This document shows positions 1 through 235 of a stretch of DNA of 235 nucleotides, one piece after another. The position numbers and the translations under genes were made by a program. The notes under the pieces were generated by a model, which worked only from the letters and a program-made list of their open reading frames with translations, did no database searches and was not told the DNA's origin. The stretch is from Escherichia coli (GTDB lineage Bacteria; Pseudomonadota; Gammaproteobacteria; Enterobacterales; Enterobacteriaceae), in the NCBI RefSeq assembly GCF_003334815.1, contig NZ_QOWO01000139.1; one strand, written 5' to 3'. Within the stretch, counting starts at the first letter, position 1. Each line of letters opens with the position of its first letter.

Positions 1-90
1 AAGCGATACCGCTCTTACAGAGGAGAGGTAGGGCAAACCGCCCCTAATGTTCTCCAAAGAGATTTCAAGGCTACGCGCTGAGAGATCCCC

Positions 91-235
91 TCATAATTTC
101 CCCAAAGCGTAACCATGTGTGAATAAATTTTGAGCTAGTAGGGTTGCAGCCACGAGTAAGTCTTCCCTTGTTATTGTGTAGCCAGAATGCCGCAAAACTT
201 CCATGCCTAAGCGAACTGTTGAGAGTACGTTTCGA
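91..235 (-). CDS. Hypothetical protein, C-terminal fragment (partial ORF entering from right window edge; unverified)
   Basis: Minus-strand frame with codons at + positions 234..94 contains no stop for 47 codons and ends at TGA (reverse complement of tca at 91-93). Translation read from the sequence: RNVLSTVRLGMEVLRHSGYTITREDLLVAATLLAQNLFTHGYALGKL*. Composition is protein-like (Leu/Ala/Thr/Val-rich, no Trp/Cys). The only in-frame ATG in the window (+ 204..202) has no properly spaced Shine-Dalgarno motif, so a real gene would start upstream of the window. Against: an open run of 47 codons has roughly 10% chance per frame in random sequence, and a second minus frame (235..74, stop TAG at 73..71) is also open across this span. 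No family was recognised. Confidence 0.2.
   Translation of the reverse strand, partial: RNVLSTVRLGMEVLRHSGYTITREDLLVAATLLAQNLFTHGYALGKL

Follow-up and report, generated by a model that had tools for sequence, protein, structure and literature searches.

A 235-nt stretch of Escherichia coli DNA (hereafter the window) carries two overlapping minus-strand frames that remain open to its right edge, raising the question of whether either belongs to a gene and what the sequence to their left represents. The original prediction read the more protein-like of the two, frame A, as the possible 3´ end of a leftward-transcribed gene whose function could not be assigned, the other, frame B, as an off-frame read, and positions 1-90 as downstream non-coding DNA. 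Six-frame translation reproduced both frames exactly, in position as well as in peptide: frame A, with its first base at 234, reads RNVLSTVRLGMEVLRHSGYTITREDLLVAATLLAQNLFTHGYALGKL and then stops at TGA (93..91), and frame B, with its first base at 235, yields a 54-residue Ser/Arg/Asn-rich peptide followed by TAG (73..71).

The window lies across two nested insertion sequences

Megablast against 5,426 complete E. coli genomes returned a single full-length match at 100% identity, in strain STK78-E (NZ_CP162185.1, 4047021-4047255), together with thousands of other records that matched the left part of the window alone or the right part alone. Given these left-only and right-only matches, we suspected a junction between two repeated elements. 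It is now nearly certain that the window is the junction of two nested insertion sequences, IS10 inside IS150, on the E. coli chromosome; the identity and boundaries of both elements, the target duplication, the reading frame, the protein family and the fold are directly established by the analyses described below, and the features are collected in Table 1. The insertion site lies inside IS150 orfB, between nhaA and mokC, and is present in one of the 5,426 genomes. The annotated gene order in STK78-E is nhaR, nhaA, an IS150-family pseudogene (+), an ISVsa5 transposase (-), an IS3-family remainder, mokC, an IS421 transposase and dnaJ.

Table 1. Features in the window and annotated STK78-E genes that end within it.
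Feature	Position in window	Strand	Comment
IS150 (IS3 family) orfB coding sequence, frame +1, interrupted by IS10	1..77	+	100% identity to IS150 copies
Left copy of the 9-bp target-site duplication GGCTACGCG	69..77	.	Second copy at L001 4907-4915
IS10 inside-end segment	78..235	-	IS10 nt 1329-1172; element runs on past the right edge of the window
Inside-end 23-bp imperfect terminal inverted repeat	78..100	.	Overlaps the stop and the last 2-3 transposase codons
GATC (Dam methylation site)	84..87	.	Inside the terminal repeat; sole GATC in the window
Transposase stop TGA	91..93	-	IS10 nt 1314-1316, 13 bp from the element tip
Frame A	94..234	-	Codons 356-402 (last 47) of the 402-aa IS10/ISVsa5 transposase
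Frame B	74..235	-	Chance open stretch, not a gene
IS150-family transposase pseudogene	ends at 78	+	STK78-E annotation
"IS4-like element ISVsa5 family transposase"	stop codon ends at 91	-	STK78-E annotation

Other kinds of elements were also sought across the window. No match was obtained in an Rfam scan of the window at a permissive threshold, and promoter and terminator scans were likewise negative over its whole length. The RNAs known from IS10 and its promoters pIN and pOUT belong to the opposite end of the element. Two short, chance-like ATG ORFs cross the IS150/IS10 junction, one of 33 aa (15-116, -) and one of 21 aa (47-112, +); these are most likely chance ORFs, chimeric over the insertion point.

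In STK78-E (locus L001, 2701-6966), mokC/hokC lies between the interrupted IS150 and IS421, and the same order, IS150 - hokE - IS421, was seen in another strain (locus L002, 401-2477). There are earlier descriptions of IS elements beside chromosomal hok loci.

The right part of the window is the inside end of IS10

The IS10 element in STK78-E spans L001 3578-4906, a length of 1,329 bp (CTGAGAGATCC...GGATTCATCAG), and is delimited by CTGAGAGATCCCC at the inside end, from window position 78, and by GGGGATTCATCAG at the outside end. Read inward, the two tips, CTGAGAGATCCCC and CTGATGAATCCCC, are identical at 17 of 23 positions, and the repeats begin CTGA. The transposase gene opens with an ATG at IS10 nt 108 and its sense codons run to nt 1313, so that the stop codon lies close to the tip, at a distance of 13 bp, and the last two to three codons fall within the terminal repeat.

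In comparison with IS10 (IS10-Right of Tn10; ISVsa5), a member of the IS4 family, window 78-235 is 100% identical to copies in hundreds of genomes, and the length of 1,329 bp, the ORF at nt 108-1313, the 17/23 repeats, the 9-bp duplication and the inside-end GATC all agree; the element itself shows no difference and the insertion site alone is particular. Identity to the reference IS10 was judged through a protein cluster (P0003) and annotated ISVsa5 DNA copies. The segment from 78 to 235 was present, at a coverage of at least 80%, in 1,017 of the 5,426 E. coli genomes, with 4,896 occurrences in all, and it is also common on enterobacterial plasmids.

Among the top BLAST rows, matches to unrelated IS10 insertions ran 14-20 bases past the tip, to window positions 58-64. 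We attributed this overhang to flanks that probably resemble the IS10 target-site consensus, together with the ranking of the rows by coverage. A mobile element that is longer than the boundary at position 78 implies was ruled out by the exact 9-bp duplication and the length of 1,329 bp.

The STK78-E copy has an intact transposase ORF, two intact ends and the GATC at 84-87; judged from its sequence and from the literature, it would be expected to be active. The terminal repeat at 78-100 is the site that the IS10 transposase itself binds and cuts. According to PMC5371812 (after Roberts et al. 1985), Dam methylation governs transposase binding at the IS10 ends, and PMC5371812 and PMC5006887 describe it as governing both this binding and transposase transcription, thereby coupling transposition to replication. 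On the basis of this literature, the same Dam control would be expected to operate at the GATC of the inside end in the window.

The left part of the window is IS150 orfB, and IS10 is a solo insertion

Over all 77 nt, window positions 1-77 match IS150 copies from 2,833 of the 5,426 genomes at 100% identity, and they share the orfB frame with IS150; the STK78-E copy differs in that it is broken by IS10, and it is also annotated as frameshifted. Immediately after the far IS10 tip in STK78-E, the orfB frame resumes with PNEKWVTDV..., as in the intact IS150 of L002, which has a single copy of GGCTACGCG at the insertion point. In-silico removal of IS10 and one duplicate gave a sequence collinear with the intact IS150 (99.5% over 1,477 nt). 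A 9-bp duplication and the consensus sequences NGCTNAGCN and NPuCNNNGPyN have been described for IS10 targets (PMC4574204). When compared with these, GGCTACGCG agrees with the classical NGCTNAGCN at five of the six specified positions and fits the relaxed NPuCNNNGPyN in full. IS10 has jumped into IS150 orfB at this point, duplicating the 9-bp target GGCTACGCG. Since IS10 is inserted in orfB, window positions 1-77 are IS150 coding sequence, on the other strand, and positions 78-100 are the IS10 terminal repeat; the earlier reading of 1-90 as downstream non-coding DNA is therefore incorrect.

IS10 entered the literature as the arms of Tn10, with the inside end facing the tet region (PMC5006887), and the segment might be the inside end of an IS10 arm in this composite, tetracycline-resistance transposon. 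We consider this extremely improbable, as the inside end here adjoins IS150, the identical 9-bp duplicate stands beside both IS10 tips, IS150 is restored when IS10 is removed, and no tet genes are annotated within the 7.2-kb STK78-E neighbourhood. The element is a clean solo insertion of IS10 in IS150 orfB and not a Tn10 arm.

Frame A is the 3´ end of the IS10 transposase gene

In the STK78-E context, frame A extends upstream of position 235 to 406 open codons, which include a 402-aa, ATG-initiated gene. This gene is annotated as WP_001339197.1 (L001 3591-4799, -), the translation of which ends in ...MEVLRHSGYTITREDLLVAATLLAQNLFTHGYALGKL and the stop codon. The full-length 402-aa protein matched the IS4-family model NF033591 of NCBIfam at 404 bits, where the cutoff is 152 (E=4e-121), and Pfam PF01609 (DDE_Tnp_1) covered residues 90-327 (E=2.4e-24). 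The protein is also 100% identical to protein cluster P0003, "ISVsa5 family transposase", with 4,185 members, and 1,882 homologues were found at E<=1e-10. These observations uphold the original view that frame A is the genuine frame and forms the 3´ end of a gene that is transcribed leftward and reaches beyond the window. Frame A is genuine coding sequence, the C-terminus of the IS10 transposase; as the peptide is the exact C-terminus of this enzyme, the opinion that no function could be assigned to it no longer holds.

The family search that had been proposed for both translations was informative for the full-length protein, through NF033591 and DDE_Tnp_1, and negative for the peptides by themselves: none of the three window peptides (47, 54 and 25 aa) matched NCBIfam. 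Since the 47-aa fragment alone matches no family model, its identification depends on the context and on exact identity. Transcription of the gene runs leftward from pIN, which lies close to the outside end of the element, ~1.1 kb beyond the right edge of the window. Its product is a DDE (RNase-H-fold) enzyme of the IS4 family, which moves the element by cut-and-paste with a DNA hairpin as intermediate.

Frame B is an off-frame read

The earlier suspicion that frame B is an off-frame read proved right. In the STK78-E context the frame comprises 58 codons in total, just four of which are gained upstream of the window, and its peptide had no family match in NCBIfam. The TAG at 73..71 sits in the flanking duplicated IS150 target DNA, outside IS10, so the end and the length of frame B would vary with the insertion site. 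As a test of chance, the codons of the transposase gene were shuffled 2,000 times and off-frame open runs were scored; runs of at least 54 codons occurred in 78% of trials and of at least 58 codons in 67%, and the actual IS10 has several further off-frame runs of 47-77 codons.

A second IS10 allele, in garR of strain APEC E12049 (L003 1301-2629), shows 12 differences over 1,329 nt. Eight of these are coding, of which six fall in the last 47 codons (window 107-158, IS10 nt 1249-1300); the other four are non-coding and sit towards the outside end, at IS10 nt 24-47. As the differences cluster at both ends of the element, the APEC E12049 IS10 might be a mosaic allele. A codon-position comparison of frames A and B using this allele has just six differences in the window to draw on; as these are uninformative, protein-level conservation in distant homologues was used instead.

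The stop-free stretch of 54 codons within the window is what would speak for IS10 carrying, at its inside end, a second, overlapping gene in the +1 register, with frame B, or both frames, translated. This proposal has very little chance of being correct given the 58 codons in context and the missing family match, a stop codon in target DNA that makes the end differ with each insertion site, and a run length of a kind that arises in 67-78% of codon shuffles and stands beside the other runs of 47-77 codons in IS10. The second IS10 allele alters three frame B residues, through six nucleotide changes that are too small a sample to discriminate between the frames. The opposite proposal, that the DNA is non-coding and both frames are open by chance, has nothing but their short length within the window in its favour and is excluded by the 406 open codons of frame A, its strong family and domain matches and its 1,882 homologues at E<=1e-10. 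We also put the odds close to nil that frame B is a read-out peptide dependent on the insertion site, or that the clustering of allele differences at the C-terminus reflects functional diversification of the transposase; nothing here supports either. Frame A is thus the coding frame, and frame B is an accidental stop-free alternative frame.

Conservation and predicted fold of the transposase

The transposase was aligned with 29 homologues of 48-81% identity, giving an alignment of 30 sequences. Conservation is high at the positions to which we assign the catalytic triad and the YREK motif: D97, D161, E292 and Y285 are invariant among the 30 sequences, and conservation of R288 and K299 is at least 90%. 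The base-flipping residues W265 and M289 are invariant as well; PMC2705183 treats these two and the YREK motif and describes a hairpin and base-flip mechanism. The tail encoded in the window aligns over its full length, with V358, L359, S360, R363, G365, E367 and L402 invariant among the 30 sequences; conservation among the homologues is 74% for residues 356-370 and about 31% for residues 371-402. All 30 homologues end on the same invariant Leu, and in IS10 the final codons reach into the terminal repeat to which the protein binds.

A sequence search of the PDB found no entry matching the transposase, and there is no solved structure of the Tn10 transposase. An AlphaFold2 model built from the 30-sequence alignment had a mean pLDDT of 84.6 and a pTM of 0.84, with predicted helices at residues 361-370 and 378-395 (pLDDT about 90). 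When the model was compared with the PDB by Foldseek, the sole significant matches were to Tn5 transposase (E about 1e-10, probability 1.00), and the five best PDB matches were all Tn5 transposase, with TM scores of 0.52-0.58. The model thus predicts a Tn5-like fold, with an RNase-H-like core, an inserted subdomain and a C-terminal helical region. The DDE and YREK active site and the hairpin/base-flipping chemistry are common to the IS10 and Tn5/IS50 transposases (1MUH, 4DM0; PMC2705183), whereas identity in the structural alignments is 12-13% and the IS10 protein has 402 aa, against about 477 aa for Tn5/IS50.

Residues 356-402 sit after the catalytic DDE domain, and by position the predicted helices of the tail appear to be the counterpart of the helical region at the C-terminus of Tn5 transposase. 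In the Tn5 synaptic complex, the C-terminal helices of the transposase contribute to dimer contacts. By analogy, the C-terminal helices of the IS10 transposase may help hold the two-end synaptic complex together; given the conservation of about 31% over residues 371-402, we infer this role from position.

Implications

The IS10 biology at this locus is textbook and already annotated in RefSeq, and the insertion site alone is rare; the finding carries little weight beyond correct annotation. It illustrates that a short, featureless open frame at the edge of a window may turn out to be the tail of a mobile-element gene that is very common, and that the seemingly non-coding DNA next to it can be another gene, on the opposite strand, broken by the insertion. 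As the IS10-in-IS150 junction is present in only one of 5,426 complete E. coli genomes, it could act as a strain-specific marker.

Follow-up and report, generated by a model that had tools for sequence, protein, structure and literature searches.

IS10 and IS150, the elements to which the DNA described here belongs, are both textbook insertion sequences, nested insertions of such elements are commonplace, and nothing in the arrangement reported below is novel. IS10 is delimited by an outside and an inside end, with the transposase stop codon located upstream of the inside end, and is subject to regulation by RNA-OUT (PMC5006887); in addition, Dam methylation controls transposase expression (PMC5006887). 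In the literature on the features of the inside end, only this general architecture and the Dam regulation were confirmed, and no evidence for a 3' terminator was found. Two types of RNA hairpin have to be kept in mind when a stem-loop is encountered at such a place. A Rho-independent terminator contains a GC-rich stem of at least about 5 bp, closed by a short loop and followed by a U-tract, that is, at least five U within the 8 nt directly 3' of the stem, and the stimulator of -1 frameshifting in the IS3 family, to which IS150 belongs, is a stem-loop or pseudoknot located a few nucleotides 3' of the slippery heptamer.

In the 235-nucleotide stretch of Escherichia coli DNA analyzed here (hereinafter, the window), a reading of the sequence alone had identified a short GC-rich hairpin in the putative downstream region of a minus-strand open reading frame. 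The features of the window are collected in the table.

Features of the 235-nt window, with positions in the window and, where given, in the surrounding locus (L001)
Feature	Position	Strand	Basis or remark
IS150 (IS3 family) orfB coding sequence, frame 1, cut at 77 by IS10	1..77	+	Annotation, translation, IS150 matches
Predicted outer helix GGAGAG (22-27) / UUCUCC (50-55), enclosing the hairpin in the MFE structure	22..55		Prediction only; not conserved
Hairpin GGGC-AAACC-GCCC, codons GGG CAA ACC GCC C(CT), Gly-Gln-Thr-Ala-Pro of IS150 OrfB	31..43		
Left copy of the 9-bp target-site duplication from IS10, GGCTACGCG	69..77 (L001 4069-4077)		Identical 9-mer abuts the other IS10 end, L001 5407-5415
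IS10 inside-end terminal inverted repeat, CTGAGAGATCCCCTCATAATTTC	78..100		Repeated, inverted and imperfectly, at the other terminus, ...AAATCATTAGGGGATTCATCAG; start at 78 common to three independent copies
GATC (Dam) site in the IS10 inside-end terminal repeat	84..87		Seen in sequence
IS10/ISVsa5 transposase, last 47 codons and stop (91-93)	91..235	-	Annotated CDS L001 4091-5299 (-), WP_001339197.1; gene runs past the window end at 235

An IS10 copy nested within IS150

A megablast search of 5,426 complete E. coli genomes detected the full window in exactly one of them, that of strain STK78-E (NZ_CP162185.1, 4047021-4047255). The right-hand part of the window, roughly three quarters of it, has 10,727 matching places in these genomes, annotated as IS4-like ISVsa5 (IS10) transposase, and the STK78-E genome itself contains 23 places that match the IS10 part. 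The left-hand part, positions 1-77, has its counterparts in annotated IS150 copies, which were detected in 2,835 of the 5,426 genomes; among 3,397 records, there are 2,878 in which the best match reaches 99% identity or more. The annotation of STK78-E includes an IS150-family transposase pseudogene on the plus strand that ends at window position 78, the IS10/ISVsa5 transposase gene on the minus strand from position 91 and, beyond IS10, the remainder of the IS3-family transposase. The IS10 copy occupies positions 4078-5406 of the locus (1,329 bp), with the duplication flanking both of its ends, and when this copy is taken out together with one copy of the duplication, an IS150 element of 1,443 bp emerges that extends from TGTACTG (L001 3154) to CAGTACA (ending at L001 5934). 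Thus, the window is a nested insertion of IS10/ISVsa5 within orfB of IS150, with a 9-bp duplication of GGCTACGCG, and, given the target duplication and the uniqueness of the junction, the adjacency of the two elements is accidental.

Both parts show the attributes of the respective elements. The IS10 copy has the termini CTGAGAGATCCCC... and ...GGGGATTCATCAG, the expected length, the 9-bp duplication and an IS4-family DDE transposase of 402 amino acids that matches the NCBIfam model NF033591 (IS4 family transposase) with an E-value of 4.1e-121. Its inside end, positions 78-235 of the window, shares with IS10/ISVsa5 the terminal repeat, the GATC site, the C-terminus ...HGYALGKL and the 9-bp duplication, and no difference was detected, so that this is a standard IS10 copy with the hairpin located outside it; the element ends at position 78, 13 nt beyond the stop codon of the transposase. 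We take the GATC for the site by which the inside end of IS10 is known to be methylation-sensitive; its regulatory role was reportedly described by Roberts and colleagues in 1985. The IS150 part of the window is 100% identical to many annotated copies in E. coli, the element has the expected 1,443 bp, its orfA/orfB frameshift heptamer A AAA AAG is found at L001 3683-3689, and OrfB matches the IS3-family transposase model NF033516 (transpos_IS3) with an E-value of 1.8e-104. The present copy differs in being split by IS10 and is therefore inactive.

An IS10 end located further to the left was considered and rejected. Among the top IS10 matches listed, there are alignments that reach back to window positions 51-64, that is, 14-27 nt past the end of IS10, and the overextending matches lie in unrelated genes, including those for an MFS transporter and smg, and at a plasmid site. 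The three such matches that were inspected, with alignments starting at positions 58-64 (L010, L011 and L012), are in three different genes; IS10 begins at the same base, position 78, in all of them, and their flanks, which are equal to window positions 62-77 at 9-12 of the 16 positions, are unrelated. These extensions look like the best of thousands of flanks combined with the target preference of IS10, and not like a longer element.

Two short open reading frames, of 33 and 21 amino acids (15-116, minus strand, and 47-112, plus strand), cross the IS150/IS10 junction. These are chimeric reading frames made by the insertion, and no evidence that either is a gene was found. In the wider neighborhood, the IS150 copy (L001 3154-6160 region) lies between nhaA and mokC/hokC, and its right end precedes the start of mokC, as annotated, by about 74 bp. 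An IS421-family (IS4-like) element (L001 6354-7466) follows between mokC and dnaJ, which puts insertion sequences on both sides of the hokC toxin locus. An IS150 copy is also found beside hokA in UMNK88 (L002).

The hairpin as part of the orfB coding sequence

The pairing described in the sequence-only reading is sound: GGGC (31-34) pairs with GCCC (40-43), via G31-C43, G32-C42, G33-C41 and C34-G40, around the 5-nt loop AAACC (35-39), and RNAfold recovers the stem for either strand. A wobble between G(44) and U(30) adds, as had been proposed, a fifth pair on the minus-strand RNA, and the plus-strand RNA has 4 bp; the respective 17-nt pieces fold with energies of -8.4 and -6.8 kcal/mol, and the hairpin is present in the minimum free energy (MFE) structure of positions 1-90 on either strand. 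The quoted downstream sequences, cuaauguucucc on the plus-strand RNA and uaccucuccucug on the minus-strand RNA, are also correct, and so is the distance of 48 nt between the minus-strand stop codon (91-93) and the hairpin edge at position 43. The position of the hairpin downstream of the minus-strand frame stands, but to frame it in this way is misleading because it lies past the end of IS10, in another element, which the letters by themselves, lacking database context, could not have revealed.

Within that other element, the hairpin opens with the first base of codon 105 of orfB, and the pentapeptide G-Q-T-A-P that it encodes belongs to a conserved linker of OrfB ahead of the catalytic DDE (rve) domain. 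It follows from the genetic code that two of the four pairs, G31-C43 (the first bases of the Gly and Pro codons) and C34-G40 (the first bases of the Gln and Ala codons), are fixed by the amino acids, and that G32-C42 and G33-C41 each rest on a single synonymous third position (in GCC and GGG, respectively). With two pairs dictated by the protein sequence and two that depend on synonymous positions, the stem is a by-product of the coding of a conserved peptide.

Nor is the hairpin more than chance gives. Dinucleotide shuffles of the window contain, on average, 0.15 all-GC stems of 4 bp with a loop of 3-8 nt, with at least one in 12.75% of the shuffles, and in the real 8,235-bp locus the same pattern is found 17 times, or about 0.49 times per 235 bp. 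The folding of positions 1-90, which had been suggested as a check, gave a result that differs between the strands when compared with dinucleotide shuffles: the minus strand is indistinguishable from the controls (z -0.13, with 86 of 200 shuffles at least as stable), and the plus strand is more stable (z -2.25). For the 17-nt and 35-nt pieces, z is between -1.7 and -2.0 against dinucleotide shuffles. A search of the window against Rfam yielded no matches, even at E-values up to 10.

Candidate functions in RNA and in DNA

Given its location, the hairpin could, in principle, be a weak intrinsic terminator or a 3' stabilizing stem of the IS10 transposase mRNA (RNA-IN) reading out through the inside end. 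It does resemble a Rho-independent terminator in being a short GC-rich stem-loop downstream of a stop codon, and the 5-bp stem is part of the MFE structure of the minus strand. However, both strands are devoid of a U-tract, the plus-strand RNA continuing with cuaauguu and the minus-strand RNA with uaccucuc directly 3' of the stem; the stem has only 4-5 bp, the fifth being present on the minus-strand RNA if the terminal G-U pair is counted; and a terminator/promoter consensus scan, along the lines of a check called for in the sequence-only reading, returned no sites on either strand. Together with the unremarkable fold of the minus strand, with energies near those of the shuffled controls, these results bear out the earlier assessment of a stem-loop that is weak at best and does not qualify as a canonical intrinsic terminator. 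Moreover, unlike a terminator, the hairpin is embedded in the coding sequence of another gene, within a different mobile element where it is coding on the plus strand, so that no evolutionary tie connects it to the minus-strand frame. There is also no steady association with the 3' end of a transcription unit: the hairpin DNA was reached by a single insertion, the junction is found in one genome among 5,426, and other copies of IS10 have unrelated flanks, which means that IS10 carries no such element and could not have evolved this hairpin as a 3' signal. We therefore reject the terminator interpretation, which appears extremely unlikely.

A second possibility is that the hairpin, together with the outer helix, forms a functional local structure in the orfAB mRNA of IS150, the effect of which might be to slow ribosomes or to alter mRNA decay, for instance. 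Along with the stability of the plus-strand fold of positions 1-90, this is favored by a comparison with permutations of synonymous codons, in which the region of the hairpin is nominally more stable than its recodings (z about -1.9 to -2.0, p about 0.03), a fraction of 0.03-0.036 of the recodings being at least as stable and 1.3% of them keeping four Watson-Crick pairs at the hairpin position. However, part of the z of -2.25 comes from a predicted plus-strand helix, 61-66/82-87 (GAUUUC/GAGAUC), that joins IS150 sequence to the IS10 terminus and, spanning the junction, exists only through the insertion, and when the hairpin is folded within 160 nt of intact IS150, z is -0.55. Furthermore, when the whole of orfB was scanned against the synonymous null, 4 of the 53 windows were as extreme as the hairpin region, two of these being more extreme. 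The stability against synonymous recodings was not accepted as a signal, given that the region had been chosen post hoc for its hairpin and that the value fails a gene-wide correction. The two more extreme windows, 60 nt each and unrelated to the hairpin, are nt 616-675 and 781-840 of orfB (L002 1534-1593 and 1699-1758), with z of -2.70 and -2.66, respectively, relative to synonymous recodings; the latter is located toward the 3' terminus of orfB, not far from where IS150 ends on the right.

Evolutionary conservation of the stem was assessed by comparing the same 22 codons in eight elements, namely, IS150, a 98% identical IS150 variant, ISKpn8 (94%) and five diverged relatives, which included three enterobacterial IS3-family elements (67-73% identical), an element from Pseudomonas veronii and the Bacillus cereus element ISBce15. 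IS150, its variant and ISKpn8 all retain the stem, a point in favor of a structural role, but with identities of 94% and above, these three copies differ too little to be informative. By contrast, at least one of the four hairpin pairs is lost in each of the five diverged relatives, and no compensatory change was detected at any of these pairs in the alignment of the eight elements. For the relatives, the paired fraction and the covariation score were no better than those of shuffled or slid controls, and the same holds for the outer helix, in which 66.7% of the cells are paired. With no covariance-model match in Rfam, no compensated pairing and the stem broken in all five diverged relatives, a conserved mRNA structure in the relatives of IS150 is rejected, and a functional structure of the orfAB mRNA seems very unlikely. 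Conceivably, positions 22-55 could be a lineage-specific structured patch in the orfB mRNA of IS150 and ISKpn8 that might modestly tune translation of the transposase or stability of the mRNA; this proposal, which draws on a stability over synonymous recodings that is only nominal (z about -2), we regard as highly improbable.

The known recoding signal of IS150 points in the same direction. Like the -1 frameshift stimulator of the IS3 family, the hairpin would be an RNA stem-loop within the IS150 transcript, but the stimulator is located directly 3' of the heptamer, whereas the hairpin, a much weaker structure that lacks conservation, lies 342 nt downstream of that heptamer. The hairpin is thus not placed within a few nucleotides of the heptamer, and a role as the frameshift stimulator of IS150 was rejected on the grounds of position.

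Finally, the inverted repeat might act in DNA, by helping IS10 to choose its target or as a palindrome bound by a protein. The consensus of the IS10 target preference is NGCTNAGCN. The repeat is located 26-38 bp from the IS10 insertion site, and the target GGCTACGCG fits the preference in part only, both being points in favor of such a role; however, with arms of 4 bp and a spacer of 5 nt, the repeat is too short for extrusion, and it occurs at chance frequency, three other IS10 insertion sites have no such repeat at that distance, and a single insertion event presents no recurrence to be explained. A role at the level of DNA is, accordingly, barely conceivable.

Origin of the hairpin

The hairpin is, with a probability that we put at about 0.93, an incidental self-complementarity in orfB of IS150 that came to adjoin the end of the IS10 transposase gene by way of a single IS10 insertion. 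IS10 inserted into the IS150 copy at GGCTACGCG in the lineage of E. coli STK78-E, which brought the hairpin near the 3' end of the transposase gene, and a transcript crossing it would form, at most, a marginal stem of 4-5 bp. The chance frequency of such stems, the ordinary folding energies and the lack of conservation suggest that the hairpin has no terminator, regulatory or structural function.

The outcome is negative but clarifying: what looks like a 3' hairpin of the IS10 transposase gene belongs to the coding sequence of another element. Junctions between mobile elements can yield pseudo-signals, among them hairpins, helices and short open reading frames of chimeric origin, that resemble features of gene ends when short windows are viewed out of context.
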